Below are positions 1 through 64,000 of a stretch of 64,000 bases of DNA, in pieces. The DNA is taken from NCBI GenBank assembly GCA_947624995.1, contig CANQMS010000004.1, positions 2,139-66,138 of the forward strand, read 5' to 3'. The notes beneath the pieces are model-generated. The model did no database searches. It saw only the letters and a list, made by a program, of their open reading frames with translations, and was not told the origin of the DNA. Numbering within the stretch: position 1 is the first letter of the stretch; each line of letters starts with the position of its first letter. The stretch is from an uncultured Clostridia bacterium. GTDB lineage: Bacteria > Bacillota > Clostridia > Oscillospirales > CAG-272. A program made the position numbers and the translations under genes.

Positions 1-194
1 GTGTATCCGGACTTATCAATGATTTCTTTCAGCTTTGCATGATCAAGCGGAATTTCAGCAAGGATTTCCGTTTTACCTTTGCTATGGGAAGATGTAACTT
101 TTTTGACTTTGAAATTCTGACGTACTGCGTCATTGATATGCGCCTCGCACATACCGCACATCATACCGTCGATTTTGACTGTGATCTTAACCAT
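1..194 (-). CDS. Heavy-metal-associated (HMA) domain protein, CopZ-like metallochaperone; C-terminus runs off the window
   Basis: My own minus-strand translation from the ATG at 194-192 gives MVKITVKIDGMMCGMCEAHINDAVRQNF..., which contains the GMxCxxC metal-binding motif. It starts 4 nt after the stop of the upstream hydrolase. Confidence 0.8.
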   Translation of the reverse strand, partial: MVKITVKIDGMMCGMCEAHINDAVRQNFKVKKVTSSHSKGKTEILAEIPLDHAKLKEIIDKSGY

Positions 195-198
195 CGTC

Positions 199-1113
199 TC
201 ACCACACCTCTTTCCAGAACGCCAGCGTCTTTTCAAAAGCGTCCATGTCGCTTTTCCAGCACTGCTCCGGGTATTTTCTCTCTACCCGGAACATCTTTAC
301 GGAGCTTGACCGGATCGGAACGAGCATATGACTTGCGTATTTGTAGCTGACGCACTTGCAGGGATGGGCAAAATTCTTCTCTTTCAGCCGCGCCCTGATT
401 TTCTCCGCCGACAGCTCGGACGGCCACATGACATCATACTCCGGGGAAATTAGAAGCAAAGGACCGCCGATGTTTTCCACCTTGATCTGCGTTTCCTCCG
501 GCGCGTGGAGTACCGCGTCCTCGTAGCAGGAGCGAAGGCAAACGCTCCGTTTCCGCAGGCTGTCCCGGAGAATAGCGGTCTTCGAGAGTTTCAGCCTTGC
601 CCAAGGGAGCTCCTCGCCCCGCCGGCTGAAGGCGGAACATTCAACCGGCTGCACGCCTTTTTTCTTGACAAAGCCCTGAGAGCAGATGTTCGTCGGGCAT
701 ACAGCCGTCACGCAGGAGATCAGCTCCGGCATCAGGCTGCCGGCAAGCAGCGCCAGCTCCGCGCCCATGGAGATCCCCCACAGACCGACCTTTTCAATGC
801 CGTGACCGCGCAGCCACAACGCCGCTTTCTCAACAGGTTCCATCGGGACCTTTTCAAAGCCGTCCGGCAATCCCGGCTCGTTCCAATATGCAAGCGCAAG
901 AACGGTCATTCCGCGCCCCGCATACTGCTCTGCGATCAGCTTCGTGAGGTTGTAAATCCCGTCGCTGCCGCCGAACATGACGACGGTCTTTCCGGGAAAT
1001 TCGTCTCTCTCCGGCTCATATAACGCGCCGATAAATCCGTCAGCGTCAAGCGAAAATTCGCGGTTCGGCGTCCGTTTTAAAAGAGCCGCCGCTTTGTCTT
1101 TGCTCCGTTTCAT
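199..1113 (-). CDS. Alpha/beta hydrolase (BAAT / acyl-CoA thioesterase C-terminal-like, dienelactone-hydrolase fold)
   Basis: 304-aa ORF with a GxSxG nucleophile elbow (GISMGAE) and a C-terminal His (YASHML). An AAGGAG-like SD lies upstream. Confidence 0.7.
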   Translation of the reverse strand: MKRSKDKAAALLKRTPNREFSLDADGFIGALYEPERDEFPGKTVVMFGGSDGIYNLTKLIAEQYAGRGMTVLALAYWNEPGLPDGFEKVPMEPVEKAALWLRGHGIEKVGLWGISMGAELALLAGSLMPELISCVTAVCPTNICSQGFVKKKGVQPVECSAFSRRGEELPWARLKLSKTAILRDSLRKRSVCLRSCYEDAVLHAPEETQIKVENIGGPLLLISPEYDVMWPSELSAEKIRARLKEKNFAHPCKCVSYKYASHMLVPIRSSSVKMFRVERKYPEQCWKSDMDAFEKTLAFWKEVW

Positions 1114-1138
1114 TGTTTTGCGTCTCCTTTTTCGATTA

Positions 1139-1314
1139 GGTTAGTCCGGACTAACCCATGGGCTTAAATTTAAGCCGTCTTTCCGGCCTGTCATGTTCCG
1201 ATCATTGCGTTGAAATGTCTACAAGAAGATTTATAGGGTTGTTAGCCTCAGCTAACCCATGTCGCAAAAATAATAAGCCTTTCGGCTCTAATGTAGGTTA
1301 GCTGTCGCTAACCT
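1139..1314. promoter_or_regulatory. Array of three related palindromes (consensus GGTTAG[C/T]-N4-[G/A]CTAACC); candidate operator sites
   Basis: GGTTAGTCCGGACTAACC at 1139-1156 is a perfect 18-bp palindrome. GTTAGCCTCAGCTAAC lies at 1241-1256 and AGGTTAGCTGTCGCTAACCT at 1295-1314. All three sit in the 5' region of the minus-strand hydrolase/HMA operon. Confidence 0.5.
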
Positions 1315-1741
1315 CGGTTATTTTAACATACCCTTTCTGATTTGTCAAGGGGGAAAAATTTAAAAACCGAAACGGAACGGCTATATCTCTTTGGATACTA
1401 TCGAAAGCATCTGCCGCGCACCGGAATGCGGCGCGGATCATATTCCGGAATTTGTACCGGATAATTCGGGGGGCAATGACGGATGTGGTCGAAGTGGTCA
1501 AAAGATATTCGGAATTGTTAAGAAAGTTAGAAAAAATGTAGAAAGTAAGCAGCTTTTGACAAATAGGGATCGAAAACATAGCCGTTTTCTGATATCATTC
1601 ATTTTGGGATTTGACTCTTATGTCAAAGCTTACGGCAAAGTACTGTCCTTGCAAAAAAATAACCGCCAGATCCCCATCCGTTAAGCGAAATCGGTCCCGA
1701 CTCACGCTCTGTCAAACGCGAGATAAAACCGGCTATGGAGG

Positions 1742-2540
1742 TTGCCGATGAAAGGGCAAATCAAATTGATCTACATATTGACCGCGCTGTTTTCCGCGGT
1801 CATCATTGCCGTACTGGCTATCAATGTCATTTCGACCTATCAGCTTGCCTCCGGGCAGACGGAAGAAATGGGTCGCATGAGGATCGAGATCATCACCTCC
1901 GACATGCAGGAAACATTGAGCGAGGCGACGCACTCTCTTGATCGGAGGGGAGCCGTATATAAGCTCGGTTTATAAAGACGCCTTTACCGACGGCATGTGC
2001 TTTACAGTCTCGAAGATACTGGGCGACGGAGAGACGATCGTCGGTATCGACTATTCTATGTCCGCCATACAGGCATATATTGTGAAAATGAACTCCATGG
2101 ATTACGGTCAGGCTATGATCGTAAACAGGGACGGTCTGATCGTCGGCTGTTCCGACCCGGATCTTGTGGGCGAGCGGCTTTCTGAGGAGTATGAGGACTA
2201 CCGTTCCGCCTTCACTCTTGCAAACTCTCAGGACACCAACGGCAGCATAGCGGTAAACACGTCTGACAACGGCACGATCTTTTGTTCCAGAACCGAAAAC
2301 GACTGGTATCTCATGCTCATGGTCCGCAATCAGGACCTCTATCGGGACGGTTACAGGCAGCTCATCGTAAGCTCCGTCGCCCTTGCCCTTAATAAGATGA
2401 TCCGCTGGCAGAAGACGGCAAACGAAAACCTCAGCCGCACCGTTGAGACTGCCACCGCAGCCGACAAGGCAAAATCAAAGTTTCTGGCGCAGATGTCCCA
2501 CGAGATCAGGACTCCGGGTCGGTCTTCAGCTTTGATGTAA
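1742..2540 (+). pseudogene. Disrupted N-terminal part of a hybrid sensor histidine kinase (TM helix, Cache-like fragment, start of HisKA)
   Basis: Two overlapping frames (1742-1975 and 1938-2540). The H-box KFLAQMSHEIRTP is followed at once by a stop. The next frame reads GSVFSFDV, which is typical of the end of HATPase_c, so the catalytic core is missing. Confidence 0.7.
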
Positions 2541-2602
2541 AGCAGGAAGCCATATCAGACGAGCCCTTCGGCGACTTCACCGCCCGTCGGCAGGCGAGCC
2601 TC

Positions 2603-4483
2603 ATGGCAGACAAGTATGACGATTATGTTTTTGCCCCGGACGCCGATATTCTAATTGTGGATGACAACGAAATGAACCGCCGTGTCGCCGTTGGGCTGAT
2701 GAAACGGAACGGCTTCGTGCCGGATACGGCGGGCAGCGGTCGGGAGTGTATCGAACTTGTTTCCAAGCGGCATTACAACATCATCTTCATGGATCATATG
2801 ATGCCCGAAATGGACGGAATCGAGGCACTTCACGCGCTGATAGACGGCGGTCTGATCTCCGGGGACACGGCAGTCATCGCCATGGCGGCGAACGCGATCG
2901 TAGAGGCAAGAGAGGAGTATTTGCAGGCAGGGTTCACAGACTATCTGTCAAAGCCCATAGTTGTAAAAAAACTTGAGAAAGCGCTGGAAAAGTACATCCC
3001 GAAGGAGAAGATTTCCTATATGAACAAGGATGCCGTACAGAGCGCCGATACTGTCGAACCCATAGCCAAAGCCCACCCCGAAAAAAATGAAACAAAGGAG
3101 AATGAAACCGTGGCAGCGCCCCCTCAAAATCCCGGCGTAAAAGAGAGATTTTCCTTTCTTGACACAGACACCGGCATTACCTACTGCGCCAACGACGAGG
3201 ACTTTTATCTTGAGATGCTCGGCACTTATTTTGAAAGCAATAAACTTGCGGACATTGAAAAATGCTTCGCAGAAAAGGACTGGTCGAATTATCGGATCCT
3301 TGTCCACGCGCTGAAGTCCTCCTCCCTGTCAATAGGCGCGGCGCCGCTATCCGAAAAGGCAAAGGCTTTGGAGGCGGCGGCAAAGGAGAGCAACGCGCAA
3401 TACATAGAAGCGAATCATGCAGACTGTATGGCGGCATATAAAACACTGCTTGCCGGAATCGACGCGGGTCTGCACGGTAAAGCCATTCCGACGGAGGCGG
3501 CAGCTGAAGACGCCGCCGTCAGAGAGCACATACTTGTCGTTGACGATGACAGGATGAATCTCAAAATGGCGGAAAGGCTCCTGAAAAGCTCATATGATGT
3601 GAGCTGTGTGCCGTCCGGAGAAGAGGCGCTCGGATTTCTCAAATCGAACCGTCCGGATATGATCCTGCTGGACCTGCATATGCCCGGCATGGATGGGTTC
3701 GACGTCCTCAAGCAAATCCGCTCGGTTCTTGGTTTTGACGATATTCCCGTCATATTCCTGACCGCGGACGACGACCAGAAGGCGGAGATCATGCTCAAGC
3801 GAATCCAGAGAATGTCGGAGCTGTCCCGCCTGCGGCATAATCTGGAGGACGAGGTCCGCAAGCAGACAAAAACGGCAGAGGAGCGCCGCGAGAGGATGGA
3901 ACGGCTCTCCGAAGAGGCTGTGCTCTGCCTTTCCAAGGCAATCGACGCAAAGGACAAATATACGAACGGTCACTCAGAGCGCGTCGCTAAATATTCGCGG
4001 GAGATTGCACGCCGTGCCGGCATGAGCGAAAGCGAACAGAAGGACATATATTTCATGGGTCTCCTCCACGATGTGGGCAAGATCGGTGTGCCTGACACCG
4101 TTATCAACAAGCCCGGGAAACTCACCGATGAAGAATTCGCCATGATCAAAAGGCACCCGGGCATGGGTTATGAGATCCTAAAGGACATCACGGAAATGCC
4201 CGGGATCGGTCAGGGTGCGCGCCGGCACCATGAGCGCTACGGCGGAGGCGGTTACCCTGACGGGATCAGCGGCAAAGACATTCCCGTTTACACCCGCATC
4301 ATCGGCGTGGCAGACGCCTATGACGCCATGACCTCCAAACGCAGCTACCGCGGTGTGCTGCCGCAGGATGTTGTCAAAAAAGAGGTCGAAAAAGGAATAG
4401 GAACTCAGTTTGACCCCGTTTTCGCAAAGATCATGCTGGAAATGATCGAAGAAGACACAAATTATGAGCTCCACGAGGCGTAG
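2603..4483 (+). CDS. REC-HPt-REC-HD-GYP protein; the open C-terminal remainder of the hybrid kinase (HD-GYP domains are c-di-GMP phosphodiesterases)
   Basis: REC1 (IIFMDHMMPEMDG ... SKP), HPt (HALKSSSLSIGA), REC2 (ILLDLHMPGMDG, with no KP motif after FLTA) and HD-GYP (HSERVA, LLHDVGK, HHERYGGGGYPDG). Confidence 0.75.
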   Translation: MADKYDDYVFAPDADILIVDDNEMNRRVAVGLMKRNGFVPDTAGSGRECIELVSKRHYNIIFMDHMMPEMDGIEALHALIDGGLISGDTAVIAMAANAIVEAREEYLQAGFTDYLSKPIVVKKLEKALEKYIPKEKISYMNKDAVQSADTVEPIAKAHPEKNETKENETVAAPPQNPGVKERFSFLDTDTGITYCANDEDFYLEMLGTYFESNKLADIEKCFAEKDWSNYRILVHALKSSSLSIGAAPLSEKAKALEAAAKESNAQYIEANHADCMAAYKTLLAGIDAGLHGKAIPTEAAAEDAAVREHILVVDDDRMNLKMAERLLKSSYDVSCVPSGEEALGFLKSNRPDMILLDLHMPGMDGFDVLKQIRSVLGFDDIPVIFLTADDDQKAEIMLKRIQRMSELSRLRHNLEDEVRKQTKTAEERRERMERLSEEAVLCLSKAIDAKDKYTNGHSERVAKYSREIARRAGMSESEQKDIYFMGLLHDVGKIGVPDTVINKPGKLTDEEFAMIKRHPGMGYEILKDITEMPGIGQGARRHHERYGGGGYPDGISGKDIPVYTRIIGVADAYDAMTSKRSYRGVLPQDVVKKEVEKGIGTQFDPVFAKIMLEMIEEDTNYELHEA

Positions 4484-4546
4484 GATGAACGTCTGACGAC
4501 ACCCTCGGCGCGTGTGACGGGTATATGGTATATAATAAATCAAAAA

Positions 4547-4592
4547 ATGACCGTGCAAGAGCGTTTTGCCTTGCATGGTCATTTTGTATTTG
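4547..4592. terminator. Bidirectional intrinsic terminator
   Basis: A 13-bp stem ATGACCGTGCAAG/CTTGCATGGTCAT (one G-U pair), flanked by an A-run upstream and TTTTGTATTT downstream. Confidence 0.7.
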
Positions 4593-4644
4593 CCCCGCCG
4601 AAAGATCGTCGGTTTAGATCCGCTTGCTTATACAAATTTTTATT

Positions 4645-4767
4645 TTAAACTCCCGGAAAGAGCAGCCCGATTTGTTTTTTCCTGTCCTTATTGCAGCAGC
4701 CCCATACATCGAACGTGTAACAGCCATCAAAGCCAAATGAGCCGAGGGCAAAAGTGCAGCCATTCAT
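4645..4767 (-). CDS. Hypothetical 40-aa Cys/Gly/Phe-rich micro-ORF (MNGCTFALGSFGFDGCYTFDVWGCCNKDRKKQIGLLFPGV)
   Basis: My own translation. A weak SD (AGGGA) lies about 4 nt upstream, inside an AT-rich islet. An alternative 49-codon frame starts at 4763, so the coding status is unresolved. Confidence 0.25.
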   Translation of the reverse strand: MNGCTFALGSFGFDGCYTFDVWGCCNKDRKKQIGLLFPGV

Positions 4768-4954
4768 ATTTTCCCTAAAAAATGACTATATAACAAATCA
4801 AACCTCACTCGGTCGATAATTAAAGACCGTGCAGTTTTTAATTTAATCAGATCTTTCGTGAATTCCGGTCCTCATTCTCTCTCACATTTCCACATTCTGT
4901 TATGGATAAATCCTCACTTCCGAGTAAACAATAACCTTGTGAATAAATCTCTCA

Positions 4955-4984
4955 CAAAAAAATTACGCCGCCCGAACGGGCGGC
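4955..4984 (-). terminator. Minus-strand intrinsic-terminator-like hairpin just upstream of spoVT
   Basis: The minus strand reads GCCGCCC-GTTC-GGGCGGC followed by GTAATTTTTTTG. Confidence 0.5.
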
Positions 4985-5018
4985 TGGGACAATATAAAGA
5001 AAGGTTCGGTTTTATCCT

Positions 5019-5576
5019 ATGAAGGCTACCGGAATAGTACGGCGCATCGACGATCTCGGACGCGTCGTTATACCGAAAGAGATCAGACGTACCATGCGCA
5101 TCCGCGAGGGCGACCCGCTTGAAATATACACAGACAGAGACGGGGAGGTCATTTTCAAGAAATACTCCCCGATCGGCGAGCTGACGACTTTTGCGGCACA
5201 GTACGCAGAAACGCTGCACAAGACGTGCGGACTGTCCGTCATTATCTGCGACCGCGACACGGTCATCGCGTCTGCGGGCGTCTCAAAGAAAGAATATGCG
5301 GAGCGCAAGCTCTCGGGCGAGCTCGAATCCATAATCGAGTCACGCCAGCCCTATAAATATAACGAATTCTCCGGCGATTCGAAAAAGCTATACGTCACGG
5401 ACGGCGCCGCGCACCATATCCGCGTTGCGGTTCCGATAATCAGCGAAGGCGACCTTGTCGGCTGCGTCGTTTCCGTATCGGTCGGCGACGCCGGGACGGC
5501 TCCCGTCGACGAAGAGATCGAATCCAAGCTCATAACGACTGCGGCTTCTTTCCTTGGCAAACAGCTTGAAGCGTGA
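5019..5576 (+). CDS. spoVT: Stage V sporulation protein T (AbrB-type swapped-hairpin DNA-binding domain plus GAF-like domain)
   Basis: MKATGIVRRIDDLGRVVIPKEIRRTMRIREGDPLEIYTDRDGEVIFKKYSPI is near-identical to my recollection of the B. subtilis SpoVT N-terminus. The 185-aa length also fits. Confidence 0.93.
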   Translation: MKATGIVRRIDDLGRVVIPKEIRRTMRIREGDPLEIYTDRDGEVIFKKYSPIGELTTFAAQYAETLHKTCGLSVIICDRDTVIASAGVSKKEYAERKLSGELESIIESRQPYKYNEFSGDSKKLYVTDGAAHHIRVAVPIISEGDLVGCVVSVSVGDAGTAPVDEEIESKLITTAASFLGKQLEA

Positions 5577-5812
5577 CATCGAAAACGGCACTCCGCGCCC
5601 GACAGACTCAAAGCAGCGCCCCTCTCCATCCATGCTCGTCGAGCATGAATGCAGGATGCGGCGAGAGCCTGTTCCCGCCGTGCGCCACAGAGACGGCACC
5701 GTCCGGTGCGTCTGCGCCGGATGCTGCTCCGACTGCCGGGACGGCATGCTCTGAGCCGTAAACAACTGTACAACGGTACAACAGTGCATCAAATACAGCG
5801 CATAACTGCCGA

Positions 5813-5856
5813 AGAGGCGGTGAAAAATCACTTTTTTCACCGCCTCTTTCATTTTG
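5813..5856 (+). terminator. Intrinsic terminator about 240 nt downstream of the spoVT stop
   Basis: AGAGGCGGTGAAAAA / TTTTTCACCGCCTCT stem followed by TTCATTTT. Confidence 0.7.
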
Positions 5857-5962
5857 CACTCTTGCGCATTTGCGTCGATGGGAGCCTTTGATCGGTCCCG
5901 ACGGCATCATCTTTCATTTTGCGCCTGTGTACATTTACATCCGCTGCATCCCCGCTCCCGTA

Positions 5963-6808
5963 TCAGGCAAAAAACGCGTGGTTCCCTATTGACAAAAGAT
6001 ACGGGCGGGCGCGTCCCATCCACGATGACGGACGGACAGCCTCCGTGCAGAAAAACAGCATCTCGCTGTTGTATCTGTACCCCTCCATGCACAGCTTGGC
6101 GGCGATTACGCTCTCCTCTGTCGGCTCGCGGTATATCTCCGCCGTGTACGCCGGCGTGAACTGCACGCCGTACTTCATGTCGAAGATGACATCATAAACA
6201 TTGTCCGGATAAAGAGGGCTGTCGACCCTGTTGTATACGACAGCGCCGACGGCGAGCTTGCCCAAGAGCGGCTCGCCGCGGCTCTCGGCGCTTATCAGAC
6301 GCGACAGCCAATAGAGCTCGACCGTGTCGTAAAAGGAATCCGCCGGCGCTATCGGCGACGCCTCGCCCGTGACTGTCACGCGCCGTGTCTCGCCGTCCCA
6401 CTCCACGTCAACTCCGAACGCCTTTGCCATCGGTCGGACGGCGACCATCATCGTCCCGTCCTCGATATAATTATCTCCGATGCAGTATATGGCGCGGTCG
6501 TTCGCGATTATGTACGGATCCCCTGCCCTTGCGGTCACAGTCATGCCGCGCCAGCTCGCGGAAGCCGTCGCGGTATCGCCGTCCCAGCCGACGACTGCCT
6601 CCCCGCCGGACATCACTCCGCAGAACATGCGGAACGGAACGCGCGTCACCGAGTCGACGATGATGCACTTATCCTCCGCGAACGGCTCGCCGTTCATATA
6701 TACGCCGACATCCCCCGTCTCGGCGGAGACGCCGATGGTGAGCACCGACGCGCAGATGACCGTACACACCGACGCCGCAAGCATGCGGCACAGCTTTTTC
6801 ACTTTCAT
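5963..6808 (-). CDS. Secreted cell-wall hydrolase, SleB/CwlJ family, with an N-terminal copper-amine-oxidase-like stalk domain
   Basis: Signal peptide (MKVKKLCRMLAASVCTVICASVL). The C-terminal region LSRLISAESRGEPLLGKLAVGAVVYNRVDSPLYPDNVYDVIF matches the Hydrolase_2 (SleB) signature. Confidence 0.8.
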   Translation of the reverse strand: MKVKKLCRMLAASVCTVICASVLTIGVSAETGDVGVYMNGEPFAEDKCIIVDSVTRVPFRMFCGVMSGGEAVVGWDGDTATASASWRGMTVTARAGDPYIIANDRAIYCIGDNYIEDGTMMVAVRPMAKAFGVDVEWDGETRRVTVTGEASPIAPADSFYDTVELYWLSRLISAESRGEPLLGKLAVGAVVYNRVDSPLYPDNVYDVIFDMKYGVQFTPAYTAEIYREPTEESVIAAKLCMEGYRYNSEMLFFCTEAVRPSSWMGRARPYLLSIGNHAFFA

Positions 6809-6955
6809 TTTTCTTTTTGCTTCCTTTCTTATTAGACTGTTTTATCGCTTTTATTTTACCGCACCTGTCGCGCGAAATAAAGACGAGCTTTATGGAAGTG
6901 TGCCCGACAAAATGCAGAAAGCGTCCGTTTCTGCACGATTGCGGCATAGGGACCG

Positions 6956-8290
6956 CTATTTCCCGCGATGAACGATCGCGTCGGGCGGCGAGACGAGACG
7001 GCGCATCATGAGAAGGCAGATGACGTTCACCGTCGTCATCACGCCGACCGTTATGTCCGAGGCGAGCCAGACGGCGGGCGGCGCCATGACCGAGCCGAAC
7101 AGTATCATTATTATATACGCCGCCGTAAACGCACGCACGGTCCCCGCGCCGCCGCCGAGATACCGCAGCGCGACGCGCGCATAATAGTGCTGCGACAAGA
7201 GCGTTGCCAAAACGAAGACGAACACCGAGACGGCGAGCGCCGGCTCCGCCCATCCTCCGAGGATCGACGAAAACGACACGGTCGCCGTCGACATCGCATC
7301 CCCCGCCGGAATGAGCGCGCCGCCTCCCGCCGAGAGCACGGCGAACGCCGTAAGCGTGCAGATGACTATCGTGTCCGCGAAGACCTCGAAAATGCCGAGG
7401 CAGCCCTGCGCCTCCGGCGAATACGCCTCGGCGCAGGCGTGCGCCGTCGGTGACGTGCCTGCCCCCGCCTCATTCGTTATGACGCCGCGCACGACGCCGT
7501 ATCTGACGGCGGAGGCGATCATGTACCCGCCGGCGCCTCCGGCGGCGGCACGGAGCGAGAATGCGTCCTCAAAAATGCGCCTTACGACCTCGGGCAGCGA
7601 GTCCCGGCATATGACGATGACGGCGGCGCACATGAAAATGTACAGCGCCGACACCGCCGGGATCATGTAAACCGTCGCCGCAGATACGCGGCGCGCGCCG
7701 CCGGTCACGGCGGCGGCTGTCAGCACGGCGAGGACGGCGCCGACCGCGAGCGGCGGCACGGACAAGAGCTCGGACGCGGAATCGGCGGCGGCGTTCACCT
7801 GCAGGACTCCGCCGACCGTGAACGAATTGAAGACGCAGAGCACCGCGAAAAATGCGCCGAGCCTGCGCGCCGCAGTCCGCCCCACCGGCAGCCCGTCCGC
7901 TATATAATACGGCGCGCCGCCGTACCAGCGCTCGCCCGGGGCGCCGCCGCGGCGCCTGTATGTGACGGCAAGCGCCGTTTCGGCGTATTTTACCGACATT
8001 GCCGCGGTCGCCGACACCCACATCCAGAACACGGCGCCGGCGCCGCCGGAAGCGATCGCGGCGCAGACGCCCGTGATGTTGCCGACGCCGAGCGTCCCGG
8101 CGAGCGCCATCGTCGCCGCGCGGAACGGCGAGATCCCGTCCCCGCCGCGCTTCGACATCAGCCGCAGCGTCCCCACCGGATGGAGGATATAGAAAAAACG
8201 CAGGCGGAAGGCAAAATATACGCCGGAGATCAAAAGCAGCGGCACCATAACGGCGCCGAGCGCCGCGGACATCGCCTCGAAAAAAGCCAT
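6956..8290 (-). CDS. Alanine/glycine:cation symporter (AGCS family)
   Basis: Polytopic membrane ORF containing SPFRAATMALAGTLGVGNITGV and ITNEAGAGTSP motifs. The start was moved to the ATG at 8290 (MAFFEAM). Confidence 0.85.
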   Translation of the reverse strand: MAFFEAMSAALGAVMVPLLLISGVYFAFRLRFFYILHPVGTLRLMSKRGGDGISPFRAATMALAGTLGVGNITGVCAAIASGGAGAVFWMWVSATAAMSVKYAETALAVTYRRRGGAPGERWYGGAPYYIADGLPVGRTAARRLGAFFAVLCVFNSFTVGGVLQVNAAADSASELLSVPPLAVGAVLAVLTAAAVTGGARRVSAATVYMIPAVSALYIFMCAAVIVICRDSLPEVVRRIFEDAFSLRAAAGGAGGYMIASAVRYGVVRGVITNEAGAGTSPTAHACAEAYSPEAQGCLGIFEVFADTIVICTLTAFAVLSAGGGALIPAGDAMSTATVSFSSILGGWAEPALAVSVFVFVLATLLSQHYYARVALRYLGGGAGTVRAFTAAYIIMILFGSVMAPPAVWLASDITVGVMTTVNVICLLMMRRLVSPPDAIVHRGK

Positions 8291-8450
8291 ACGCACCCCG
8301 CTTTCGCAGTTCATACTGTTTCACATATACTTATTCGCCGCATTTGACAAATATTACACTATTTACCGCATATTTTTGCCGATTAATTTGGCAATAATAA
8401 ACATACATCCGTTTTAATTGTAAACTAAATGTGAACATTATAAAATGGTC

Positions 8451-8479
8451 TTGATTTTTCCGCCGGACTTATATAAAAT
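8451..8479 (+). promoter_or_regulatory. Sigma-A-type promoter of groESL
   Basis: TTGATT-17 nt-TAAAAT, immediately upstream of CIRCE. Confidence 0.6.
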
Positions 8480-8491
8480 AGTAGCGTGAGA

Positions 8492-8518
8492 TTAGCACTC
8501 CCACTCGTCGAGTGCTAA
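8492..8518 (+). promoter_or_regulatory. CIRCE operator (HrcA binding site)
   Basis: TTAGCACTC-N9-GAGTGCTAA, a perfect match to the consensus. Confidence 0.95.
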
Positions 8519-8576
8519 AACGCACATCTTAAAACACGGTATTCTTACATATCTTATGTAGAAGGAGGACATGAAA

Positions 8577-8861
8577 ATGAAAATCAACCCGCTTTTTGAC
8601 CGTGTGGTCGTAAAGGCAACGGAGGTCGAGGAGACGACTGCCGCAGGCATCATCCTTCCCGGATCCGCAAAGGAGAAGCCGCAGATATTCGAGGTGGTCG
8701 CCGTCGGACCCGGCGGTGAGATCGAAGGCAAATCGACGACGATGGTCAGTTCTGTCGGCGACCGCGTCATCGTCAGCAAGTACGCCGGCACCGAGATCAA
8801 GATCGACGGCGTCGAGTACAATATCGTCCGTCAGGGCGACATTCTCGCAAAGATCGACTGA
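8577..8861 (+). CDS. groES: Co-chaperonin GroES
   Basis: MKINPLFDRVVVKATEVEETTAAGIILP... The second ATG was chosen because GGAGG lies 8 nt upstream of it. Confidence 0.95.
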   Translation: MKINPLFDRVVVKATEVEETTAAGIILPGSAKEKPQIFEVVAVGPGGEIEGKSTTMVSSVGDRVIVSKYAGTEIKIDGVEYNIVRQGDILAKID

Positions 8862-8867
8862 AAATAA

Positions 8868-10520
<1,653 letters not shown>

Positions 10521-10566
10521 TTTTCCATATCTGAAAAAACAATACAAACACGATACAATATTAAAA

Positions 10567-10597
10567 AACGCGCGCGGCAGATGCCGCGCGCGTTTCC
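10567..10597 (+). terminator. Intrinsic terminator after groEL
   Basis: AACGCGCGCGGC-aga-tGCCGCGCGCGTT stem followed by a short T tract. Confidence 0.6.
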
Positions 10598-10763
10598 GCA
10601 TCTCCGGAAAAAGGTCACAGCCCCGTATTTCTCACCGCTCCGGATGTATTAAACGCTGATTCCGTGTGGAATACTGTTACCGTACCGTGTGATTGCACGT
10701 CGATTCACTACTTGTCCAAAATGGACAAAAACCGACTTTTGCAAGATATTTTTTGCATTACTA

Positions 10764-10792
10764 TTGACATATCCGCACATCAAGGGTATAAT
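10764..10792 (+). promoter_or_regulatory. Consensus sigma-A promoter of the LamG gene
   Basis: TTGACA-17 nt-TATAAT. Confidence 0.65.
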
Positions 10793-10834
10793 ATAATCGA
10801 ATCTTTTAAAAACACTTCTTTGGAGGAAGAAAAA

Positions 10835-11926
10835 ATGAAAAAGATCATCTCAATTGTAATGGTGGTAGCCATGATAGCAGCTCTCGCCTTTACAGTATCC
10901 GCTGATGACACGGCAGCCGCTCCCACGGACGGGCTGCTTGCTCATTTCACTTTTGATGATGCTGAAACCGGTCTGACCGGCAACGGCGCTAAGGCTACTC
11001 CCTCTACCGTTACCGCTACCGAAGGCGAAGAGAGGAGAATCCTTGCCATCGAAACCGGCGCGACTGCTTCGATTTCCGAAGACGCTGCGATAGGCGGCGG
11101 TGCTTACCAGTTCGACGGCACGTCATTCCTTACTCTTACGAAAGAGGACGGAAGCGGTCTGCTTGACGGTGTGGACTCCCTTACCATCTCCTACTGGGCA
11201 AAGACCGACACGACCACGCAGTGGCCCTTCTTCGCAACGCCGAATTTTGAGGGCGGTCCGAAGTCTCAGATTTATCTGAAGGAGACCTACTTCGGAATCC
11301 TTGAGAACAACGGGACACACGCTGAGCTTTACAACAGCCCGGCGAACAACAACCAGAGAAGCTACTCTACCTCAACTCCTACGGCAACGATCTTCAACGG
11401 TGAATGGCATCATGTCATCGTCGTTGTCGACACCGACAATGAGGATGAAACGCTGAGAAAAGTCACTGTCTACGTTGACGGTTACTTTGACAGCGAATCC
11501 ACACAGATCACTATCGAGCAGCACAAGCTCTCCGAGCTCCTCGGCTCGGATTACTCCGTAATGCTCGGCTACGCTCCGTGGGGATACAATGACAACCCGG
11601 CTCATGAGGGCGAATTCTCCAACAGCCTCCTTGACGATGTTTACATCTACGGTCGTGCTCTCAACGATGATGAGGTAAAGGCTCTCGACGCGGCTTCCGC
11701 AATGCCTAAGGAAGATCCGCCCGAAACGGATGCTCCCGGCGATGATACCGAGAAAGCTCCTGCCGGCACCGATAAGACTCCCGCAGATACGAATAAGCCC
11801 GCTGACAATTCCACTGAAACGTCTGCTCCCGCTGATGAAGGCGGATGCGGCTCGACACTCGGCGCTGCTGCCGCTGTCGTAGCTCTCACGGCTGTGTTCG
11901 GCTGCGCTATCGTTAAGAAGCACTGA
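10835..11926 (+). CDS. Secreted LamG / concanavalin-A-like lectin domain protein with a C-terminal TM anchor
   Basis: GGAGG SD and a signal peptide (MKKIISIVMVVAMIAALAFTVSA). LamG-like blocks are LTISYWAK, GEWHHVIVVVD, VYVDGY and LLDDVYIYGRALNDDEV. A Pro/Thr/Asp linker follows, and the protein ends GGCGSTLGAAAAVVALTAVFGCAIVKKH. Confidence 0.8.
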   Translation: MKKIISIVMVVAMIAALAFTVSADDTAAAPTDGLLAHFTFDDAETGLTGNGAKATPSTVTATEGEERRILAIETGATASISEDAAIGGGAYQFDGTSFLTLTKEDGSGLLDGVDSLTISYWAKTDTTTQWPFFATPNFEGGPKSQIYLKETYFGILENNGTHAELYNSPANNNQRSYSTSTPTATIFNGEWHHVIVVVDTDNEDETLRKVTVYVDGYFDSESTQITIEQHKLSELLGSDYSVMLGYAPWGYNDNPAHEGEFSNSLLDDVYIYGRALNDDEVKALDAASAMPKEDPPETDAPGDDTEKAPAGTDKTPADTNKPADNSTETSAPADEGGCGSTLGAAAAVVALTAVFGCAIVKKH

Positions 11927-11954
11927 GCATAGTATAAACAAAAAAAGCTATCAT

Positions 11955-11985
11955 AAAAAAGCGCCCCACGCGGGGCGCTTTTTTT
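11955..11985. terminator. Bidirectional intrinsic terminator
   Basis: AAAAAAGCGCCCC-acg-cGGGGCGCTTTTTTT. Confidence 0.8.
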
Positions 11986-12097
11986 ACCTTTCGCGGTTTT
12001 GGCATATAAAAGATATGCCGCCGAGGCGTGTCGGAATATAGTACGGCGGCGCCGAAGCACGCCGCAGCAAACGCGAACAAAAATAAAGGATATAAAA

Positions 12098-12142
12098 GGC
12101 TCCGGGGAAAGTTCTGCTTCCTTCCCCGGAGCTGATTTTTTT
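12098..12142. terminator. Terminator hairpin serving the minus-strand ABC operon (T tracts on both strands)
   Basis: GGCTCCGGGGAA ... TTCCCCGGAGC stem with TGATTTTTTT on the plus strand and CTTTTAT on the minus strand. Confidence 0.65.
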
Positions 12143-12175
12143 CTTTATAGGATTAGAATGATCCTCGCCGCCGTT

Positions 12176-13936
12176 TTAAACCGCCGCGAACTGGCTCTCC
12201 CAGAGGTGCCGGTAGAATCCGCCGCGCGCGAGCAGCTCCTCGTGCGTTCCCTGCTCGATTATGTCCCCGTCCCGCATGACGAGGATGAGATCGGAGCCGC
12301 GTACTGTTGAGAGTCGGTGCGCGACGATGAACGCGGTGCGCCCCGCCATCATTTTTGTGAACGCGCGGCTGATCCGCGCCTCCGTGCGCGTATCTATCGA
12401 GGATGTCGCCTCGTCGAGGATCAATATCGGCGGGATCGAGAGCATGATGCGCGAGATCGAAAGAAGCTGCCGCTGCCCCTGCGAGAGCGATTCCCCGCCC
12501 TCTCCGAGCATTGTGTCATACCCGTGCGGCAGGCGGCGTATAAATCCGTCCGCGTGTGCGGCGCGCGCCGCCGCAACCATTTCTTCATCCGTCGCGTCCG
12601 GTCTTCCGAGCTTGATGTTTTCGCGTACGGTGCAGGACTTGATCCACGTGTCCTGGAGCACCATGCCGTATGAGGCGCGCAGGCTGTGCCGCGTTACGGA
12701 GCGGATATCGTGCCCGTCGACGGTGATCTTCCCACCCGTCACGTCATAGAAGCGCAGGAGCAGGTTTATGAGCGTTGTCTTCCCGCAGCCGGTCGGTCCG
12801 ACTATGGCGATGTGCTGACCCGCGCGGACGTCGATGTTTACGTCGCGTATGAGCGGGCGCTCGGGCGTATACGAGAACGAGATGTGATCGAACGAAACGT
12901 CCCCGGCGGCGTCCGTCAAGGTCACCGCTCCGTCCCCGTCCGGCGCTTCAGGCGCCTCTCCCGTCAGCTCAAGCAGGCGCGCCGCGGAGGCGAGGGACGC
13001 GCCAAGCTCCGTCACAACGCCGGATATTTCATTGAACGGCTTTGAATACTGGTTTGCATATGAGAGAAAGCTCGTCAGCATCCCGACGCTTATGCCGCCT
13101 CCTATCGCCGTCAGCGCGCCCGTGAGCGCGACGGCGGCATACACGACGGCGTTCAAAAACCGCGTCGTCGGATTCGTCAGGGACGAGAAGAATATCGCCG
13201 AAACGGAACATTTCGTGAGGCGGTCGTTGATCCCGTCGAATTCTCCGAGCGTCATCTCCTCGCGGCAGAACGACTTCACCGTTTTCTGCCCCGCGATCAT
13301 CTCGTCTATATACGACGTCATCTCGCCCCTCACCTCGGACTGGCGGCGGAACATCGAATACGTCCGCCCCGCGATGAATTTCGCGACGAAGATCGACATC
13401 GGCGTCAGCACCGCGACGGCAAGCGTGATCCACACGTTTATCGTCAGCATGAACAAAAGCGTCCCGATCACCGTCAGCACGCCGGTGAAAAGCTGCGTGA
13501 ATCCGAGCAGGAGCCCGTCCGAGAATTTGTCCGCGTCCGCGACGAGGCGGCTGACGATCTCGCCAGCCGGGTGGCTGTCGAGGTACGAGAGCGGCAGCGT
13601 CTGTATGTGCCTGTGCGCCGCGCAGCGTACGTCGCGCACGACGCCGTATACAACGCGGTTGTTCAGCATCCCGGAGATCCACTGTGCCGCCCCGGCGACG
13701 GCTGCCATTATGACGGTGCCGTACAGTATCGGCATGATCGCGTCAAAGTTGACCTTGCCTTCGCCGATGATATTGTCGACGACACTGCCTATCCTTATAG
13801 GGATCAGGAGCGTCAGGACGACCGTGACCGCGGAGAGCAGCACGGACGCCGCGATGTGGATCATATACGGCTTTATTGCCCGGAAAATAAATTTCCACGT
13901 GCGACTGTTTTCAGCTGTATTTCTGCTCTTTTTCAT
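12176..13936 (-). CDS. ABC exporter permease/ATPase, consensus-site half of a heterodimer
   Basis: Six-TM domain plus NBD with Walker A GPTGCGKTT, signature LSQGQRQ and Walker B ILILDEATS. The start ATG overlaps the upstream stop (ATGA). Confidence 0.9.
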   Translation of the reverse strand: MKKSRNTAENSRTWKFIFRAIKPYMIHIAASVLLSAVTVVLTLLIPIRIGSVVDNIIGEGKVNFDAIMPILYGTVIMAAVAGAAQWISGMLNNRVVYGVVRDVRCAAHRHIQTLPLSYLDSHPAGEIVSRLVADADKFSDGLLLGFTQLFTGVLTVIGTLLFMLTINVWITLAVAVLTPMSIFVAKFIAGRTYSMFRRQSEVRGEMTSYIDEMIAGQKTVKSFCREEMTLGEFDGINDRLTKCSVSAIFFSSLTNPTTRFLNAVVYAAVALTGALTAIGGGISVGMLTSFLSYANQYSKPFNEISGVVTELGASLASAARLLELTGEAPEAPDGDGAVTLTDAAGDVSFDHISFSYTPERPLIRDVNIDVRAGQHIAIVGPTGCGKTTLINLLLRFYDVTGGKITVDGHDIRSVTRHSLRASYGMVLQDTWIKSCTVRENIKLGRPDATDEEMVAAARAAHADGFIRRLPHGYDTMLGEGGESLSQGQRQLLSISRIMLSIPPILILDEATSSIDTRTEARISRAFTKMMAGRTAFIVAHRLSTVRGSDLILVMRDGDIIEQGTHEELLARGGFYRHLWESQFAAV

Positions 13937-15654
13937 GCGGACGCCTCCTTTCTCTGCGAGTCGTGTATCTCGCGGTAGACCGCGCACGACGCGAGCAGCT
14001 CTTCATGCGTCCCCATGCCGACGCACTCGCCGTCGTCAAGGACGATTATCATGTCGGCGTGCATTATCGAGGAGGTCCGCTGCGAGACGACAAAGACCGT
14101 CGGCTTCGGTTCGAGCGCGGCGAGAGAGGCGCGGAGCGCGGCGTCCGTCGCAAAATCGAGCGCGGAGGAGCTGTCGTCAAGAATGAGTATGTCCGCGCCG
14201 GTGACAAGCGCGCGCGCTATCGTTAAGCGCTGGCGCTGCCCGCCGGAGAAGTTGACGCCGCCGCGCTCGACAGGCTCATCGAGCCCCCCGTCCTTTGACG
14301 CGATGACGTCCGCCGCCTGCGCGGTTTTGACGGCGCTCGCGACCTCCGCATCCGTCGCGTCCGGTCTGCCGAAGAGGATGTTGTCCCGTACGGTCCCGCG
14401 GAACAGCGGCGCGCCCTGACTTACGACGGCAACGCGGCGCCGCAGCGTCCCGCGGTCGATATCGTTGACGTTCTCGCCGTAAACGCGGACAACCCCCGCC
14501 GTCGCGGGATAAAACGCGGGGATCATGTTTACAAGCGAGCTCTTTCCGGAGCCCGTGCCGCCGATTATGCCGACAGTCTGCCCGCGCCGGACGCGGAACG
14601 ATATGTCGGAGAGCGCGTCGCTGCCGCCGTTTTTATATCGCAGAGAGACCCGGTCGAATTCGACCGCGTACTCCGCGTTCACATCAAGCTCAGTGACGCA
14701 CCCGTTCTCTTCCTCCGGCAGCATGATGATCGACTCGATGCGATTTGCGGAGGCGACGGAGCGCGTCACGTTGATTATGAGGTTCGCGAGCTTGACGAGC
14801 TCGACGAGGATCTGCGACATGTAGTTGTAGAGCGCGATGACCTCGCCCGTCTCGATCATTCCGGCGTCGACGCGCAGCGCGCCGACGTAGACGAGGACGA
14901 CGGCGGCAAGGTTTATCAGCACGAACGTTAACGGATTTAAAAGCGCCGATATCCTGCCGACAAATCGCTGTGACGCGGCGAGCGCGTCTCCGCGCTTTTC
15001 AAATTCCGCGATCTCGTCCGCCTCCCTGCCGAACGCGCGCAAAACGCGCACCCCGAGCAGGTTTTCCCGCGCGGAGAGCAGGACCTTGTCGAGCGCCTGC
15101 TGCACTTTTTTGTAGAGCGGTATCGAGACGAGCATGATCGCAAAGACGGCGAGTGCGAGCACCGGTATCGTCACGGCGAAGACAGATGCGGCGTGCGCGT
15201 CTATCGTGAACGCCATCACCATCGCGCCGAAAACGACGAACGGCGAGCGCAGAAGCAGGCGCAGTGTGAGGTTCAGCCCCGTCTCGACCTGGTTCATGTC
15301 GCTCGTGAGCCTTGTCACCATCGTTGAGGTGCCGAGCCCGTCGAGCGTCGAATAGTCGAGCTTGCCGATGTGCCGGAACAGCGCGCGGCGCAGCTTTGAA
15401 GTGCAGCCGACGGACGCCTTTGCGGCGAAATATTGCGCCGCGACAGTACACGACAGCCCGATGACGCCGAGCGCGACCATCAGCACAGCCATCCACACGA
15501 TGTGAGTGCGGTCGCCGTTTTTTATGCCCACGTCGACGATATCCGCGACGACGAGCGGAACGAACAGTTCAAACGTCGCTTCGAGCAGTTTGAACAAGGG
15601 ACCGAGCAGGCTCTCCTTCAGATATGAGCGTAAATAATGAAATACCTGACGCAA
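13933..15654 (-). CDS. ABC exporter permease/ATPase, degenerate-site half of a heterodimer
   Basis: Walker A GGTGSGKSS, signature FSGGQRQR, Walker B ILILDDSSS (Asp where the catalytic Glu normally sits). TTG start with GGAG 7 nt upstream. Confidence 0.9.
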   Translation of the reverse strand: MRQVFHYLRSYLKESLLGPLFKLLEATFELFVPLVVADIVDVGIKNGDRTHIVWMAVLMVALGVIGLSCTVAAQYFAAKASVGCTSKLRRALFRHIGKLDYSTLDGLGTSTMVTRLTSDMNQVETGLNLTLRLLLRSPFVVFGAMVMAFTIDAHAASVFAVTIPVLALAVFAIMLVSIPLYKKVQQALDKVLLSARENLLGVRVLRAFGREADEIAEFEKRGDALAASQRFVGRISALLNPLTFVLINLAAVVLVYVGALRVDAGMIETGEVIALYNYMSQILVELVKLANLIINVTRSVASANRIESIIMLPEEENGCVTELDVNAEYAVEFDRVSLRYKNGGSDALSDISFRVRRGQTVGIIGGTGSGKSSLVNMIPAFYPATAGVVRVYGENVNDIDRGTLRRRVAVVSQGAPLFRGTVRDNILFGRPDATDAEVASAVKTAQAADVIASKDGGLDEPVERGGVNFSGGQRQRLTIARALVTGADILILDDSSSALDFATDAALRASLAALEPKPTVFVVSQRTSSIMHADMIIVLDDGECVGMGTHEELLASCAVYREIHDSQRKEASA

Positions 15655-15737
15655 ATTATTTCTCCGAAAAGCAGATTTCAGCTATATTATACTTTATAGT
15701 GACGGATAAATCAAGAGCCGCCGGCAGCCGGGAGCGC

Positions 15738-15770
15738 AAAAAAGGGAGGGACCTGTAAAAAGTCCCTCCC
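15738..15770 (-). terminator. Intrinsic terminator of the CAP-domain gene
   Basis: The minus strand reads GGGAGGGAC-loop-GTCCCTCCC followed by TTTTTTGCG. Confidence 0.75.
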
Positions 15771-15776
15771 GAGATT

Positions 15777-16607
15777 TCAGCCGGTGAACATCTGCGTCCA
15801 GTAGTTCCCGTCCGCGACGTAACCGATGCCGATGCGTCTGTATCGTCTGTCTAAAATATTCGCGCGGTGCCCGGGCGAATTCATCCAGCCGTCGACGACT
15901 GCCTCCGGCGTTCTGTAGCCGTATGCGATATTCTCGCCCGCAGCGCGGTATGTAATGCCGAATGATTTCATCATGTCAAACGGCGAGCCGTATGTGGGCG
16001 AGGTGTGATCGAAGTAGCCGAGGTCGTGCATGTCCTGTGATTTCAGTCTCGCTATCCGTGAGAGCTCCTCATCGAATACGAGCTCGGAAAGTCCGTTTTC
16101 GCGGCGTATCTCGTTGACAAGCCTTGCGACCTCGCGCTCAAAGCTGCTCCGCGTCGGCACGTCCGTTTCGGGAGCGCTTGTTCCGGGAGTGCCCGTCTCG
16201 GGTGCGCTTGTTCCGGGCGTGGTCGTATCGGGAGCGCCCGTATCGGGAGCGCCCGTTTCGGGAGCGGTCGTATCGGGAGCGCCCGTTTCGGGAGCGGTCG
16301 TATCGGGCGCGCTTGTTCCAGGCGCGGTCGTGTCCGGCGCTGACGTCTCGTTTGAGTGTGCGTCGCGAACTGCGCCTTTGTTACCTTCCCCGTCTGTCGG
16401 GTATTCGGCGTACCCCTCCCCCGCCGCCGTTTCGCCGTCCGTCGGCTGCGCCGTATTCTCATCTGCTGCCGCCTCCGTATTGAAAGCGCCGCCGGTCACC
16501 GTATCGCTGTTCCGCGCCGGTCGGGCGGATGCATGTTCGCCGCATCCGGAGAGCGCGATCGCGAGCGCGGATATAATAAGGGTCAAAAGTATTGCGAGTT
16601 TCTTCAT
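15777..16607 (-). CDS. Lipoprotein with a Pro/Thr/Asp/Gly repeat linker and a C-terminal CAP/SCP (YkwD-like) domain
   Basis: Lipobox LSGC. Repeats of the type APDTTAPETG. CAP block NEIRRENGLSEL ... GENIAYGY ... WMNSPGHRANIL. Confidence 0.85.
   Translation of the reverse strand: MKKLAILLTLIISALAIALSGCGEHASARPARNSDTVTGGAFNTEAAADENTAQPTDGETAAGEGYAEYPTDGEGNKGAVRDAHSNETSAPDTTAPGTSAPDTTAPETGAPDTTAPETGAPDTGAPDTTTPGTSAPETGTPGTSAPETDVPTRSSFEREVARLVNEIRRENGLSELVFDEELSRIARLKSQDMHDLGYFDHTSPTYGSPFDMMKSFGITYRAAGENIAYGYRTPEAVVDGWMNSPGHRANILDRRYRRIGIGYVADGNYWTQMFTG
16161..16350. repeat. Imperfect in-frame tandem repeats (about 15-30 nt units) encoding the Pro/Thr-rich linker
   Basis: Units such as cgtttcgggagcggtcgtatcgggagcgcc recur back to back. 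Confidence 0.8.
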
Positions 16608-16704
16608 TTCCGCACTTCCTCCTGCCGTGTGAATTTCGTTTACGTCTCAATTGTACATCAGGAGCGGCAAAAAGTAAACCTGTAAGTCTTGGCACCTTTT
16701 CCGG

Positions 16705-16733
16705 TTGATTTTTGCTCTGCTTTATGGTAAAAT
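16705..16733 (+). promoter_or_regulatory. Sigma-A-type promoter of malQ
   Basis: TTGATT-17 nt-TAAAAT (TGG precedes the -10). Confidence 0.55.
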
Positions 16734-16781
16734 ATCCGGGACAGCGCAAACGTGCGCAATATATCCAAAAGGGACATTTTT

Positions 16782-18227
16782 ATGAGACGCCAAAGCGGAG
16801 TTCTGCTCCACATTTCATCCCTGCCCGGCGACTACGGCTGCGGCAGCTTCGGCAAAGACGCCGAACGCTTTATAGACAGGATCGCGGACGCCGGTTTTGC
16901 ATATTGGCAGGTGCTGCCGTTCTGCATACCCGACTTCTACGGCTCACCGTACAGCTCGGTATCGACATTCTCCGGCAATCCGTTTTTTATCGACCTCGAC
17001 ACGCTTTGTGCCGACGGTTTTTTGACAAAGTCCGAGCTTTCGCGCGAGCTATCCCCCTCCCCCTATTCGTGCGACTTCTCCGCCCTCTCGAAGACGCGGC
17101 TGCCGCTCCTCCGCCTCGCCGCCTCTCGCGCGTGCAAGGACGAAAAAACCGTCCGCGCCGTCGACGAATTCATGAGCGAGCACGAGCGCGTCGGTGCGCT
17201 CTGTCGCTTTATGGCGATCAAGGAAAGGCACGGCGGCGCGCACTTTCTCAAATGGGACGATGAAAGCTATGACGAAGACGCGCTCTTCGCATGGCGCTTC
17301 ATAGAATATGAATTCTTCCGCCAGTGGGCAAAAATACGCGACTACGCGCACAGGCGCGGAGTCAAAATAATCGGCGACATTCCGTTTTACGTTTCGCTCG
17401 ACAGCAGCGACGTATGGAGCGAGCCCGAGCAGTTCCAGCTTGACGGGGAGCGCCGCCCGACTTTGGTCGCGGGCGTTCCGCCCGACTATTTCTCCGCGGA
17501 CGGGCAGCTCTGGGAAAATCCGCTTTACGATTGGGAGCGCATGGGGCGCGACGGCTTTTCGTTTTGGCGCGACAGGCTCTCGTTCATGCTCTCGCTCTAT
17601 GACGGCGTCCGCATCGACCATTTCCGCGCGGTCGAGTCGTACTACCGCGTCAAGGCGGGCGAAAAGACGGCGAAGAACGGCGAATGGGTAAAGGGTCCGG
17701 GTGAGGCGTTCGTCGACATGATCCGCGACGTCGCGGGCGACAAGCTCATAATCGCCGAGGACCTCGGCGACATCACGGACGATGTGCGTGAGCTGCTCGA
17801 TTACAGCGGCTTCCCCGGAATGAGGGTGCTCCAGTTCGGCTTCCTCGGCGGCGGGGACTCCTGCCACCGCCCGCACAACTACATAAACAACTGCGTCGCC
17901 TACACGGGTACGCACGACAACAACACGATGCTCGGCGCCATCTGGGAGATGCCTCCGCATATGCGCGCGGAGCTCTTCGATTACTGCGGCTGCCCGGACG
18001 ACTGGAACCGCGCGCGCGAGCGCGTTGTCCGGACCGTCATCGCCTCGTCCGCCGGGCTCGCGATAATCCCGATACAGGATATCCTCGGTTACGGCGCCGA
18101 CACGCGGATGAACACCCCGGGCGTCGCCGAGGGCAACTGGCGTTTCCGCGTCACGCGCGAGCAGTTAGCGGGAATAAATGCCGCCGCATACCGCAAAATG
18201 AACGAGCTCTACGCGCGCTACATGTGA
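16782..18227 (+). CDS. malQ: 4-alpha-glucanotransferase (amylomaltase, GH77)
   Basis: MRRQSGVLLHISSLPGDYGCGSFG..., DHFR and YTGTHDN motifs. The start was moved to the ATG at 16782. Confidence 0.92.
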   Translation: MRRQSGVLLHISSLPGDYGCGSFGKDAERFIDRIADAGFAYWQVLPFCIPDFYGSPYSSVSTFSGNPFFIDLDTLCADGFLTKSELSRELSPSPYSCDFSALSKTRLPLLRLAASRACKDEKTVRAVDEFMSEHERVGALCRFMAIKERHGGAHFLKWDDESYDEDALFAWRFIEYEFFRQWAKIRDYAHRRGVKIIGDIPFYVSLDSSDVWSEPEQFQLDGERRPTLVAGVPPDYFSADGQLWENPLYDWERMGRDGFSFWRDRLSFMLSLYDGVRIDHFRAVESYYRVKAGEKTAKNGEWVKGPGEAFVDMIRDVAGDKLIIAEDLGDITDDVRELLDYSGFPGMRVLQFGFLGGGDSCHRPHNYINNCVAYTGTHDNNTMLGAIWEMPPHMRAELFDYCGCPDDWNRARERVVRTVIASSAGLAIIPIQDILGYGADTRMNTPGVAEGNWRFRVTREQLAGINAAAYRKMNELYARYM

Positions 18228-18276
18228 CCGAGCGTGATATTCGGCGGAAAGTTTTAAAAAAAGTCCGCCTAATATC

Positions 18277-18305
18277 TTGACAAGCGTATAGCGTTATGAT
18301 AAAAT
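18277..18305 (+). promoter_or_regulatory. Sigma-A-type promoter upstream of tRNA-Ser
   Basis: TTGACA-17 nt-TAAAAT. Confidence 0.6.
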
Positions 18306-18359
18306 ATGAGGGCTGTCGGAAAGTCGGTTTGATCCGGCGCGGCAGCCCCATATCGTTTT

Positions 18360-18448
18360 GGAGAAGTCGCCTAGTTGGTCGAGGGCGCGCGACTGGAAAT
18401 CGCGTAACCGCCAAAAACGGTTCAAGAGTTCGAATCTCTTCTTCTCCG
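18360..18448 (+). tRNA. tRNA-Ser (anticodon GGA), CCA not encoded
   Basis: Hand-folded cloverleaf: acceptor GGAGAAG/CTTCTCC, anticodon stem CGCGA/TCGCG with loop CTGGAAA, long variable arm AACCG/CGGTT, T-arm AAGAG-TTCGAAT-CTCTT. Confidence 0.9.
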
Positions 18449-18450
18449 TT

Positions 18451-18484
18451 AAAAATCGGCAGAGCGCAGCTCTGCCGATTTTTA
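18451..18484 (+). terminator. Intrinsic terminator after tRNA-Ser
   Basis: ATCGGCAGAGC-gca-GCTCTGCCGAT followed by TTTT. Confidence 0.8.
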
Positions 18485-18490
18485 CCTTTT

Positions 18491-18518
18491 CACTCTTCAC
18501 TCTTCACTCTTCACTCTT
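18491..18518. repeat. Heptanucleotide microsatellite (CACTCTT)x4
   Basis: Four perfect tandem copies. The flanking 16-mer CCTTTTCACTCTTCAC (18485-18500) has an exact inverted copy at 18563-18578. Confidence 0.9.
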
Positions 18519-18658
18519 CACCGCGTGCTCTCCTTGCCGCTTTTTGGAAGTAATAGGTAATAGTGAAGAGTGAAAAGGTGTCGGCGTTCGCAGCACGGGA
18601 GAGGTGCGGTTCTGAGCTAAAAAATTCGCGGAAATTAAAAAATTTCTTCTGCTGCCTA

Positions 18659-18687
18659 TTGCATTTCCGATTTTCTTATGATATAAT
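18659..18687 (+). promoter_or_regulatory. Sigma-A-type promoter of rpmB
   Basis: TTGCAT-17 nt-TATAAT. Confidence 0.6.
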
Positions 18688-18741
18688 ACCTTTGTTCGTG
18701 ATTTGATGATGATTTATTCATATATTTGGAGGTGTATCTCT

Positions 18742-18930
18742 ATGGCAAAATGCTGTATCTGCGGTAAGGGCGTGACCTTCGGTCACAATGTTTCTCACTC
18801 CGAGCGCAAGACGTCGAGAACGTGGAAACCCAACATCAGAAAAGTTCGCATAGATGATAACGGCACTCACAAGACCGTTAGCATTTGCTCTCGCTGCCTT
18901 CGCTCCGGCAAGGTAACGCGCGCCGTCTGA
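18742..18930 (+). CDS. rpmB: 50S ribosomal protein L28
   Basis: MAKCCICGKGVTFGHNVSHSERKTSRTWKPNI... with a GGAGGTG SD. Confidence 0.93.
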   Translation: MAKCCICGKGVTFGHNVSHSERKTSRTWKPNIRKVRIDDNGTHKTVSICSRCLRSGKVTRAV

Positions 18931-18950
18931 TCGTTTTAGTAAACGCGCAG

Positions 18951-18989
18951 GGGCAGACTTTTTCACAAAAGTCTGCCCGTTTTTATTTC
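18951..18989 (+). terminator. Intrinsic terminator after rpmB
   Basis: GGGCAGACTTT-loop-AAAGTCTGCCC followed by GTTTTTATTT. Confidence 0.8.
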
Positions 18990-19013
18990 TTTTACGCGCC
19001 GGAGGTATAATTT

Positions 19014-19751
19014 ATGGGCGTTCTGCTGCTGTCACACAACACGCCGGACGGCATCGTCTCCGCCGCGCGGGAGCGCGGCTTTGACATTGTTATAATGCCG
19101 CCGATGGCGGATTTGCCGGAGCCCGTCGCCTCGCACCCGGATATGCTTTTGTTCTGCGGCTGGGATAAGCTCTTCGTCCGTGCCGTACATATGGAAAACG
19201 TTGCGTTCGCTGCCGCGGTGGAAAAGATAACTTCCCTTCTTCCGAATCTCTCGCTCACGGTAACGTCGGACGGCGCCTCTGCCGAATATCCCGGAGACGT
19301 CGCCTTCAACTGCGCCGTCTTCGGCGGCGCGCTGTTCGGGCGCGCGGACGCTGTCTCGCCCGCGGTCAAGCGGTGCGCGGCGGAGCATATGACGCCGACG
19401 CTGAACGTCGCGCAGGGGTACACAAAGTGCTCGACCGCCATTCTCGGCGGTGAACGCTCATCCGCCGTCATCACGGCGGACACGCGCATCTGCCGCGCGG
19501 CTCAGTCGCGCGGGATCGGCGCCTATCTTATAGCCCCCGGGCACATCGCGCTCGAAGGATACGACACGGGCTTTTTCGGCGGCGCGTCATTTTTTGCGGA
19601 CGGCGCGCTGTTCACGCTCGGCGACTTTGCCGCCCACCCGTCCGCCGATATCATACGCAGCGCGGCGGCGAAGAGCGGCGTCACGCTTTCAGCGCTTTCA
19701 AGTCTGCCGCTGTTCGACGCGGGATGCCTTTATATTGAGGAGAAAAACTGA
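19014..19751 (+). CDS. Conserved hypothetical protein (clostridial DUF-type; function unknown)
   Basis: 245-aa ORF with coding-like composition. Recurrent motifs are HPDM, YPGDVAFNC, QGYTKCS and GYDTGFFGG. I cannot assign a family with confidence. Confidence 0.6.
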   Translation: MGVLLLSHNTPDGIVSAARERGFDIVIMPPMADLPEPVASHPDMLLFCGWDKLFVRAVHMENVAFAAAVEKITSLLPNLSLTVTSDGASAEYPGDVAFNCAVFGGALFGRADAVSPAVKRCAAEHMTPTLNVAQGYTKCSTAILGGERSSAVITADTRICRAAQSRGIGAYLIAPGHIALEGYDTGFFGGASFFADGALFTLGDFAAHPSADIIRSAAAKSGVTLSALSSLPLFDAGCLYIEEKN

Positions 19752-20044
19752 TGGAGATCCGTGAGCTCATCGAATTATTGCGGCTGCCGCTCGCGTGCTG
19801 GTTCGCAGTCATATCCGTTATAGCCGTCGTTCTGACCGTTTACGACAAGTCCGCGTCGTGGAAGCGCGGGCGCAGGATCCCGGAGCGCGTGCTTTTGCTC
19901 GTAGCGTTCCTCGGAGGCGCGCTGACGATGTACGTCACAATGCAGCTCATCCGCCACAAGACGCAACACACGAGCTTTATGATCCCGCTGCCGCTGTTCA
20001 TCCTCCTTCACCTCGTCGTCGCGTGGGCTGTTTACATTATGTGA
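19751..20044 (+). CDS. DUF1294-family small membrane protein
   Basis: YDKSASWKRGRRIPERVLLLVAFLGGALTMYVTMQLIRHKTQH matches the DUF1294 pattern. The start overlaps the upstream stop by 1 nt. Confidence 0.75.
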   Translation: MEIRELIELLRLPLACWFAVISVIAVVLTVYDKSASWKRGRRIPERVLLLVAFLGGALTMYVTMQLIRHKTQHTSFMIPLPLFILLHLVVAWAVYIM

Positions 20045-20284
20045 GCGTCAAAGCCCTGCAAACGTGACTATCGAATATACCGTCCCCGCCGCGCCGAGCG
20101 CAAACAGGATGACCGAGATCACCCGCGCCGCCGTGATCCATGTGAACGTCGGCTCCGCGCCGACGCCGCAGGCGTTCCGCATCACCCATGTATCGAGCCT
20201 CCGAATCGCCTTCGAAATATGCTCACATTGCGCCATCGTGTGATGTGATTGCCAACTCTTTCCCGCATTTTCCCCAAAAATTTT

Positions 20285-20336
20285 GCCCGCATCGGCGCGG
20301 CTTTCCGTGCCTCCGATGCGGGCGTATCTTTTTTTA
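20285..20336. terminator. Bidirectional terminator hairpin
   Basis: An 11-bp stem GCCCGCATCGG/CCGATGCGGGC with T tracts on both strands. Confidence 0.65.
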
Positions 20337-21713
20337 TTATCTTCCGCCGATGTTCCCGTCCGGGAGCACGACGACGGACTGCATATTGAGCGAATTATAC
20401 GCGAGGACGGACTCGTCTATCGGATATGCCACGAGCCCGTTTGAGCCGTAGGGGTCGGCGAATATATACACGCCGCTGCCATAGCCGCAGAACACCATAC
20501 AGTGCTCGTTTGCCGGGTACATAAAGCTCTCTTCCCCGTCCGTCGACTGCCAAAGGATGATCTTGTCTATCTCCTCCATGCCGACCGTTACCCAGACGGC
20601 GACGGGGATCCCGTGGTCGATGAACTCCTTTTTGAGCTGTTCGAGCGACATACCGGAGACGTTCTTCGCGTGACAGTCCTCCTCCGCGAGGAACTTATTC
20701 AGCGCGCGGACGATGACCGGCGCGAAACAGCCGTAGCCCTGATCCTCGGACCGGGGGTCACCCGCGTACTTGAGCTTGGGATTCGGTCCGTACCGGCAGC
20801 CCCACCTGATCGAAACCGGCTCGCACTCAAGATAACCGTCGACGAACTCCTCGGGCGTGATATCGTACCCGAGATAGCGCAGCAGCATCACGGCGGAGAC
20901 GGATTCACATCCGTTCGGCAGGATGCCCTCCTGCGTGATGTACGGCACGTCGAGCAGCGCGCACCTCTTTTTCTCCGTCGATTCGAACGCGAGATCGTAC
21001 CGGTAAAAGAGAGTCTTTTTGAAATAGTCCTCGACCAGCCTGTCCGCGGCGGGACCGACCCCGTTCGCGCTGTATGTATCGCGTGCCTCGGCAAAGAAAT
21101 CATTGAGCATTTGAATGACGGTGTCAAGGCTGTATTCTTGCCGGAACTGCTTGAGCGTGTATCCGTCCGGAACGCCTTCTTCATCGCGTACATCCATATA
21201 TACGCCATCTGCCCCGGGGAGCTCGCTGGCTTCATATATCGAATCCGACGTCATCTGCTCGCCGAGAATGATCGGCGAGTCGTCATTTTCGCTGAAATAG
21301 ACAAATATGACATAGCTCCATTCGCCCATGTCGTCGAGATACTCATCCTCCATGGGACCGGAGATGTCCACCGACACGGCTCCGCCCTCCCGGATGCGCA
21401 GATACTTCATCGGTACCTTGAATTCGTCAAGCTCGCCAACGGCTTTGAAAAGCTGATTTATAGCATACGCCACGGGGTCCATAGCCTCATCTATGCCATC
21501 GTCCGCGCCCTCGTTGCTGTAATTTGCGTTCATATTGAGGATATAGTTGTTGTCGACGAGCACGCTCTTTATAAAAAGGTTGTTCTTGTTGAGCTTGTCT
21601 ATCACGAAGAGCGCGACGGCGAGCGCAACAAGCAGACCGCATATTACCGTTGTTATAATGGCGATTATTACCGCATGTATTCTCTTTGCCCTTATCCTTT
21701 TTCTGTCCAGCAT
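20337..21713 (-). CDS. Membrane-anchored papain-like cysteine peptidase (C39-like domain)
   Basis: N-terminal TM helix. The C-terminal domain has YITQEGILPNGCESVSAVMLLRYLGY (Cys nucleophile context) and HCMVFCGYG (His). Confidence 0.65.
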   Translation of the reverse strand: MLDRKRIRAKRIHAVIIAIITTVICGLLVALAVALFVIDKLNKNNLFIKSVLVDNNYILNMNANYSNEGADDGIDEAMDPVAYAINQLFKAVGELDEFKVPMKYLRIREGGAVSVDISGPMEDEYLDDMGEWSYVIFVYFSENDDSPIILGEQMTSDSIYEASELPGADGVYMDVRDEEGVPDGYTLKQFRQEYSLDTVIQMLNDFFAEARDTYSANGVGPAADRLVEDYFKKTLFYRYDLAFESTEKKRCALLDVPYITQEGILPNGCESVSAVMLLRYLGYDITPEEFVDGYLECEPVSIRWGCRYGPNPKLKYAGDPRSEDQGYGCFAPVIVRALNKFLAEEDCHAKNVSGMSLEQLKKEFIDHGIPVAVWVTVGMEEIDKIILWQSTDGEESFMYPANEHCMVFCGYGSGVYIFADPYGSNGLVAYPIDESVLAYNSLNMQSVVVLPDGNIGGR

Positions 21714-21794
21714 TTCCTTTATTTTATATCTCGGTATGTAAGCCCGGAGGGGAGCCTTTTTTTGGGCTCCCCTCCGGCTTTTGTGAGCGCTTTT

Positions 21795-23291
21795 TTATCT
21801 GTAATAAACCTCGCCGAGCATGAGGTCGCGCTTGAGCGATTCGACCGTTGTGCCCTCTCCGATAACGACGCTCTCGATCCCGAAGTAATCGCAGAGGTCG
21901 ACGACGTTTTCACGCGTGAGGTCATACGTGAACGCGGTGTGATGCGCGCCGCCGCACATCAGCCAGCCCTCCGTGCCCGTTCTGAAGTCGGGCAGCGTGC
22001 GCCACAGTGCGGACGCGACGGGCAGATTCGGCATCGGCTTTGTCTGCGGGATGCACTCGACCTCGTTGATGATCATGCGGAAGCGGTGACCGAGGTCAAC
22101 GAGCGAGCAAGCGACGCCTCTGCCGGGCTTCGCCGTGAAGACGAGGCGCGCCGGGTCTTCCCTGTCTCCCATGGAGAGCGGGCAGACGCGGATCGCGGGC
22201 TTTGCGGACGCGATCGTCGGGCAGACCTCAAGCATGTGCGCCTGAAGGATAGCCTCGTTGCCGGGTTCGAGATGGTACGTGTAGTCCTCCATAAAGGACG
22301 TGCCCATAGCGCCCTTCTTTCCGGCGGTCATGAGCTTGAAGAGGCGGACGACGCCCGCCGTTTTCCAGTCGCCCTCGGCGCCGAAGCCGTAGCCGTCCTG
22401 CATCATGCGCTGCATTGCAAGACCGGGGAGCTGATGCAGTCCCGCGAGCATCTGGAAGTTCGTGACGACCGCGTGATAGTTGTGCTCTTCGACAAATTTG
22501 CGGAAACCGAGCTCGATCTTCGCCTGCTCTGCGACGTGCGCGCGGAACTCGGCGGGATCTCTGCCGTCCGTGATGAGGTCGTATGTATCGTAGTATTCGT
22601 CGGTCAGCGCGTTCGTGTCCGCCTCGGGGACGGCGCGGACGTATTCGTCGACGTCCGTGATGTTGTAGGCGTCGATCTCCCAGCCGAACTTCTGCTCTGC
22701 CTCGACCTTGTCGCCCTCGGTGACGGCGACGTCACGCATATTGTCGCCGACGCGGAGGATACGGAGGGAGCGGGATTCGAGCGCGCCGATCGCGGTGCGC
22801 ATCCAGTCCGCGATCCTCTCCTGCGTCTTCTCGTCCGACCAGTGACCGGAGACGATCTTTCTCGGCGTCCCCATGCGGGTCAGCATATGCGAGAACTCGC
22901 GGTCGCCGTGCGCCGACTGGTTCTGATTCATGAAGTCCATGTCGATCGTGTCGAACGGGATGTCGCGGTTGAACTGCGTGTGCAGGTGCAAAAGCGGCTT
23001 TCTGTACTCGTTGAACCCGCGGATCCACATCTTTGCGGGCGAGAACGTGTGCATCCAGACGATGCAGCCCGCGACGTCCGGGGATGCGTTTGCCGCGGCG
23101 AGCGCCTCACGGATCGAAACGCTGTCTATCAGCGTCGGACGCCACACGATCGGGTACGGGAACTTGCCGGACTCGTTGAGCGCGTCAACGATCTTATGCG
23201 AGTGCTCCGCGACGATGCGCAGACACTCATCGCCGTAGAGGTCCTGAGAACCCGTGAGGAACCAGAATTCGTAATTCTTTGTTTTAAGCAT
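21795..23291 (-). CDS. araA: L-arabinose isomerase
   Basis: 498 aa. YEFWFLTGSQDLYGDE... is the characteristic AraA N-terminus, and the similarity is full length. Confidence 0.93.
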   Translation of the reverse strand: MLKTKNYEFWFLTGSQDLYGDECLRIVAEHSHKIVDALNESGKFPYPIVWRPTLIDSVSIREALAAANASPDVAGCIVWMHTFSPAKMWIRGFNEYRKPLLHLHTQFNRDIPFDTIDMDFMNQNQSAHGDREFSHMLTRMGTPRKIVSGHWSDEKTQERIADWMRTAIGALESRSLRILRVGDNMRDVAVTEGDKVEAEQKFGWEIDAYNITDVDEYVRAVPEADTNALTDEYYDTYDLITDGRDPAEFRAHVAEQAKIELGFRKFVEEHNYHAVVTNFQMLAGLHQLPGLAMQRMMQDGYGFGAEGDWKTAGVVRLFKLMTAGKKGAMGTSFMEDYTYHLEPGNEAILQAHMLEVCPTIASAKPAIRVCPLSMGDREDPARLVFTAKPGRGVACSLVDLGHRFRMIINEVECIPQTKPMPNLPVASALWRTLPDFRTGTEGWLMCGGAHHTAFTYDLTRENVVDLCDYFGIESVVIGEGTTVESLKRDLMLGEVYYR

Positions 23292-23343
23292 AAATACCTC
23301 CGCTTATTTAAAATAAATTTTTTGCTTTGTTATTTTCGATCCG

Positions 23344-23958
23344 TCACTGCAAAAAGCTTTTGTCCACGCGCCTGTCCCCGAAATAATATTCCCGGTCCCG
23401 CTCGCCGACCTCCCGCATTACGCGGCACGGATCACCGACCGCAACGACGTTTGCCGGGATGTCCCGCGTGACGACGCTGCCCGCGCCGATGACGGCGTTT
23501 TCACCGATCGTAACGCCGGGCAGAATTATCGCGCCGGCACCGATCCATGCGTTTGCGCCTATCCGAACGGGCATATTGTATTGCAGCCCGCGGCGGCGCA
23601 GCTCCGGGTCAACGGGGTGAGCCGCCGCAGCGACGGTGACGTTCGGACCGAACATGACGTTGTCGCCGACGTAGATGTGCGTGTCGTCGACGAGCGTCAA
23701 ATTGAAGTTTGCGTACACGTTATTCCCGAAGTGGACGTGGTGCCCGCCCCAGTTCGCGCGCAGCGGCGGCTCGACATAGCAGCCCTCGCCCGCCTCCGCG
23801 AACATCGCGCGAAGAAGCATCTCACGCTTATACGTTTCGGACGGACGTGTCGCGTTATAATCGTACAGGCGCTCGAGGCACATTATCTGCTCCGCCATCA
23901 CCTCCGGGTCTGCCGGGTCGTAGAGCTCCCCCGTGTGGAGCTTGTCGCGCTCGCTCAT
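23344..23958 (-). CDS. maa: Maltose/galactoside O-acetyltransferase (left-handed beta-helix, hexapeptide repeats)
   Basis: MSERDKLHTGELYDPADPEV... followed by hexapeptide repeats IGANAWIGAGAIILPGVTIGENAVIGAGSVV. Confidence 0.88.
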   Translation of the reverse strand: MSERDKLHTGELYDPADPEVMAEQIMCLERLYDYNATRPSETYKREMLLRAMFAEAGEGCYVEPPLRANWGGHHVHFGNNVYANFNLTLVDDTHIYVGDNVMFGPNVTVAAAAHPVDPELRRRGLQYNMPVRIGANAWIGAGAIILPGVTIGENAVIGAGSVVTRDIPANVVAVGDPCRVMREVGERDREYYFGDRRVDKSFLQ

Positions 23959-24644
23959 ACGGACGCCCCCGTGATGCCGGCGCGGTCCGCCTCGCGTGCG
24001 CGGTTCGCCTCGCGCTGCGCCTCGAGCATCATGTCCTTGACCTTCATCAGGCGCGTCGTGTTGCCGCGCTCGTTTTCATCAAGCTTCATCGAAATGCTCT
24101 TTATCGTCTCCTCATAGCCGGGGATCATTATGTTTTCAAGCGCGTTGACACGCCTGCGCGTGCGCTCTATCTCCGCCGCCATGAGCTCCGCGGTCTTTTC
24201 CAGCTCCGCGAGTCTCACGAGCTCCGCCGACATGTCGGAGAGCTCCTCGACCGCGCGGTCGAGCTCGCCCGACGTATAGAGAAAGCCGTAGCTGACCCCG
24301 CCCGTACGCGGGACCTCCTCATAGTAGAAGCGCGGGACGGTAACGCTCATTGCGTTCAGGTCCGTGACCGTGAGCGTTCCCTCCGATTTCGGGAGCATGA
24401 GCGCCTCGGTCAGGACACGGCGGCTCATCGTCGCCGCCGCGACCTCAAAGCTGCCCTTCACCTTTGCGAGCCTCTCTTCGAGTGAGGCGCGCAGGTCCTT
24501 TTCCTCGCGAACGATGTTCAGAAACTGCTTCATCAGCTCGTCGCGCTTGTCCTTCAACAGCTTGTGACCGCGCCGCGCCGTCGTCAGCCTGCCCTTGAGC
24601 TTTTTCAGCTCCATCCTTGTCGGATTTACGTTGATCGTTGGCAT
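23955..24644 (-). CDS. ntpD: V/A-type ATP synthase subunit D
   Basis: MPTINVNPTRMELKKLKGRLTTARRGHKLLKDKRDEL. Confidence 0.93.
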   Translation of the reverse strand: MPTINVNPTRMELKKLKGRLTTARRGHKLLKDKRDELMKQFLNIVREEKDLRASLEERLAKVKGSFEVAAATMSRRVLTEALMLPKSEGTLTVTDLNAMSVTVPRFYYEEVPRTGGVSYGFLYTSGELDRAVEELSDMSAELVRLAELEKTAELMAAEIERTRRRVNALENIMIPGYEETIKSISMKLDENERGNTTRLMKVKDMMLEAQREANRAREADRAGITGASV

Positions 24645-24655
24645 ATGCCGTCACC

Positions 24656-26020
24656 TTACCAATATTTATCGAGGATCGCGGGCTTGATGCGCTTCATCTC
24701 GGATTTCGGCAGTATGTGCAAGAGCTCCCAGCCAAGGTCGAGCGTCTGCTCGATCGTTCTGTCCTCGTAGAAGCCCTGATTGACGTATCTCGCCTCAAAT
24801 TCGTCCGAGAACTTCGCATAGAGCCGCTCGATCGGCGTCAGCGCCGACTCGCCGAGGACGACCATCAGTTCCTTTGCCTCCTTGCCGCGCGCGTACGCGG
24901 CGAAGAGCTGGTTCATCGTACCGGAGTGATCCTCGCGCGTGCGCCCCGCGCCGATGCCCTTGTCCTTCAGTCGCGACAGCGACGGGAGAACGTCGACCGG
25001 CGGCAGATATCCCTTGCGGTATATTTCGCGCGAAAGGATTATCTGTCCCTCGGTGATGTACCCCGTAAGGTCGGGGATGGGGTGCGTCTTGTCGTCTTCT
25101 GGCATCGTCAGTATCGGGATCATCGTGATGCTCCCGTCGCTGCCCTCGCGCCTGCCGGCGCGCTCGTACATCGTTGCGAGGTCCGTGTAGAGGTAGCCGG
25201 GATATCCGCGGCGACCGGGGACCTCCTTGCGCGCGGCGGACACCTCGCGCAGCGCCTCCGCATAGTTCGTGATGTCCGTCATGATGACGAGCACGTGCAT
25301 GTTGCAGTCGAACGCCAGATACTCTGCGGCGGTCAGCGCCATACGCGGCGTCGAGATACGCTCGATCGCGGCGTCGGACGCCAGATTTATGAACAGCACC
25401 GTCCTGTCGATGGCGCCGGTCTTTTTAAAGTCAGAAATGAAGAAATCCGCTTCCTCAAACGTGATGCCGATTGCGGCGAACACGACGGCGAACTTTTCGT
25501 CCGTCCCGCGCACCTTCGCCTGACGCGCTATCTGCGCCGCGAGGTTCGCGTGCGGAAGCCCGGAGCCGGAGAATATCGGCAGCTTCTGCCCTCGGACGAG
25601 CGTGTTCAGCCCGTCAATGGTCGAGACGCCCGTCTCGATAAACTCGGACGGATATTTTCTCGACGCCGGGTTGATCGGCGTCCCGTTGATGTCGCGCACA
25701 GCCTCCGGTATCAGCTTGGCTCCGCCGTCTATCGGCTCGCCCATGCCGTTGAAGACGCGACCGAGCATCTCGCGCGAAACGGGAAGCTGTACTCCGTGAC
25801 CGGTGAAGCGGACCTTCGAATATTCGAGGTTCAGCCCCGCCGAAGATTCAAAAAGCTGAACGAGCACGTCCGACCCGTTGACCTCGAGTACGCGGCAGCG
25901 GCGGACCTCCCCCGTCGGCATTATTATCTCGCCGAGCTCGTCGTACTTGACGTCGTCGACGTCGCGCACGAGCATCAGAGGACCGGCGACTTCTTCTATC
26001 GTTCTGTATTCTCTGTACAT
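24656..26020 (-). CDS. ntpB: V/A-type ATP synthase subunit B
   Basis: 454 aa with full-length similarity to regulatory B subunits ([14 protein letters not shown]..., [15 protein letters not shown]). Confidence 0.95.
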
Positions 26021-27783
26021 TATCTGTTTCCTCCGAGGGATGAGAGCTCCGCGTCTATCTCGGCGCGTATCTCGGCGAATTCCCGCTTATATTCGGCGAC
26101 AGGCGCGGATTTTGCGCGCCCGATGCGTTCACGGACGGGCAGCTCCGAGATCTTCTCGATATCGGCGCCTGTTCCGATCGCGCGGGACGCCGCGTCACGG
26201 AAATAGAGAATCAGCGTAAGCAGGTCATGCTGCTTTTCGGGCGGGCAGTACGAGTCGTCCGGAGACATCGCGTCCTGCTGCAAAAAGTCCTCGCGGATGG
26301 ACTGCGCGACCTCGAGCGTCAGCCTGTCGGACGCGGAGAGCGCGTCTATGCCGACAAGCTTGACTATCTCGTCGAGCTCCGCCTCGGCGGAGAGTATGCG
26401 CATCGCCTCCGTGATCTGCGCCATCCAGTCGGACGCGACGTTTTTCTCGTACCACGGCGCGAGCCTGTCTTTATAAAGCGAATATGAGTTCAGCCAGTTT
26501 ATTGCGGGGAAATGGCGCTTGTACGCGAGGGACGAATCAAGCCCCCAGAAGACCTTGACGATCCTGAGCGTCGCCTGTGAGACGGGCTCCGAAATATCGC
26601 CGCCGGGAGGCGATACGGCGCCGATCGCCGTCAGGGCGCCGATGCGCTCGTCGCTGCCGCAGCAGCGGACCATTCCGGCGCGCTCGTAGAACTGAGCAAG
26701 GCGCGAGGTCAGGTACGCGGGGTAGCCCTCCTCGCCGGGCATTTCCTCAAGTCTGCCGGACATTTCACGCAGAGCCTCCGCCCAGCGTGACGTCGAGTCC
26801 GCGATGACGGCGACGGAGCAGCCCATGTCGCGCAGATATTCCGCTATCGTGATGCCGGTGTAAACGGACGCCTCGCGCGCCGCGACCGGCATATCGGACG
26901 TGTTCGCGATGAGGACGGTGCGCTTGATGAGCGACGAGCCCGTCTTTGGGTCCGCGATCTCGGGGAATTCGAGCAGAACGTCCGTCATCTCGTTGCCGCG
27001 CTCGCCGCAGCCGATGTAGATAACAAAGTCCGCGTCGCTCCACTTGGCGAGCTGGTGCTGCACGACCGTCTTTCCCGAGCCGAACGGTCCGGGGATGCAC
27101 GCTGTGCCGCCCTTCGCGACCGGGAACATCGAGTCAACGTTTCTCTGCCCCGTGATGAGCGGTTCGTTCGGAGGCAGCTTTTCTTTGTACGGACGGGCGA
27201 CGCGGACGGGCCACTTCTGCATCATTATGATATTTTCGACAGTCCCGTCGGGGCGCGAGAGCTTTCCTATCGGGTCCGTGACCGTGTAATATCCGGACAA
27301 CAGCTCCTCTATCGTCCCATCCGTGCCGGGAGGCGCCATGATCTTGTGGCGGACGACCTCGTTTTCCTTGACGACGCCGTAAACGTCGCCGCCGACAACG
27401 CGGTCCCCGCGCTTCGCCGTCGCCTCGAAATACCACTTTTTCTCACGGTCGAGCGCCGGAAGGTCGACGCCGCGCGTGATGTTCGGTCCGACTGCGTTCT
27501 TTATCGCTACGAGCGGACGCTGTATGCCGTCGTAAATATTTTCCATGAGCCCGGGTCCGAGCTCCACCGAAAGCGGCGCTCCCGTCGAGACGACACGGTC
27601 GCCCCTGCCGAGACCCGCAGTTTCCTCGTAAACCTGTATGGACGCACGGTCACCGTGCATCTCTATGATCTCGCCTATCAGGTTCGCCTCTCCGACGCGC
27701 ACGACGTCGAACATATTCGCCTCGCGCATTCCCTCCGCGATGACGAGCGGTCCCGATACCTTAACTATCCTTCCTTCTGTCAC
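26020..27783 (-). CDS. ntpA: V/A-type ATP synthase catalytic subunit A
   Basis: Walker [10 protein letters not shown]. The start was placed at the GTG at 27783, with GGAGGAG 10 nt upstream; the longer TTG-initiated ORF has no SD. Confidence 0.93.
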
Positions 27784-27853
27784 TTTACGCGCACTCCTCC
27801 ACTGCAATTTTTCCCGTTATTTCCGTTTTAAGCGTTTTCCAGTTCTTTCACAT

Positions 27854-28183
27854 TCAGTCGCGGAACAGGATGTCCGCGCCGACGGCACGCTCAACGTTGC
27901 GTTTGATCCGCATCATCCCGAAGCTCAGCTCACCCTCACGGCTGAGGGCGTCGGGAAGCACTGTTATCGCGGGCGCTTTGCGCCCGGAATATTTGTTTAT
28001 CTCTTCTTCAAGCTCCCGCGCGTACCTGTCGACTATGAATATTATCGCGTATTCTTCGTCTTCTGCAAGGCGCAGCAGCGCCTCTTTTGCGTCCGCGGTG
28101 TTCTCCGCCTCAAATACAGTGTAGCCGAGCGCTATGAAGCCGGAAACAGTCGCCCTGTCCCCGATTATTCCGATCTTTTTCAT
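27854..28183 (-). CDS. V/A-type ATP synthase subunit F
   Basis: MKKIGIIGDRATVSGFIALGYTVF...; size and position match subunit F. Confidence 0.88.
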   Translation of the reverse strand: MKKIGIIGDRATVSGFIALGYTVFEAENTADAKEALLRLAEDEEYAIIFIVDRYARELEEEINKYSGRKAPAITVLPDALSREGELSFGMMRIKRNVERAVGADILFRD

Positions 28184-28200
28184 TCTCCGTCCGAGCCCCC

Positions 28201-29214
28201 TCAGCCCGCCGTGCGGACGCGCATCGCGATCTCGTCATACGGGAGCCCCGCGCGCTTGCCGGCGATTATTATCCGGGCATTCTTCGCGTTGTACTCGCGC
28301 CCGGTGAGATAAGAGAACGGCACGCTGACGCCGAAAACGGTGCTCTTCGCCGTGTCGACGAACGCAAGGTACGCGTTGTCCGCGGCACATTCGAGCTCCG
28401 ATAGCCTGACACCGACCGTGAGCCTGTCGCCGAGCTTCTGCGGGACAAGGTCCTTCACAGCGGAAAAGAGCTGTTCCTCTCCCTCCGCCGCCGCGGTCTT
28501 TAAGAGCTCCTTCGGTATGCTCCCGAACGGACAGAGGACCCGCTCCAAAAGCTCCGCCTCCGCTGTGTCCGCCATCTGCATACGCAGGATGCGCAGCGCC
28601 GCCATGATGTTCGAAAGATCCGTGCGGAGCATCACCGCGCGGGTCAGAAGCGGGTCGCCCACAGCCTTGACCGATTTCGTCATGGCCTCAAGGCACGCAA
28701 GGTCGAGCGTAAGATCTATCGACTGCGGGTCGCCTGTCTTTTTATAAGTGTCCGACGCGGTCTTCGCCGCCTTCGCGAGCAGCTCCGGCAGTGGTGAGAA
28801 ATCGTCGTTCTCCGCCATTTTCGCGTACTTTTCGGGCGGCACCGTCCCGCACGCGAAAAGCAGCCCCTCCGTGCCGATGCCCTTGGCGCGGCACTTGAGC
28901 GCCGTCTTGACGTTGTTGCAGTCGTACTGGTACCGCATGAAGTCGAAGACGGACGGGTCGGATGTCACCTCGGATATGACGCGGAACGAATCGTTCAGGA
29001 ATTCGTCGCAGAGCGCGTCCGCGTCATCCGCCGCTGCTCCCGCGCCTTCGAGCGCCGAACGCGCCTCGAAAAGGCACGCGATCGCCGCGTCCGCATCCGG
29101 GGAGTCGAGCATTTTCTTTATCAGCATGTCGGACAGCCCGCGATTCTCGACGGATCTTATATACGCCGATGCGTAGAGGTAATCCTCCTCGCGGTAATGT
29201 CGTTTATCTGCCAT
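28201..29214 (-). CDS. ntpC: V/A-type ATP synthase subunit C (V0 d-like)
   Basis: 337-aa helical protein at the canonical position between E and F. Confidence 0.85.
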   Translation of the reverse strand: MADKRHYREEDYLYASAYIRSVENRGLSDMLIKKMLDSPDADAAIACLFEARSALEGAGAAADDADALCDEFLNDSFRVISEVTSDPSVFDFMRYQYDCNNVKTALKCRAKGIGTEGLLFACGTVPPEKYAKMAENDDFSPLPELLAKAAKTASDTYKKTGDPQSIDLTLDLACLEAMTKSVKAVGDPLLTRAVMLRTDLSNIMAALRILRMQMADTAEAELLERVLCPFGSIPKELLKTAAAEGEEQLFSAVKDLVPQKLGDRLTVGVRLSELECAADNAYLAFVDTAKSTVFGVSVPFSYLTGREYNAKNARIIIAGKRAGLPYDEIAMRVRTAG

Positions 29215-29275
29215 TTCGATTATAAGGTCCTTTCTTCAAAGAAGGGCGCATCCGGCTCTGCCGGACGCCTTACGG

Positions 29276-29944
29276 TCAACCCTCCGGATAGAGCGTCTTA
29301 TAAACGGCGCCGTCAAGCATGTCGTGCAGCCCCTCTATGAGGAGCGAGAGCGAGCAGTTCTCTTCGACCGCACCCGACCTGACGATCAAACCGCCGTCTA
29401 TGTCCGCCGTCGAGTCCGACAGCGTGAGCCTGCGCACGGCGTCCGCGCCAAGCTCCTTTTTTTTGTTGTTCTTCATCGAAAGGAGCACAGCCTCGCCGAC
29501 CTCCGCGCGGTCGCGCGCGTTGAGCACGAGCTCATATGGGGCGGCAGCCGTCACCTCGCCGTACTTTTCACGGCGCACCTCCGCCTTTTCTGCGTGGCGG
29601 CGCACCGCCGAGACGCCGAGCCCGACGAGCAGCGTCACATACTTGTCGCGCGGCAGAGACACGAGCGTTTCGAGCGCGCGGGCGTATGCCGCGTCGACAA
29701 TGCGGCTGCGCTCGCCCGACATGATGTTGCGGCGCGTCATCGCGGCGGATGACTTCGCGCGCGTTATGATCCCCTCAGCCTCGCGCTTTGTGCGCTCGGC
29801 GATCTCCGCCTCGGCTGCGGACGTCTTTTCCTCGTACTCCGCCCTGATGCGTGATGCCTCAGCCTCCGCGGCACCGGCGATCGCGGCACATTCGGCGTCC
29901 GCGTCCGACATTATCCTTTCGATTATTTTTTCAAGCCTCTTCAT
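29276..29944 (-). CDS. ntpE: V/A-type ATP synthase subunit E (peripheral stalk)
   Basis: Ala/Glu-rich coiled-coil N-terminus plus a globular C-terminus, at the canonical position. Confidence 0.85.
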   Translation of the reverse strand: MKRLEKIIERIMSDADAECAAIAGAAEAEASRIRAEYEEKTSAAEAEIAERTKREAEGIITRAKSSAAMTRRNIMSGERSRIVDAAYARALETLVSLPRDKYVTLLVGLGVSAVRRHAEKAEVRREKYGEVTAAAPYELVLNARDRAEVGEAVLLSMKNNKKKELGADAVRRLTLSDSTADIDGGLIVRSGAVEENCSLSLLIEGLHDMLDGAVYKTLYPEG

Positions 29945-29969
29945 GATACGAACAGATCCCGCCGTATTT

Positions 29970-30458
29970 TCAGACCGCTGCGAAGAGGATCGCGAGCAGC
30001 GAGATCAGCAGCGCGAATATCGCGTACGTCTCGACGAGCGCGGCGGAGGTCATCGCCTTAGCGACCTCGCCCGGGCGCTTTGTGATGAGATTGATGCCGG
30101 CGACCGCGACTCTTGCCTGCTTTACGGCAGAGAAGTAGCCGACAAATGCGATCGGAAGGCAGGCGAACAGGAAGAAGAGCCCCGTCTCGGTCGGGAGAGC
30201 CGCGAGGTCACCGAAGAGCCCGATCTTGAAGAAGACAAGGAACGCGGTAACGAGCCCGTATATGCCCTGTGTGCCGGGGAGCGCCTGCATAAGGAGCGCG
30301 CCGCCGAACTTCGACGGATCGTCCGTCAGCATGCCCGTGGACGCCTCGCCGACCATGCTTACGCCTTTGGCGCTGCCCATGCAGGGCAAAAGCGCCGCGA
30401 GAGCCGCACCGAGTACGGCAAGAGCTGTTCCGTTTGAAAGCAATTCGAAAAGTGTCAT
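29970..30458 (-). CDS. ntpK: V/A-type ATP synthase proteolipid subunit K (double-hairpin, 4 TM)
   Basis: GSAKGV, LPGTQGIYG and ALVETYAIF align with my recollection of Enterococcus hirae NtpK. Confidence 0.92.
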   Translation of the reverse strand: MTLFELLSNGTALAVLGAALAALLPCMGSAKGVSMVGEASTGMLTDDPSKFGGALLMQALPGTQGIYGLVTAFLVFFKIGLFGDLAALPTETGLFFLFACLPIAFVGYFSAVKQARVAVAGINLITKRPGEVAKAMTSAALVETYAIFALLISLLAILFAAV

Positions 30459-30486
30459 TTTTGTTTCTCCTTATAATAATTATGAA

Positions 30487-32451
30487 TTATGCTGTTTTGA
30501 CTTTTTCTTTGTATACGTAGTATTTCGGCTTCGGCTCAAGCGGGACGAACGCGCGCCCGCCCGATTCGTAGAATTTGCCGAAGAATTCGATATACTGGAG
30601 CCTGCTCGTGTGGACGAACGTGCCGAGCAGGTTTATCGCGATATTGAGCGTGTGCCCGAGCAGGACGGCGATGACAAACAGGATCAGCCCGAAGAAGTTC
30701 GGTCCCGCGAGCGTGCCGAGCAGGTTAAAGACGCTTCCGATGACGGCGGACGCCAGTCCGAGCGACAGTACGCGCGAGTATGACAGGAGGTCCGACACGT
30801 ACGATATCGTGTCGTACAGCGACTTGAGCCCCTTGCCGATCCTCAGGAATATGTTCTTTTCCGCTCTGCCCTGCGTCGCTATCAGGATCGCATATCCGAT
30901 CACGACGAGCACGATGCCGACCGTTGTGAGCGGCGGGAACGCAGCCACGCCGACCGCGGCACATCCGCCGCCGAGGAACACGAGGATCCATGAGCCGGCG
31001 TCGAATATCGCGTCAAGCAGCGTTTTCGTCTTGCACAGGACATAGAATTTCACGCACAGCGCGCCGACAAGGTGCAGCGCGCCGACGGCGAGCGACACGA
31101 TGAGGAACGTCATCGGGTCGTTTATCGGATCAAACCATATGGCGAGGCTGAATTCGCTGCCTCCGAAGAAGTTTGCCGACATCTTTGACGGCAGGTCTCC
31201 GAAATATCCGCCGAGCAGCACGCCGAAGAACATCGACGAAATGCCGCATATCGCGAACATCCGCAAAAACTTTCTCAGCGTCCCGCGCGGCTTCATGAGC
31301 ACCAGCCCGAGCACGCATACAGCCGAGACGATGAGCCCGTACCCGAAATCTGCGAACATAAGCCCGAACAGGATCATGTAGAATATGCTCATCACGAATG
31401 TCGGATCGTATGTCCCGTACTTCGGGAGCGAATAAAGCTCGACGACGGGCTCGAACGATTCCGCGAATTTGTTGTTTTTGAGCTTGACCGGGACGTCTTC
31501 CCCGTCGTCTGGATCCGTGATCTCGTAAGCGCATCCGATGGCTTCGAGTTCCGCCGTGACCTCCGCCTCCGCATCAGCGGGGATCCACCCGGAAAGATAC
31601 CGTGTGCTCTCAGTCGCCGTCATCCTCGAGACAGCATCCGTATACGAAAGACTGGTCCGCTCGGTGTCGGAATAGTATTCCGCGAGCGGGAGCGAGGCGG
31701 AGAGCTCGTCCGCCTCCGCGGACAGCCTTTCGTCCTCGTCGTCTATCGCGTGCAGCGCGTCCTTCCTCTCGGCGAGCAGCGAGTCCGCCGTGCCGTCGAG
31801 AGCGGCGGCGGGCGACCGCACGAATCCCACCGATGTCAAAAAGCGCAAAAGCGCCGCCGTGTCGCTCTTGTGAACGATCACGGATATATACCGGACCCCG
31901 TCCGAATCGTTTTCGAAAATGATCTCGGCGTTATACGAGTCCGGGATGCCGGCGAGCTCGGACACGCTCCCCGGCGGGACGCTGCCGATGATGATATCGG
32001 TCGTCTCCGTTCCGCTGACCGAGACGGGGACGTCGTATTCGCGCCACGGCAGTATCGACTCGACCTCGCCGACGACGCGGGCGCGCTCCGCCCGCAGCTC
32101 CTCCATCCTGCCGCGCAGTTCGGACGCGCGGTCGGTCACCTGTTTTGCCTCGTCGGTCCTCTCGGGGTCGTCTCCCCGTTCGAGCTCCGGCTTCGGCGAA
32201 AAAAGCTTCTTTTTTACCGCCTTTGCCGCCGAGCGGCTCGACAAAAGGTCGATTGCGTCCGTCGCCTGCGAGATCCTGTTCTCGATCCCGCGCCGCCTTT
32301 CCGCCGTATCGACGGGCGCAAGAACGGCTCCCGGCGGTTCCGGCGAGACGTCGAGATCGACGCAGGAAAGCCAGACAAGGCGCCGCGCAAGCTCCTCACA
32401 CGAGCCCGCCCCGACGATCGCCCTGAGGCGTTTCATTTCAGTTACCGGCAT
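30487..32451 (-). CDS. ntpI: V/A-type ATP synthase subunit I (a-subunit)
   Basis: 654 aa with a cytoplasmic N-terminal half and a polytopic C-terminal half; the conserved Arg context is HTSRLQYIEFF. Confidence 0.9.
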   Translation of the reverse strand: MPVTEMKRLRAIVGAGSCEELARRLVWLSCVDLDVSPEPPGAVLAPVDTAERRRGIENRISQATDAIDLLSSRSAAKAVKKKLFSPKPELERGDDPERTDEAKQVTDRASELRGRMEELRAERARVVGEVESILPWREYDVPVSVSGTETTDIIIGSVPPGSVSELAGIPDSYNAEIIFENDSDGVRYISVIVHKSDTAALLRFLTSVGFVRSPAAALDGTADSLLAERKDALHAIDDEDERLSAEADELSASLPLAEYYSDTERTSLSYTDAVSRMTATESTRYLSGWIPADAEAEVTAELEAIGCAYEITDPDDGEDVPVKLKNNKFAESFEPVVELYSLPKYGTYDPTFVMSIFYMILFGLMFADFGYGLIVSAVCVLGLVLMKPRGTLRKFLRMFAICGISSMFFGVLLGGYFGDLPSKMSANFFGGSEFSLAIWFDPINDPMTFLIVSLAVGALHLVGALCVKFYVLCKTKTLLDAIFDAGSWILVFLGGGCAAVGVAAFPPLTTVGIVLVVIGYAILIATQGRAEKNIFLRIGKGLKSLYDTISYVSDLLSYSRVLSLGLASAVIGSVFNLLGTLAGPNFFGLILFVIAVLLGHTLNIAINLLGTFVHTSRLQYIEFFGKFYESGGRAFVPLEPKPKYYVYKEKVKTA

Positions 32452-32767
32452 TTTTCAGTAATTCTCCTATTATAAGCGACACGGCGTCGTCCATATGCTC
32501 CTCCGCCGCGCGCGTCTCAGCCGCCGCGTCGGACTCAGCCTCGCTTCTGCTTTTCTTCAGAAGCGCTTCCGCCTGCGAGCCGATCTCGTCAAGAGACGCA
32601 GCCATCTCGTTCATCGCAGCCTCGCGCGCCGCCTCGTAACGCGCCTTCGCGGCGTTCGCGGCGTCGGTGACGGTCTTCTGCGACTGTTCCGCGGCACGCG
32701 CCTTTTTCTCCTTTGCCTCTTTTTCTGCCGCAAGGACGGCATCTATTGCTTCCTTTGACAAATGCAT
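32438..32767 (-). CDS. V/A-type ATP synthase subunit H/G-like (small coiled-coil stalk protein)
   Basis: Ala/Glu/Lys-rich 109-aa ORF, first in the operon. The true start may be the TTG at 32761, which has better spacing from GGAGG. Confidence 0.75.
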   Translation of the reverse strand: MHLSKEAIDAVLAAEKEAKEKKARAAEQSQKTVTDAANAAKARYEAAREAAMNEMAASLDEIGSQAEALLKKSRSEAESDAAAETRAAEEHMDDAVSLIIGELLKNAGN

Positions 32768-32792
32768 ACCTCCATACGTCTGCGGAATCGGT

Positions 32793-32817
32793 AAAAGGCG
32801 GACAATTCCCGCCTTTT
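32793..32817 (-). promoter_or_regulatory. Hairpin with a U tract inside the predicted 5' UTR of the ATPase operon
   Basis: AAAAGGCGG-N7-CCGCCTTTT lies between the predicted -10 (32836-32831) and the first gene. Confidence 0.45.
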
Positions 32818-32830
32818 ACTGATTTATTAA

Positions 32831-32859
32831 ATTATAACACGGGGGTGAGTATAAATCAA
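32831..32859 (-). promoter_or_regulatory. Sigma-A-type promoter of the V-ATPase operon
   Basis: The minus strand reads TTGATT-17 nt-TATAAT, with TGT immediately before the -10. Confidence 0.6.
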
Positions 32860-32913
32860 GCGTAAAGACAGCGATTTCACGAAATAATCACAAACGCCGC
32901 GACAAAATCCGCG

Positions 32914-33354
32914 TTATTTCGCGCCGCGGTAAAGCTCCTCTCCGAGCACCCTGCCGAACGTGTGCCTCTCCTCACAGAGGGAGAGCGTGCGCCTGCCGGC
33001 GGACGCCGAAATGCGGACAGTGACCTCCGCTTTCCGCCCGCGCCGCACTGTACCGTAATCGACGCGGAGGATGCAGGGTCTGTATCTGTACGCTCTGCCC
33101 GCCGCGGCGAAACGCTCGTACTCGGCGTCCGCCGCATCCGCGATCTCGCCCTCAAAGCTCTCCTTCACCCGGGCGATATGCCTGTCTATGAATCCACCGA
33201 CGCTCCCTGCCGCGAGCGCGCGGCAGGCGTGCCGTCCGCCCTCCTTCGTCGCCTCACCCCCGGCTCCTTCCGCCGTCACCTCACTGCCCGCGACCGTTAT
33301 TTCGAGCCTTGCCGTCACCGTTCCGTTCCCGTGAAAATGTACGAGCCTTTCCAT
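32914..33354 (-). CDS. Hypothetical protein
   Basis: 146-aa ORF starting at the ATG at 33354, preceded by GGAGGGAG. Its composition is more protein-like than the overlapping plus-strand ORFs. No motif recognised. Confidence 0.5.
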   Translation of the reverse strand: MERLVHFHGNGTVTARLEITVAGSEVTAEGAGGEATKEGGRHACRALAAGSVGGFIDRHIARVKESFEGEIADAADAEYERFAAAGRAYRYRPCILRVDYGTVRRGRKAEVTVRISASAGRRTLSLCEERHTFGRVLGEELYRGAK

Positions 33355-33480
33355 ATTCTCCCTCCGACGCTTTTTGTATAATATTATTCTCACGCCCCCG
33401 CGATGATTCTTCACTATTGTATTTGCCGCGTTTATGTGCTAAAATGGCGTCATGGGACGCAAAAAACGGGGTGAGACACT

Positions 33481-35124
33481 GTGAAAACGGTTGAGATGAA
33501 GCTGTGGGAGCAGCCCTTCCGGCAGATCCGAGAGGGGGCGAAGACGGTCGAGGTCAGGCTGTATGATGAAAAGCGCCGGGACATATGCCCCGGCGACACG
33601 GTAATATTCAAAGAGGTGCCGTATCTGCAAAAGATCATGTACAGAACGGTCGCGCGCATATCGCGCTTCGGCTCATTTGCCGACCTGTTCGCCGCGTACC
33701 CGAAAAAGGCTCTCGGCTGCGGTGACGGCGACACGGCGGAGACGTTCAGCGCCGCCATGGGAAAATATTATACGGATGAAGAAGCGAAAAAATACGGCGT
33801 CTGCGCGATAGAACTGCTGCCGTTTTCTGGCAGCTGCGAAATTAACGCGACGCACGCGCGCAGGATAAACGCGCACGACATCGAGATCTTTTTCGACGGC
33901 GACTTCGAGACCGGCAGCGAGCCCGGGGCGGACGAATACACGGTGACTCTCGGCGGAGCTGTGCTTCCGCTCGACCTGCACTACGGGCATGACGGTCACG
34001 TTCACTTCTGCCGGATGACGACGCTCCGCCTCTCGGACCCGCTTGACTGCGGCGAAGATGCACCGACTGTAAAAATTGCTCTCGGCGGCACGCTCCTTGA
34101 GGCGCCGTTTGAGGACTACTATAAATACAGGCTCGTCACGCACACGGGCATACCTGTCCGCGGCAGCGCGGCGCTCCTATACGGGATGAAAACGCTCGAG
34201 CGCGCGGGCGAGCTCGTCGACATAATGCTCTCCGCCCGCCCCGATATAGCCGAGCGGATGGTGCGCTCCGGCGCCTCCCTTTCAATATTCGGGCGCGGCG
34301 AGTGTGCGTTCCACATACCCGAGCACCGCTCGGGGTACGACATGGACATGCTCTATGTCGAGGGGTTCGGCGGCATCACGTGCAGCATCACGGAGGCGAA
34401 TATATGGCACTGGCGGCGCGGTCACGATGGACCGGACCCGGAATATACGACGCGGTACGTCAACGAAAACATCATGATACACGAATTCGGTCACGGCGTC
34501 AAGATCGCGGGGATCGACATGATGGAAGACGGCGCGCTCGCGGAAGAATTTTATATGCTCTGGCGGCACGCGAAGGCATCGGGGCTCTGGCACGACACAT
34601 ACGCGATATCAAATCCGGACGAATATTTCGCAACGCTCTCGGCGATATGGTTCAACGTCATGAACGAGTGCGCCGGGGACGACGGCTGGGACGGCGTCCG
34701 CGGTCCCGTCAACACGCGGCGCGAGCTCTATAACTACGACATCGACGCGTATCGGTTTTTTGCGAAAATCTATCCGTTTCGCGACCTTGACGGCGAGTGG
34801 TCGCCGGTCCCGGACAACGTACATGTGACGGGGCTTTCTGACCTGCCGGACGTCGACATGTCGGGGGAGGAGCATATCTTTCCCTACCCGAAGCCGACGG
34901 ATGCCGGGGATGGCGAGCACGCGCTGTTCGTCCACGGCTGCGCCGCCGGGGGCAGCACGCGCGGCATATTCGCGCGCCCCGGCGAGGTGATAGCGCTTAT
35001 CGCTCAAGGGACGGAGCCGCCCGTTCGCTGGCGCGCGAGCGCCGGTGTGCTCGAGGACACGAACGCGAACGCTGCGGAATTTGTCATGCCGGACTGTGAC
35101 GCTGTCGTCCGCGCGGACGGATAA
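33481..35124 (+). CDS. ASCH-domain protein fused to a putative HExxH zinc metallopeptidase (gluzincin-like)
   Basis: The N-terminal ~115 aa (LWEQPFRQIREGAKTVEVRLYDEKRR...) resemble ASCH. IMIHEFGHGV followed about 50 aa later by NPDEYFATLSAIW resembles the HEFGH...E-FFAE arrangement of lethal-factor-like (ATLF) peptidases. The start could instead be the ATG at 33496. Confidence 0.65.
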   Translation: MKTVEMKLWEQPFRQIREGAKTVEVRLYDEKRRDICPGDTVIFKEVPYLQKIMYRTVARISRFGSFADLFAAYPKKALGCGDGDTAETFSAAMGKYYTDEEAKKYGVCAIELLPFSGSCEINATHARRINAHDIEIFFDGDFETGSEPGADEYTVTLGGAVLPLDLHYGHDGHVHFCRMTTLRLSDPLDCGEDAPTVKIALGGTLLEAPFEDYYKYRLVTHTGIPVRGSAALLYGMKTLERAGELVDIMLSARPDIAERMVRSGASLSIFGRGECAFHIPEHRSGYDMDMLYVEGFGGITCSITEANIWHWRRGHDGPDPEYTTRYVNENIMIHEFGHGVKIAGIDMMEDGALAEEFYMLWRHAKASGLWHDTYAISNPDEYFATLSAIWFNVMNECAGDDGWDGVRGPVNTRRELYNYDIDAYRFFAKIYPFRDLDGEWSPVPDNVHVTGLSDLPDVDMSGEEHIFPYPKPTDAGDGEHALFVHGCAAGGSTRGIFARPGEVIALIAQGTEPPVRWRASAGVLEDTNANAAEFVMPDCDAVVRADG

Positions 35125-35213
35125 CGATTTGTATGACGAAAACCGGTGCCGCGGATTTGCCCGCCTGTCATAAAAACGGGAATTTGCACGAGAGCCTGTA
35201 CTATGTACGATTC

Positions 35214-35597
35214 CTAATATGTTTCCATTTGCCCGCATAGCATATGATAAAAACCAAATCGCTCATAAAACGGCTTCAACCCTTCCTCATAAACAACTGA
35301 AATCATGTAAATATGCTTTTCTTTCAGATATTCAATCATTTTATCCATCAGGTCTGTGCCGATCCCTTTACCTTGGTAATCCGGGCAAACCATTAAATCC
35401 TGAATATAGGCATCTGTTACCCCGTTTGATACGCTATCAATATACCCGATCAGTTTTTCATCTTCATAAACTGCAATATGGTAATACGATGATATCAAAG
35501 GGCTTTTATACTCTTTTTCCATCCTGTTCCAGCCCACAGATTCACGCAAATCCGCCAATGCTTTTACAGGCACCTTTTCGTTGAATTTGTACACCAT
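35214..35597 (-). CDS. GNAT family N-acetyltransferase
   Basis: Acetyl-CoA motif VCPDYQGKGIGTDLM. The gene is markedly AT-rich compared with its neighbours. Confidence 0.85.
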   Translation of the reverse strand: MVYKFNEKVPVKALADLRESVGWNRMEKEYKSPLISSYYHIAVYEDEKLIGYIDSVSNGVTDAYIQDLMVCPDYQGKGIGTDLMDKMIEYLKEKHIYMISVVYEEGLKPFYERFGFYHMLCGQMETY

Positions 35598-35733
35598 TAT
35601 GTTTTTTCCTCATCGTATAATATTTATATGGAAACCGCTCCGGCGATGTCGTCATCGTTCGGAGCGTTCCCATTAGCTGTCTCGGCTCATCTTAACGACG
35701 AGCTCAAATGACATACTGTTTTAAGCCCGGCGG

Positions 35734-36174
35734 TCAAACCTCCGGTTCCGCCGCTCGCCGGCGGAGGCGCATCATTTTCCATGAAACGGCGGCAAGCGCC
35801 GTATATATCAAAAACGGTACGGCGGACGACACCGCGTTTTCAAGCATCCAGAACACCGGCATCGGACCCGCGACCGCATCCGTGATCGCCGTGCTCACGC
35901 CGAAGAACGAGACGAGAGACGATGCGGCGAGCAGAGATAAAAATACGGAAAGCACGTACCCTGGGCGGTGAAGCGCAAGACAGAAAAGGATCCCCGGGTA
36001 AATAAGCGAAAAAACGCCGATTATCGCTATTTTTGCAGCGCCGTCAAGCGACGGCGCCGTAAAGGCGAAAACGACAGTTCCGAACACGCCGACGCACGCG
36101 AATACCACGTGCAGGAAGACGAGCGCCACGCCCAAAAGCAGCGCCTTTACCGCGCGTTTTTCTTCATCCGACAT
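35734..36174 (-). CDS. Hypothetical membrane protein (about 4 TM)
   Basis: Hydrophobic 146-aa ORF starting at the ATG at 36174 (GGGAGAA SD). This start removes the overlap with ilvE. Confidence 0.55.
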   Translation of the reverse strand: MSDEEKRAVKALLLGVALVFLHVVFACVGVFGTVVFAFTAPSLDGAAKIAIIGVFSLIYPGILFCLALHRPGYVLSVFLSLLAASSLVSFFGVSTAITDAVAGPMPVFWMLENAVSSAVPFLIYTALAAVSWKMMRLRRRAAEPEV

Positions 36175-36230
36175 AGCTTTTCTCCCTTCAAAAGCAAGGA
36201 AGCGGGAGACAAATTCCCGCTTCCGGATAA

Positions 36231-37298
36231 TTATATTTTTACCGTCCAGCCGTGCGTGTCCTCGACCTTGCCCCACTGGATCCCGGTCAGCTCGTCATAG
36301 AGGCGCTGAGATATCGGACCGATCTCGTTATTGTTTATGGTTATGGCGTTGCCGTCCTCGTTGAGAACGCCTATCGGCGAGATGACCGCCGCCGTTCCCG
36401 TGCCGAACGCCTCGTCGAGCTTGCCCGCTCTGTGCGCCTCGAAGAGCTCCGCCGCCTCGACCTTGCGCTCGGTCACCTTCATGCCCCACGAACGCAGAAG
36501 CTCGATGCACGACATGCGCGTGACGCCGGGCAGGATGTTTCCGTCTGTCAGTTCGGGCGTGACGACCTCGCCGTCAATGACAAAGAAGACGTTCATCGAG
36601 CCGACCTCGTCGACATATTTGTGATGTACGCCGTCGAGCCAGAGTACCTGCTCGCAGCCGTACTTCTCCGCCTTTTCCTGACCGATCAGCGACGCCGCAT
36701 AGTTGCCGCCGCACTTTGCCTGACCGGTGCCGCCCTTGACGGCGCGGACATATTCCTTCTCGACAAAGATCTTTACGGGATCAAGCCCGCCCGCGTAGTA
36801 GCTGCCGACGGGCGAGAGGATTATCATAAATACATAGTTGTGGGCGGGATGGACGCCGAGCATCGGATCCGTCGCGATGACGAACGGGCGGATGTAAAGG
36901 GACGTACCCTCGCTGTGCGGGACCCAGTCCTGCTCGTACTTTACGAGCGTCTCTATCGCCTGGAGCGCGTCTTCCGCCGGTATCTGCGGGATGCAGAGGC
37001 GCTTTGCGGTGTTGTTCATTCTGGCGATATTGCGGTCGGGACGGAAGAGCTGTATTTCCCCGCTTGCGGTGCGGTACGCCTTGAGTCCCTCGAACATCTC
37101 CTGCGCGTAGTGGAAAACCATCGCGGACGGCTCAAGACTTATCGGTCCGTATGGGACGATGCGCGCGTCATGCCAGCCGATCCCGTCGCTGTAATCCATG
37201 ACAAACATGTGGTCCGTAAAATATTTTCCGAAGCCGAGGACGGAGTCGTCCGGCTTCTCCTTCAGTTTTTCGGCTCTTGTGATCTTGATATCGAGCAT
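36231..37298 (-). CDS. ilvE: Branched-chain amino acid aminotransferase
   Basis: GFGKYFTDHMF, EGLKAYR and the class IV fold pattern. The start was moved to 37298 (GGAGAAG SD). Confidence 0.92.
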   Translation of the reverse strand: MLDIKITRAEKLKEKPDDSVLGFGKYFTDHMFVMDYSDGIGWHDARIVPYGPISLEPSAMVFHYAQEMFEGLKAYRTASGEIQLFRPDRNIARMNNTAKRLCIPQIPAEDALQAIETLVKYEQDWVPHSEGTSLYIRPFVIATDPMLGVHPAHNYVFMIILSPVGSYYAGGLDPVKIFVEKEYVRAVKGGTGQAKCGGNYAASLIGQEKAEKYGCEQVLWLDGVHHKYVDEVGSMNVFFVIDGEVVTPELTDGNILPGVTRMSCIELLRSWGMKVTERKVEAAELFEAHRAGKLDEAFGTGTAAVISPIGVLNEDGNAITINNNEIGPISQRLYDELTGIQWGKVEDTHGWTVKI

Positions 37299-37483
37299 TT
37301 TTCTTCTCCGCTTCCGTATCATTGTTTCTGTGGTTCCGCGCCGTTCGGCGCGGCTTTGTTCAATTATACACCAGAACCGCATATTATGCAAGATTGCGTC
37401 GGCAAAAATTTCTGCCGCAACGTATATTTTTGCCTCCGCGAGGGATAATTTCAAGTGAAAATACTACTAAACGGAGGTAATCC

Positions 37484-38773
37484 ATGAAAACTTACAGAAA
37501 AAAATTGAAGTTTTCAGCACTCGTACTTTCACTTCTCCTGATCGTCCCGACAGCCGCCGTCTGCACCGACGCCGCCAACGTCGTCTCCCCCGCGCTCGGC
37601 GTCCTTGCCAAGGACGTCGTCGTCAACGTCACCGGCATGAGCTCCGCTCCGGCAAAATTCTCGCCTGAGGATTTTGACTTTACGATCGGGCAGGAGGTCG
37701 GTAGCGTCACCGTTCTCACGCTTCCGGACGTTTCGGAGGGAACGCTGCTCCTTGACGGCTCGCCCGTCGCGGCAAATCAGAAGATCCCGCGCCGCAACAT
37801 CGGCAAACTCACGTTCCGCCCGTCGGCGCCGACCGCCGACACCTCGTTTTACGTCACCGTAAACGACAAATACGCGACAGAATGTCACGTCCGCGTCATC
37901 GAATCCGTCAATCTCTCGCCCGCCGTCACCGACGATGTCGCAAAGCTCTATATCGAGACGATGCGCGGCGCCGTTGTCCGCGGCTCCGTGACTGTGACCG
38001 ACCCCGAGGGCGGCGCGCTCGAGCTCGTCGTGACGGACATGCCGAAGAAGGGCACCGTCACCGTGACGGATCCCGCCGCGGGCGAGTTCATCTATACGCC
38101 GAACGAAGGCAAAAGCGGCTCCGACAGATTCTCGATGCGCGCATGCGACGAATACGGGAACTGGTCGGATGAGATCGCCGTTACCGTCCGCATCAACAAA
38201 AACAAGTCCGGCATCGAGTACACCGACCTCGCCGGTCACTGGGCTTATAACGACGCCGTAAAGATGACGGACGCCGGAATAATGGGCGGCGCGTATGTTA
38301 ACGGGCTCGCGTATTTCTATCCGGACACGGAGGTCACGCGCGAACAGTTCATCGCGCTCTTGATGAAAACGATCGGACTTTCCGACATTCCCGAGGTCAC
38401 AGACGCAAAATTTGCAGACGACGACAAGCTCGGCGACGATACGCGCAAATACGTCCGCGCCGCGAAGAAGCTCGGGTTCGTCTCCGGCAGCGTCGGTGAG
38501 GACGGCAAGCTGTACTTTGACCCCGACTCTCCGATATCGCGCGCCGAAGTCGCCGTTATCCTCCAAAACGTCATCAAAGTCAAGGTCACAGACGCCGTCC
38601 CCGTATTCTCCGACAGCGATTCGATCCCGTCGTGGGCACTTGAATCGGTGATCGCGATGAAACAGATCGGCGTGATGTCCGGCACGGAAGACGGCAAGTT
38701 CTCGCCGTCAGCGCCGCTCTGCCGCGCTGACGCCGCCTCGATCCTCTCCGCCGTCTACGACATGGTGGACTAA
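37484..38773 (+). CDS. Cell-surface protein with a signal peptide, Ig/cadherin-like repeats and three C-terminal SLH domains
   Basis: Signal peptide, then three SLH-type segments (YTDLAGHWAYNDAVKM...; FADDDKLGDDTRKYV...; FSDSDSIPSWALESV...). Confidence 0.8.
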   Translation: MKTYRKKLKFSALVLSLLLIVPTAAVCTDAANVVSPALGVLAKDVVVNVTGMSSAPAKFSPEDFDFTIGQEVGSVTVLTLPDVSEGTLLLDGSPVAANQKIPRRNIGKLTFRPSAPTADTSFYVTVNDKYATECHVRVIESVNLSPAVTDDVAKLYIETMRGAVVRGSVTVTDPEGGALELVVTDMPKKGTVTVTDPAAGEFIYTPNEGKSGSDRFSMRACDEYGNWSDEIAVTVRINKNKSGIEYTDLAGHWAYNDAVKMTDAGIMGGAYVNGLAYFYPDTEVTREQFIALLMKTIGLSDIPEVTDAKFADDDKLGDDTRKYVRAAKKLGFVSGSVGEDGKLYFDPDSPISRAEVAVILQNVIKVKVTDAVPVFSDSDSIPSWALESVIAMKQIGVMSGTEDGKFSPSAPLCRADAASILSAVYDMVD

Positions 38774-38797
38774 CTGAAGTTTTCTGCCGAAAAGCCG

Positions 38798-38842
38798 GTG
38801 TGGAAGCGCCCTCAAAAAGGCGCTTCCACACACATTTTCTCT
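38798..38842. terminator. Terminator hairpin between convergent genes
   Basis: A 13-bp stem GTGTGGAAGCGCC/GGCGCTTCCACAC with weak T tracts on both strands. Confidence 0.6.
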
Positions 38843-38919
38843 CCGATATACGTTTTTTTATGCACCCTGTGCGCTCTGCCGCTCCCGGTCCTTAATAGGC
38901 GGGCGGGGCTGATGCGCTG

Positions 38920-39603
38920 TCACTTAACGGAAGGCGCCGCGTATCCGTTTCCGCCGCCGAATTTTTCATGCACCGCGCCGATGTCCTCAACCGAAAGAAG
39001 ACCGCTTTCATACGCTTCACCGAGCGTCACGATCTCGTCCTTGGTGCAGACATAGATTTGAAACGAGTGGTTCATGCCGAATACATATCCTGCGACCTCT
39101 ATATTCCAGAGCGCCTGAAGCACCCCGTCTTCGACGACGACCGCGCAGCCGTTATAGACTCCGAGAGACCTGCTGAACACGTGATCGCCTACGATCTTTT
39201 CGCCGTCAAAGCGGCGGAGCGCCCCGCCGTCATTTATGATCCCCGCGTCCAGAAGCTCGCTTATATCCTCCTCGGAAAGCGTCTCTTTGACCGCCTCCCA
39301 TGGTTCGGCGCCGTTTTCTTCTGTTTCGTTTTCCGCCGTACCGTTATCCGGGGTGTTGCTTTCCGGTGTGCCGTTTTCCGACGTGCCGTTATCGGGGGTG
39401 CCGCTTTCCGGTGCGCCGCTTTCCGGTATTCCGTCTGCGGACGTGCCTTTATCGGATGTGCTGCCTTTGGGTGCCGCATCCGCGGCGGAGTGTGTTATAT
39501 CGGTCCCCCTCTCACCGGGTCTGTCCATGCACCCGGTCAGCGCCGCCGGAAAGGCGGCAAAAATGCAAAAAAGCGACAGTATAAGTGCGACTGATCTTTT
39601 CAT
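38920..39603 (-). CDS. Lipoprotein with an acidic Pro/Glu/Asn/Gly/Thr repeat region; function unknown
   Basis: Lipobox LTGC after MKRSVALILSLFCIFAAFPAA, with a GGGAGG SD. Repeats of the type ESGAPESGTPDNGTSENGTPESNTPDNG. Confidence 0.7.
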   Translation of the reverse strand: MKRSVALILSLFCIFAAFPAALTGCMDRPGERGTDITHSAADAAPKGSTSDKGTSADGIPESGAPESGTPDNGTSENGTPESNTPDNGTAENETEENGAEPWEAVKETLSEEDISELLDAGIINDGGALRRFDGEKIVGDHVFSRSLGVYNGCAVVVEDGVLQALWNIEVAGYVFGMNHSFQIYVCTKDEIVTLGEAYESGLLSVEDIGAVHEKFGGGNGYAAPSVK

Positions 39604-39801
39604 ATAAATACCTCCCGGCTTCGTGATTCTTTCCGATTTTATCAGTTTTCCCGACCGAATGGGCGGTCGGGCTTTTACTAAAGGCGGTCTGCTCTGCCAC
39701 CGCCGAATATATTTTACCACGTTTTGCCCGATTTGTCAAACTGCGGCGTCGAACGGTGAAAAACAGCGCGGCAGCAGTATGGCATGATGATAAAACGTGC
39801 G

Positions 39802-39833
39802 GAAAAAGGGGCGCCGGCATGTGCCGGCGCCCC
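39802..39833 (-). terminator. Intrinsic terminator after hydA
   Basis: Perfect palindrome GGGGCGCCGGCA/TGCCGGCGCCCC followed on the minus strand by TTTTTCC. Confidence 0.8.
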
Positions 39834-39847
39834 AGAAAACAGGTTTT

Positions 39848-41593
39848 TTATCTTGCGTATCTCTCGCGCTTGGTGTAGTGCGTGTGGAGAAGCTCGTGTG
39901 CCTTGTGACCGCCGACTTCGCCGAGGTACTCGTCGTAGAGCGCTTTGATCTCTTCATTCTCATGCGACTTTCTCTTCGGCTTGCCCTCGTCCTCGGCGTA
40001 AAGACCCTTCGCGCGCTCCGTCTTCGGATTCACGTACTGGAGGTCCTTCGAGGAGACGATAGGCGTACCGCCGCCCGTCACGCAGCCGCCCGGGCAGCCC
40101 ATGACTTCGATGAACGTGTAGTTCTTCTCGCCGCGCTTGATCGCTTCGAGCAGAGCGGACGCGTTGCCGGTGCCGTGTGCGACGGCGACCGTGATCTTCT
40201 TGCCGTCAAGGTCGATCTCGGCTTCCTTGATGCCCTCGATGCCGCGGACCTCGTGGAAGTTGACGTCCTTGAGTTCCTTGCCCGTCACCTTTTCGTAGAC
40301 GGTACGCAGAGCCGCCTCCATAACGCCGCCAGTCGCGCCGAATATGACGCCCGCTCCCGTGGACTCGCCGCAGAGCTTGTCAAATTCGCCGTCGGGCAGG
40401 CGCGCGAAGTCGATACCGGCGGACTTTATCATCCTTGCCAGCTCGCGGACCGTAATTACCGCGTCGACGTCCGCAAGACCGTCGTGCCCGAGCTCGGGAC
40501 GCTTAGCCTCGAACTTCTTTGCCGTACACGGCATGACGGAAACGACGTATATCTTCTTCGGGTCGATGCCTTCCTTCTCCGCAAAGTACGACTTGATGAC
40601 GGCGCCCGCCATCTCGTGAGGAGACTTGCAGGAGGAAAGATTCGGAATGAATTCGGGGTAGAACGTCTCGCAGTACTTGACCCAGCCGGGCGAGCAGGAC
40701 GTTATCATCGGGAGCGTGCCGCCCTCGCTCATGCGGGAGATGAGCTCCGTGCCCTCTTCCATGATCGTGAGGTCCGCGCCGAAATCCGTGTCGAACACCT
40801 TGTCAAAGCCCATGCGGCGGAGAGCCTCCGCGAGCTTGCCCGTAGCGACGGTTCCCATCGGCAGACCGAATTCTTCACCGATAGTCACTCGAACGGCGGG
40901 AGCCGGCTGAACGACAACGTACTTGTCCGGGTCATGCAGCGCCGCCCAGACGTCGCTGATATTTTCCTTTTCGTGGAGCGCGCCGACCGGGCACGCAAGG
41001 ATGCACTGTCCGCAGTTGATGCACGGGGAGTCCACGAGCGAGCGACCGAATATCGAGCCGACCGTCGTGTTGATGCCGCGCTTCGAGACGCCGATGGCGC
41101 CGATCTTCTGGACCTTGTTGCACGTCGCGATGCAGCGGCGGCAGGAAATGCACTTCGAATTGTCGCGGACTATCGAGGGAGAGAGCTCGTCGAGCGTCGT
41201 CTCGGAGCGTTCGCCGTCGTAGGGATAATCACGGACGCCGTATTCGCGGCAGAGCGCCTGGAGCTCGCAGTTTTCCGAGCGGACGCAGGAGGTACACTCG
41301 CGGTTGTGATTCGAGAGCAAGAGCTCAAGTATCGTCTTTCTTGACTTGCGGATCTTTTCGGTGTTCGTGTAAACTACCATCCCGTCGGAAACGGGGGACA
41401 CGCACGCCGCCTGGAGTCCTCTGCCGCCGACGACCTCGATGAGGCACATACGGCAGGCGCCGATCTGCTGTACATCCTTGAGATAGCAGAGCGTGGGGAT
41501 ATTTATGTTCGCTTCCCTCGCGGCTTCAAGCACCGTATAATCCGAGGGGACGGTCACCTTTATGCCGTCTATCGTAAGTGTTACGTTGTTCAC
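39848..41593 (-). CDS. hydA: [FeFe] hydrogenase catalytic subunit, M3-type (2Fe-2S + His-ligated 4Fe-4S + 2x4Fe-4S + H-domain)
   Basis: Plant-type ferredoxin N-terminus, HNRECTSCVRSENC, CISCRRCIATC and CINCGQCILACP. H-cluster motifs are TSCSPGW, MPCTAKKFE and EVMGCPGGCVTGGGTP. Confidence 0.92.
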   Translation of the reverse strand: MNNVTLTIDGIKVTVPSDYTVLEAAREANINIPTLCYLKDVQQIGACRMCLIEVVGGRGLQAACVSPVSDGMVVYTNTEKIRKSRKTILELLLSNHNRECTSCVRSENCELQALCREYGVRDYPYDGERSETTLDELSPSIVRDNSKCISCRRCIATCNKVQKIGAIGVSKRGINTTVGSIFGRSLVDSPCINCGQCILACPVGALHEKENISDVWAALHDPDKYVVVQPAPAVRVTIGEEFGLPMGTVATGKLAEALRRMGFDKVFDTDFGADLTIMEEGTELISRMSEGGTLPMITSCSPGWVKYCETFYPEFIPNLSSCKSPHEMAGAVIKSYFAEKEGIDPKKIYVVSVMPCTAKKFEAKRPELGHDGLADVDAVITVRELARMIKSAGIDFARLPDGEFDKLCGESTGAGVIFGATGGVMEAALRTVYEKVTGKELKDVNFHEVRGIEGIKEAEIDLDGKKITVAVAHGTGNASALLEAIKRGEKNYTFIEVMGCPGGCVTGGGTPIVSSKDLQYVNPKTERAKGLYAEDEGKPKRKSHENEEIKALYDEYLGEVGGHKAHELLHTHYTKRERYAR

Positions 41594-41606
41594 TTTACTG
41601 CCTCCC

Positions 41607-43397
41607 TTATTTCTTCGAAATTGCGCCGAATTTGCACGTTGCGAGGCAGACGCCGCACTTGATGCACTTCGACTGGTCGATCACGAACGGCTTCTTGATC
41701 TCGCCGGAGATAGCGCCGACCGGGCACTTCTTCGAGCAGAGCGAGCAGCCTTTGCACTTTTCGGGGTCTATCGTGATCTTCGCGAGCGCCTTGCACGCGC
41801 CGGCGGGGCATCTCTTTTCCTTGATGTGCGCCTCGTATTCGTCGCGGAAGTAGCGGATCGTGGAGAGAACGGGGTTCGGAGCCGTCTGTCCGAGACCGCA
41901 GAGAGCGGTCGCCTTGATCTCGTTGCCGAGCTCGATGAGCTTTTCGATGTCGCCTTCCTCGCCCTTGCCCTCGGTGATGCGGGTCAGGATGTCGAGCATT
42001 CTGCGCGTACCTATACGGCACGGAGCGCACTTGCCGCAGGACTCGGACACCGTGAACTCAAGGAAGAACTTCGCGATGTCGACCATGCAGTTGTCCTCAT
42101 CCATGACTATAAGTCCGCCGGAGCCCATCATCGAGCCGATGGAGATGAGGTTGTCGTAATCGACGGGAGTGTCTATCAGAGACGCGGGGATGCATCCGCC
42201 GGAAGGACCGCCGGTCTGCGCCGCCTTGAACTTCTTTCCGTTCGGAACGCCGCCGCCGATCTCTTCGATGATCGTGCGCAGAGGCGTGCCCATCGGGATC
42301 TCGACAAGACCCGTGTGGTTGATCTTGCCGCCGAGCGCGAAGACCTTCGTGCCCTTCGACTTCTCGGTGCCCATGGAGGCGAACCAGTCGGCGCCGTTCA
42401 GGATGATCTGCGGGATGTTCGCGTATGTCTCGACGTTGTTGATGACGGTCGGCTTGCCGAACAGACCCTTGACCGCCGGGAACGGAGGACGTGGACGCGG
42501 CTCGCCGCGGTTGCCCTCGATTGAGGTCAGAAGCGCCGTTTCCTCACCGCAGACGAACGCGCCTGCGCCGAGACGGAGCTGGATATCGAAATTGAATCCC
42601 GTACCGAAAATATTCTTGCCGAGCAGACCGTATTCGCGCGCCTGATCTATCGCGATGCGCAGACGCTTTACGGCGATCGGGTATTCGGCTCTTACGTAAA
42701 TGTAACCTTCGTCGGCACCGATGGCGTATCCGGCGATAGCCATAGCCTCGAGGACCTCGTGCGGGTCGCCTTCGAGAACGGAACGGTCCATGAACGCGCC
42801 GGGGTCGCCCTCGTCGGCGTTGCAGACGACATATTTCTTCGGGGCGGGAGCCGTGGCGAAGAGCCACTTTCTGCCCGTCGGGAATCCGGCGCCGCCTCTT
42901 CCGCGCAGACCGGACGCGAGCACGATGTCGATGACCTCCTGCGGCGTCTTCTCGGTTAAGCACTTGCCGAGCGCCTCATATCCGCGCCTTGCTATGTATT
43001 CGTCTATGTTCTCCGGGTCGATGACGCCGCAGTTGTGGAGCGCCACGCGGCGCTGCGAACGGTAGAACGCGGTGTCATTGAGCGAGTTCGCGGGCTCGGT
43101 CGAGCCTGCGACCGGATCCTTGTAGATGAGCCTTTCGACGGGGCGACCCTTGAGCAGGTGCTCCTCGACGATCTCGGGAATCTCCTCCGGGGTGACTCTC
43201 GAATAGAACGAGCCCTCGGGATATACGATCATTATGGGACCGAGGGCGCAGAGTCCGAAGCAGCCCGTCATGACTACCTTTACCTCATCCGTGAGTCCCT
43301 TTTTCTCGAGCTCTACTTTGAGAGCGTCTCTTACTTGCGCGCTGCCGGAAGAAGTACATCCGGTACCTGCGCAGATAAGAACGTGTGCACGATACAT
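41607..43397 (-). CDS. hydB: NuoF-like flavoprotein subunit of the hydrogenase (FMN/NAD(H)-binding, Fe-S)
   Basis: Thioredoxin-like N-terminus, GLRGRGGAGFPTGRKW, ESCGKCAPCR, and two C-terminal ferredoxin CxxCxxCxxxCP motifs. Confidence 0.92.
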   Translation of the reverse strand: MYRAHVLICAGTGCTSSGSAQVRDALKVELEKKGLTDEVKVVMTGCFGLCALGPIMIVYPEGSFYSRVTPEEIPEIVEEHLLKGRPVERLIYKDPVAGSTEPANSLNDTAFYRSQRRVALHNCGVIDPENIDEYIARRGYEALGKCLTEKTPQEVIDIVLASGLRGRGGAGFPTGRKWLFATAPAPKKYVVCNADEGDPGAFMDRSVLEGDPHEVLEAMAIAGYAIGADEGYIYVRAEYPIAVKRLRIAIDQAREYGLLGKNIFGTGFNFDIQLRLGAGAFVCGEETALLTSIEGNRGEPRPRPPFPAVKGLFGKPTVINNVETYANIPQIILNGADWFASMGTEKSKGTKVFALGGKINHTGLVEIPMGTPLRTIIEEIGGGVPNGKKFKAAQTGGPSGGCIPASLIDTPVDYDNLISIGSMMGSGGLIVMDEDNCMVDIAKFFLEFTVSESCGKCAPCRIGTRRMLDILTRITEGKGEEGDIEKLIELGNEIKATALCGLGQTAPNPVLSTIRYFRDEYEAHIKEKRCPAGACKALAKITIDPEKCKGCSLCSKKCPVGAISGEIKKPFVIDQSKCIKCGVCLATCKFGAISKK

Positions 43398-43416
43398 TTT
43401 ACTTACCTCCGATCCT

Positions 43417-43776
43417 TTACTTGCTTATGTACTCGGCAACGGGCTTGCCGCCCGCCACGTGCTCGGCAACTATGCGGCGCGCCGCATCCGGCGTCACTTT
43501 TACGTATGTGGTCTTCGTGCCGTTCTCGTCGATGACCTCGACGACAGGCGCGTTCTCCGCATCGCCGACGGCGCCGGACTGCATAACGGTCGCGCGGTCG
43601 GAAAGACCGCCTTCGGCTACGGCGTCAACGAGTGCGTGCAGGACCTCGCGCGCGCCCGCTTCGATCCCGCATGTGCCCATCCCGACAACGACGCGGGTCC
43701 CGTTTGCGCCGAGGCGCAGGGAAATCTTGTCCTTCATCTCCTCACGGATCCGGGCAAGCTCTTCGAGTGATTTCAT
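43417..43776 (-). CDS. HndB-like thioredoxin-fold ferredoxin-domain protein lacking most cluster cysteines
   Basis: VVVGMGTCGIEAGAREV resembles HndB / 2Fe-2S thioredoxin-like ferredoxins, but the protein contains only one Cys. Confidence 0.7.
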   Translation of the reverse strand: MKSLEELARIREEMKDKISLRLGANGTRVVVGMGTCGIEAGAREVLHALVDAVAEGGLSDRATVMQSGAVGDAENAPVVEVIDENGTKTTYVKVTPDAARRIVAEHVAGGKPVAEYISK

Positions 43777-44327
43777 AAATTTTCTCCTCCGAAAATAGTG
43801 TTTTTATTGTACTGCTCCTGCAAATATGCCGAGAGCGAGATGACCGCCTCCGGCGTCGATATCGGGACTTCTCCGAGCATCCGCCTCGCGGTCCTCGTAT
43901 CGAGCCCGGCACGGAATGATATCCCGCCGTCACACATATCGTGCGTGAAAACGAGGTCTCCGTCGCCGATCCCCGACAAGAGCGCGCGCACGGCGCCGAC
44001 AATATCGCCGAGCGGCGGCGACGTCTTCTTCGGAAACTCCGCCGAAACCGTCGTCCCGATTCGGGGTCTGCTCTCTATCGAGAACGTGCCGCTCGATGCG
44101 GACACAACGTCCGCAAATCTCGGCAGCCCGAGCCCGAGTCCGCACGGCTTTGTCGTGTACCCCTCAAAGAGGGAGAGGCGCAGCTCTTCTTCATCCATCC
44201 CGCGCCCGTCGTCGCTTATAACGACGTCGAGCACGTCCGCGGATTCGGATAGCTCAATTTCTATCAGCGACGCTCCGGACAAAATGGCGTTTTCGGCAAT
44301 ATCGAGGATATGGAGCGACAGTTCCAT
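43773..44327 (-). CDS. Histidine-kinase-like ATPase (GHKL) domain protein, hydrogenase-cluster associated
   Basis: N-box LDIAENAI, G1 DDGRGM and G2 GLGLGL, with no HisKA or sensor domain. Its ATGA stop/start overlap couples it to the next gene. Confidence 0.8.
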   Translation of the reverse strand: MELSLHILDIAENAILSGASLIEIELSESADVLDVVISDDGRGMDEEELRLSLFEGYTTKPCGLGLGLPRFADVVSASSGTFSIESRPRIGTTVSAEFPKKTSPPLGDIVGAVRALLSGIGDGDLVFTHDMCDGGISFRAGLDTRTARRMLGEVPISTPEAVISLSAYLQEQYNKNTIFGGENL

Positions 44328-44333
44328 CCGGTA

Positions 44334-44819
44334 TTACTTTGCCTGGTATTCTTCGAGGATCCCCTTGATGTCCGCGGGTGTCAGGCGCCCGTAAACCTTT
44401 TCATTGATCGTCATGACTGGGGCAAGACCGCAGCAGCCGAGGCAGCGCGTGTCCTGGATCGTGAACTTTCCGTCCTCCGTCGTCTGTCCGACGCCGATGC
44501 CGAGTATCTCGATGACCTTGTCGAGCACCGACTGTGCGCCCTTGACGTAGCAAGCCGTTCCCGTGCAGACGCTGATGACGTTGTCACCCTTCGGCGTCAG
44601 TGAGAACTGCGCGTAGAAGGTCGCAACTCCGTAAACGTCCGTTACGGGGATGCCGAGCGAATCGGCGATGAGCTCCTGGGTGTCGAGAGAGAGGTAGCCG
44701 AACAGCTCCTGCGCCTTCTGCATGATGGGCATGAGCGGTCCGTCGACGTCCTTGTGCTCGGCAATGAAAGCCTTGAGCTCCTCGGTCTTCGCCTCGATTT
44801 CCTTGGGTGTAAGTGCCAT
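44334..44819 (-). CDS. hydC: NuoE-like 2Fe-2S subunit of the hydrogenase
   Basis: VCTGTACYVKGA ... RCLGCCGLAPVM motif pattern. Confidence 0.92.
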   Translation of the reverse strand: MALTPKEIEAKTEELKAFIAEHKDVDGPLMPIMQKAQELFGYLSLDTQELIADSLGIPVTDVYGVATFYAQFSLTPKGDNVISVCTGTACYVKGAQSVLDKVIEILGIGVGQTTEDGKFTIQDTRCLGCCGLAPVMTINEKVYGRLTPADIKGILEEYQAK

Positions 44820-44871
44820 ACTTTATAAATCCTCCTTTTAGGGATCGTAGTATTGTTTTCAGTATCAACTC

Positions 44872-44900
44872 ATATTATCACAACTGCGTGAAAATATCAA
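44872..44900 (-). promoter_or_regulatory. Sigma-A-type promoter of the hyd operon
   Basis: The minus strand reads TTGATA-17 nt-TAATAT. Confidence 0.5.
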
Positions 44901-45079
44901 GTGGCATATTGCAAAAAAACGCTTTTTCCAGCAAAAAAGTATTTTTAACGTCAAACGGCGGCAGCCGCTTTTTTCACTCCCGCCGCACGCGCAGTTCACC
45001 CGCACTGAAATTTCGGGCGTGGCGCGATTTCATTTTTAATTTTTCGCTGCGGCGGCGCGCGGAAACGCGCAGAAAAATG

Positions 45080-45108
45080 TTTACAAACGCGACGGTACGT
45101 GGTATACT
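45080..45108 (+). promoter_or_regulatory. Sigma-A-type promoter of nfnAB
   Basis: TTTACA-17 nt-TATACT. Confidence 0.5.
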
Positions 45109-45144
45109 TACATTATTATAACTCAGCACTTTGGAGGCTGATCC

Positions 45145-45987
45145 ATGTATACTGTCGTTTATAAACGGGCGCTGAACCCGACGGTCACCGAAATGAAGGT
45201 GTCGGCGCCGCTCGTTGCAAAACGTGCCGAACCGGGTCAATTTATCATTCTCCGCGTCGACGAGGACGGCGAGCGCATCCCGCTGACCGTCGCCGACTAC
45301 GACCGCGAGGCGGGGACGGTCACGATAATCTTTCAGACGGTCGGGGCAACGACGATGAAGCTCGCCGCAAAAAACGTCGGCGACCAGATCGCCGACTTCG
45401 TCGGTCCGCTCGGGCGCCCGACGGAGACGGAGGGGCTCTCAAGCGTCGCCGTCATCGGCGGCGGCGTCGGCTGCGCGATAGCGTACCCCGTCGCGAAAAA
45501 GCTGCACACGCTCGGGGCGGCGGTCCACACCGTCGTCGGGTTCCGCACGCGGGAGCTCGTTATATTGGAGGATGAGTTCCGCGCCGTCAGCGACACGTTC
45601 TGCCTTATGAGCGACGACGGGACGGCGGGCGAGCGGGGGCTTGTGACGGACGCGCTGCGCCGCGCGCTCGACTCAGGCGAGCACTTCGACGAGGTCATAG
45701 CGATAGGTCCGCTCCCCATGATGAAATTCGTATGTAAGCTGACGAAGGAATATAACGTCAAAACGGTCGTTAGCATGAACCCGATAATGATAGACGGGAC
45801 CGGGATGTGCGGCTGCTGCCGCCTCACCGTCGGCGGGGAGATGAAGTTCGCCTGCGTCGACGGTCCCGACTTTGACGGGCATCTCGTCGATTTCGATGAG
45901 GCGATGTCGCGCGCCGCCATGTACCGCGAATTTGAATCGCGCGCCCGGGACCGGGCGTGCAATCTGCTGCGTGCGGAGGTGAAATGA
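45145..45987 (+). CDS. nfnA: NADH-dependent reduced ferredoxin:NADP+ oxidoreductase small subunit (SudB / DHOD-electron-transfer-like)
   Basis: FNR-like fold (GQFIILRVDEDGERIPLTVAD) and a C-terminal 2Fe-2S motif DGTGMCGCCR ... FACVDGPDF. Confidence 0.85.
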   Translation: MYTVVYKRALNPTVTEMKVSAPLVAKRAEPGQFIILRVDEDGERIPLTVADYDREAGTVTIIFQTVGATTMKLAAKNVGDQIADFVGPLGRPTETEGLSSVAVIGGGVGCAIAYPVAKKLHTLGAAVHTVVGFRTRELVILEDEFRAVSDTFCLMSDDGTAGERGLVTDALRRALDSGEHFDEVIAIGPLPMMKFVCKLTKEYNVKTVVSMNPIMIDGTGMCGCCRLTVGGEMKFACVDGPDFDGHLVDFDEAMSRAAMYREFESRARDRACNLLRAEVK

Positions 45988-45988
45988 A

Positions 45989-47374
45989 ATGCCGAATATG
46001 TCCCCTAAAATGAACGAAATGCCGACGCTGCCGCCGGAGGTTCGCTCGAAGTGCTTTTCCGAGGTCGCCCTCGGCTACACCGAAGAGGCGGCGCTCGACG
46101 AGGCGGCGCGCTGCCTGCACTGCAAAAACGCGCCGTGCGTCACAGGCTGCCCCGTGAACATCCGCATCCCCGATTTTATCGCGCGCCTTCGCGAGCGCGA
46201 CTTTAGCGGAGCATATGATATAATCGCCGATTCGAGCTCCCTTCCCGCCGTGTGCGGGCGCGTCTGCCCGCAGGAGACACAGTGTGAGTCAAAGTGCGTC
46301 CGCGGCATAAAGGGAGACGCCGTCGGGATCGGTCGACTCGAGCGGTTCGTCGCCGACAGGCACAACGCGGATCCGGCAAAATCCGCGCCGCACATGGAAA
46401 AAAACGGTCACCGCGTCGCCGTCGTCGGTTCGGGTCCGTCCGGGCTGACGTGCGCGGGCGACCTCGCCCGCCTCGGCTACGAGGTGACGGTGTTTGAGGC
46501 GCTGCACACCGCGGGCGGCGTCCTCGTCTACGGCATACCGGAGTTCCGTCTGCCGAAATCCATCGTGCGCGGCGAGATCGAGAACCTTGTCGCCCTCGGC
46601 GTAAAATTCGAGACGGACATGGTGATCGGCAAAGTCCTGTCGATAGACGACCTGCTCGACGACGGCTTCGAGGCAGTGTTCATCGGCACGGGCGCGGGGC
46701 TCCCGAAATTCATGAACATCCCGGGCGAGAGCTGCAACGGCGTATACTCCGCGAACGAATTTCTGACGCGCGTCAACCTCATGGGCGCGTTCCGCGATGA
46801 TGCGGACACGCCCGTCATGCGCGCGCGGCGCGTCGCCGTCGTCGGCGGCGGCAACGTCGCGATGGATGCGGCGCGTTCGGCGCTCCGCCTCGGCGCGGAG
46901 GAGGTCTCTATCGTGTACCGGCGCGGCGAGGATGAGCTGCCTGCGCGCCGCGAGGAGGTCGAGCACGCGAAGGAGGAGGGCATCGTCTTCCGTCTGCTTA
47001 CGAGCCCGACGGAAATTCTCGGCGACGAAAAGCGCGCCGTCCGCGCGATAAAATGCATCAAAATGGAGCTCGGCGAGCCGGACGCGTCCGGTCGCCGCCG
47101 CCCGATCCCCGTCGAGGGCTCGGATTTCGAGCTGCCCGTCGACTGCGTCATAATGGCGCTCGGCACCTCGCCGAACCCGCTGATAAAGGATACGACCGAG
47201 GGTCTCGAAACCGAGCGCCGCGGCGGCATCGTCACGGACGAGGTCGGCAAAACATCCCGCGAGGCAGTCTATGCCGGCGGCGACGCCGTCACCGGCGCCG
47301 CGACCGTCATCCTCGCCATGGGCGCCGGCAAGACGGCGGCACGGGCGATTGACGAGTATATTAAGAATAAGTAA
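45989..47374 (+). CDS. nfnB: NfnB / NADPH-dependent glutamate-synthase-beta-like large subunit
   Basis: CLHCKNAPC...GCP and CGRVCPQETQCESKC clusters; GSGPSGLTCAGDLA and YGIPEFRLPK. Confidence 0.88.
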   Translation: MPNMSPKMNEMPTLPPEVRSKCFSEVALGYTEEAALDEAARCLHCKNAPCVTGCPVNIRIPDFIARLRERDFSGAYDIIADSSSLPAVCGRVCPQETQCESKCVRGIKGDAVGIGRLERFVADRHNADPAKSAPHMEKNGHRVAVVGSGPSGLTCAGDLARLGYEVTVFEALHTAGGVLVYGIPEFRLPKSIVRGEIENLVALGVKFETDMVIGKVLSIDDLLDDGFEAVFIGTGAGLPKFMNIPGESCNGVYSANEFLTRVNLMGAFRDDADTPVMRARRVAVVGGGNVAMDAARSALRLGAEEVSIVYRRGEDELPARREEVEHAKEEGIVFRLLTSPTEILGDEKRAVRAIKCIKMELGEPDASGRRRPIPVEGSDFELPVDCVIMALGTSPNPLIKDTTEGLETERRGGIVTDEVGKTSREAVYAGGDAVTGAATVILAMGAGKTAARAIDEYIKNK

Positions 47375-47379
47375 GTTTA

Positions 47380-47435
47380 TCCGGGGAAAACTTTTGGAAA
47401 AAGTTTTCCCCGGACCCTTTTCAAAACTTTTTACC
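47380..47435 (+). repeat. 3'-UTR hairpin element, copy 1 (terminator-like)
   Basis: TCCGGGGAAAACTTTT-ggaa-AAAGTTTTCCCCGGA followed by CCCTTTTCAAAACTTTTTACC. It starts 5 nt after the nfnB stop. Confidence 0.7.
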
Positions 47436-47454
47436 GATTTACATACGTGTGCGT

Positions 47455-47483
47455 TTGACTTGCGATCTGTTTTTTGATATGAT
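47455..47483 (+). promoter_or_regulatory. Sigma-A-type promoter of the radical SAM gene
   Basis: TTGACT-17 nt-TATGAT. Confidence 0.55.
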
Positions 47484-47521
47484 GTAGGCGCATACCGCAC
47501 AGCGACGTTAAGGATGAAAAT

Positions 47522-48436
47522 ATGACAAAGCGCTACAATACCCTCTCCGCGTATCTGCGGGAAAATTACGGCGGGCGGCTCGGGAAGATCTGCATAGACG
47601 GCGGCTTTTCCTGCCCGAACCGGGACGGGACGTGCGGCGTCGGCGGCTGCATCTTCTGCGGCGAGCGCGGCGCGGGCGAACATATAAAACCCGCCCCGAT
47701 AGGCGAGCAGGTGCGCGCATACCTCGCCTCGCCCGCGGCGGCGAAATACGGCGGATATATCGCGTATTTTCAGAATTTCACCAACACATACGCGCCGCCC
47801 GGCGTCCTGCGCGAGCGATACGCGGAGGCGCTGTGCGACCATCGCATCCGCGTGCTCGCGGTCGGCACGCGCCCGGACTGCGTCGACGCGGAGCGCGCCG
47901 ATGTGCTCACGGGATTTTCCGCCGACCGGGACGTCTGGTGCGAGCTCGGGCTCCAGACCGCGTCCGACGAAACGGCGCGGTTCATAAACCGCGGATATGA
48001 AACGGCGCGCCTCGCGGACGCCATAGACATTTTGAGCAAACGCGGGATAAAAACCGTCATTCACATCATCATCGGGCTCCCCCGCGCCCGCTCCCTTCGC
48101 GAGGGCGAGCGGGAGCTCTGCGAGACTATACGCCTCATCAATTCCCTGCCCGTCTTCGGCGTCAAGATACATTCGCTCTATGTCATGCGCGGTACGCGCC
48201 TCTGCGAGCTCTGGGAGCGCGGCGAATATCAGCCGTTCGAAATGGACGAATACGTCCGCCTCGCGGCGGAGGCGATATCGCGCCTCCGCCCCGACATCAT
48301 CCTGCACCGCGTCACCGGCGACTGCCCGCGCCCGCTGCTCGCCGCGCCCGACTGGAACACGCGCAAAAGCGAGGTGATCTCCCGCATCGACGCGTACCTC
48401 GAATCGCACGACCTCCGTCAGGGCTCGAAAATATGA
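47522..48436 (+). CDS. TIGR01212-family radical SAM protein (YtqA-like)
   Basis: YNTLSAYLRENYGGRLGKICIDGGFSCPNRDGTCGVGGCIFCGERG is the characteristic N-terminus of this family. Confidence 0.85.
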   Translation: MTKRYNTLSAYLRENYGGRLGKICIDGGFSCPNRDGTCGVGGCIFCGERGAGEHIKPAPIGEQVRAYLASPAAAKYGGYIAYFQNFTNTYAPPGVLRERYAEALCDHRIRVLAVGTRPDCVDAERADVLTGFSADRDVWCELGLQTASDETARFINRGYETARLADAIDILSKRGIKTVIHIIIGLPRARSLREGERELCETIRLINSLPVFGVKIHSLYVMRGTRLCELWERGEYQPFEMDEYVRLAAEAISRLRPDIILHRVTGDCPRPLLAAPDWNTRKSEVISRIDAYLESHDLRQGSKI

Positions 48437-48445
48437 CTTTCACGC

Positions 48446-48489
48446 TTTCGGGAACGGCAAGCTCGCCTTGCCGTTCCCGAATTTATTTA
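48446..48489 (+). terminator. Intrinsic terminator after the radical SAM gene
   Basis: TTCGGGAACGGCAAG-ctcg-CCTTGCCGTTCCCGAA followed by TTTATTTAT. Confidence 0.8.
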
Positions 48490-48765
48490 TGCGCTCATCA
48501 CCCCACAACGCCATGGCGCAAGGCAGATACGCGATGAGGGCAACATGTATTGCTTTAAAAACGAGTCAAAAAAGCGGAGCTGCCAGCCCGAATCCGCTCT
48601 CTCGCGCGTCGTCAAACGCATCCGCATGTGAAAGCGCCATGTCGAGCAACGTGAAGGTCTCGTTGCGCTGCCCGAACTCCCACTAAACGCGTGCGAGATA
48701 GAGATACCGTCACAAAACATACATATGATGGCGTCCGAAATTGCCCTCGTCTAATAACAGTTGGA
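48490..48765 (-). pseudogene. Remnant of the C-terminal part of a paralog of the adjacent XRE/TPR regulator
   Basis: 48570-48762 aligns by eye with 49018-49205 (high nucleotide identity). The translation HHMYVL*RYLYLARV*WEFGQRNETFTLLDMALSHADAFDD carries two in-frame stops compared with HHMYVSWLYLYLARIQWERGQHDEAFASLDMALSHADAFDD. Confidence 0.75.
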
Positions 48766-48843
48766 ATAAAAAATCCAATAGTAAAAATTCTTGAAACGGG
48801 GGTGCGGTGGAGAAACTTCTTTTAAGAAGTTTCTCCACCGCAC
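48765..48843 (-). repeat. 3'-UTR hairpin element, copy 2
   Basis: A 19-bp stem GTGCGGTGGAGAAACTTCT/AGAAGTTTCTCCACCGCAC followed, in gene orientation, by CCCCGTTTCAAGAATTTTTACTATTGGATTTTTTATT. It lies 6 nt after the XRE stop. Confidence 0.8.
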
Positions 48844-48849
48844 ATTATT

Positions 48850-50022
48850 TTACCTCTCCGTCTTCTCGACCCATGCCGTCCAGCGCGGGTCGGCGGAAAT
48901 TTCGCGCTTTATTTCTTCTGAATCGGGATTTGCCCACGCTGGAAAATCGTCCGGCAGATATCGGCGGCTCGGAACGGGCGGGCGTTCGCTTTTTATATCG
49001 CTGTCAACGCCGCGCACAAGCGGAGCCGTCAACCCGAACCCGTGTTCGCACGCATCGTCAAACGCGTCCGCGTGTGAAAGCGCCATGTCGAGCGACGCGA
49101 AAGCCTCGTCGTGCTGCCCGCGCTCCCACTGAATGCGTGCGAGATAAAGATAAAGCCACGAAACGTACATATGATGGCGTCCGAAATTGCCGTCGTCGAA
49201 TATCAGATCGTACACTTTGAGCAGTCCCTTTATTTTCCCCGCCGGCACGTCTGTTTCATAAAGCTGCTTTTGCGAAATGATGTCTTGGATCAAATGCTCG
49301 GACAGCTCCCGCAACAGCGCCGTCACTGCGCGCCCTTCCGCGCGCGCACGCTCAGCGCCGCTCGCGGCATATGCCTCCCACGCCTCGCGCGACATATCGA
49401 ACGGCGGCAGTTTCTTCGCCGCCGCAAGCGCATGTTCGCCGTCGCCGACGCATGAATAAAGATTCACAAGTCCGACAAGAGAGCCGCAGGCCGTATCAAA
49501 ATTCCGCGAATCCTTGGCAAGCGTTTCGTACAGTTTCAGCGCCTCGTCCCAATATTCGTTCCGGCGCGGGATGTGACAGAGAAAGCCGTCCGCGTCGTAG
49601 TCCCATTCCTCACCACTCCGGCGGTACCCGGCGTCCTTCAGCGCACAGGCAAGCCTGTATGTCAGCCGCTCATTTCCCGGGAACTCCGCGACGCCTCCGC
49701 GAAGTATCGCGATGCTCTCGTCTATCGCAGATTCAAGCCTTGCATCGCTCTGCGACAGCCCCATGACGCCGAGAGCGTCCGCACGTGCGATGATCTCATC
49801 TATTTTTCGCTCGCGCTCACAGTCGTAACCGAAAAGCTCATCTATCGTGATACCGAAAAAGTTTGCGACCGGCGGTATCATCTCCATGTCGGGATATGCC
49901 CCGCTCGTCTCCCAGCGGGAGACAGCCTGCGGCGATATGCCGAGGGCGTCCGCAAGCTCTTCCTGCGTCACGCCGCGCCTCCGCCGCAGCTCACGTATCT
50001 TCTCGCCCAATTTAAGCTGCAT
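48850..50022 (-). CDS. XRE-family HTH transcriptional regulator with a long helical (TPR-like) C-terminal domain
   Basis: LGEKIRELRRRRGVTQEELADALGISPQAVSRWETSGAYPDMEMI is a Cro/C1-type HTH. Confidence 0.85.
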   Translation of the reverse strand: MQLKLGEKIRELRRRRGVTQEELADALGISPQAVSRWETSGAYPDMEMIPPVANFFGITIDELFGYDCERERKIDEIIARADALGVMGLSQSDARLESAIDESIAILRGGVAEFPGNERLTYRLACALKDAGYRRSGEEWDYDADGFLCHIPRRNEYWDEALKLYETLAKDSRNFDTACGSLVGLVNLYSCVGDGEHALAAAKKLPPFDMSREAWEAYAASGAERARAEGRAVTALLRELSEHLIQDIISQKQLYETDVPAGKIKGLLKVYDLIFDDGNFGRHHMYVSWLYLYLARIQWERGQHDEAFASLDMALSHADAFDDACEHGFGLTAPLVRGVDSDIKSERPPVPSRRYLPDDFPAWANPDSEEIKREISADPRWTAWVEKTER

Positions 50023-50157
50023 AAATAATTCTCCTTTTTCATGTTTTCATGATCTTCACCGGTGTGACTTTATTATACAGCCTCGAAAACGCACGCGTCA
50101 ATTATCAATCAGTTGCAGAAAAATCAACCGATGATTGTCCCCGCTTTTCACCCCTCG

Positions 50158-50238
50158 AAATAAAAATTCCAATAATTAAAATTTCTTGAAGCGGGGGTGC
50201 GGGGGAGAAACTTCTTCTAAGAAGTTTCTCCCCCGCAC
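50158..50238 (-). repeat. 3'-UTR hairpin element, copy 3
   Basis: GTGCGGGGGAGAAACTTCT/AGAAGTTTCTCCCCCGCAC followed by CCCCGCTTCAAGAAATTTTAATTATTGGAATTTTTATTT. It lies 22 nt after the kinase stop. Confidence 0.8.
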
Positions 50239-50260
50239 TCTAATATTCCGAATACTTATC

Positions 50261-51859
50261 TCACAGATTCTCGGTCGCTGCTTTTTCGACGGCGAGACCG
50301 GCGCGGTAGCGCTTGATAAAGGAGGTGAAGCCCTTTACATCGCGAGGATTCGGTTCGAGCGTGGTGCCCTTGTCGCCGTGGAACACACGCTCGGAAAGGA
50401 ACGATTCGAGCGTTTCTCCCTCGGTCTTGTTGACAAGGTAAGACGAGAGCAGCGCCATGCCCCACGGACCGCCCTCCCCCGCCGTCTTCATGACGGAAAC
50501 TGGCGAGTTTATAGCCGCCGCGAGATAACTCTGACCGACGCGCTCCGTCTTGAAGAGCCCGCCGTGACCGTACATCATATCGACCTTGACGCCCTCCTCC
50601 TCGAAGAGGATGTCGAGCCCTATCTTCAGCGCGCCGAGCGTAGAGAAGAGGATCGAGCGCGTGAAATTCGCGAAGTTGAAGTTGCCGTCCGGCGTGCGGA
50701 CGAAGAGCGGTCTGCCCGTGTCGAGCCCCGTTACGTGCTCGCCGGAGAGATACCCGTACGACATGAGCCCGCCGCAGTCGGCGTCGCCCTTTTCCGACTG
50801 GAAATAGACTATGTCATAAAGCTTCCACTTCGGGATGTCGCACCCCGCCTCATGGAGCAGCTCGGCGAACATGTCGACCCAGCCGTTCAGGTCCGAGGTG
50901 CAGTTGTTGCAGTGTACCATCGCGACGAGCTTGCCCGTCGGCGTTGTGACGATGTCTATCTCGGGATAATATCCCTTGAGCGGGCGCTCGAGCACGACCA
51001 TCGCGAAGACGGACGTCCCGGCGGAGGTGTTGCCCGTGCGCGGCGCGACGCTGTTCGTAGCGACCATGCCCGTTCCGGCGTCGCCCTCCGGCGGCGCGAG
51101 CGGTATGCCCGCCTCAAGGTTGCCGGACGGGTCGAGCAGCTTTGCGCCTTCCGCTGTCAGCCTGCCTGCATCCTCGCCCGCCATGACGGCACGCGGAAGG
51201 ATGTCGCGGAGGTGCCACGGATAGTTCTTGTGCTCGATCAGAGCCTCGAACTTCTCTATCAACCATTCGTCATACGTGTTTGTCGACTGATCTATCGGGA
51301 AGACGCCGGACGCGTCGCCGATGCCGAGGACGCGCTCGCCCGTCAGCTTCCAGTGAATGTATCCGGCGAGCGTCGTTATGAACCGGATGTCCGGGACGTG
51401 CGGCTCATCGTTCAGGATCGCCTGATAGAGGTGCGAAATGCTCCAGCGCTGCGGGATGTTGAAATGGAATTTTTCCGAAAGGATCTCGGACGCCTCGCCC
51501 GTGATCGAGTTGCGCCACGTGCGGAACGGCACGAGCATATCGCCCGCCTCGTCAAAGACGAGGTAGCCGTGCATCATCGCCGAGAAACCGATAGCGCCGA
51601 CGCGGTGCAGCGTGACGCCGTATTCGTCCTTGACCGCCGCCGCAAGCTTTGCGTAGCTGTCACGGACGCCGTTCCAGATGTCTTCCTCGCTGTAAGTCCA
51701 GATTCCGTTTTCAAGCTTGTTTTCCCAGTCGTGCGCGCCGGAAACGATCGGCGCAAAATCGTCCCCGATAAGGACGGATTTGATCCTCGTCGAGCCGAGC
51801 TCGATGCCGATGACGCATCTGCCGCTCTCTATCGCTTTTTTGATCTCGTTGTGTTCCAC
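50261..51859 (-). CDS. FGGY-family carbohydrate (pentulose) kinase; xylulokinase/ribulokinase-like, specificity unassigned
   Basis: [15 protein letters not shown] (phosphate-1), full-length FGGY-like. The start was placed at the GTG at 51859, with GGAGGT 7 nt upstream. Confidence 0.8.
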
Positions 51860-51995
51860 TTTATGTACCTCCGTTTTTCCGCCGCAGCGGACTATCCTTA
51901 ATAATAATACTATAAAATCTGCCGGATTGCAAGCCCGCCGGGCGTATTTTTTTGTGAATGTGTGCCATATTTTCGCGTTTGGCGCGCAAAGGCAT

Positions 51996-52021
51996 GAAAA
52001 ACCCGGCGCGGGGGCGCCGGG
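51996..52021 (-). terminator. Intrinsic terminator
   Basis: The minus strand reads CCCGGCGC-cccc-GCGCCGGG followed by TTTTTCATG. Confidence 0.7.
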
Positions 52022-52051
52022 TCGGTGCAATATTTTGTGCCGATCATTCCG

Positions 52052-52834
52052 TCACTTCTGTTCCGCGTCCGCCGAGGACCCCGTGCCTGCCGCCGGGTCC
52101 TCGTCTCCGCCCTCACCGTCCGGGTGGGAGAAGAGGTCGAGGCGCATCTCGGTCATAAGCCCGAAATACGACGACACGTCTTCCGGGACAAAACCTCCTC
52201 TGTAAGCCTCGCTCGCCGCCCTGTCGGTGACAAGACCCGTGAGCCCCGTCAAGTGGAACATTATCGCGAGCGCAAGTATCATTCCCTTGACGCCGAGCGG
52301 CGTCGAGAGCGCCGGCGCGAGATCGCGCCCCCAGATGCAGTAAAACATCAGCGGGAGCAATAGGAGCATTATGGGGATTATATCGCGTATGACCTGAGAC
52401 GCCGCCTCTCCCGCGTACTGCCCCGCCTCACCTATGCGGGACAGGGACGACCAGCGGAAATATTCGCCGAAAGCGCCAAGGAAAACGAGATGTACAATGA
52501 AAAGCAGCGTTATGACCGACGACAGCGTTATCACGATATAGACGTTTATCCTGTTTACAAAAAGCGTCGACAACAGCGTCAGCACACAGCCGACGGAGAG
52601 CGAGAATACGAGCGTGTAGAACACGCCGGCAAGCCCTCTGCCCTGCCCGCGCGCAACGTGAAAAACGAGCTCATCGTACAGTATGAGCGCCGGGAACCAG
52701 AAAAGGAACGCGCGGTTCCGGCGAAAAAGGCGCTCAAAAAGCCCGCGCCGCCCGCGATAGCTCTCCTCTGCGTTGAACCTTCTCCTGTCGCCCATTCCTC
52801 CGCCGCCTCCGTATCTCGGGTCCATAGAAAGCAC
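52052..52834 (-). CDS. Polytopic membrane protein resembling the N-terminal TM module of LtaS-type proteins, without a catalytic domain
   Basis: About 5 TM helices, a Gly/Arg-rich N-terminus and an acidic low-complexity C-terminus. The functional call is weak. Confidence 0.5.
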   Translation of the reverse strand: MLSMDPRYGGGGGMGDRRRFNAEESYRGRRGLFERLFRRNRAFLFWFPALILYDELVFHVARGQGRGLAGVFYTLVFSLSVGCVLTLLSTLFVNRINVYIVITLSSVITLLFIVHLVFLGAFGEYFRWSSLSRIGEAGQYAGEAASQVIRDIIPIMLLLLPLMFYCIWGRDLAPALSTPLGVKGMILALAIMFHLTGLTGLVTDRAASEAYRGGFVPEDVSSYFGLMTEMRLDLFSHPDGEGGDEDPAAGTGSSADAEQK

Positions 52835-53003
52835 CTCCGCCGCCCTTTTTTACGTGTGTTTTATTTTATCACAAGGCGCCATTCAATGTATGAACGGTTT
52901 GTAACTTTTCTCCGTTTCTTTTCTTCTCTTTATCCCCGTTTGCCCGCGGCGCGCGGTTTTGCAGTTTTGCCGCCTTTTTTCGCCGCGCGTCGTTTATGGG
53001 GAA

Positions 53004-54032
53004 TTATATCGAGTCCGCAATCTCGTAAACGAGCCGCTCCGTCTTCTCCCAGCCGAGGCACGGGTCCGTGATAGACTTGCCGTAGACGCACTCGCCTATT
53101 TTCTGCGCGCCGTCCTCGATATAGCTCTCGATCATGAACCCGCGGAAGAGCTTCTTTACATCGGGATTTATGCGGCAGGAGTGCAGCACCTCGCGGACGA
53201 TGCGCGGCTGCTCCGTATACACCTTGCCGGAGTTCGCGTGATTCGTGTCGACGATCAGCGCGGGATTCGAAAGACCGCTCTCCGCGTACGTTTCCGCGAG
53301 GCGGCAGAGGTCCTCGTAGTGATAGTTCGGGTGCGTCTGCCCGTATGTGTCGACGTACCCGCGCAAGATCGCGTGCGCGTACGGGTTGCCCTGCGAATGG
53401 ACCTCCCAGCCGCGGTAGAGAAAAGTGTGCTTGTGCTGTGCCGCCGTTATCGCGTTCATCATGACGGAGATGTCCCCTCCTGTCGGGTTCTTCATTCCGA
53501 CCGGGATCAGAAGTCCGCTCGCCGTCAGCCTGTGCTGCTGGTTCTCGACGGAGCGCGCGCCGACCGCGACGTATGCGAGAATATCGTTTAAATACCTGTG
53601 ATCCTCCGGGTAGAGCATCTCGTCCGCGCACGAATATCCCGTCTCCCGGAGAGCGCGCATATGGATGCCGCGTATCGCGAGGATGCCCTTGTACATATCC
53701 GGCTTTTCGTTCGGGTTCGGCTGGTGGAGCATACCCTTGTAGCCGTCGCCCGTCGTGCGCGGCTTGTTCGTGTATATCCTCGGGATGAAAAAAATCTTGT
53801 CCCCGACCTTGTCTTCAAGGCGGCGCAGCCGAGTGACGTAATCTATCACGCTGTCTTCGTTGTCCGCAGAGCACGGTCCGATTATGAGTATCAGCTTGTC
53901 GTTTTTGCCCTCGAAAATATCCCGCAGCTCGGCGGCGCGCGCCGCGACGTTTGCGGTGTCCTCCTCGGATATCGGAAACAGCTTTTTTACCTCTTGCGGT
54001 ATAGGCAGCTTCCGCTCGAAAATCATGTTCAT
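53004..54032 (-). CDS. 3-deoxy-7-phosphoheptulonate (DAHP) synthase, class I-alpha (AroF/G/H-like)
   Basis: LILIIGPCSADNEDS ... RIYTNKPRTTGDGYKGMLHQP aligns with E. coli AroG-type enzymes. Confidence 0.9.
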   Translation of the reverse strand: MNMIFERKLPIPQEVKKLFPISEEDTANVAARAAELRDIFEGKNDKLILIIGPCSADNEDSVIDYVTRLRRLEDKVGDKIFFIPRIYTNKPRTTGDGYKGMLHQPNPNEKPDMYKGILAIRGIHMRALRETGYSCADEMLYPEDHRYLNDILAYVAVGARSVENQQHRLTASGLLIPVGMKNPTGGDISVMMNAITAAQHKHTFLYRGWEVHSQGNPYAHAILRGYVDTYGQTHPNYHYEDLCRLAETYAESGLSNPALIVDTNHANSGKVYTEQPRIVREVLHSCRINPDVKKLFRGFMIESYIEDGAQKIGECVYGKSITDPCLGWEKTERLVYEIADSI

Positions 54033-54052
54033 GTTCTATCCTGTCCCCCGGG

Positions 54053-54910
54053 TCACTTTTTGTCAAATTTCGCGCGGCGCTCGGTCGAGTGGCGCATCAT
54101 CTCGCGCATCCCCGCCTCATCTCCCGCCGATATCATATTCCGCAGCTTTAAAAACTGCGCCGAGAACATATCCATCTGCCGCAAAAGCGCGTCCTTGTTC
54201 GCGAGGAAAAGCTCGCTCCACATCAGGTCGTTTATCCGCGCGATGCGCGTCAGGTCTCGGAACGAGTCCCCGGTGAAGCGCTCTATATGCTCTTCCTCAT
54301 TGCACGTCATCAGCGCGACGGCTATGCAGTGCGTAAGCTGCGAGACGAACCCGATCATCTCGTCGTGCTCCTCGGGCGACAGCTCGGCGACGTTTGAAAA
54401 CCCGAGCAACAGTCCGAGCTCGCGGCACGTCTCGACGGCGTCGCGCGTGTTCTTCTCGGTCGGGGTGACGATGTAGTTCGCTCCGGCAAAAATGCGGGAT
54501 GTGCTGTTTTCTACGCCGTAGACCTCCCGCCCCGCCATCGGGTGCGCGGCGATGAACTCGACGTCCGGGCGGAGCATCTCCTGCACGCGGTAAACGACCG
54601 AGCACTTGACGCCCGTGACATCGGTCAGCAGCGCGCCGGGCTTCAGGTATTTCTGATTTTCCTCTATCCAATCAATGAAAATGTGCGGATAAAGCGCGAA
54701 GACGACAAGGTCGGCGCGGGCGATCATATCGGGGTCAATGCCTTCGGCGCCTTCGTCTATGATGCCGCGTTCGAGCGCGTAGTCTATCGAGCTTTGACGG
54801 CGCGTCAGCGCGCCGACGTGGAACCCGTACCGGTGGAGCGCCTCGGCGTAGCTGCCGCCGAGCAGCCCGAGCCCGACTATGAGTATATTTTTTCGGACGT
54901 CGATTATCAT
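54053..54910 (-). CDS. tyrA: Prephenate dehydrogenase
   Basis: Rossmann motif ILIVGLGLLGGSYA plus the AAHPMAG motif. Confidence 0.88.
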   Translation of the reverse strand: MIIDVRKNILIVGLGLLGGSYAEALHRYGFHVGALTRRQSSIDYALERGIIDEGAEGIDPDMIARADLVVFALYPHIFIDWIEENQKYLKPGALLTDVTGVKCSVVYRVQEMLRPDVEFIAAHPMAGREVYGVENSTSRIFAGANYIVTPTEKNTRDAVETCRELGLLLGFSNVAELSPEEHDEMIGFVSQLTHCIAVALMTCNEEEHIERFTGDSFRDLTRIARINDLMWSELFLANKDALLRQMDMFSAQFLKLRNMISAGDEAGMREMMRHSTERRAKFDKK

Positions 54911-54927
54911 TTTGTCTCTTACCTTTC

Positions 54928-56130
54928 TTATTCCGTTATCTTGACCTTTGCCCCGAGCGACCGTATCGCGTCAAAGTATGACGGGTAGCTCTTGCGGACG
55001 TCCTCGCAGCCGAAGATCTCGCCGCCCGTCACAGTCAAAAGCGTCGAGAGCGCCATGACGACGCGGTGGTCGTTGTGACTGCGCAGCGGCTCCGTCGGCG
55101 GCGATATCCCGCCGCCGGGGACCGAGATCGAGTTCTCGCCGACGTCGATGCGGACGCCGAATTTAAGGAGCTCCTCCGCCATCGCGGCGCCCCTGTCCGA
55201 CTCCTTCACCGCAAGTCTTTTCGTTCCCGTGAACGCCGCGCCGTGCAGGCACGCAGAAAGCGCGATGAGTACGGGGGCGAGATCGGGCGTGTCCGAGAGG
55301 TCGATCACGGGGGAACCCGCCGCAAGCATCTTATAATATTCGCGGTAGGCGGCGTCGCCCTGTGCGCTCGCCTCGGGGAGTCCCGTCACCGTCACGTCCC
55401 CGCCCAAAAGACCGAACGCGTCAAGGAATGCGGCGTTTGAGAAGTCGCCCTCGACCTCGCCCGACCACGGGCGGAGGCGCTGCCCCTCCGTGAGCGTGAT
55501 ATCGTTCCCGCGGAATTTTATATCCGCCCCGAACAGTCCGAGCGCTGCCGCCGTCATCTCCGCATACGGGCGGCTTTCAAACGGCGGCAGAACATGTATC
55601 TCCCCGCCGCCGAGACGTGCAAGCGCGAACATGAGTCCCGTCACAAACTGCGAGCTTATGCTGCCGTCTACGGCAAATTTCTTTTTAGGCAGTTTGCCTA
55701 ACACTGTTATGCATCCGCCTTTTTTGACGAATGTGATAGAATTCTCCGCCGCGATCCGCTCGTATACATCGAGCGGTCGCGCAAGCAGCCGTTCGCTGCC
55801 GGTAAAGGTCACCGTCTCTCCCGTCAGCATCGCAAGCGGGATGAAAAAGCGGAGCGTGCTGCCGCTCTCGCGGCAGTCAAGCACCCCTTTGACCTCGGAG
55901 AGGAACCGGGTACCGTCAATTTTGACGGTCGAGCCGCACCTTTCGATCTCGGCGCCGAGTGCCTCGGCGCAGTCCAGTGTTGCCGAAATATCCTCGGAAT
56001 ACTCAACTCCGGCGATGACGCTCTCGCCCTCCGCGAGCGACGCCGCGATCAGCAGCCTGTGCGCCGCGCTCTTTGACGGCGGCGCCTTTACCATGCCCGA
56101 AAGGCGTGATTTTTCAAATATTGCTCTCAT
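54928..56130 (-). CDS. aroA: 3-phosphoshikimate 1-carboxyvinyltransferase (EPSP synthase)
   Basis: KAPPSKSAAHRLLIAASLAEG; full-length EPSPS-like. The start ATG at 56130 overlaps the aroQ stop (ATGA). Confidence 0.92.
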   Translation of the reverse strand: MRAIFEKSRLSGMVKAPPSKSAAHRLLIAASLAEGESVIAGVEYSEDISATLDCAEALGAEIERCGSTVKIDGTRFLSEVKGVLDCRESGSTLRFFIPLAMLTGETVTFTGSERLLARPLDVYERIAAENSITFVKKGGCITVLGKLPKKKFAVDGSISSQFVTGLMFALARLGGGEIHVLPPFESRPYAEMTAAALGLFGADIKFRGNDITLTEGQRLRPWSGEVEGDFSNAAFLDAFGLLGGDVTVTGLPEASAQGDAAYREYYKMLAAGSPVIDLSDTPDLAPVLIALSACLHGAAFTGTKRLAVKESDRGAAMAEELLKFGVRIDVGENSISVPGGGISPPTEPLRSHNDHRVVMALSTLLTVTGGEIFGCEDVRKSYPSYFDAIRSLGAKVKITE

Positions 56131-56558
56131 TTCAGCTTGTCCGCAAGGTACTGTATCGCTAAAAGATACCCGTCCGTACCCTTGCCGATGACGGATTTTT
56201 CGCACGCCATCCCCGCGTAGCTGATGCGGCGGAACGGCTCGCGCACGTTCACGTCCGAGATGTGGACCTCGACCGCCGGGAGCGACACCGCCTTGAGCGC
56301 GTCAAGTATCGCGACGCTCGTGTGCGTGTACGCCGCCGGGTTTATGACGATCCCGTCGAACGCCCCGTAGGCTGCCTGTATCTTGTCCACGAGATCCCCT
56401 TCATGGTTCGACTGATAGATCTCGACCTCGACGCCGATATTTTCGGCATATGTCTTTATTTTTAGGCATATGTCTTTATACGTTTCCCTGCCGTATATAT
56501 CAGGCTCGCGTATGCCGAGCATATTCAGATTAGGTCCGTTTATGACGAGCAGCTTCAT
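56127..56558 (-). CDS. aroQ: Type II 3-dehydroquinate dehydratase
   Basis: MKLLVINGPNLNMLGIREPDIYG ... NPAAYTHTSVA. Confidence 0.93.
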   Translation of the reverse strand: MKLLVINGPNLNMLGIREPDIYGRETYKDICLKIKTYAENIGVEVEIYQSNHEGDLVDKIQAAYGAFDGIVINPAAYTHTSVAILDALKAVSLPAVEVHISDVNVREPFRRISYAGMACEKSVIGKGTDGYLLAIQYLADKLK

Positions 56559-57796
56559 GATTTTCCGTGCTCCCTTATTATCGTTTTTGCGTTCCACAGG
56601 CGGTCGTCCCGCATCCTTATCGTGACGTCCGCCGTGCCGGTGTATATTCCGTACCGCTCGCGGTACCGTGCGCGCACCGCGTCCGCATCACGCGCGAGCG
56701 GGCGGTCAGATGTCGGCGTCAGCCATTCTATCGGGCGGTCGAGATAATATATGCGCCCGTTCTGCTTCAGTAGGCGGACGTTTTCATCCCGCAGCACAGC
56801 GCCGCCGCCCGTCGCGATGACGCAGCCGTGCCGGCTCGCGATATCCGCTATCACCTCGGACTCGCGGTCGCGGAACGCATCCTCGCCGTATTTTTCAAAA
56901 TAGTCCGCGATCTTCATCCCGATCCGGGAGACTATCTCCGCGTCCGTATCTATGAGCCGCCGCCCGGTCATGGACGCGATCTTGCGCCCGGTCGCCGATT
57001 TACCCGAGCCGGGCATCCCGGTGAGCACGATATTCTGCTTGTCGCGGTACAGCTCGCGGTAAATTCGCCCGGCAAGCTCCTGCCCGAGGCTCTCCCCGGT
57101 GAAGTGCTCCGCCGCAAAGACAGCCTGTGAGACGAGCATATAAAGCCCTCCGACCGCCTTTATCCCGCGCTCGCGCGCCGCCATAACAAGGCGCGTCCGA
57201 AGGGGATTGTATACGGCGTCAACGACGCCGGAAAGGCGCGGGAAACCGCCTATATCTATCGGCATCCCGGCTATATCCGGGTACATCCCCGATGGCGTCG
57301 TGTTTATTATTATATCCGCATCCGAATGGATCCTGCACGCCTCGTCGTATGTCACGGCCCCGTCACGCCCCGTGCGGCTGACGGTGACGGTCGTCCTCGC
57401 GCCGAGCAGGCGCAAAAGCTCCCGCGCCGTGTGAGACGTGCCGCCCGTGCCGAGTACGAGCACTTTTTTGCCGCGGATCCCGATCCCCGCAGAGGATATC
57501 ATCGCCCGCATACCGGGCAGGTCCGTGTTGAAGCCGCAGAGCTCACCGCCGCGGTTGACGACGGTGTTGACCGCGCCTATTCTGCGCGCGTCGTCATCCA
57601 TTCGGGACAGATACGGTATCACGTCACGCTTATAGGGGATCGTCACGTTTATACCGAGAAAATCGCGCGCGGTCATAAATCTGTCGAGCTCACCGCGCGG
57701 CACCTCGCAGAGCTCGTATTCGTAGAGCCCTATTTTTTCGTGGATCTCTCGGGAAAAGCTGTGTCCGAGCCGCTCCGCTATGCATCCGTACTTCAT
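56555..57796 (-). CDS. Bifunctional shikimate dehydrogenase / shikimate kinase fusion
   Basis: The N-terminal AroE part has GINVTIPYK, NTVV and GFNTD. The C-terminal AroK part has the P-loop LTGMPGSGKSATG and DTD. Confidence 0.9.
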   Translation of the reverse strand: MKYGCIAERLGHSFSREIHEKIGLYEYELCEVPRGELDRFMTARDFLGINVTIPYKRDVIPYLSRMDDDARRIGAVNTVVNRGGELCGFNTDLPGMRAMISSAGIGIRGKKVLVLGTGGTSHTARELLRLLGARTTVTVSRTGRDGAVTYDEACRIHSDADIIINTTPSGMYPDIAGMPIDIGGFPRLSGVVDAVYNPLRTRLVMAARERGIKAVGGLYMLVSQAVFAAEHFTGESLGQELAGRIYRELYRDKQNIVLTGMPGSGKSATGRKIASMTGRRLIDTDAEIVSRIGMKIADYFEKYGEDAFRDRESEVIADIASRHGCVIATGGGAVLRDENVRLLKQNGRIYYLDRPIEWLTPTSDRPLARDADAVRARYRERYGIYTGTADVTIRMRDDRLWNAKTIIREHGKS

Positions 57797-58884
57797 CGCG
57801 TCTCACCGAAATAATCAGTCCCGAAGCGCTCTTCGAGCATATCCGCGACCGCGATCGCCGTCACCGCGTCGACGACGGCGCGAGCCCTGTGTACAACAGC
57901 CGGGTCGTGCCGCCCTCGGAGCTCGAGCACCGCCTCTTCATGTTTCAATATATCGACCGTCTTCTGCGGCTTGAATATGGACGGGGTCGGCTTGACCGCC
58001 GTGCGGAAAACTATCGGCATGCCGCTCGAAATTCCGCCGTTTATCCCGCCGCTGTTGTTCGTCTCCGTCACGACCACACCGCCCGACAGGGAGAGCGCGT
58101 CGTTGCACTCGCTGCCGCGCATATCTGCGGCATCAAAGCCCGCGCCGAACTCTATTCCCTTTACCGCCGGGACCGAGAACACCGCGTGCGCGATGACGCC
58201 CTCGAGCGTGTCGAACCACGGCTCGCCGACGCCCGCCGGAACGCCGACCACCGCCGTCTCGAGCACACCGCCGACGCTGTCTCCCTCGGCGGCGGCAGAC
58301 TCTATCAGAGCCCTCATTCGCTCGCCCGCGCCCTCGTTGAGCACGGCGAAAGTCTTTTCATTTAAAATACCGATTTCCCGGGAAATATCCGAAAACGGCG
58401 CGTCGTCTACCCCGGCGCAGCGCGCGATATGCGTACCGATGATGATCCCGCGTGAGGCGAGCGCCCCCTTCACGATCGCGCCGACGGCGACGAGCGCCGC
58501 CGTGATCCTGCCGCTGAAGTGACCGCCGCCGCGGTAGTCTTCGAATCCGTGGTATTTTACAAAGCCCGTGTAGTCGGCGTGCCCCGGGCGCGGCAGACCG
58601 CGCGAGTAATCGGAGCTCTTCGTGTCCCCGTTCGGGATAATGACCGCGATCGGCGTGCCCGTCGTCATCCCCTCAAAGACGCCGCTGACGATCTCGAACC
58701 TGTCCGCCTCGACGCGGGTCGTTGAAATCCTGCCCGCCGGGCGGCGCTTTTCGAGCTCGCGTGCGACGGACGCCTCATCGACTCTTACCCCAGGGGATAG
58801 CCCGTCGAGTACGGCGCCGATATATTTTCCGTGGCTCTCGCCGAAAAGCGTCACCGAAACGCAGTTGCCGAATGTGTTTTTCAT
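57793..58884 (-). CDS. aroC: Chorismate synthase
   Basis: FGESHGKYIGAVLDGLSPG ... RPGHADY ... RHDP. Confidence 0.94.
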   Translation of the reverse strand: MKNTFGNCVSVTLFGESHGKYIGAVLDGLSPGVRVDEASVARELEKRRPAGRISTTRVEADRFEIVSGVFEGMTTGTPIAVIIPNGDTKSSDYSRGLPRPGHADYTGFVKYHGFEDYRGGGHFSGRITAALVAVGAIVKGALASRGIIIGTHIARCAGVDDAPFSDISREIGILNEKTFAVLNEGAGERMRALIESAAAEGDSVGGVLETAVVGVPAGVGEPWFDTLEGVIAHAVFSVPAVKGIEFGAGFDAADMRGSECNDALSLSGGVVVTETNNSGGINGGISSGMPIVFRTAVKPTPSIFKPQKTVDILKHEEAVLELRGRHDPAVVHRARAVVDAVTAIAVADMLEERFGTDYFGETR

Positions 58885-59903
58885 ATCCTATTTTCCCTTA
58901 TATAGTCGGTCAGCCTCGCCCTGAGCATATCCGGGCTGAGATGCTCGAACCGAAACTCTCCAATCCTCTCGACGATGACGACCGTGACGCCCCCGCCGTC
59001 CGACTTTTTGTCGTGGAGCGCGGCGGCGATGACGCGGTCGACGTCATAGTCATACTCCGCCCTCAACCCGAGCCTTGAATAGACGCCCAAAAGCCTTGCC
59101 CTCACCGTTTCCGAGCACATCGGCAGCATTCCGAGCGCCACGCACTCGCCGTGGCAGAGCCCGTGGAGTTCTTCCTCCGCCTCGATCCCGTGCCCTATCG
59201 TGTGCCCGAAATTGAGGACGCGGCGCAGCCCGCCCTCGCGCTCGTCCGCCTCGACGACGCGCTTTTTTATCGCAACGGAGCGCGCGATGAGCTCTTCGAG
59301 CGAGGAGGATATATCGCACGTCTCAAACATTGAAAACAGCTCTCCGTCAAGCGCTGCCGCCATTTTCACCGCCTCCGCGAGCCCTGCCGCCATCTGCCTT
59401 TCGGGCAGCGTCGCGAGCACGTCCGGGTCGACGAGCACGCGCCTCGGCTGATAGAACGCGCCGACGACGTTTTTTATGCCGCCGAGATTGACTGCGGTCT
59501 TTCCCCCGACCGACGAATCTATCTGTGAGAGCGACGTCGTCGGGATATTGTAAAAGTCTACGCCGCGCATATATGCGGACGCGGCGAACCCCGAAAGATC
59601 GCCGACAACGCCGCCGCCGACGGCGACGACGCAGTCGCGGCGGGTAAATCCGTGCGCCAGCATTTCACCGAGGAGCTCCTCGAACCGCCGGATGCTCTTG
59701 CTCCCCTCCCCCTGCGGGACGGTAACTTTGACCGGCTCGCGGCAGACGGCGGCGACGCGGTCCGCATACTGCTCCGGCACGCCGTCATCCGTCACGATGA
59801 GGACGCGCCGGTCGAGGTCGAGATACTCCCCGGCGCGCGCCGAGCAGCCGCGCTCGACGATTATATCGTAGCTCCTCTCACCGAGATCGAGCGTGAGCTT
59901 CAC
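58881..59903 (-). CDS. aroB: 3-dehydroquinate synthase
   Basis: VAVGGGVVGDLSGFAASAYMRGVDFYNIPTTSLSQIDSSVGGKTAVN. Confidence 0.93.
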   Translation of the reverse strand: MKLTLDLGERSYDIIVERGCSARAGEYLDLDRRVLIVTDDGVPEQYADRVAAVCREPVKVTVPQGEGSKSIRRFEELLGEMLAHGFTRRDCVVAVGGGVVGDLSGFAASAYMRGVDFYNIPTTSLSQIDSSVGGKTAVNLGGIKNVVGAFYQPRRVLVDPDVLATLPERQMAAGLAEAVKMAAALDGELFSMFETCDISSSLEELIARSVAIKKRVVEADEREGGLRRVLNFGHTIGHGIEAEEELHGLCHGECVALGMLPMCSETVRARLLGVYSRLGLRAEYDYDVDRVIAAALHDKKSDGGGVTVVIVERIGEFRFEHLSPDMLRARLTDYIRENRI

Positions 59904-60988
59904 AGCCTTGCCTCCCCGTCATATCCGCCGACGACCTTCAGCCTGTCGCAAACCTCGGAAAGCGCCGCGAGCATGTCCTCGCCCGCCTCGCCGTCCGGGC
60001 TGCCCTCCGCCTCGATATAGAAATAATACTGCCATGCGAGCTCCTTCATCGGGTGCGAGCGCAGCACATTCATGTTGAAGCCGTGCTCTCCGATGATGCT
60101 TATCGCCCTCGCGAGCGCTCCGGCGGCGTTTTTGACCGTGAACATCAAAATGAAGCTGCCGCCTGTTTTCCGCCCCGTCTCCTTCGCACCGGAGAAAACG
60201 GCAAACCGCGTCGTGTTCGTGTTGCTGTCGTTTATGTCGTGGTCAAGGACGACGAGGTGATAGAGCTCCGCCGTCTCCTCGCTCGCAATAGCCGCCGTGT
60301 GTAAGTCTCCGCTCTCGGCGACGGCGCGTGCCGCAATGGCGGTGTTTGTCGTCTCAACCTGTACAAATCCGTGCTTTTTTATGTAGTTCTCGCACTGCGA
60401 CAGCGCCTGCGGGTGAGATATGACCGTCTCTATCTCCGAAAGGACCGCTCCCTCCGGCGCGAGCAGATGATGCGTCACCGGAAGGTCGTAAACGCCGTTG
60501 ACATAGAGAGGTCCCGAAAACATCAGATCGAGCACCTGCCCGACCTCGCCGGCATAGCTGTTCTCTATCGGCAGAACGGCGCAGTCGCACTCGCCGCGCC
60601 CGACAGATTCGTACGCCGCGTGAAAGCTGCTGTACGAAACAGCATCCCCGTCCGGGAAGATGCGGCGCGCGGCAATGTTCGCGAACGCACCGGGCACGCC
60701 GCAGTACGCGACGCGCATCCCGGAGAGCAGCCGCTTCTGGTACTGCTTTGAAATGTCCATGACGGACTGCAAAAACAGCTTGTAGTAAAGCGCGAGCGAT
60801 GGATCGCCGATGCGCGCCGAGCCCGCCTCAAGGACCGCCGCCTCGCGCCCCGCGTCAAAGACGGGCAGCCCGTGCGCGCGCTTGTATTCGGCAACGTCCG
60901 CCGCCGCCTTCATCCTCCGGCGGAAAAGCTCCGCCATCTCCCCGTCTATCTCGTCAATGCGGGCTCTCGCCTCCGCAAGCTTTTCCAT
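59900..60988 (-). CDS. pheA: Bifunctional chorismate mutase / prephenate dehydratase (P-protein) with an ACT domain
   Basis: CM helix RARIDEIDGEMAELFRRRM. PDT part VAYCGVPGAFANIAA ... LPIENSYAGEV ... TRF. The start was moved to the ATG at 60988. Confidence 0.9.
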   Translation of the reverse strand: MEKLAEARARIDEIDGEMAELFRRRMKAAADVAEYKRAHGLPVFDAGREAAVLEAGSARIGDPSLALYYKLFLQSVMDISKQYQKRLLSGMRVAYCGVPGAFANIAARRIFPDGDAVSYSSFHAAYESVGRGECDCAVLPIENSYAGEVGQVLDLMFSGPLYVNGVYDLPVTHHLLAPEGAVLSEIETVISHPQALSQCENYIKKHGFVQVETTNTAIAARAVAESGDLHTAAIASEETAELYHLVVLDHDINDSNTNTTRFAVFSGAKETGRKTGGSFILMFTVKNAAGALARAISIIGEHGFNMNVLRSHPMKELAWQYYFYIEAEGSPDGEAGEDMLAALSEVCDRLKVVGGYDGEARL

Positions 60989-60999
60989 AATTCCCCCAC

Positions 61000-61041
61000 A
61001 AAAAAACATCCGCCGCCTTTGCACGACAAACGGCGGTGGAT
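61000..61041 (-). terminator. Leader (attenuator) terminator immediately 5' of pheA
   Basis: The minus strand reads ATCCACCGCC-N14-GGCGGCGGAT (9 of 10 bp) followed by GTTTTTTTG, just upstream of the pheA SD. Confidence 0.7.
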
Positions 61042-61071
61042 GCTGTTTTTACCTTTTTGTGACCTGTTCGG

Positions 61072-61149
61072 TCACTCGGTCGGCAAAATGTCGCAGTCCA
61101 TCGCGCGCGTCATATAAAAATAAAAGCAGCCCGTGCGAAAGCGCGGCAT
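61072..61149 (-). CDS. Candidate Phe/Tyr-rich leader peptide (25 aa, MPRFRTGCFYFYMTRAMDCDILPTE)
   Basis: My own translation. An AAGAGGT SD lies 8 nt upstream. The ORF has 3 Phe and 2 Tyr, including a contiguous FYFY block, and sits between the promoter and the leader terminator. Confidence 0.6.
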   Translation of the reverse strand: MPRFRTGCFYFYMTRAMDCDILPTE

Positions 61150-61182
61150 GATCCCGTACCTCTTTTTTCAATGTTTTCATAT

Positions 61183-61211
61183 ATTATATCGGACGTGCCG
61201 CCGTTTGTCAA
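61183..61211 (-). promoter_or_regulatory. Consensus sigma-A promoter of the aromatic amino-acid operon
   Basis: The minus strand reads TTGACA-17 nt-TATAAT. Confidence 0.7.
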
Positions 61212-61324
61212 GCGTTTCCGCAAAAAAAGAGAAGAATGCCGGACGGGGTGCTGCCGAGAGAAAAACGGGCGGGAGCCGTCCGATTTTTCTCGGCTCAAAA
61301 TCGGCGTCTTTTTTCGCGCGCTTA

Positions 61325-61353
61325 TTGCAATCCGCCCGGGATTTATGTATAAT
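61325..61353 (+). promoter_or_regulatory. Sigma-A-type promoter of miaB
   Basis: TTGCAA-17 nt-TATAAT. Confidence 0.6.
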
Positions 61354-61405
61354 ATAGATTGTATGATTTTGTCCGCGCGAGCGGTTTTACGGTATTCTTA
61401 AGACT

Positions 61406-62833
61406 ATGGATAAAAGGCAAAACAATCTGATACCGCCCGCCGCATCTTCGTCGATGCTGTCGTCGATCCGTTCCGTGCGCGAGCTGACGGACGGGATGCG
61501 GGCACGGGGGATCAGCCCGAAATTCTATATCATGACGTTCGGCTGCCAGCAGAACGAGGCGGACAGCGAACGGCTCGCCGGATTTGCCGATGCGATGGGA
61601 TATAAGCCGTCGCATGTGCCGGACGGCTGCTCGCTCATCCTCGTCAACACGTGCGCCGTCCGTGAGCACGCCGAAAAAAAGGCGCTTTCATGCATCGGTC
61701 AGCTCAAGCACATAAAGGCGGCGGACCCGTCCGTCATCATCGGCGTCGGCGGCTGCATGGTGTCGCAGCAGCACAGGGCGGACGCGCTCAAGCACAGCTA
61801 CCCCTACGTCGACTTCTCGTTCTGCACGACGGAGCTTTGGCGCGTGCCGGAGCTCATCCTTGACCGTCTGCGCGGAGGTCGCCGCCGCTTTCCGGACGTT
61901 GCGGCGTCACTTTCCTCGACCGATTTTTCCGAGGAGGTGCCGGTCCTGCGCCGGTCGCGGACGCGCGCGTGGGTCAGCGTCATGTACGGCTGCAACAACT
62001 TCTGTTCGTACTGCATCGTCCCGTACGTCCGCGGGCGCGAGCGCTCGCGGCTGCCGGAGGACATCCTCTCCGAGGTGCGCGGCCTTGTCGGCGGCGGCTG
62101 CCGCGACATAACGCTGCTCGGGCAGAACGTCAATTCATACGGTCACGACCTCGACTCGGGCGTCACCTTCGCCGACCTCATCCGCGAGATATCGCGCCTT
62201 GACGGCGACTTTCGCCTGCGCTTTATGACCTCGCACCCGAAGGACGCGACCGACGACCTCATCGCCGCCATAGCGGAGAGCCGCGTCGCGTCCCGCCACT
62301 TTCATCTGCCGCTGCAATCCGGCAGCGACCGCGTGCTCGCCGTCATGAACAGGCACTACACCGCCGAAAAATACCTCGGCATCATCGAAAAGCTCCGCGC
62401 CGCGATGCCGGATATCGTCATCACATCGGACATAATGGTCGGCTTTCCCGGCGAGACGGAGGACGATTTCGCCGCCACGCTCGGCGTCATGCGCCGCGCT
62501 CGATTCGACATGATATATTCCTTCATCTTCTCTCCCCGCCGCGGCACGCCTGCCGCCCGGATGGCGGAGCAGATCCCGGAGGACGTCAAGTCGGAGCGGT
62601 TCGCGCGCCTGATAGAGTGCCAGAACGCGATATCGAGGGAGAAAAACGAATCCGCCGTCGGACAGACGCTCCGCGTGCTCGCGGACGACGGTTTCGATGA
62701 CCCCGCCGACCCGACCGGGCGCACGGACGGAAACAAGCTCGTCCACATCCGCGGGGAGGCGATCCCGGGCGAATTTTACAGCGTCAAAATTACCCGTGCC
62801 GATACTTTCGGTCTTTACGGGGACATAATATAA
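61406..62833 (+). CDS. miaB: tRNA (i6A37) methylthiotransferase
   Basis: FYIMTFGCQQNEADSE (UPF0004), radical SAM CNNFCSYCIVPYVRGRERS, and a TRAM C-terminus. Confidence 0.92.
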   Translation: MDKRQNNLIPPAASSSMLSSIRSVRELTDGMRARGISPKFYIMTFGCQQNEADSERLAGFADAMGYKPSHVPDGCSLILVNTCAVREHAEKKALSCIGQLKHIKAADPSVIIGVGGCMVSQQHRADALKHSYPYVDFSFCTTELWRVPELILDRLRGGRRRFPDVAASLSSTDFSEEVPVLRRSRTRAWVSVMYGCNNFCSYCIVPYVRGRERSRLPEDILSEVRGLVGGGCRDITLLGQNVNSYGHDLDSGVTFADLIREISRLDGDFRLRFMTSHPKDATDDLIAAIAESRVASRHFHLPLQSGSDRVLAVMNRHYTAEKYLGIIEKLRAAMPDIVITSDIMVGFPGETEDDFAATLGVMRRARFDMIYSFIFSPRRGTPAARMAEQIPEDVKSERFARLIECQNAISREKNESAVGQTLRVLADDGFDDPADPTGRTDGNKLVHIRGEAIPGEFYSVKITRADTFGLYGDII

Positions 62834-62861
62834 TAAAAAGGCAAAAAGGAGTTTTTTGAAA

Positions 62862-63293
62862 ATGGAAGACAGGCTTGACGACATGATAATCGAGATGGCG
62901 CATCACCTCGGAGAAACGATAAAAAAGGACCGCCGCTTCATCCGCTATGACGCGGCGCACAAGGCTTTCGAGGGTGAGCCGCAGCTCACGCGGATGATGA
63001 CCGAATACAGCGCCCAGCAGGCGGCGCTCGCCTCCGTTGCAGGCAAGCCCGACGTCGGCAAAGACCTCACGGACGCGATCGAGGGCAGGATAAACACGCT
63101 CTATCTCGAGATCACCGAGAACCCCGTCTATAAGGAATTTGTCGACGCGAAGGCGGAGCTCGACGAGCTCATCAAGGGCGTCAACGACGAGATCTTTTTC
63201 GCGCTGACGGGCGAGGCGCCGAAGGGATGCAGCGGAGACTGCGCCTCGTGCGGCGGCGGATGCTCCGTCTCTGACGAGCACATCTACGACTGA
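62862..63293 (+). CDS. YlbF/YmcA-family regulatory protein (RicA-like) with a Cys-rich C-terminal tail
   Basis: Helical Com_YlbF-like sequence ending GCSGDCASCGGGCS. Synteny miaB-ymcA-(cotE)-mutS matches B. subtilis. Confidence 0.75.
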   Translation: MEDRLDDMIIEMAHHLGETIKKDRRFIRYDAAHKAFEGEPQLTRMMTEYSAQQAALASVAGKPDVGKDLTDAIEGRINTLYLEITENPVYKEFVDAKAELDELIKGVNDEIFFALTGEAPKGCSGDCASCGGGCSVSDEHIYD

Positions 63294-63336
63294 CAAAACC
63301 GGACAAGAACTGCACTTAAAGGAGAAAACGCGTGCC

Positions 63337-64000
63337 ATGGCTACGGCTATGATGGAGCAATATCTCGAAATCAAGCGGAAATACGAGGATCACATACTGT
63401 TTTACCGCCTCGGGGACTTTTACGAAATGTTCTACGACGACGCGAAAACGGTGTCCCGCGAGCTTGAGCTGACGCTGACCGGGCGGGACTGCGGCGAGGC
63501 GGAGCGCGCGCCGATGTGCGGCGTTCCGTACCACTCGTGCGAACCGTACATAAACAAGCTCGTGTCGCGCGGCTACAAGGTCGCGATCTGCGAGCAGATA
63601 GGCGAGCCGGGCTCGACTAAGGGACCGATGGAGCGCCGGATCGTCCGCGTCATCACGCCGGGGACGGTCACGAGCGGGGACCTTCTGCGCGAAAAGGAGA
63701 ACAACTACCTCGCGACGATATACTACGACAGCGCCGCGAACCGCGCCGCCGTCGCATTCTGCGACATCACGCAGTCCTCGATCTCGGCGACCTCCTTCCC
63801 GCTTGACGACGAGGCGCGAATCATAAACGAGCTTGCCGTCTTCAGCCCGAGCGAGGTGCTGTCGAACACGGACGAAAAGTCGCTCCCGCGCACGTTTTCA
63901 TATATTTCCGACCGCCTCTCGTCCTTAACCGCGAAAAACGACTCGGGGCGGTTCGAAAAGGAAGCTTGCAGGCAGCGGTGCGACGACCAGTTCGGCGTGC
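63337..64000 (+). CDS. mutS: DNA mismatch repair protein MutS (N-terminal part; continues beyond the window)
   Basis: My own translation: MATAMMEQYLEIKRKYEDHILFYRLGDFYEMFYDDAKTVSRELELTLTGRD...PMCGVPYHS...GYKVAICEQ. Confidence 0.93.
   Translation, partial: MATAMMEQYLEIKRKYEDHILFYRLGDFYEMFYDDAKTVSRELELTLTGRDCGEAERAPMCGVPYHSCEPYINKLVSRGYKVAICEQIGEPGSTKGPMERRIVRVITPGTVTSGDLLREKENNYLATIYYDSAANRAAVAFCDITQSSISATSFPLDDEARIINELAVFSPSEVLSNTDEKSLPRTFSYISDRLSSLTAKNDSGRFEKEACRQRCDDQFGV

Follow-up and report, generated by a model that had tools for sequence, protein, structure and literature searches.

This locus raises the question of how transcription into an aromatic amino-acid operon of an uncultured gut Clostridia bacterium is controlled from the short region ahead of its first gene, pheA. 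The sequence-only reading had proposed a leader peptide rich in phenylalanine (Phe, F) and tyrosine (Tyr, Y) codons followed by a terminator, a candidate ribosome-mediated attenuator. We analyzed this region in the window, by which we mean the whole 64,000-nt stretch of DNA, and in related loci. The operon is placed as follows:

53004 to 60997, minus strand: regulated operon, with pheA, aroB, aroC, an aroE-aroK fusion, aroQ, aroA, tyrA and a DAHP synthase gene
60997 to 60992, minus strand: Shine-Dalgarno (SD) sequence of pheA, GGGGGA
60988 to 59900, minus strand: pheA, the first operon gene, with its ATG at 60988

From 60988 to 53004 (minus strand), where the DAHP synthase gene ends as the last of the operon, the genes overlap or are closely spaced. 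The gene content proposed earlier was borne out by Pfam, which identifies the products of all eight genes: chorismate mutase-prephenate dehydratase (pheA), 3-dehydroquinate synthase (aroB), chorismate synthase (aroC), a shikimate dehydrogenase-shikimate kinase fusion (aroEK), type II dehydroquinase (aroQ), EPSP synthase (aroA), prephenate dehydrogenase (tyrA) and DAHP synthase (last gene). The Phe and Tyr branch enzymes are encoded in the operon, and Trp genes are absent. A functional link with the adjacent miaB was considered and rejected, as this adjacency occurs only in the two closest relatives and is probably a coincidence.

The basic elements of the leader lie between the promoter and the SD sequence of pheA:

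61183 to 61211, minus strand: sigma-70-type promoter, TTGACA (61211-61206), 17-nt spacer, TATAAT (61188-61183)
61158 to 61164, minus strand: SD sequence of the leader ORF, AAGAGGU, 8 nt upstream of the AUG
61072 to 61149, minus strand: leader ORF of 25 codons plus stop, ATG at 61149, UGA at 61074-61072, peptide MPRFRTGCFYFYMTRAMDCDILPTE
61140 to 61138, minus strand: extra Phe codon F4 (UUU), read from the sequence
61114 to 61125, minus strand: regulatory codons UUU UAU UUU UAU, encoding F9, Y10, F11 and Y12
61000 to 61043, minus strand: intrinsic terminator, stem-loop 61043-61006/7, then U7 at 61006-61000

The sequence-only reading holds for these elements: the promoter that it called perfect agrees with the consensus at all 12 of 12 positions, the SD sequence and the 25-codon ORF with its FYFY run are found where it had placed them, and the GC-rich stem with U7 just ahead of the pheA SD sequence is present (z about -5.0). 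Promoter-like sites number 3 in the 2-kb region, against 0.8 expected. We infer from the promoter that transcription of the leader starts near 61176 (minus strand), and the predicted leader is about 175 nt long. The terminator stem has a free energy of -22.6 kcal/mol (z -4.98), none of 200 shuffles folded equally well, and its end lies 11 nt from the pheA ATG.

For comparison, we defined class 1 as the 17 sequences sharing the architecture of the window, namely the window and 16 relatives. A TTGAC(A/T)...TAnnnT motif is present upstream of the leader ATG in 16 of the 17, at a distance of 18-40 nt (mostly 28-33), and a hairpin with a U-run lies at the equivalent place in all of them (L066 after manual correction). 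More widely, in 33 of 80 related Oscillospirales-type loci an automated criterion detected an F/Y-rich short ORF and a terminator in the 450 nt that precede pheA. When the F/Y-run short ORF upstream of pheA was counted in these 80 loci and the window, 34 of the 81 sequences had one, compared to a mean of 4.3 (about 5%) in mononucleotide shuffles and 15 in reverse complements. The alignment of pheA upstream regions that had been suggested as a check thus finds the F/Y-rich micro-ORF conserved among relatives, with variable sequence and length. As an independent test, a motif-only scan of metagenomes gave 120 matches, five of which have an in-frame F/Y run; exactly these five precede pheA (E <= 1e-139). 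Most of the matches, 115, are due to chance, and the scan is informative only through this coincidence of the F/Y runs with pheA. A second, structurally different class of leader was found in Ruminococcus-type genomes and shares the F/Y run and the terminator, but little else. We also scanned the whole window on both strands for an SD sequence, short ORF, amino-acid run and terminator, and recovered this ORF and one other match. The latter is a Ser-rich ORF and probably spurious.

The leader ORF is predicted to be translated. This prediction rests on an SD-like AAGG/GAGG located 7-12 nt upstream of the ATG in 17 of 17 class-1 sequences, on a distance from the ATG to a conserved motif (region 2, see below) of 36, 39, 42 or 45 nt, each divisible by 3, and on the pattern of substitutions: in the relatives' leaders, UUU/UUC and UAU/UAC interchange, C in the F/Y codons is restricted to third codon positions, and the order of F and Y is shuffled while the amino-acid class is retained. 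Outside the F/Y run the peptide is poorly conserved, and its conserved remainder follows RNA pairing. Together, the 17 class-1 leaders contain 50 UUU, 10 UUC, 37 UAU, 23 UAC and no UGG codons. The leader of the window uses UUU and UAU only, while the operon genes favour UUC (58:35) and UAC (58:37). The codon content of the leader matches the operon, which encodes PheA and TyrA of the Phe and Tyr branches and no Trp enzymes, and UGG is absent from the class. However, the operon also provides chorismate for Trp and the leader has no Trp codon, which counts against the model.

Folding of the leader predicted the following paired elements:

61078 to 61160, minus strand: P1, a putative anti-antiterminator hairpin, with the SD end, AUG and region 1 in its 5' arm and region 2 plus CUGCGACAUUUUGCCGACC in its 3' arm
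61141 to 61135, minus strand: region 1, CUUUCGC, just upstream of the F/Y codons in the P1 5' arm
61097 to 61104, minus strand: region 2, GCGAUGGA, encoding Ala-Met-Asp, 5' strand of the antiterminator basal helix
61033 to 61040, minus strand: region 3, UCCACCGC, used either by the antiterminator (paired to region 2) or by the 5' arm of the terminator (paired to region 4)
61031 to 61106, minus strand: antiterminator hairpin of 76 nt, with basal helix 2:3 and inner helices CUG/CAG, UUUUGCC/GGUAAAA and GUGACC/GGUCAC
61088 to 61082 with 61053 to 61047, minus strand: outer stem, UUUUGCC/GGUAAAA
61075 to 61070 with 61064 to 61059, minus strand: stop-codon hairpin, GUGACC/GGUCAC, enclosing the UGA

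Region 2 is the most conserved motif among class-1 leaders. The pairing of GCGAUGGA with UCCACCGC, already proposed as an antiterminator, involves 7 of 8 positions in the window, with a single A.C mismatch, and is kept in 17 of 17 class-1 sequences with compensatory changes. Both the stop-codon hairpin and the outer stem in which it was said to be nested are present; they are not separate accessories, however, but make up the interior of a single long antiterminator hairpin, inside which the UGA stop (61074-61072) lies. This hairpin has a free energy of -30.1 kcal/mol (z -5.88), and 0 of 200 shuffles fold as well. An equivalent extended hairpin around the stop codon was found in each of the 15 class-1 sequences folded (two near-duplicates were left out). 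The z values of these hairpins lie between -1.6 and -5.7, and for 11 of the 15 no more than one in 200 shuffles was equally stable.

A full-length MAFFT alignment aligned regions 2 and 3 and scrambled the terminator 3' arms, so the 2:3 test was run on anchored fixed-length blocks. The 2:3 helix is 79% paired, compared to 26-57% when the partner is slid. Stem covariation, another of the checks first suggested, was found as compensatory pairs in three lineages (G>U/C>A in the L024 group, C>A/G>U in L005 and G>A/C>U in L074), and 2 of 500 shuffles equalled the covariation score. Independent covariation events are few, and the number of pairs with both partners changed was equalled in 43 of 500 shuffles. 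In 17 of 17 sequences the best downstream duplex of the region-2 window falls on or beside the terminator 5' arm; in the window and L001 this best duplex is a second register, deeper in the terminator stem. An alternative register in the window, in which GCGCGCGAUGGAC binds GUUUGUCGUGC of the terminator loop (-17.8 kcal/mol), was rejected as secondary, since it occurs only in close relatives.

P1 is part of the full-length minimum-energy fold and holds the F/Y codons in its apical loop. In the window alone it is not exceptional compared to shuffles (-25.9 kcal/mol, z -0.63), and RNAalifold predicted no consensus structure when given the MAFFT-aligned P1 region. Because length variation displaces the P1 arms, we relied instead on per-sequence folds and on a comparison of cognate and non-cognate duplexes. 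The arms co-vary: among 14 non-redundant class-1 sequences, cognate duplexes had a mean of -14.6 kcal/mol and non-cognate ones of -10.0 kcal/mol, a result reached in 0 of 5000 permutations.

In silico, the leader can adopt two mutually exclusive folds. In the OFF fold, P1 (61160-61078) and the stop-codon hairpin are followed by the terminator (61043-61006) and U7. In the ON fold, the 76-nt antiterminator (61106-61031) forms and the terminator 5' arm is taken up by the 2:3 pairing. For 61106-61000, the two folds are only 2.1 kcal/mol apart. The ON fold still permits a shifted, G.U-rich hairpin at 61032-61007 (about -11.5 kcal/mol) beside U7, so that antitermination may be incomplete. Folding with a simulated stalled ribosome as opposed to one at the stop codon, as the sequence-only reading had advised, separated these states in part. 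With the F/Y codons masked, almost every class-1 sequence had the 2:3 pairing as its minimum-energy fold, but the stop-codon state was not separated for the window, where, in equilibrium folds of truncated transcripts, 2:3 forms also without a ribosome or with one at the stop codon. Among the 16 other class-1 sequences, 2:3 formed in 9 without a ribosome and in 6 with a ribosome at the stop codon. These equilibrium folds are therefore no proof of switching, and the decision would have to be kinetic or steric.

Taken together, the leader is very probably a classical ribosome-mediated transcription attenuator, in which read-through would be set by the supply of charged tRNA-Phe and tRNA-Tyr; this reading comes from comparative sequence data and modelled structures. 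A shortage of Phe-tRNA or Tyr-tRNA would stall the ribosome at UUU UAU UUU UAU (61125-61114). The footprint of the ribosome would mask region 1 and block P1 but reach no further than the first base of region 2, so that the antiterminator could form once region 3 is transcribed and RNA polymerase would enter pheA. When both tRNAs are charged, the ribosome would pass region 2 and reach the UGA inside the antiterminator, where it would unwind and occupy the antiterminator 5' strand during the synthesis of regions 3 and 4, and the terminator would form. If the leader is not translated, P1 is expected to form first, hiding region 2 and the leader SD sequence and AUG, and the terminator would again follow. 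According to a passage in PMC9226507 that cites Johnson et al. (2020), the RNA polymerase of Bacillus subtilis outruns the lead ribosome. Should the host resemble B. subtilis in such runaway transcription, sensing by the ribosome would need polymerase pausing.

Other explanations were weighed against this attenuator. The terminator/antiterminator switch might be driven by a trans-acting factor, an RNA-binding protein or a small ligand, through GCGAUGGA/CCACCGC, the short ORF being incidental or a by-product of a U/A-rich loop. We judge this improbable. Attenuation by proteins such as TRAP and PyrR is common in Firmicutes, no part of the leader is more conserved than the two motifs, and the equilibrium folds choose a state without requiring a ribosome, all of which would suit such a factor. 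However, mutual pairing with compensatory changes accounts for the conservation of the motifs, and the ORF carries coding signatures unlike those of a loop, with an SD sequence and ATG in 17 of 17 sequences, spacing in multiples of 3 over four lengths, C only at third codon positions, and an F/Y order that varies within a constant amino-acid class. The structurally distinct Ruminococcus-type class, which also has the F/Y run and terminator, and a Phe-only sibling leader ahead of a phenylacetate-CoA-ligase-like gene likewise speak against it, as does the lack of a known aptamer or TRAP site. Whereas a TRAP site was defined as nine to eleven (G/U)AG triplets 2-3 nt apart, the 192-nt leader contains only two KAG triplets, none in series. 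We give still less credence to the idea that the leader is constitutive and its terminator leaky, or to a terminated transcript acting as a small RNA or micropeptide, in either case with no sensing of amino acids. The promoter and terminator would indeed yield a transcript of about 175 nt, and Rfam returns weak likenesses to enterobacterial small RNAs, but these are at chance level (E 0.9-8) and due to the terminator alone. Against this reading, the peptide beyond the F/Y run is poorly conserved and what remains tracks RNA pairing, the position directly upstream of pheA is fixed in dozens of genomes, and a conserved, mutually exclusive antiterminator would have no role in a simple small RNA gene.

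T-boxes are the usual control of aromatic amino-acid genes in Firmicutes (PMC1262725), and at the related locus L010 a T-box lies about 1.2 kb upstream of pheA, where it precedes another gene. It is nevertheless hardly credible that a T-box, or another catalogued riboswitch or leader, was overlooked here. Rfam gave no match in the whole window at gathering thresholds and none at the leaders of 18 related loci, and cmscan of 60900-61420 up to E=10 returned only four chance-level, non-leader matches. At the same limit, the leader had no match to the gamma-proteobacterial Phe_leader (RF01859) or to the Leu/phe leader RF01743. The T-box consensus sequence is absent from the leader of the window and from 80 of 80 related upstream regions, and a leader of about 175 nt with a 78-nt ORF is too small for a specifier-loop/Stem I architecture. 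A covariance-model match to a known riboswitch or T-box, which would have contradicted the initial proposal, was thus not seen for the leader, and its description as unannotated stands, the family being absent from Rfam 15.

Leader-peptide attenuators had been described as uncommon in Firmicutes. This is right, although precedents exist: predictions include His leaders of the Bacillus cereus group, of Peptostreptococcaceae and of Erysipelotrichales (PMC9413887), and another predicted attenuator of this type is the Leu/phe leader RF01743 of Lactococcus lactis (PMC2864571). These share with the leader of the window the phylum, the mechanism class and the comparative-genomic identification of ORF, run, terminator and antiterminator. 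The window leader differs from them in its amino acid or family, with no match to RF01743, and in belonging to a family found in many Oscillospirales-type genomes, in at least two structural classes. Within the searchable literature we found no prior Phe/Tyr leader in Clostridia; most subscription journals fall outside that scope, and an earlier prediction is possible. The attenuator family is apparently new, while its mechanism would be of an already known type.

The pheL-pheA and pheM-pheST attenuators of E. coli (PMC3082878) resemble the leader in having a Phe-codon ORF right upstream of pheA, a terminator, an antiterminator and, as proposed here, a decision based on ribosome position, but show no sequence or covariance-model similarity to it. 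Compared to pheL, which governs only pheA, the window leader has a regulatory run in which Phe codons are mixed with Tyr codons, would govern an eight-gene operon in which tyrA and the common pathway are included, has its stop codon deep within a long antiterminator hairpin and belongs to an uncultured Clostridia (Oscillospirales-type) host. With E. coli trpL it shares regulatory codons just upstream of region 2 and close ON and OFF energies, and would share three mutually exclusive pairings (1:2, 2:3 and 3:4) and termination as the untranslated default. Unlike in trpL, the regulatory codons lie in the P1 apical loop and not within region 1, P1 would additionally hide the leader SD sequence and AUG, and the antiterminator, a hairpin of 76 nt with several helices, exceeds the terminator in stability (-30.1 versus -22.6 kcal/mol). 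The E. coli ilvGMEDA leader (Leu, Val and Ile codons) and thr leader (Thr and Ile codons) are multivalent attenuators in which, as proposed here for the Phe and Tyr pair, one peptide senses several amino acids matching the products of the operon; for the Phe and Tyr pair, the searchable literature yielded no earlier example. T-box leaders (RF00230) also use tRNA charging as their signal and a terminator-versus-antiterminator output, but pair with the uncharged tRNA directly, whereas the window leader, which has no T-box sequence or structure, would sense through its translated ORF.

On balance, and with reserve, we favour seeing in this leader the founding example of a widespread but uncatalogued group of Phe+Tyr attenuators that occupies the niche expected for T-boxes in many Oscillospirales-type gut and rumen genomes, with at least two structural classes and a Phe-only sibling. 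The main aromatic amino-acid operon of abundant, mostly uncultured gut and rumen Clostridia would then be under a regulatory RNA family that has apparently not been described before. Such a family would be useful to annotation and to Rfam, and would help to predict Phe/Tyr prototrophy and its regulation in microbiome models. Classical attenuation requires the lead ribosome to match the pace of RNA polymerase, which has been doubted in Firmicutes since the work on runaway transcription in B. subtilis. If the proposed attenuation is correct, ribosomes translating the nascent leader can direct RNA polymerase in this lineage of Firmicutes, by functional coupling or programmed pausing, in contrast to B. 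subtilis, and the conserved family would provide natural reporters of coupling or pausing in Clostridia. Its compact, modular design, with the sensing codons placed in the loop of a P1 that would hide the start codon and with the stop codon enclosed by the antiterminator, could also serve as a Phe/Tyr biosensor.

Codon content appears to track pathway content. An F+Y leader precedes the pheA-tyrA operon, and the F-only sibling was found upstream of the phenylacetate-CoA-ligase-like gene, a pair that would illustrate the evolutionary retuning of leader peptides.

The leader upstream of pheA contains the elements that the sequence-only reading had described: a TTGACA-17-TATAAT promoter, a Shine-Dalgarno (SD) sequence with a 25-codon ORF holding contiguous FYFY codons, a stop-codon hairpin nested in an outer stem, and a terminator with U7 just before the pheA SD. 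All were found again at the same positions (z, fold energy relative to shuffles).

Features of the leader in the window
61211-61183, minus strand: promoter, TTGACA (61211-61206), 17 nt, TATAAT (61188-61183); 12 of 12 positions matched
61164-61158, minus strand: leader SD AAGAGGU, followed by an 8-nt spacer and the AUG
61149-61072, minus strand: leader ORF of 25 codons, peptide MPRFRTGCFYFYMTRAMDCDILPTE
61125-61114, minus strand: Phe/Tyr (F/Y) codon run UUU UAU UUU UAU within the leader ORF
61088-61082 with 61053-61047, minus strand: outer stem UUUUGCC/GGUAAAA
61075-61059, minus strand: stop-codon hairpin GUGACC/GGUCAC, enclosing the UGA
61043-61006/7, minus strand: terminator stem, with U7 at 61006-61000; −22.6 kcal/mol, z −5.0
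60997-60992, minus strand: pheA SD, with the pheA ATG at 60988

Scanning both strands of the whole window for an SD, short ORF, amino-acid run and terminator returned only this leader ORF and one Ser-rich ORF, which is probably spurious. Pfam searches confirmed the proposed aromatic gene content downstream: chorismate mutase-prephenate dehydratase, dehydroquinate synthase, chorismate synthase, a shikimate dehydrogenase-kinase fusion, type II dehydroquinase, EPSP synthase, prephenate dehydrogenase and DAHP synthase, encoded by genes that adjoin or overlap from 60988 to 53004 (minus strand). Comparative evidence supports the reading of this region as a candidate ribosome-mediated attenuator, and we consider it very likely, judging from sequence, that it is a Phe/Tyr-sensing leader-peptide transcription attenuator.

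A search with the PheA protein against one genome per species gave 80 loci, nearly all from Oscillospiraceae, Acutalibacteraceae, Ruminococcus or unclassified Clostridia metagenome-assembled genomes, the closest relative being a rabbit-gut Clostridia genome (96% identity). An automated search for short ORFs that have at least 4 F/Y among 6 codons and a terminator behind them, within 450 nt upstream of pheA, was positive in 33 of the 80 loci, so that the proposed F/Y micro-ORF is indeed conserved in relatives; 3 further loci were identified outside this search. F/Y short ORFs occur upstream of pheA in 34/81 real regions, compared to a mean of 4.3 in mononucleotide shuffles and 15 in reverse complements. 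Many leaderless loci have pheA directly after an aminotransferase-like gene, and the control region of those loci therefore lies elsewhere; pheA is there an internal operon gene without its own leader. A gap of a few nucleotides was seen in L028, L033, L035, L037, L043, L046, L052, L054-L060, L071 and L075 (420 nt before pheA), where the upstream gene appears by eye to be an aminotransferase, with a C-terminus like ...SYCV...FKKLAEEY. One such leaderless locus, L010, carries a T-box further upstream (1589-1839), in front of the gene that precedes pheA.

Seventeen sequences, the window included, share the window's architecture (class 1). In 16 of them the promoter TTGACA...TAnnnT ends 18-40 nt (mostly 28-33) before the ATG; all 17 have an SD 7-12 nt before it. 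The ORF has 15-30 codons, with an F/Y run that differs in order and synonymous codon, and the common motif GCGAUGGA reads Ala-Met-Asp when translated. The distance from the ATG to GCGAUGGA is 36, 39, 42 or 45 nt, a multiple of three without exception, and the terminator 5′ arm includes (U)CCACCGC. Class-1 leaders contain 50 UUU, 10 UUC, 37 UAU and 23 UAC codons and lack UGG; UUC and UAC are favoured in the operon genes of the window. At locus L074 no TTGACA promoter was found at the leader; a tRNA gene (2739-2812, plus strand) ends directly upstream of its SD, and this leader may be transcribed together with the tRNA or released by processing of the tRNA transcript.

The sequence-only reading had also proposed an antiterminator, in which a segment 3′ of the F/Y codons (region 2) pairs with the terminator 5′ arm (region 3). 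When a 16-nt window around GCGAUGGA was searched for duplexes with all downstream sequence, the best one coincided with the terminator 5′ arm or adjoined it in 17/17 class-1 sequences, the window and L001 using a second register deeper in the terminator stem. The in-register helix GCG-A-UGGA with UCCA-C-CGC is retained in all 17, and compensatory changes accompany it. In an anchored block alignment of the 2:3 helix, 79% of cells were paired, against 26-57% with the partner slid by 1-3 columns. Both partners of three pairs have changed, each in a separate lineage (G>U with C>A, L024 group; C>A with G>U, L005; G>A with C>U, L074). Of 500 shuffles, 2 equalled the covariation score and 43 the number of doubly changed pairs. 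At the level of these alignments, covariation gives moderate, though consistent, support for 2:3.

In the window, 61106-61031 folds as a single long hairpin (−30.1 kcal/mol, z −5.9; 0/200 shuffles as good), with the 2:3 pairing at its base and the UUUUGCC/GGUAAAA stem and GUGACC/GGUCAC hairpin inside. Leaving out two near-duplicates, we folded 15 class-1 sequences; all have a comparable extended hairpin that runs between regions 2 and 3 and differs in its inner sequences, and in every one the leader stop codon lies inside it. Class-1 antiterminator z-scores range from −1.6 to −5.7, with energies on par with or stronger than those of the terminators. When the antiterminator was forced, 61032-61007 (minus strand) refolded in a shifted register as a G·U-rich 10-bp hairpin of about −11.5 kcal/mol, which still adjoins the U7 run in this ON fold. 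According to the folding model, it could leave a minimum level of termination when the switch is ON.

The full-length minimum-energy fold (−61.6 kcal/mol) combines the stop-codon hairpin and terminator with an anti-antiterminator hairpin, P1 (61160-61078). Its 5′ arm contains the SD end, the AUG and CUUUCGC (61141-61135), its 3′ arm GCGAUGGA and the adjacent CUGCGACAUUUUGCCGACC, and the F/Y codons form its apical loop. P1 in the window alone is unremarkable (z −0.63). Across class 1, start-region duplexes with the own arm averaged −14.6 kcal/mol compared to −10.0 with other class-1 arms, an advantage matched in 0/5000 permutations (14 non-redundant sequences). Because the P1 3′ arm shares sequence with the antiterminator's inner 5′ strands, the two folds are mutually exclusive.

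With one of codons 9-12 in its A site, a ribosome would span about 61140-61102, covering the P1 5′-arm segment (region 1) and no more than the first base of region 2. Stalled there, it would block P1, the antiterminator would form as region 3 emerges, and the polymerase would continue. An undelayed ribosome would translate past region 2 up to the UGA within the antiterminator, unwinding and occupying its 5′ strand while region 3 and its 3′ partner (region 4) are made, so that the terminator would form. With no translation, P1 would form first and then the terminator. Over 61106-61000, only 2.1 kcal/mol separates the ON fold from the OFF fold. The ribosome-constrained folding suggested earlier bore this out in part: a stalled-ribosome mask gave 2:3 at equilibrium in nearly all class-1 sequences, but the window also gave 2:3 with no ribosome (as did 9/16 other class-1 sequences) and with a ribosome at the stop (6/16 others). 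Under this model the ON/OFF choice must therefore be kinetic or steric.

The alternative that the leader belongs to a known RNA class found no support. With Rfam 15 at gathering thresholds, the sole match in the whole window was an 89-nt long-arm tRNA at 18360-18448 (plus strand), unrelated to the leader. At E up to 10 the leader itself gave four chance-level matches and no leader family, T-box or riboswitch; it is outside every Rfam family. The T-box consensus is absent from the window's leader, and its two (G/U)AG triplets are far too few for a TRAP site. All sequence-level hallmarks of the trpL/pheL mechanism class appear to be present, and the leader would operate like that paradigm and like the multivalent ilv and thr leaders. 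Earlier surveys stressed T-boxes for tyrosine and aminoacyl-tRNA synthetases in Firmicutes (PMC1262725); histidine leader-peptide attenuators have been predicted there (PMC9413887), and the Lactococcus Leu/phe leader is an existing example (PMC2864571). The accessible literature that we searched does not describe any Phe/Tyr leader from Clostridia, and we rate the window's leader as effectively a new family within a known mechanism class. Runaway transcription is reported for B. subtilis (cited in PMC9226507), and a conserved ribosome-sensing attenuator in Clostridia would bear on whether translation keeps pace with transcription in Firmicutes.

Two neighbouring elements were observed. A MiaB gene (61406-62833, plus strand; TIGR01574 459 bits, cutoff 355) is the divergent neighbour of the leader. 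MiaB completes ms2i6A37 on tRNAs reading UNN codons, among them tRNA-Phe and tRNA-Tyr, the tRNAs that the leader would sense. This adjacency is probably a coincidence, because it is retained only in the two closest relatives (L001 and L002). A near-perfect long palindrome, GCCGAGAGAAAAACGGGCGGGAGCCGTCCGATTTTTCTCGGC (61251-61296, both strands), sits between the promoters of miaB and the leader, some 40 nt before the leader −35. Scans flagged it as a terminator-like site and a chance mir-787 match; it may represent an operator, a repeat element or what is left of a bidirectional terminator.

Independently, metagenome contigs were scanned for GCGATGGA-N(32-62)-CCACCGC-N(20-45)-TTTTTT, blind to ORFs and genes, which returned at least 120 matching stretches. 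Among the 120 matches listed, five have at least 6 F/Y in the 16 in-frame codons before the motif; the same five have a pheA homologue 41-62 nt downstream (tblastn E ≤1e-139), and none of the other 115 listed is followed by one. Two contigs, L115 (minus strand; leader about 4903-4797) and L152 (3100-3311, plus strand), have a leader of class-1-like design in which Phe codons alone make up the run. Promoter, SD, GCGATGGA...CCACCGC and terminator are arranged as in class 1, and the peptides MRIHAILQLNTFSFSFTRAMDRCIWPN and MIRRPIGQLNSFGFSFTRAMDRCII have alternating Phe codons (FSFSF/FGFSF) before RAMDRCI. L115, the only one of the two with downstream sequence, continues with genes (about 4775-3030) for an ACT-pair protein and a PaaK-like homologue of phenylacetate-CoA ligase (512 bits to TIGR02155, under the 646 cutoff). 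Its leader may be an attenuator specific for Phe, acting on a route from phenylacetate to phenylalanine.

A second, structurally different F/Y leader class occurs upstream of pheA in Ruminococcus-type genomes (L011, L014, L016-L019, L021-L023, L026, L029, L041, L044, L048, L049 and L063), with peptides like ...F.FARFYAGFYC..., a conserved nucleotide block GCGCGCUUUUAUGCGGGCUUUUAUUGC and a terminator GCGGUUCUG...CAGAGCCGC. Its stop codon lies just before a segment able to pair with the F/Y-coding region or the terminator, and several loci have 150-260 nt extra between terminator and pheA. Two loci labelled Treponema (L050 and L064) have a third, F-rich leader type, MNTNTFAFFSFEAFSFYYFSKNG.AR with a terminator, about 130-250 nt upstream of a pheA 56-58% identical to the window's; this leader and pheA could reflect horizontal transfer or mis-binning.
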